Assembly: GCA_028713575.1 (NCBI GenBank)
Contig: JAQTOB010000017.1
Location: 1-7,251 of the forward strand
Direction of reading: 5' to 3'
DNA from: Patescibacteria group bacterium
GTDB taxonomy: Bacteria > Patescibacteriota > Patescibacteriia > UBA2591 > UBA6264
DNA length: 7,251 nt
In this document: one piece after another, positions 1-7,251 of the stretch
How the letters are laid out: each line of letters begins with the position of its first letter
How positions within the stretch are numbered: position 1 is the first letter of the stretch
Notes under the pieces: generated by a model
The model's database searches: none
Told to the model about the DNA's origin: nothing
What the model saw: only the letters and a program-made list of their open reading frames with translations
Translations under genes and position numbers: made by a program

Positions 1-38
1 TGACAATATTCGCCACAAGCACATGCTACCAGATCTCC

Positions 39-365
39 TTACTTAAACTCTTCTATATCTTCTCCCACTTCTATTACTTCACCAGACGAGGAATACCCCA
101 TAGGCGATAGCGGCTTATCTGTTAGTTTATTTATCACCCTTTTAAATCCAACTGATATTCCTTGTTGCTTCATAATATGTAAAATTTTTTCGAGATTATT
201 TTTATTAATTTTTTTAAAGGGATTTGTTTTTGATAAGCTAGATATTTCTGTACCAGTACTTATTACTGAATAGGCATTTTTGACTAGAATAAAGTCCTTT
301 TCTACTGTAGGCACAGGTATCTCTTCGACCACAATATTTCCATTTAATTTGAATACTTTTTTCAT
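39..365 (-). CDS. Medium-chain (GroES-fold, Zn-type) dehydrogenase-like N-terminal domain, resembling the N-terminus of bi-domain oxidoreductases of sugar/polysaccharide pathways. The frame is interrupted by TAA at 39-41, so this may be a pseudogene or a sequencing error.
   Basis: The ORF-track protein ends ...PLSPMGYSSSGEVIEVGEDIEEFK. This is the typical strand-turn motif preceding the xGDxV element of ADH_N-type domains. After the TAA, the same frame continues GDLVACACGEYC to the window edge (bases 38->1), which is the expected continuation of that fold. The gene starts 8 nt downstream of the wecB stop on the same strand. Confidence 0.6.
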   Translation of the reverse strand: MKKVFKLNGNIVVEEIPVPTVEKDFILVKNAYSVISTGTEISSLSKTNPFKKINKNNLEKILHIMKQQGISVGFKRVINKLTDKPLSPMGYSSSGEVIEVGEDIEEFK

Positions 366-373
366 ATAATTAA

Positions 374-1558
374 TTAAGTTAAAATCTTATTATCCAATGC
401 TTTTATAATTCTTTTTGCACTTTTCCCATCCCAGTATTTTGGGATTTTTGACTTTTTTTGCTTGCCGGAGAGAATTTTATCGGTTTCTTTCAGAATTTTA
501 CGCCGATTATGGCCGCAGAGAACGTTTGTTCCCTGAGTTATGGTAATCGGCCTTTCGGTGTTTTCACGGATTGTCAGGCAAGGGACGCTTAATGACGTTG
601 TTTCTTGTTGAATGCCGCCGCTGTCGGTAATGAGCAGGCAAGCGTTTATCATCAAGCAAACCGTTTCTAAATAAGAAAGAGGAGATGTTAAAACGATATT
701 TTTATTTTTTAATTTATTATTTAAACCAAATTCTTTGATTCTGTTTTTTGTTCTTGGATGAATGGGGAAAATAATCGGCAATTTTTGAGAAATGATGTTA
801 AACGTTTCCAAAAGTGAGGTTAAAATTTTTTTATCATCAACATTACTTGGTCGGTGCATAGTGAGAAATGCATATTGTTTCGGTTTTAAATCAAATTGTT
901 TTAATAGTTTGTGTTTTTTATTTTTTATTTTTGATTTTTGATTTTTTAGGCTGTCAACCATAATATCGCCCACGAAGAATATTTTTTTCTTATTTATACC
1001 TTCTTTAATTAGATTTTTATTCGCTTCATATTCGGTGATAAACAAATAATCGGAAACATGGTCGGTTAAAATACGGTTAATTTCTTCCGGCATAGACATA
1101 TCTTTGGAGCGCAGGCCGGCTTCGATATGGGCGACTTTGATATGCAGTTTGGCGGCCGTCAGGGCGCAGGCCAAAGTGGCATTAACGTCGCCGACGACGA
1201 TGACTAAATCAGGTTTTTCCTTTAAACAAACCTTTTCAAATTCAATCATTGTTTTGCCGGTTTGTTCGCCATGCAGGCCGGCCTTGACACCGAGGTTGTA
1301 ATCAGGTTTGGGGATATTTAATTCTTTGAAAAAAGAGCCGGACATCTGGTAATCGTAATGTTGGCCGGTATGGACCAATTTATAGGTAATCGGGTATTTG
1401 GTTAATTGGGTAATCGGGCGGTTTTTAGTTAAACGGCGCGAAGATTTTTTTAAAAGATGACGGCTAATTTTATTAACTCTTTTTATTTCCGCAATCAGGG
1501 GAGAGATTTTCATGAAGTTGGGTCTCGCCGCGGCTACGATGATAAACTTTTTAGTCAT
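374..1558 (-). CDS. wecB: UDP-N-acetylglucosamine 2-epimerase (non-hydrolysing), WecB family
   Basis: Hallmark motifs are visible in the translation: KFIIVAAARPNFMKISPLI (N-terminal Rossmann strand), HTGQHYDYQMSGSFFKELNIPKPDYNLGV, KPDLVIVVGDVNATLACALTAAKLHIKVAHIEAGLRS, MPEEINRILTDHVSDYLF and TDSGGIQQE. I chose the start at ATG 1556-1558 (MTKKFIIV...). The 13 extra codons in the ORF track (to 1597) run through the GIY-YIG 3' end and inverted repeat and have no family counterpart. Confidence 0.9.
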   Translation of the reverse strand: MTKKFIIVAAARPNFMKISPLIAEIKRVNKISRHLLKKSSRRLTKNRPITQLTKYPITYKLVHTGQHYDYQMSGSFFKELNIPKPDYNLGVKAGLHGEQTGKTMIEFEKVCLKEKPDLVIVVGDVNATLACALTAAKLHIKVAHIEAGLRSKDMSMPEEINRILTDHVSDYLFITEYEANKNLIKEGINKKKIFFVGDIMVDSLKNQKSKIKNKKHKLLKQFDLKPKQYAFLTMHRPSNVDDKKILTSLLETFNIISQKLPIIFPIHPRTKNRIKEFGLNNKLKNKNIVLTSPLSYLETVCLMINACLLITDSGGIQQETTSLSVPCLTIRENTERPITITQGTNVLCGHNRRKILKETDKILSGKQKKSKIPKYWDGKSAKRIIKALDNKILT

Positions 1559-1584
1559 ATATTTATTATTAAGGCGACCTTCAT

Positions 1585-1824
1585 TCACCCCGCACATTCT
1601 ATGCTATTTTTAATTCTGTTTTTGAGTTCTTGGTATGCCTTGCCAAAATATTTCAAATGTTTTTCTCTTTGCCGAGATTCGTTTTCTGATGAAAATGCTT
1701 CATAGTAGACCAAAGAGTAAGGTTTTTGTTTTTGATGTTCGGCAAGCCTCCTTTTTAGGTTGTTTGTGGACCCAATATATAGTTTCTTATTAATTTTGTT
1801 TTTAAGGATATATGTGTAATACAT
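1585..1824 (-). CDS. Small stand-alone GIY-YIG nuclease-domain protein (COG2827/UPF0213-like), 79 aa
   Basis: The translation MYYTYILKNKINKKLYIGSTNNLKRRLAEH...LVYYEAFSSENESRQREKHLK shows the GIY (YTYIL) and YIG (LYIGST) strands, the conserved Arg (KRRLxEH), and the Glu-containing helix (ExxRQREKxLK). I chose the start at ATG 1822-1824. The upstream 17 codons in the ORF track read out of frame through the wecB-like stub. Confidence 0.85.
   Translation of the reverse strand: MYYTYILKNKINKKLYIGSTNNLKRRLAEHQKQKPYSLVYYEAFSSENESRQREKHLKYFGKAYQELKNRIKNSIECAG
1587..1600. repeat. Left arm of a 14-bp perfect inverted repeat flanking the GIY-YIG ORF (ACCCCGCACATTCT on the + strand)
   Basis: The reverse complement of 1836-1849 (AGAATGTGCGGGGT) is identical to 1587-1600. 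An imperfect extension pairs 1572-1586 with 1850-1866. This arm overlaps the last GIY-YIG codons (TGT GCG GGG TGA). Confidence 0.85.
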
Positions 1825-1828
1825 GATA

Positions 1829-1900
1829 TTAATTAAGAATGTGCGGGGTAAAGTTAGGTCTTGCCGCCGCGACAATGATGAATTTTTTTTGTTTTTTCAC
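1829..1900 (-). pseudogene. Duplicated or remnant wecB 5' end: a 23-codon stub, (GTG)KKQKKFIIVAAARPNF-TPHILN-stop
   Basis: Minus-strand codons 1888->1850 encode KKFIIVAAARPNF, identical in protein to wecB codons 3-15 (1552->1514). 31/39 nt are identical and all 8 differences are synonymous third positions. The frame then leaves wecB homology at the inverted-repeat boundary and stops at TAA 1829-1831. Confidence 0.55.
1836..1849. repeat. Right arm of the 14-bp perfect inverted repeat flanking the GIY-YIG ORF
   Basis: AGAATGTGCGGGGT lies 11 nt upstream (minus-strand sense) of the GIY-YIG ATG. It abuts the wecB-like stub exactly where stub/wecB homology ends (1849/1850). Confidence 0.85.
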
Positions 1901-1921
1901 AGATTACAAATTTATATGGTT

Positions 1922-1930
1922 TGTTATACT
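1922..1930 (+). promoter_or_regulatory. Candidate extended -10 element (TGtTATACT) for the thermonuclease gene
   Basis: TG-n-TATACT ends 6 nt before ATG 1937. There is no good -35 at 17 nt and no Shine-Dalgarno sequence, so any transcript would be leaderless or nearly so. Confidence 0.3.
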
Positions 1931-1936
1931 ATATTT

Positions 1937-2770
1937 ATGGAAAAGAATACTTTGCGAAAAATTAAACAATGGATTTTGGGTTCTATTGCGGTTGTCGGCG
2001 CGGTGTTAGGCGTTCTTACTTTAACCGGAACCCATGAATCATTAAGGAAATTCTTGGCCGGTTTGCTGATTGTTTTGTCTGTCTTGTTTGGCCTCACTGG
2101 CTTGGTGGATTCCGAAGAGGCGAAGCCGGTATCCGATAATCTTTATTTTGTTGATGAGGTTATTGACGGAGATACAATTGGAATAAATGGAAATATGAAG
2201 ATTCGCCTGATTGGCATTGACGCGCCGGAAAGTGATGAATGTTATTATGAAGAATCAAGAGACGAATTGATAAGGTTGGTTCAAGAAAAATACGTAAGAC
2301 TGGAGAAAGATGTTGACAGCGTTGACGGACTTGGCAGATTATTGCGTTATGTATATTTGCCCGGCGAGGACTTGGAAGAAGACGATATATTTGTAAACGA
2401 ACATCTTTTGCGTCAGGGATATGCGCAAACACTTTCCCATGCGCCCAATAATCGATATAAGATGCTTTTTGTCAAAGCAAGAGAAGAAGCATTAATCCAG
2501 AGAAGGGGATTATGGAGCGATGAATGCGATTATTTGGAAGAATTTGAAGAAGAAAATGAGTTGACTCGCGAGATAAACGAACTCCCGTCTGACCCAAATT
2601 GTCTTATTAAAGGAAATATCTCCAGTCGCGGAGCGGGCAAGTTGTATTTTCCTCCCGGCTGCAGCAGCTATAATCAGATAAAGATAGACCCAAGTAAAGG
2701 AGAACAATATTTTTGCACCGAGGAGGAGGCGATTGCCGCCGGGTTTAAAAAGTCTGGTAATTGCCCTTAA
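1937..2770 (+). CDS. Membrane-anchored thermonuclease (staphylococcal nuclease/SNase-like) with a Cys-containing C-terminal module
   Basis: There are two N-terminal hydrophobic segments (WILGSIAVVGAVLGVLTLTG and FLAGLLIVLSVLFGLTGLV). The SNase core is VIDGDTI...IRLIGIDAPE...GRLLRYVY...VNEHLLRQGYA...EEALIQRRGLWS. An acidic linker follows, then a C-terminal KGNISSRGxKLYFPPGCSSYNQIKIDPSKGEQYFCTEEEAIAAGFKKS module of the kind often fused to secreted nucleases. I chose the start at ATG 1937 (MEKNTLRK...) just before the first hydrophobic segment; ATG 1916 is an alternative. Confidence 0.85.
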   Translation: MEKNTLRKIKQWILGSIAVVGAVLGVLTLTGTHESLRKFLAGLLIVLSVLFGLTGLVDSEEAKPVSDNLYFVDEVIDGDTIGINGNMKIRLIGIDAPESDECYYEESRDELIRLVQEKYVRLEKDVDSVDGLGRLLRYVYLPGEDLEEDDIFVNEHLLRQGYAQTLSHAPNNRYKMLFVKAREEALIQRRGLWSDECDYLEEFEEENELTREINELPSDPNCLIKGNISSRGAGKLYFPPGCSSYNQIKIDPSKGEQYFCTEEEAIAAGFKKSGNCP

Positions 2771-2773
2771 AAA

Positions 2774-2824
2774 TTTGGAGACCAAGTCTCCAAAAGTTTG
2801 GAGACCTGGTCTCCAAACTTTTTT
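2774..2824. terminator. Tandem hairpins (type A) forming a bidirectional intrinsic terminator between convergent genes
   Basis: Hairpin 1 is TTTGGAGAC-caa-GTCTCCAAA (2774-2794). Hairpin 2 is the 31-bp palindrome AAAAGTTTGGAGACC-t-GGTCTCCAAACTTTT (2792-2822), followed by TT. It lies between the nuclease stop (2770) and the AbiEi-like stop (2826). Confidence 0.7.
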
Positions 2825-2825
2825 A

Positions 2826-3449
2826 CTAGTCCTTAATTTGTTCTTTGATTATGTTTGTTAATTTTAACATTGCGGAAGATTGAATTTTTTGATTAGGGAT
2901 TTTTTTAACCCATTCTTTTGCTTTTTTAAAACTGAAATTTTTAGGAAAGCGCAATTCCGGGAAATATGAGAATTGTTTTTTTTTGTATCCGGCAAGGTAG
3001 AGGCAGTCCGCCAAGGCCTTTTCTGGTTCGGCAATAAGAAAACCTTTTTCATTTTTATACCAGTTAAATCCATGAAAAAACTTCGGTGTTATTTGATGGA
3101 GAGAAAAGGTTCCCAATTTAGTGACGATTGTTTTTGTGTGTCCGGTTGAGGCCAACGTTATTACTTGGGGTATTTGTTCAATAATGCCGTAAAGATGCAG
3201 GGCGCTTATAAACGAGAGATAACATCGGCGCAGGGGAAATAAAAAGGGGATAAGAATATAAGGACTTAATGGTTTATCAGTTATCTCGGCCCAAATTCCT
3301 TTATAGATTTTTAAAACTACCCCCTGTTTTTGGAGATAATTAAGAGATTGGGTTGTATTTGACAATGATTTTTTAGAGATGGTGGATAATTCCGCGGTGC
3401 TGAAAATGGGTTGATTTATTTTTTTGATAAAGTTTAAAATTGACGTCAT
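2826..3449 (-). CDS. abiEi: AbiEi-like winged-HTH protein (type IV TA antitoxin / COG5340-type regulator), module 1
   Basis: The N-terminal wHTH-like segment is FSTAELSTISKKSLSNTTQSLNYLQKQGVVLKIYKGIW. The C-terminal domain motifs are YLSFISALHLYGIIEQIP and FLIAEPEKALADCLYL, shared with the partial paralogue at 6863-7251. Its ATG overlaps the TGA of the upstream nucleotidyltransferase gene (ATGA, 3446-3449). Confidence 0.75.
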   Translation of the reverse strand: MTSILNFIKKINQPIFSTAELSTISKKSLSNTTQSLNYLQKQGVVLKIYKGIWAEITDKPLSPYILIPFLFPLRRCYLSFISALHLYGIIEQIPQVITLASTGHTKTIVTKLGTFSLHQITPKFFHGFNWYKNEKGFLIAEPEKALADCLYLAGYKKKQFSYFPELRFPKNFSFKKAKEWVKKIPNQKIQSSAMLKLTNIIKEQIKD

Positions 3450-4237
3450 TTTTTTAATTCTTCTAAAAAATTAATTGTTTTTAATTTGATTTCGTCCCAG
3501 GTGGAAGGAGAATTATATATTTTCTGGTCTTCTTTTAGGAGATAAGAAACGACCTTATCCTTAAATTCTTCAAAACCGGTTTCAAGAATATACTCCTCGG
3601 CCTTTTTTATTTTTCCCGGATTTAAGCTGATTTTTTTTCTATCACCTGATTCAATCTGAGGAATCATAATATAAATGTCGAAAATATCTCTAACCTCCAT
3701 TATTTTTCTGGTAATCAAGGCTTCTATTTTTTGCAAGACGGCAGCCATGGCGTCGTAATGGGGGACCAACAGCGGCGCTGCTTTATATTCATGCAAAATG
3801 GCGTTTGACACAGTTTCAATTTTAATTTTATTTCCGCTTAAGATTGGTGATTGCCGGCGGGAGAATTCGATTTTTGTGAAGAAATCTTCAGACCGAGGGG
3901 TGACGAGATGAATCTTAAATCTTTGAGTGGTTTGCGTTTGTTTTGCCTTTTCCATATTCGGAGGAATTATTTTTTCTATACCGAACGGTTTAAGGTTGTT
4001 TTGGAAAATGTTGGATTCCAGAATCCACATAACCTTATTTCTTAGAACGTCCGTTCGGATGATTTGGACATCTAAATCCATATCCTCGGAATAGCGAATA
4101 CTTTTATAGAAAAAACGCAAATTCACTCCTCCCTTGAGAGCGTAATAACTTGGATTTACTTTTTTACCCAACCATCTTAAAAATTCAAGGTGAAAGATTT
4201 CCACTAATTGTAAGGGGTTGTAATTCTTATAGTTCAT
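3446..4237 (-). CDS. abiEii: Nucleotidyltransferase AbiEii/AbiGii toxin family (DUF1814), module 1
   Basis: Family signature: LKGGVNLRFFYKSIRYSEDMDLDV (KGGxxLR...RxSxDxDxxV), IEFSRR, and the C-terminal KIEALITRKIMEVRDIFDIY (R-x-RD-x-F/Y-DI). It is paralogous to 6096-6866. Confidence 0.85.
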   Translation of the reverse strand: MNYKNYNPLQLVEIFHLEFLRWLGKKVNPSYYALKGGVNLRFFYKSIRYSEDMDLDVQIIRTDVLRNKVMWILESNIFQNNLKPFGIEKIIPPNMEKAKQTQTTQRFKIHLVTPRSEDFFTKIEFSRRQSPILSGNKIKIETVSNAILHEYKAAPLLVPHYDAMAAVLQKIEALITRKIMEVRDIFDIYIMIPQIESGDRKKISLNPGKIKKAEEYILETGFEEFKDKVVSYLLKEDQKIYNSPSTWDEIKLKTINFLEELKK

Positions 4238-4245
4238 TAATATGT

Positions 4246-4274
4246 ATTATAATTTAGTCATAACTAAATTGCAA
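4246..4274 (-). promoter_or_regulatory. Candidate promoter of AbiE module 1 with a palindromic operator in the spacer
   Basis: On the minus strand: TTGCAA (4274->4269), a 17-nt spacer, TATAAT (4251->4246), then 8 nt to ATG 4237. The spacer is filled by the palindrome ATTTAGT-cata-ACTAAAT (4252-4269), whose last base overlaps the -35. No Shine-Dalgarno sequence. Confidence 0.45.
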
Positions 4275-4349
4275 GACATTTTAAATAATAAGTCTTTTAT
4301 CCATCAGTCCTTTATCCTGATTTGGAGGCTATTTTTCAGGCGAAGCTGC

Positions 4350-4400
4350 TTTGGAGACCAAGTCTCCAAAAACTTGGAGACCTGGTCTCCAAACTTTTTT
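4350..4400. terminator. Second copy of the type A tandem hairpins (terminator of the HTH gene)
   Basis: TTTGGAGAC-caa-GTCTCCAAA followed by (A)ACTTGGAGACC-t-GGTCTCCAAACTTTTTT. 4350-4410 matches 2774-2834 with 3 mismatches in 61 bp by my hand alignment. It overlaps the stop of the HTH gene (4399). Confidence 0.7.
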
Positions 4401-4644
4401 ACCAGTCCTTGATTCTTTTTTTCGTTTTTTCTTTTATTTCGCGATAAATTTTTTGTGCTTCTTTTTCCAGAACAGGGGAGATTAAACGCAAAATTTCCGC
4501 GCCCAAGATGCGGTATTGACCGCCGACTTTATTGGCGCGGATTAGTCCCTTTTTTAGCCAGCGTTTAATTGTGCTTTTGCTAATTTTAAGAAAATCCCGG
4601 GTTTCTTCCGTGGTATAAACATTGTTTGGTTTTATCTCTTGCAT
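4399..4644 (-). CDS. Small helix-turn-helix DNA-binding protein, excisionase/MerR-like (HTH_17-type)
   Basis: VYTTEETRDFLKISKSTIKRWLKKGLIRANKVGGQYRILGAEILRLI matches the pattern of excisionase-family HTH domains (xxTxxEaaxxLgvSrsTiyrwxkxGxlxaxKvGgxxRixxxxl). 81 aa with a basic C-terminal tail. Confidence 0.8.
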   Translation of the reverse strand: MQEIKPNNVYTTEETRDFLKISKSTIKRWLKKGLIRANKVGGQYRILGAEILRLISPVLEKEAQKIYREIKEKTKKRIKDW

Positions 4645-4650
4645 AGATAA

Positions 4651-4687
4651 ATTATAAAATGATTATAAAAGGTGTCAATAGGTGTCA
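4651..4687 (-). promoter_or_regulatory. Candidate promoter of the HTH gene with a tandem AGGTGTCA repeat over the -35
   Basis: On the minus strand: TTGACA (4678->4673), a 16-nt spacer, TATAAT (4656->4651), then 6 nt to ATG 4644. The direct repeat AGGTGTCA occurs at 4670-4677 and 4680-4687, 10 bp apart. No Shine-Dalgarno sequence. Confidence 0.45.
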
Positions 4688-4709
4688 TCTAAATATCTGT
4701 GGATAAATT

Positions 4710-4740
4710 AAAAGTTTGGTGGCTCGGCCACCAAACTTTT
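4710..4740. repeat. Type B palindromic hairpin AAAAGTTTGGTGGC-tcg-GCCACCAAACTTTT
   Basis: 14-bp perfect arms with a 3-nt loop. It is flanked by an A-run and a T-run, giving a terminator-like shape in both directions. An extra half-site CCCAAACTTTTT lies at 4771-4782. It shares its 10-bp base with the type A hairpins. Confidence 0.65.
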
Positions 4741-4930
4741 CTGAAAAACAAAAAAACTAAAGGCCCCACTCCCAAACTTTTTAAATGGAGAGTTTAATAA
4801 AGATTTAACCAAATGGTTGGCATAATACAACCTTTAAAAAAACCTTATAAATCCCAGGGATAAAAAATTTATATGGAATTCTTAAGGATTTTATCCATGT
4901 ACTTATCTCATACATTTCTCGTACATTCTA

Positions 4931-4959
4931 TTGACAAAGAGACAAAAATTTGCTAGTAT
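4931..4959 (+). promoter_or_regulatory. Near-consensus sigma70-type promoter for the orphan secreted-protein gene
   Basis: TTGACA (4931-4936), a 17-nt spacer ending in TGc (extended -10), then TAGTAT (4954-4959). The gene start lies about 55 nt downstream. Confidence 0.55.
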
Positions 4960-5014
4960 TTATATATGTGATGATATAGTAAATAAAAAAAGTTCATTAA
5001 AAAAAGGAGGAAAA

Positions 5015-5620
5015 GTGAAAAAACTTTTTTCTGTTTCTGTGGTTTCTGTAATAATTCTATCAACACTTTTTGCCAGGGGACTGTCCACCGATCTTGGCCT
5101 TGCGCTAAGAAAGGTGAGTATTTCTTCGGGGAAGAGCGCGATGTCTTCAGGATTAGAGGTCTATATGGGATTTTGTTCGCGTGATGGTGAACATTTTTTA
5201 TCCATGAAGGCCAACGAGGGCTTATCGCAGGTGACTTACTTGAGATCCTTAGGGCGGTTTTCGTATGGGTCGTCATTTGGTCAAAAGACCAATGCCCCCT
5301 TTATTGCCCCAATGCTCGTTTATGCTCATAAAGGCATAGCATTAACGAGCTGGAATGGGATTTTTCTAGGACATCCAGAACATCCCTCATGTCCAAAGTG
5401 GAAAAGCAGATTTGCTTTTTCCTATCACGCGGTAGACGTGTTGGTCGGAAACTTTGGACTTGGTTATTCCCTGTTACATTATTTAAAACAGGAACCAATG
5501 AGTTTGCCCTACATCAAATGGATATGGGAACTTGGGAAAATAGGATCTAGCTTTTCCTTAACTTATAATGTGAGGGATAAAGCGCCCATGTTTATGGTCC
5601 AGGGGTCTTATTCTCTTTAA
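5015..5620 (+). CDS. Hypothetical exported protein (201 aa) with an N-terminal signal peptide; family not recognised
   Basis: GTG 5015 is preceded by AAGGAGG (5004-5010) at ideal spacing. The N-terminus (M)KKLFSVSVVSVIILSTLFARG is signal-peptide-like. The mature part is Ser/Gly/aromatic-rich with alternating hydrophobic stretches (FAFSYHAV, GLGYSLLHY, SFSLTYNV, MFMVQGSYSL), suggesting beta-rich structure. The 28 upstream codons in the ORF track overlap the promoter and are unlikely to be translated. Confidence 0.65.
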   Translation: MKKLFSVSVVSVIILSTLFARGLSTDLGLALRKVSISSGKSAMSSGLEVYMGFCSRDGEHFLSMKANEGLSQVTYLRSLGRFSYGSSFGQKTNAPFIAPMLVYAHKGIALTSWNGIFLGHPEHPSCPKWKSRFAFSYHAVDVLVGNFGLGYSLLHYLKQEPMSLPYIKWIWELGKIGSSFSLTYNVRDKAPMFMVQGSYSL

Positions 5621-5652
5621 TCCCAGGATATAAAATCGGAAAACTTTTAACT

Positions 5653-5689
5653 TCCCCGCGTGATAATTCTTATTATCTGCGGGGATTTT
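5653..5689 (+). terminator. Weak or imperfect hairpin downstream of the orphan gene
   Basis: TCCCCGC (5653-5659) pairs with GCGGGGA (5679-5685). An inner GATAA/TTATC pairing is present, followed by TTTT. The long interior loop makes it a poor canonical terminator. Confidence 0.3.
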
Positions 5690-5760
5690 ACTATAACGGA
5701 AGATTCAATAAATAATCGGATTTAGAGAAAACTAAAAAACAAAAAATCTATTTAAAGGAG

Positions 5761-5786
5761 AAGGACGCATATTAGCGTCCTTTTTT
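5761..5786 (+). terminator. Rho-independent terminator (plus-strand only)
   Basis: AAGGACGC-atatta-GCGTCCTT followed by a T run (TTTTTT at 5781-5786). The opposite strand lacks a T-tract. It lies about 140 nt after the orphan gene stop. Confidence 0.6.
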
Positions 5787-6034
5787 GCCGGGTCAGGTCA
5801 AACCAAACCTTTTATGATTTAAAAAGGTTAAATTCTTTTAAGAAGGTCTACTTATATTTTTCGACCTATCTTCTCCCCTATGATTTCGGGGGAGCTAACC
5901 TTAAACCCAAGTCCTCCTTAAATATATTTAACAATAATTTCTTTTAAAAAACAAGTGGATAACTTTTTAAAGGGGATTTTAAAATGAGAAACAAAATACT
6001 TAGGAGTCCTGTCTCTGAGTTGAAGAAAAATTAA

Positions 6035-6073
6035 AAAAGTTTGGTGGCTCGGCCACCAAACCCAAACTTTTTT
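6035..6073 (-). terminator. Second copy of the type B hairpin, acting as terminator of AbiE module 2
   Basis: AAAAGTTTGGTGGC-tcg-GCCACCAAAC followed by CCAAACTTTTTT. On the minus strand the 10-bp stem is followed by TTTTTT, 22 nt after the AbiEii-2 stop (6096). The first 27 nt are identical to 4710-4736. Confidence 0.7.
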
Positions 6074-6095
6074 AGTAGAACAGGGATTTTATTTT

Positions 6096-6866
6096 TTATA
6101 AATTAAGTTTTTGTTCAAGATATCTTTTAAGATAATCAAATAATTTTCCCAACCCACTTCTTTCATTTACGGGGACAAAAGGACGAATATCTAGTATAAA
6201 ATCTTTTTTTGAGAAGTTTTTAATTTTTTTTAAAACATCGTCTTTATTTAATTCTAGATTATAATATTTCAGCTTTTTATTTATTAGCCCTTTATCTAGC
6301 TCAACATTTTGATTTAAAAGATACCAAATATCGTAAAAATCTCTTCCTTTTGTCTTTTTTCTAGTTAAGAGCGCTCTAATTTTTTCTGCTAAAATTTCTT
6401 TTTTTGATAGATTATAGATATAAGAGGTAAACAGGACAGGATAATCCGTATTAATAATTGATTTTTGAGGGTCCATTATTTTTTCTCTAAATGAAAAATC
6501 AAGGCAGACCAGTATTTTATTAGAAAAGAGGGGAGAATTGTTTTTTAATAAAAAGGATTTACCAGCCAGCGTTTTTTTGGGTTTAAATGTTACAGACTCT
6601 TTTTTTTCTATTTTTTTAAAAAGAATTGATATGAATTTGTCAAAGTCTTTTTCTTTTATCTCAACAGTAAAGTCAAGGTCTTCTGAAAAACGGGGGGAAT
6701 TATAAATTAGGCGAAGAGCGGTTCCTCCTTTAAAAAATATTTTTTCGCTATTTTTTTCCGAATATAATTCATTTAAGAAAAATAATTGTAAATATTCCCT
6801 TAAAATTACTGATTCATTAATTTTATGTTTTTTCGCTAAAATATATATTTGTTCTTCAGTAATCAT
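6096..6866 (-). CDS. abiEii: Nucleotidyltransferase AbiEii/AbiGii toxin family (DUF1814), module 2
   Basis: IFFKGGTALRLIYNSPRFSEDLDFTV, LDFSFRE, and AEKIRALLTRKKTKGRDFYDIWYL give the same motif set as module 1, but the sequences are strongly diverged. Its ATG overlaps the TGA of the upstream gene (ATGA, 6863-6866). Confidence 0.85.
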   Translation of the reverse strand: MITEEQIYILAKKHKINESVILREYLQLFFLNELYSEKNSEKIFFKGGTALRLIYNSPRFSEDLDFTVEIKEKDFDKFISILFKKIEKKESVTFKPKKTLAGKSFLLKNNSPLFSNKILVCLDFSFREKIMDPQKSIINTDYPVLFTSYIYNLSKKEILAEKIRALLTRKKTKGRDFYDIWYLLNQNVELDKGLINKKLKYYNLELNKDDVLKKIKNFSKKDFILDIRPFVPVNERSGLGKLFDYLKRYLEQKLNL

Positions 6867-7251
6867 ATTTTAAAATATTTTTTTAATTCCTTGATAATAT
6901 TTTGAAATTGTCTTGTTGAAGGAAATTGTCTTAAGTATTTTTTTAATTTTGATTTATTTATATTAGCAAAGTCACATTCGTCCATATTTATTTTTTTATA
7001 CCCCTTAGAGGATAAATATAGTTGGTCTAAAAGAGCTTTTTCAGGAGAGGCGATGATAAAGTTATCTTTTTTTTCATAACCCCAGGATAAGTTTTTTTGT
7101 ATATGGGTATAGGTGAATATTTTGTTTTGAAATTGTTTTTCAACGGGCCTTTTAGTTGTAGCGCTGGAAATTTCATAGGGAAATTGAGAAATTATTCCAT
7201 AAAAATTTAAAGCACTTTCAAAGGATATGTAAGAGGGTTGATATAAAAAGT
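6863..7251 (-). CDS. abiEi: AbiEi-like antitoxin/regulator, module 2 (C-terminal 128 codons; the 5' end lies beyond the window)
   Basis: This ORF is not in the ORF track because it has no in-window start. My own translation of the minus strand in the frame ending at TGA 6863-6865 is open to the window edge. It reads ...LYQPSYISFESALNFYGIISQFPYEISSATTKRP...DNFIIASPEKALLDQLYLSSKGYKK...IIKELKKYFKI. It aligns by eye with YLSFISALHLYGIIEQIP and FLIAEPEKALADCLYLAGYKK of the 207-aa protein at 2826-3449. Confidence 0.7.
   Translation of the reverse strand, partial: FLYQPSYISFESALNFYGIISQFPYEISSATTKRPVEKQFQNKIFTYTHIQKNLSWGYEKKDNFIIASPEKALLDQLYLSSKGYKKINMDECDFANINKSKLKKYLRQFPSTRQFQNIIKELKKYFKI

Follow-up and report, generated by a model that had tools for sequence, protein, structure and literature searches.

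A GIY-YIG gene between hairpin arms in a relic of wecB

The window, by which we mean the whole stretch of 7,251 nucleotides that was analysed, carries on its minus strand an intact wecB gene, and ahead of it a relic of a second wecB 5' end into which a small unit encoding a GIY-YIG nuclease, here called E, has been inserted (Table 1). E consists of a left hairpin arm, an 11-nt spacer, the nuclease ORF, a right arm and the dinucleotide GA that completes the nuclease TGA; with these last two bases of the stop codon included, the unit that the first-pass annotation had placed at 1587-1849 becomes 1585-1849. That annotation also had the homology to wecB end exactly at 1849/1850, but wecB resumes beyond E as a 12-nt exon-2 remnant (1584-1573), which matches the sequence ATGAAAATCGCC of the empty-site locus L206 at 10 of 12 positions. 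Otherwise its coordinates were confirmed, as were the inverted repeat of 14 nt, the 13 codons common to stub and intact gene, and the 8 silent differences between them.

Table 1. Features of the wecB locus, in window coordinates.
Feature	Position	Strand	Description
Stub ORF	1829..1900	-	Relic wecB exon-1 codons 1-17, from GTG at 1900 to TTT at 1850, encoding VKKQKKFIIVAAARPNF
Element E	1585..1849	-	265 bp; unit inserted relative to empty wecB alleles
Left hairpin arm ACCCCGCACATTCT	1836..1849	-	Reaches 1852 with the TTT of the last stub codon
GIY-YIG nuclease gene	1585..1824	-	79 aa; Pfam PF01541, E = 1.4e-13
Right hairpin arm AGAATGTGCGGGGT	1587..1600	-	Exact reverse complement of the left arm; overlaps the last nuclease codons (ECAG-stop)
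Exon-2 remnant ATGAAGGTCGCC	1573..1584	-	MKVA; the first 4 codons 3' of the insertion site in uninterrupted wecB
Mini-ORF	1555..1584	-	MKVALIINI, nine codons; ATG directly after the nuclease TGA, own TGA overlapping the wecB ATG (ATGA)
AT-rich leader TTAATAATAAATAT	1559..1572	-	14 nt; precedes intact wecB and resembles the sequence upstream of the native wecB of L206
Intact wecB	374..1558	-	394 aa; non-hydrolysing UDP-GlcNAc 2-epimerase; Pfam PF02350, E = 2e-109; TIGR00236, 328 bits

Exact look-ups of the nuclease and WecB proteins gave no match, yet the product of the intact gene is 100% identical to P0046, an NCBI protein from a Patescibacteria MAG. The site sequence in this copy is AGACCCAACTTCATGAAAATCTCT. 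Its codons 3-15 (1552-1514) repeat the stub (1888-1850), with differences at 8 of the 39 shared nucleotides, all of them at third positions and all silent. The stub reading frame itself runs on into the element as TPHILN, and its TAA (1831-1829) ends 4 nt ahead of the nuclease ATG. The mini-ORF possibly serves as a translational relay that couples the nuclease to wecB.

The nuclease is a catalytic fold alone

The Pfam GIY-YIG domain spans residues 1-58 of the 79-aa protein, and an AlphaFold model (pLDDT 93) shows the topology of this fold, with three strands, a helix, a strand and a helix, and nothing besides. The top structural matches are the UPF0213 protein BH0048 (1zg2), which is also the nearest solved relative (E = 1e-6), and I-TevI (1ln0). 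Neither Pfam nor the model revealed a separate DNA-binding domain, and target recognition must therefore work differently from that of homing endonucleases; a search against Pfam found no transposase domain either. The dN/dS values of 0.05-0.13 point to strong purifying selection on the nuclease.

Hairpin arms with compensatory changes

Pairing between the arms extends to 17 bp (TTTACCCC.../...GGGGTGAA), with a single mismatch in DNA that becomes a G-U pair in RNA. Judged on the window alone, the inverted repeat is only modestly unusual, a perfect repeat of at least 14 nt with a gap of 20-400 nt being found somewhere in 6.5% of dinucleotide shuffles. We nevertheless conclude that it is real, because the same arms bracket the same ORF at six other loci with compensatory changes, which in L001, L003 and L211 fall at arm positions 10 and 13. 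The right-arm motif AAGGTGCGGGGTGA is read in two frames among the homologues, ending the protein as ..GAG* or ..KVRGE, so that what is conserved here is the nucleic acid and not the protein. The predicted fold is closed by the hairpin both as RNA (z = -4.8) and as DNA (z = -3.5). Solo hairpins occur in relatives, in wecB of L003 and L004 (33 nt), in L017 and in L066; the rest of the 7.25-kb window holds no further copy of the hairpin motif. A candidate outer helix, GACCU/AGGUC, that would join stub and remnant was dropped as it is not conserved in L005. The arms also resemble the acceptor stem of a tRNA, and several elements do adjoin tRNA genes; an idea built on this likeness was dropped as well.

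Filled, empty, decayed and duplicated wecB alleles

The set of E-bearing wecB genes comprises seven loci, a small sample with short comparable stretches, and in all seven the site is the same: E follows AAY TTT and lies between codons F and M/I. Filled sites thus read AAYTTT-E-ATR AAA, against AATTTTATGAAA or AATTTTATAAAA at the empty sites of L205, L206 and L207, and the comparison of filled with these three empty alleles reveals no target duplication at the wecB site. The empty site sequence is AGACCTAACTTTATGAAAATCGCC. The first-pass annotation had suggested looking for such alleles in relatives, and their comparison with filled ones bears out its proposal that the inverted-repeat-bounded GIY-YIG unit is a discrete insertion after wecB codon 17. 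The empty L205 and the filled L001 come from the same MAG.

E splits a single, otherwise intact wecB in L003 and L004, and neither has a duplicate 5' end; in L210, also without a duplicate, wecB is internally deleted and an ORF of 103 aa is left. The layout of the window, in which stub, E, an exon-2 remnant of 12-15 nt and a short leader precede an intact wecB, is present in four independent assemblies (the window, L001/L006, L002/L005 and L211), and every diverged wecB lineage with E has an intact second 5' end. The equivalent stubs of L005, L001 and L211 have also kept an intact start codon. Their remnants are again 12-15 nt long, and a comparable one of ~12-14 nt is found at dnaE in L017; this constant length hints at some mechanism. 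Coupling of the nuclease to translation of the stub, as suggested earlier, is plausible: in all seven loci the exon-1 ORF ends near the nuclease ATG, from 5 nt before it to ~25 nt after it.

Not one of 256 nucleotides differs between the elements of L003 and L004, although their flanks differ at 13 of 309 positions (exon 1, 4/54; exon 2, 9/255) and the DNA upstream is unrelated. Such identity in diverged flanks points to recent movement, and the element is younger than the flanks. Together with the dN/dS of the nuclease, this 256/256 identity in differing surroundings indicates that E is functional and mobile.

Comparison of each stub with the intact copy beside it gave a pS of 0.875 and a pN of 0 in the window, 0.865 and 0.144 in L005, and 0.556 and 0.083 in L001, and stubs are closer to the intact copy of their own genome than to other stubs. 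The differences in the window, 8 of them silent and none a replacement, lead us to reject a single ancient duplication after which the stub decayed neutrally. The same silent-only divergence upholds the earlier view that the duplication did not arise from a recent target-site duplication. Because silent sites are saturated and replacement changes absent, the sequences suggest that recombination with a diverged wecB allele, and not recent copying in place, supplied the second 5' end.

A family of small elements at gene starts

The first-pass annotation held that a cassette-like insertion of a small GIY-YIG ORF would be unusual, but E is no peculiarity of wecB: numerous members of its family are located at the starts of many different genes. 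An inverted repeat brackets 58 of 84 small GIY-YIG loci in CPR genomes, compared to 1.7% of random control positions, and in the arms of the family an outer core CCC[CG]CAC is conserved while the inner parts co-vary. A start of an ORF on the same strand adjoins 18 of the 58 elements, as opposed to 3 of 58 in a mirrored control; L212, for example, fills precisely the space from the gspE stop codon to the gspF ATG. Many members lie directly against a start codon downstream or form fusions with pilins at a G/F site, which in a GIY-pilin fusion reads SGAG/FTL. The dnaE gene is found in both states, interrupted in L015 and duplicated in L017, where stub, element and remnant are arranged as in wecB. 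Short direct repeats of 2-3 nt (TT, AA, TAA) occur at other sites, inconsistently, and some relatives, L038 among them, show a two-hairpin form. In our reading the family consists of selfish mini-elements of 250-330 bp, each with a single-domain GIY-YIG gene between the arms of one long hairpin. It is large, largely undescribed and common in the ultra-small CPR/Patescibacteria, where its members settle in the opening codons of genes. In a metagenome scan with the pattern CCNAAYTTYACCCCGCAC, almost all of the matches listed were chance matches, and at least one, L175, was a real element; a two-arm pattern gave two chance matches and no real element in viral contigs.

A probable explanation: a selfish element parked in a relic, with the host gene rescued

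The explanation that we consider probable is that E is a selfish element that is translated in line with its host and is parked in a relic of wecB, the host gene having been rescued by a second 5' end. Insertion of E would take out the first beta-strand and the ARP phosphate-binding loop of the enzyme, and the copy that was hit would therefore be inactivated. It would persist only as a relic made up of the 17-codon stub, E and the 4-codon remnant, and WecB would be produced from the complete gene that starts 14 nt past the remnant, the second 5' end thus acting as the rescue.

No obvious ribosome-binding sequence is present within E, and a promoter search of it gave no good match. Its expression probably proceeds in line, through a chain of ORFs in which the stub stop lies just before the nuclease ATG, the nuclease TGA abuts the ATG of the mini-ORF, and the TGA of the latter overlaps the wecB ATG. 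By analogy with the Ssn nucleases, we infer that the nuclease recognises its own arms when they pair as a hairpin in ssDNA, and nicking at this hairpin may promote copying of E into homologous empty sites.

Some observations sit uneasily with this explanation. In L015 the interrupted dnaE is apparently the sole copy, which simple inactivation does not easily explain; a new N-terminus could come from an ATG that lies in frame within the element. The start codon and amino-acid sequence of the stub are kept in all four duplicated lineages, which would not be expected of a dead relic; young stubs could account for it, as could selection on them as homology arms or translation launchers.

More tentatively, and with somewhat less than even confidence, we propose that hairpin-bounded GIY-YIG units in general are autonomous mobile elements whose sole protein is an Ssn-type ssDNA nuclease, that they live in first codons by means of in-line translation, that lethal hits are resolved by regeneration of the 5' end, and that stub and remnant are selected as homology arms. 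In-line translation might then take three forms: coupled ORFs, as in the window; an N-terminus supplied by the element, as in dnaE of L015; and a giant pilin leader that would be cut at the recreated G/F prepilin-peptidase site. If this proposal is true, the units form a new class of bacterial mobile DNA.

Alternative explanations

In one alternative, E travels in a cassette together with a replacement for the wecB 5' end, so that element, remnant, leader and new exon 1 arrived together and the resident end became the stub. The silent-only divergence of stub and intact copy is as expected if each of the two ends had worked up to the moment of transfer, the amino acids of the stubs follow the host clade (AAA in the window and L005, xGA in L001 and L211), and stubs of the window and L005 are well conserved only in the 13 nt beside the element, like a co-conversion tract. 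There is a precedent in fungal mitochondria, where in Allomyces atp6 a mobile endonuclease ORF carries a foreign atp6 3' end. Yet the element can do without a second 5' end, which the first-pass annotation had considered as potentially borne by it: none is present in L003, L004 and L210. Moreover, new exon 1 of the window is only ~80% identical to that of L005, like the remainder of wecB, against 90% for the element; the element of L001, which has the duplication, is closest to the split-type element of L003 (82%); and the same 7 nt (TAAATAT) precede both start codons in L211, which suggests duplication in place. We regard a cassette as unlikely.

It is distinctly unlikely, in our view, that the module has been domesticated, with nuclease and hairpin serving the host in Ssn-like control of incoming ssDNA, or acting as an RNA switch that sets wecB translation with the stub as its regulatory leader. 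The strong purifying selection on the nuclease and the retention of the arrangement in four lineages would fit such a role, as would the Shine-Dalgarno-like right arm and the anti-Shine-Dalgarno-like left arm, whose stem would couple downstream translation to that of the nuclease, and Ssn of Neisseria does modulate transformation (PMC11893778). Close wecB relatives, however, lack the module altogether, an identical element in diverged flanks speaks for recent movement, the family is scattered across unrelated genes, and the interrupted wecB of L210 has decayed.

A third alternative treats E as an intervening sequence that is bypassed, either removed from the mRNA by cuts at the hairpin base and ligation or skipped by the ribosome, so that interrupted genes remain functional. 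Removal of the element plus 2 nt does restore the frame in wecB (L003), in dnaE (L015), an essential gene, and in a GvpL/F-like gene (L007), and a 2-nt offset could be left by a staggered stem cut of the RNase III type; GIY-YIG insertions in CPR rRNA genes are, besides, neither group I nor group II introns (PMC11270868). The extra 2 nt can be accounted for in other ways, elsewhere as a 2-nt target duplication (TT, AA) and in wecB as a terminal TTT that has since mutated (GGGG-TTT in the pilin fusions, GGGG-TGA here). With 240 of 265 nt taken up by the ORF there is no room for a ribozyme, and the region has no Rfam match even at E up to 10. The decay of wecB behind the element in L210, the intact second copy in every long-lived wecB lineage and the mismatch of take-off and landing codons in wecB also count against a bypass, which we hold to be very unlikely. 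As for ribosome hopping between matched codons, this fits L015 (TTT/TTT) and L007 (AAA/AAA), where 2-nt target duplications would fit equally, and was rejected as it fails in wecB (TTT vs TGA).

Two known classes of element were rejected as well: a group I or group II intron by the lack of a ribozyme match (Rfam, E up to 10), the share of the ORF and the degraded wecB of L210, and a DNA transposon or insertion sequence with terminal inverted repeats by the lack of a transposase domain, the absence of a duplication at the wecB site and the inconsistency of the 2-3 nt repeats elsewhere. An assembly chimera, in which reads of two strains were joined, would suit a short 7.25-kb metagenome-assembled contig, but its probability is negligible and the duplication is not an artefact of this kind, because the same layout is present in four independent assemblies from different projects, with diverged sequences and colinear junctions, and an analogous one exists at dnaE.

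Relation to known systems

The closest known relatives of E are probably the Ssn nucleases (cd10448) with their hairpin repeats, which were described only in 2025; in these systems, hairpin repeats flank the gene and ssDNA is cut next to them (Chenal et al. 2025, PMC11893778). Their authors called the architecture (NTS-ssnA-NTS, with SRM/NTS repeats) IS-like, left the mobility of such units open, and counted Rickettsia among the SRM-rich genomes (PMC11893778). In both cases the protein is a single-domain GIY-YIG nuclease without a DNA-binding domain (~80-95 aa in Ssn, and 79 aa in E, within the limit of <150 aa), and each protein has its own co-evolving repeat. The surroundings are alike in part: inverted repeats able to pair stand on either side of the gene, and the solo hairpins scattered through genomes with Ssn, some of them in frame within genes, have a counterpart in the 33-nt hairpin in wecB of L003. 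In contrast to Ssn, whose gene lies between two complete hairpins, the gene of E is inside a single hairpin with arms ~235 nt apart, and the repeat core is CCC[CG]CAC instead of TTCCCGCG. E is also distinguished by its site specificity for the first codons of protein genes, its probable in-line translation and the duplication of the host-gene 5' end, and it gives the evidence for mobility that the Ssn paper does not.

Like GIY-YIG homing endonucleases (I-TevI, Seg proteins), E has the catalytic domain, occupies a conserved coding site in some alleles and is missing from it in others, is better conserved than the DNA around it and leaves no target duplication, but it has neither DNA-binding domain nor intron, is bounded by terminal hairpin arms and breaks its host gene. 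IS200/IS605 and REP/RAYT resemble it in mobility that depends on ssDNA hairpins, in the lack of target duplication, in solo palindromic repeats and in insertion beside a short specific sequence, which for E is a T-run; their enzyme, however, is an HUH transposase and not a hydrolytic GIY-YIG nuclease, and they have two subterminal hairpins where the arms of E pair with each other. Rickettsia palindromic elements are short palindromic repeats that are inserted in frame and translated inside protein genes and contain no ORF; they are like the 33-nt hairpin of L003 and L004, and unlike E, which has a nuclease gene in its loop. The resemblance to Allomyces atp6 lies in an endonuclease ORF within a coding gene and a second, diverged gene end that keeps the gene functional, but there it is the 3' end that is duplicated, the ORF is fused in frame to the host gene, the setting is organellar, and hairpin arms are lacking. 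The GIY-YIG-encoding insertions of CPR rRNA genes share with E the host group and the small ORFs, but they lie in rRNA genes and were described without mention of hairpin arms (PMC11270868).

Implications for CPR genomes

In CPR genomes few hypothetical genes are as common as the small GIY-YIG genes, which are usually annotated as static. Comparative evidence that units of the Ssn type move comes from the alleles, some filled, some empty and some decayed, and from the younger age of the element relative to its flanks. The elements target gene starts and appear built for read-through, as they abut start codons and supply a Shine-Dalgarno-like sequence, and those in pilin genes recreate the prepilin-peptidase site. 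At wecB and at dnaE the outcome for the host recurs, a relic 5' fragment being followed by a regenerated gene, and the tandem 5' duplications created in this way will be misread by annotation pipelines and pseudogene callers. The dozens of co-varying arms constitute natural pairs of nuclease and hairpin, a catalogue of candidate sequence-specific ssDNA nucleases.

A GIY-YIG element at wecB: duplicated, split, decayed and empty states

On the minus strand of the window we found the inverted repeat, the GIY-YIG ORF, the relic first exon of wecB (the stub), the intact wecB and the 13 codons shared by stub and gene, all as the first-pass annotation had described them. The shared codons (1888-1850 and 1552-1514) specify an identical peptide; of their 39 bases 8 differ, every difference being a silent third position. 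Homology to wecB had been thought to end at the repeat boundary; it continues past it, since a short remnant of exon 2, missed before, lies beyond the element. A perfect 14-nt inverted repeat is present somewhere in 6.5% of shuffles of the window's AT-rich DNA and is thus not rare taken alone; the case for the repeat rests on comparison with other loci.

Features of the window
Feature	Position	Strand	Details
wecB stub ORF	GTG at 1900; wecB part to TTT 1852-1850; TAA 1831-1829	minus	encodes VKKQKKFIIVAAARPNF, then enters left arm
Left arm	1849-1836	minus	ACCCCGCACATTCT; read through by stub ORF
GIY-YIG ORF, 79 codons	ATG at 1824, four bases past stub TAA	minus	PF01541, E = 1.4e-13
Right arm	1600-1587	minus	AGAATGTGCGGGGT; exact reverse complement of left arm; holds last GIY-YIG codons
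Exon-2 remnant	1584-1573	minus	ATGAAGGTCGCC; wecB homology beyond element
Intact wecB, non-hydrolysing UDP-GlcNAc 2-epimerase	1558-374	minus	PF02350, E = 2e-109; TIGR00236, 328 bits
Membrane-anchored staphylococcal-nuclease-like protein, divergent neighbour	1940-2770	plus	C-terminal 'sunset' domain (NF051437)
AbiEi-like antitoxin	2826-3449		weak match; upstream of one AbiEii gene
Two AbiEii-type nucleotidyltransferase toxin genes	within 2826-4237 and 6096-6866 (minus strand)		
HTH_17 excisionase-like gene	4399-4644		
Second palindromic repeat	2769-2822, 4350-4398, 4710-4740, 6035-6061		

Close homologues of the nuclease and their contigs yielded seven distinct wecB loci, in all of which the element sits at the identical point, preceded by AAY TTT and followed by ATR AAA. 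The window, L002/L005, L001/L006 and L211 are duplicated, in the order stub, element, remnant, leader and complete wecB with its own ATG, the remnant representing the wecB codons that come next (12-15 nt; MKVA or IKIAP) and being followed by 9-17 AT-rich bases. Two further loci, L003 and L004, are split but intact, lack a second copy and read ...CVVGARPNF, element, IKISPLLQELKK..., open to the contig end, while L210 is split in the same way and decayed, the wecB behind the element having lost its middle and a single 103-aa ORF being called. Alleles with empty sites, proposed earlier as a check, were found in L205, L206 and L207, where AATTTTATGAAAATCGCC or AATTTTATAAAAATA is uninterrupted; L205 comes from the same metagenome-assembled genome (MAG) as the duplicated L001. 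Comparison of filled with empty sites delimits the element as ACCCCGCAC...GTGCGGGGTGA (256-283 bp), at 1585-1849 in the window, and reveals no target duplication at the wecB site.

Comparative sequence evidence indicates that the element is functional and mobile. The nuclease ORF has a dN/dS of 0.05-0.13 among wecB-associated copies, and its AlphaFold model (pLDDT 93) comprises three strands, helix, strand and helix, with UPF0213 BH0048, the I-TevI catalytic domain and Slx1 as best structural and sequence matches. The elements of L003 and L004 are identical at 256 of 256 positions, where about 11 differences are expected at the rate of their flanks (4/54 in exon 1, 9/255 in exon 2); ahead of wecB their DNA has nothing in common. 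The elements of the window and L005 are 90% identical, compared to about 80% for the intact wecB start, whose silent sites are saturated. The arms show compensatory changes (ACATTCT/AGAATGT in the window, ACCTTTT/AAAAGGT in L003, ACCTTCT/AGAAGGT in L211), complementarity being kept although the right arm encodes the nuclease C-terminus. As some homologues read the motif AAGGTGCGGGGTGA in a different frame (..KVRGE versus ..GAG*), its conservation is at the nucleic-acid level and not at that of the protein. In structure prediction the region folds into a form closed by the two arms (z = -4.8 as RNA, -3.5 as DNA).

The element belongs to a large family in line with host genes

The observation is confirmed and extends beyond what the window alone could show: the element is one member of a large family. 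With the nuclease alignment as query, a scan that took one genome for each species returned 80 loci, almost all in MAGs of CPR bacteria (Patescibacteria). A small GIY-YIG ORF bracketed by near-perfect inverted repeats of 12-30 bp was present in 58 of 84 distinct loci, compared to 1.7% of random control positions, with a median unit length of 306 bp. The outer arm core, (A)CCC[CG]CAC[AC]C, is conserved; the inner 8-14 bases vary by element yet remain complementary. In some elements, those in wecB included, the ORF stop codon shares nucleotides with the outer end of the right arm. The family's elements are in line with host genes, a long same-strand ORF starting -6 to +30 nt from the right arm in 18/58 (mirrored control, 3/58), and at -5 to +8 in 15 of these 18. 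Some lie a few codons inside genes, between MEA and KYIFG of a GvpL/F-like gene (L007), MKF and THLHVHS of dnaE (L015) or MRGF and IALITVF of a pilin-like gene (L049).

Like wecB, dnaE occurs in two states. The related element of L015 (801-1092) interrupts the gene without a duplicate, whereas L017 (2985-3275) has a 4-codon stub (MGKF), the element, a THLH remnant, a solo hairpin and a complete dnaE beginning MSQQFTHLHTHS. At both loci the element contains an ATG from which the dnaE frame is open across the right arm; since in L015 this gives MESSKKESSTVSTPHKSGGGF-THLH..., the element may supply that dnaE with a new N-terminus.

Several single insertions were also observed. At L212 (2988-3252) an element is placed precisely at the junction of the gspE (T2SS ATPase) TAA and the gspF ATG, with a TAA on each side, so that three ORFs are chained without gaps. 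The sole real element among the metagenome-scan matches listed, L175 4261-4545, follows the opening codons ATG CCT AAC TTC (MPNF) of a gene and has TC at either edge; it is inserted after codon 4, behind an ..AAC TTC motif resembling that of wecB. tRNA genes adjoin several members (L053, L060, L056, L062, L067, L083); in L056 the outer right arm, GCGGGTAT, serves also as the 5' end of a tRNA, and the arm core GTGCGGGGT looks like the acceptor stem of a tRNA.

Some relatives of the nuclease are fused to type IV pilins

An exhaustive nuclease search of 1.84 billion representative proteins returned 1324 relatives (E up to 0.001). Of the best 150, about 36 have a length of 190-514 aa and the nuclease domain at residues 1-80, and in 9 of 10 long proteins scanned with Pfam the type IV pilin N-terminal methylation motif stands directly behind it. 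Pilin or pseudopilin fusions include P0172, P0173, P0187, P0194, P0198, P0216, P0267, P0268, P0282 and locus L049 (2985-3268); in-frame fusions of this kind make up about a quarter of the 150 best representative homologues. All five pilin fusions read have the junction ...SGAG-FTL(I/V)E.... The right-arm DNA GGTGCGGGGT plus TT, as G-A-G-F, recreates the prepilin-peptidase G/F site, so that the nuclease would be synthesised as an oversized leader of the pilin and then cut off. The position in wecB equivalent to the pilin GAGF DNA reads GGGG-TGA, and the GA that extends the inserted unit 2 nt past the hairpin is thus best read as a former TT. We found no description of GIY-YIG/pilin fusions in the literature.

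Relation to known systems

Among described systems the Ssn family comes nearest. Its members are single-domain GIY-YIG proteins of 94 aa, which cleave single-stranded DNA beside a hairpin repeat and whose genes are flanked by hairpin repeats; their authors note an IS-like look and show no mobility (PMC11893778). In our family, by contrast, the gene lies inside one hairpin of different repeat sequence, gene starts are occupied, and comparative evidence for movement exists. Homing endonuclease genes share filled and empty sites and an age younger than the flanks, but those enzymes are defined by a DNA-binding domain, which the element does not have. IS200/IS605 elements are alike in hairpin dependence and absent target duplication, but the element has no HUH transposase. 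A group I or group II intron was rejected; GIY-YIG-encoding insertions in CPR rRNA genes have been reported as neither (PMC11270868).

Origin of the duplicated wecB 5' end

The element most likely inserted into wecB between F17 and M18 and displaced 17 residues, among them the first strand and the ARP loop. In the E. coli enzyme the arginine of this loop contacts the UDP phosphates, so a copy broken at this point is expected to be inactive. The decay of the gene in L210, the fact that the element reached L003 and L004 very recently and the intact second 5' end beside every old, diverged element lineage all agree with this. The duplication has the look of a host-gene rescue that has happened repeatedly. 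The earlier idea of a cassette bringing its own gene end holds only in part, the element being separable from the duplicated end.

Compared within its own genome, the stub differs from the intact copy with saturated silent sites and few or no replacements (pS 0.875/pN 0 in the window, 0.865/0.144 in L005, 0.556/0.083 in L001); if substitutions were blind to coding, 8/8 silent changes would have a probability of about 4e-5, assuming as an estimate, not a computed value, that roughly a quarter are silent. Stub and intact 5' end may thus derive from diverged wecB alleles, or the stub may still be constrained, for example as a homology arm of the element or a translation launcher; a recent duplication in place, one copy then decaying, could not have produced this pattern. 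The near-constant remnant of 12-15 nt in the wecB lineages, with a comparable one at dnaE, suggests that the break falls a set distance away from the hairpin.

Expression and surroundings

Within the element no obvious ribosome-binding sequence precedes the GIY-YIG ATG, and the one promoter-like match in it is at chance level (3 found, 2.6 expected). At each of the seven wecB loci the exon-1 ORF stops somewhere between 5 nt ahead of the nuclease ATG and about 25 nt beyond it. In the window, the ATG of a nine-codon ORF comes immediately behind the nuclease TGA, and the TGA of this small ORF overlaps the wecB ATG (ATGA). Given these chained ends and starts, a putative relay of termination and re-initiation from stub to wecB is plausible.

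A 33-nt ORF-less hairpin, CCCCGCACCGAACTCGTTCTGGTGCAGGG, translated as ..HAPHRTRSGAGF.., lies in frame in wecB of L003 (about 1795-1830) and L004 (about 1085-1120), at a site corresponding to about 1290-1300 of the window; it is absent from the window and from protein P0062, and is similar to a Rickettsia palindromic element. The Pfam match of wecB is split by an insertion of low complexity, KISRHLLKKSSRRLTKNRPITQLTKYPI, which is about 25 aa long (window about 1385-1470, codons about 30-57) and common to the window and protein P0049; most relatives lack it, and L005 has a different, CTTAC-repeat-derived sequence in its place.

With its AbiE and excisionase genes, the window is a defence- or mobile-DNA-rich neighbourhood. 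A second palindromic repeat family unrelated to the element's arms, AAAAGTTTGG(A/T)G(A/G)CC..GG(T/C)C(T/A)CCAAACTTTT, has five copies, two as tandem pairs, which sit at gene ends, bracket the AbiE-like modules and may be terminators or REP-like elements. A gene related to the staphylococcal-nuclease-like neighbour also lies near the element in L001.

Follow-up and report, generated by a model that had tools for sequence, protein, structure and literature searches.

Intergenic palindromes of a Patescibacteria toxin-antitoxin islet probably belong to a REP-like hairpin family

We analyzed a 7,251-nucleotide stretch of Patescibacteria DNA, hereafter the window, whose intergenic palindromes are probably members of a widespread REP-like hairpin family of Patescibacteria (CPR bacteria). 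On balance, we favor the explanation that these hairpins form a REP/RAYT-type system that has been co-opted for termination and has copies at the boundaries of strain-specific indels, with mobility and termination both putative and proposed by analogy. As E. coli TnpA_REP does with REPs, a RAYT-like enzyme would recognize the hairpins as single-stranded DNA and would spread or homogenize them. Copies consisting of an A-tract, a stem, and a T-tract would be used by the host as bidirectional Rho-independent terminators, and the hairpins, because they are repeated palindromes, could also serve as breakpoints for cassette gain or loss in the toxin-antitoxin islet.

The initial annotation had reported eight exact copies of a 10-mer and its complement, and all of their coordinates match: within the window, CCAAACTTTT is found at 2813, 4389, 4731, 4772, and 6062, and AAAAGTTTGG at 2792, 4710, and 6035. 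A first-order Markov model predicts 0.087 exact copies in 7.2 kb, far below the number observed. When up to one mismatch was allowed, 11 matches were found in the window against 2.35 expected; 0 of 200 dinucleotide shuffles gave as many as 11. The near-copies that had been described are also present, AAAAATTTGG at 2769-2778 and AAAAACTTGG at 4368-4377. As claimed, all copies are intergenic, and the near-copy at 2769 overlaps the nuclease stop codon. The window structures comprise two type A double hairpins and two type B hairpins with a 14-bp stem and a 3-nt loop (Table 1), and all window hairpins fold as had been predicted, with energies from -19 to -40 kcal/mol and z-scores from -2.9 to -9.1. 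The 10-mer at 4772, which had been taken for a hairpin base, is instead a lone half-copy remnant that forms no hairpin. A separate hairpin at 5757-5785 does not belong to the type A/B family.

Table 1. Palindromic features of the window, with predicted folding and context.
Feature	Position	Strand	Sequence or structure	Folding (kcal/mol)	Context
Type A, short hairpin	2774-2794 and 4350-4370		TTTGGAGAC-CAA-GTCTCCAAA		
Type A, long palindrome	2792-2822 and 4368-4398		AAAA(G/A)(T/C)TTGGAGACC-T-GGTCTCCAAACTTTT		Overlaps short hairpin
Type A copy 1	2769..2822	.	Short hairpin plus 31-nt palindrome AAAAGTTTGGAGACC-T-GGTCTCCAAACTTTT (2792-2822)	-32 (+ strand), -40 (- strand)	Flanked by convergent nuclease gene (stop 2768-2770) and AbiEi gene (stop at 2826); scored as 20-pair terminator-like site
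Type A copy 2	4350..4398	.	Short hairpin (4350-4370) plus AAAAACTTGGAGACC-T-GGTCTCCAAACTTTT (4368-4398)	-36	Adjoins HTH_17 gene stop (4399..4644, - strand); upstream of AbiEii/AbiEi operon
Type B hairpin	4710..4740	.	AAAAGTTTGG-TGGC-TCG-GCCA-CCAAACTTTT, 14-bp stem, 3-nt loop	-19.8/-20.4	65 nt upstream of HTH_17 gene start; kept in sister strain L244 at 8052-8082
Half-copy remnant, 3' arm only	4758..4781	+	GGCCCCACTCCCAAACTTTT		Similar to 3' arm of 6035-6071 variant
Type B variant, 6-nt CCAAAC duplication in 3' arm	6035..6071	.	AAAAGTTTGGTGGCTCGGCCACCAAAC-CCAAACTTTT		24 nt downstream of stop of second AbiEii gene (6096..6866, - strand); terminator-like on - strand; kept in L121, L122, L123, and L244

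As judged from sequence, the placement of the copies and their A/T tracts resemble those of bidirectional intrinsic terminators. The gene contexts are 28 tandem, 9 convergent, and 4 divergent, and approximately 70% of copies follow a stop codon at a distance of no more than 30 nt and have A/T tracts. The copies fit the stem plus T-run terminator consensus and fold stably. Position behind stop codons and A/T tracts also fit an explanation that we regard as unlikely, namely that the palindromes are ordinary intrinsic terminators that owe their likeness to local duplication or to horizontally moved toxin-antitoxin cassettes and involve no transposase. In its favor, the window is a cassette-rich islet, and both type A copies lie within a 90-nt direct repeat that brackets the AbiE cassette (2774-2863 versus 4350-4439, 84%).

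The initial annotation had proposed a repeat family rather than idiosyncratic terminators, and this proposal is upheld by copies elsewhere in the same strain (L121, 587-617), in the sister strain (L244, 12936-12966), and in dozens of unrelated metagenome contigs (at least about 40, low-GC, at non-orthologous sites). All family copies share the form AAAAGTTTGG-NNNC-NNN-GNNN-CCAAACTTTT: 14 bp pair perfectly around a 3-nt loop, with no variation in the outer 10 bp (AAAAGTTTGG/CCAAACTTTT) or in the C-G pair that closes the loop, and with full compensation at the three variable pairs between them. Among the matches listed in the metagenome scan, 58 of 121 have an 11-nt gap, and all 4 bp of the inner stem are paired in 49 of 62 exact matches; outer-arm conservation in this set is partly forced by the search pattern itself. 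The compensatory upper stems noticed in the window extend to 57 copies, in which 97.5% of cells are paired and the three inner pairs show 62 double-sided changes (UA/AU/GC; GC/AU/CG; GC/AU). The observed covariation score was reached in 0 of 500 shuffles. The presence of one 31-nt design at non-orthologous sites in genomes whose IleRS is just 61-65% identical argues against ordinary terminators, as do copies behind core genes such as IleRS.

Exact conservation of the 10-mer over divergent genomes would also suit DNA uptake signals embedded in terminators, like the DUS of Neisseria or the USS of Haemophilus, and Patescibacteria are believed to rely on uptake of DNA. This option, which the initial annotation had raised, is extremely unlikely, as the 10-mer is almost never a singleton or inside ordinary genes, and every apparently single match is the arm of a hairpin with a mismatched partner, except for the one half-copy remnant. 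The inverted DUS pairs that act as terminators in Neisseria are likewise sequence-constrained inverted repeats at terminator positions, whereas the Patescibacteria family lacks singletons, has a fixed geometry (11-nt gap) with a covarying apex, and occurs at a much lower density, far under ~1 per kb. Across 51 kb of relatives' loci chosen by IleRS, L245 and L246 contain no copy and L247 contains one degenerate copy. This patchy density, which also counts against the REP/RAYT-type reading, does not support hundreds of copies per genome, and the copy number per genome seems low to moderate.

Of the options raised earlier, the REP-like one is best supported, since cognate or identical hairpins flank and sit inside RAYT-like genes of related Patescibacteria. 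The RAYT-like gene encodes a Patescibacteria-specific Y1/HUH tyrosine transposase of the RAYT/IS200 fold. The protein scores above the cut-off for Pfam PF01797, and its best NCBIfam match is REP_Tyr_transpos. Using its AlphaFold model (pLDDT 82.6), Foldseek returned as the best PDB match 4ER8_A, the REP-associated tyrosine transposase of E. coli in complex with a REP hairpin, followed by the IS608 and ISDra2 TnpA proteins. A hairpin lies in frame inside the Y1_Tnp genes of L186, L209, and L216, and the eight genes examined all have an upstream hairpin, two in-frame hairpins at fixed protein positions (sites 1 and 2), and often one after the stop codon. Five of the eight (L259, L260, L261, L262-264, and L265) were fetched by protein homology alone, and all five show this layout. 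Flanking hairpins agree with site 1 within each gene's genome, and the stems are genome-specific. Sites 1 and 2 have a variable tetrapeptide in common in 11 of 35 RAYT-like proteins, which indicates homogenization at the DNA level. Site 2 of L261 (4027-4057) and the type B 31-mer of the window have the same sequence, the type A copy 1 stem TTTGGAGAC also occurs in and around the RAYT-like genes of L209 and L265, and the translated window hairpins give the site-2 peptides of P0124, P0128, P0134, and P0144. Identical hairpins in and around these genes, with genome-specific homogenization, further count against ordinary terminators. A RAYT gene, which the initial annotation had suggested seeking, is thus present at the family level in related Patescibacteria; none was found in ~38 kb of source strain and sister strain sequence, and the 517-kb contig of the sister strain carries none of the best RAYT-like matches, which weakens the REP/RAYT-type reading.

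Known RAYTs are single copy, are flanked by their own REPs, and are each tied to one REP sequence type, and REP doublets flanked by A/T have been read as co-opted terminators (PMC3337134). Like the E. coli REP/BIME elements and their RAYT (TnpA_REP, PDB 4ER8), the Patescibacteria system features short extragenic palindromes between tandem and convergent genes and a Y1/HUH transposase that shares the fold of 4ER8_A and is encoded by a gene with its own hairpins on either side. It differs in its host, in its perfect stems with A4/T4 tracts, in a transposase of ~220 aa with a ~30-aa insertion and a ~60-aa C-terminal extension, and in an ORF that holds two in-frame hairpins; the canonical REP hallmarks of a conserved GTAG-like 5' flank and a bulged imperfect stem are absent from the family. 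Pseudomonas REPIN-RAYT systems (Bertels and Rainey; PMC3116915, PMC3337134) share a RAYT tied to one hairpin type, some doublets flanked by A/T runs that are read as terminator co-option, and a gene that behaves as single-copy and vertically inherited, which for the Patescibacteria gene is indicated by conserved synteny between L260 and L262-264. However, the Patescibacteria copies are mostly single, and the type A "doublet" consists of two overlapping hairpins with no spacer. In the literature searched, in-gene hairpin copies are not described for REPIN-RAYT systems. IS200/IS605 elements likewise encode a Y1 HUH transposase and have hairpins immediately on either side of its gene, whereas the Patescibacteria gene lies in conserved synteny rather than in scattered multi-copy units, and its hairpins are dispersed without the gene, as in the window, where there are five hairpins but no transposase.

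At orthologous sites, near-identical strains have exchanged one inner stem for another. L213 and L241 have flanks that are 96.6% identical and inner hairpins of GAAC-TGA-GTTC versus ACAC-TCA-GTGT, a swap that again disfavors ordinary terminators, and the putative terminator of IleRS is of the GTTTGG type in L244 and L156 but of the GTTGAG type in L121. We consider it quite unlikely that the hairpins act at the RNA level, as conserved targets of an RNA-binding protein or an RNase that would protect or process 3' ends or bring about attenuation, with the in-gene copies regulating transposase mRNA, for example by stopping transcription early, behind the catalytic domain. In support, the hairpins form stable structures as RNA, transcription units have copies at their 3' ends, and the in-gene site 2 copy retains A4/T4 flanks and therefore could terminate within the transposase gene. 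However, no clearly consistent orientation relative to transcription was seen for the loops, and no Rfam family matches. A DNA-level process better fits the perfect two-fold symmetry that includes the A/T tracts, the copies between divergent genes, and the homogenization of upstream (untranslated) and in-gene copies.

The REP/RAYT-type reading also includes copies at indel boundaries, and the recombination hot spot proposed in the initial annotation gains some support from three strain-specific indels whose boundaries coincide with or adjoin family hairpins. The accompanying claim that copies mark every cassette boundary was too strong, as the epimerase/GIY-YIG/nuclease junctions have no copy. 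At the AbiE place, L244 (the sister strain) carries one hybrid copy and no AbiE cassette, and it also lacks a 991-nt segment (4756-5746) that has the half-copy remnant at its left end. The bracketing of the AbiE cassette by two type A copies, along with two more indels that end at or next to copies, would be compatible with site-specific recombination sites that delimit mobile cassettes, like integron attC, an explanation that we judge very unlikely. No integron integrase was found in the sequence examined, and the arms GTTTGG...CCAAAC run in the opposite order to R''/R' of attC. Furthermore, the stems are short and perfect without extrahelical bases, many copies lie behind core genes in conserved contexts, and direct-repeat deletion accounts for the AbiE indel with no need to invoke a dedicated recombinase.

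The eight exact 10-mers that the initial annotation had listed are all present at the positions it assigned to them, against 0.087 expected under a first-order Markov model. When up to one mismatch was allowed, 11 sites were found where 2.35 are expected, and none of 200 shuffles reached 11. These arms build the hairpins collected in the table below. Every copy in the window is extragenic, as had been proposed, with no exact 10-mer lying within ordinary coding sequence. The hairpins fold stably (-19 to -40 kcal/mol) and are also detected by a simple terminator scan; the G+C content of the window is 34%, and an Rfam search returned nothing but sub-threshold chance matches. The genes of the window encode a UDP-GlcNAc 2-epimerase, a small GIY-YIG protein, a staphylococcal-nuclease homologue, two AbiEi/AbiEii toxin-antitoxin pairs, an HTH_17 protein and an unknown secreted protein. 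As a separate observation, the start of the epimerase coding sequence (~40 nt, encoding KKFIIVAAARPNF) is repeated at ~80% identity upstream of the GIY-YIG ORF, which is itself bracketed by a 25-nt inverted repeat; judged from the sequence of this region (1490-1935), it looks as if a GIY-YIG gene had been inserted near the start of the epimerase gene, at its 5' end.

Positions of family hairpins and neighboring repeats in the window and on the contigs compared with it
Feature	Sequence	Position (nt)	Remark
Type A double hairpin, first copy	window	2769-2822	
Type A double hairpin, second copy	window	4350-4398	
Type B hairpin	window	4710-4740	
Type B variant	window	6035-6071	duplicated CCAAAC
Half-copy	window	4758-4781	contains the 10-mer at 4772
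Family hairpin, TGGC-TAA-GCCA	L121	587-617	between divergent genes
Family hairpin, AGGC-TAA-GCCT	L244	12936-12966	directly 3' of IleRS
Site 1-type hairpin AACTTAGGAGC-CGA-GCTCCCAAGTT	L244	18670-18694	
Second hairpin repeat AAAATCCTGCTATAATAAAAGCAGGATTTT	L244	16296-16321, 18716-18745, 21694-21719	three copies
Small palindromes GGGGTCTGACCCC / GAGGTCAGACCTC	L121	4390-4520	near family hairpins
Small palindromes, as above	L195	about 260	near family hairpins
Small palindromes, as above	L141	about 2030	near family hairpins
Inverted repeat GGTGTCAGGAACCTTT, 16 bp	L153	1115-1138 and 1831-1855	flanks RAYT
Tandem array of GTGAATCA	L262	about 9860-9925	about 8 units; just upstream of the hairpin preceding the RAYT-like gene
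Epimerase CDS start	window	1520-1558	
Repeat of epimerase CDS start	window	about 1846-1884	upstream of GIY-YIG ORF
Inverted repeat, 25 nt	window	1576-1600 / 1836-1860	brackets GIY-YIG ORF
Segment missing in L244	window	4756-5746	991 nt

The supposition that these palindromes form a repeat family reaching past the window was borne out by copies on L121, a 9-kb contig of the source strain that extends the window rightwards, on L244, a 517-kb JGI contig of a sister strain, Ga0378408_0000012, whose IleRS is 97% identical to that of L121, and on metagenome contigs. The source and sister strains hold at least six hairpin loci in roughly 30 kb, all extragenic, in keeping with the REP character of a palindrome of about 20-40 nt that recurs outside the genes of one genome. 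Short Logan contigs retrieved by exact-protein look-ups (L001, L122, L123) end inside the repeats. Density is uneven: of three loci in relatives selected by IleRS alone, together 51 kb, two have no copy and the third has a single degenerate one; L156, a relative that was ascertained, has four copies in 15 kb. The more distant IleRS homologues carry the names Patescibacteria, Parcubacteria or Nealsonbacteria. Other repeats share these contigs: L244 has a second hairpin repeat in three copies, two of them in front of 281-aa genes that are nearly identical to each other (274 of 282 residues shared), and small palindromes near the family hairpins of several Patescibacteria contigs may represent another repeat family.

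Scanning metagenomes for AAAAGTTTGG-N7-15-CCAAACTTTT yielded at least 120 loci, with a gap of 11 nt in 58 of 121 among the matches listed. The inner 4-bp stem was perfectly paired in 49 of the 62 exact 11-gap matches of the loci examined, which by chance is expected for 0.4%, and about 45 copies on low-GC contigs with unrelated flanks were left once an orthologous Streptococcus terminator was removed. When 57 distinct copies were aligned, 97.5% of cells paired, the loop-closing C-G pair was nearly invariant, and three inner pairs carried 62 double-sided changes, a covariation that no shuffle reached and that upholds the compensatory pairing proposed for the upper stem. The search pattern itself accounts for part of the outer-arm conservation in the metagenome set. 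Where the arms were found independently of it, namely in the window, in L121 and L244, and in the L260, L261 and L262 transposase genes, their conservation is just as high. Two of the family-bearing low-GC contigs (L013, L020) bear the source label 'Gammaproteobacteria' MAG.

Several look-alikes were set apart from the family. The Streptococcus terminator (inner AAAC-TTG-GTTT, arms AAAAGTTTGGAAACTTGGTTTCCAAACTTTT; L024, L042, L056, L060 and the metagenome loci with the same inner sequence) is orthologous with conserved flanks, and we excluded it from family counts as a chance look-alike. The 9-mer is shared by chance between this terminator and a Desulfobacterales repeat, a larger and unrelated palindrome of nested form, GGAGTGCCAAACTG-AAAGTTTGGCAGAAAATGCAGGCTCCCAAACTTT-CAGTTTGGGACTCC, found on six contigs of the MAG CAZDIU01 (L010, L011, L031, L033, L040, L081). 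The pattern A3GTTTGG-N5-25-CCAAACT3, used on a genome collection, proved too generic: its matches were isolated terminators of diverse bacteria, unrelated to one another. IMG/VR viral contigs do not contain the family; their 11 matches represent one orthologous phage locus of other inner structure.

With crude ORF calls, which make the counts approximate, 28 copies lie between tandem, 9 between convergent and 4 between divergent genes, and about 70% follow a stop codon at a distance of 30 nt or less. Family copies match the intrinsic-terminator consensus of a stem-loop followed by a T run, and their placement together with the symmetric A4/T4 tracts is that of bidirectional intrinsic terminators, which suggests that the hairpins terminate transcription. 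The loop has no consistent orientation with respect to transcription: CGA outnumbers TCG by 6:0, TTG outnumbers CAA by 2:0 but with the sense reversed, and both occur among in-gene copies. An alternative offered by the initial annotation was an uptake signal of the DUS/USS kind, a motif expected to be over-represented genome-wide as single copies, within genes too. However, 'single' matches to the 10-mer are arms with a mismatched partner, the sole exception being the half-copy remnant in the window, and none lies in ordinary coding sequence; the lack of a free-standing 10-mer argues against such a signal. We also rejected integron attC sites. Those sites measure about 57 nt at least, carry extrahelical bases and have an intI gene beside them, whereas the family hairpins are perfect and 31 nt long. 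Their arms run GTTTGG...CCAAAC, the reverse of the R''(RYYYAAC)...R'(GTTRRRY) order, and the examined sequence contains no integron integrase.

When the ORFs adjoining the copies were clustered, the only linked gene family was a group of Y1 transposases. Three loci (L186, L209, L216) have the 31-nt palindrome in frame within the gene for a protein of roughly 220 aa, where it encodes EKFG-xxxx-KLFK. This protein is a Y1_Tnp/IS200-like transposase by a Pfam score above the cut-off, and its best NCBIfam family is the REP-associated tyrosine transposase, at a score below that family's cut-off. A profile search found at least about 8000 homologues, with source names Patescibacteria 'transposase' or 'RayT', and the HUH residues H85 and H87 (NHYHF) and Y145 (YxNLN) are invariant in 115 homologues. 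Searching the PDB by sequence gave no match to the transposase; searching by fold with an AlphaFold model (pLDDT 82.6, pTM 0.81) ranked 4ER8_A best, the REP-associated transposase of E. coli in complex with a REP hairpin, with the IS608 and ISDra2 TnpA proteins next. The predicted fold is that of RAYT/IS200 enzymes.

We examined eight of these RAYT-like genes, the three described above and five fetched purely by protein identity (L259, L260, L261, L262-264, L265). All eight share one architecture, which comprises an upstream hairpin and two in-frame ones, site 1 and site 2. The upstream hairpin lies 149 nt before the start codon in L265 and 20-75 nt before it in the other seven genes; an extra hairpin 0-2 nt past the stop codon is often present. 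Site 1 spans approximately residues 55-73, which the AlphaFold model shows as a loop of low confidence, and site 2 directly follows the helix of the catalytic tyrosine, the two encoding (K/R)FG-xxxx-K and EKFG-xxxx-KLFK. In 8/8 genes the stem of the upstream hairpin, and often that of the downstream one, is the site 1 stem, and its type differs between genomes (GGAGAC, GGACAC, TTAGGTGCC, TTTGGAAG, TTTGGAGG, CTTGGGAAC, CTTAGGAGC, TTGAGGAAC). Hairpins are homogenised within genomes in this way, and those in and around the RAYT-like genes are identical to family hairpins: site 2 has AAAAGTTTGG...CCAAACTTTT arms in 6/8 genes, in L261 it is identical to the type B 31-mer of the window, and the translated window hairpins match the site 2 peptides of several homologues at 83-100%. 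The peptides of both sites are enriched for residue pairs with codons able to be reverse complements, and 11 of 35 proteins carry the same, otherwise variable tetrapeptide at sites 1 and 2. In the homologue P0141, site 2 is tandemly repeated (EKFGSSAPKLF...PKFGSSAPKLL), consistent with a hairpin duplication inside the ORF. In L262 a tandem array precedes the upstream hairpin.

The initial annotation had called for a RAYT gene to be sought in the genome. Such genes with cognate hairpins are present in related Patescibacteria, but the roughly 38 kb examined from the source lineage (window, L121, L244) yielded none, and the 517-kb sister-strain contig gave no hit among the listed transposase homologues. 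L244 does carry a site 1-type hairpin like those beside the RAYT-like gene of L262. A more canonical RAYT (NCBIfam REP_Tyr_transpos, 73.7 bits) lies 348 nt from a family hairpin in L153, which comes from the same kind of organism; it is flanked by its own inverted repeat of another type (GGTGTCAGGAACC), and its adjacency to the family hairpin is probably a coincidence.

REP/RAYT systems are known mainly from Proteobacteria, and the action of RAYTs on REPs and the persistence of both are still debated. Hallmarks of these systems are a gene that is flanked by its own repeats, tied to one repeat type and present as a single copy (PMC3337134). Because these hallmarks appear here at the level of the family, we interpret the palindromes of the window as hairpins of the REP type that belong to a RAYT-like system of Patescibacteria. 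The REP-like option of the initial annotation therefore stands as regards flanking, type specificity and fold, but not in detail, since the canonical REP of E. coli has a conserved 5' GTAG and an imperfect, bulged hairpin, whereas the stems here are perfect and the 57 copies show neither conservation of the flanks past the A/T tracts nor a GTAG-like flank. The transposase is also enlarged relative to canonical RAYTs, and its in-frame copies are the most unusual feature; our literature search found no report of in-frame REP hairpin copies inside a RAYT gene, and nothing relevant that joins RAYT, REP, uptake sequences or terminators with CPR or Patescibacteria. An IS200/IS605 insertion sequence would be a multi-copy unit in which transposase and end hairpins move jointly. 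We rejected this reading, as the gene sits in conserved synteny (the same neighborhood in L260 and L262-264, with one gene per locus seen) and the hairpins are dispersed apart from it, in the window without any such gene. In its behavior the RAYT-like gene is akin to a resident gene of one copy, inherited vertically, and not to an IS that jumps.

Under the REP-type reading, the RAYT-like enzyme would cut and join the hairpins as single-stranded DNA, and the hairpins may also serve as terminators in both directions and as breakpoints for recombination in the toxin-antitoxin islet. A/T-flanked REP doublets have likewise been read as co-opted terminators (PMC3337134). A bolder proposal, which we advance tentatively and consider rather doubtful, is that the gene carrying its own substrate hairpins in frame is a protected master copy that seeds and homogenises the extragenic hairpins, a self-contained REP-RAYT design in which the dispersed copies serve as the lineage's preferred bidirectional terminators and cassette-exchange breakpoints. 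On this proposal the gene might also terminate its own transcript after the catalytic domain. If this were true, such a design would not have been described before. The significance of the family lies in a REP-like repeat spread across ultra-small, streamlined Patescibacteria genomes together with a transposase gene that contains these hairpins in frame. In so compact a system the sequence itself gives direct access to the specificity of enzyme for substrate, to concerted evolution and to the co-option of terminators. For annotators, it offers a recognizable terminator/repeat signature for CPR genomes, and it accounts for the breaks in assemblies and the differences between strains in cassette content at hairpin sites.

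When orthologous sites are compared, the apex proves to evolve far more rapidly than its flanks. Between L213 and L241, flanks that are 96.6% identical over 798 bases enclose GAAC-TGA-GTTC in one and ACAC-TCA-GTGT in the other, and L191 and L243 differ by AAGC versus TGGC. The hairpin 3' of IleRS is of the GTTTGG type in L244 and L156, of a GTTGAG type with the same geometry in L121, and unrelated in L245 and L246. Comparison of the window and L121 with L244 also lends some support to the recombination hot spot suggested by the initial annotation, in that copies coincide with strain-level indel boundaries. The AbiE toxin-antitoxin cassette between the two type A copies is missing in L244, where one hybrid copy is found instead; the missing 991-nt segment starts 15 nt past the type B hairpin, with the half-copy at that end; and a 5.8-kb segment specific to L244 relative to L121 has a family hairpin on each side. 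The 991-nt segment contains the gene for the unknown secreted protein and is bounded by A-rich direct repeats (AAAAACAAAAAA), with the hairpin half-copy at its beginning.
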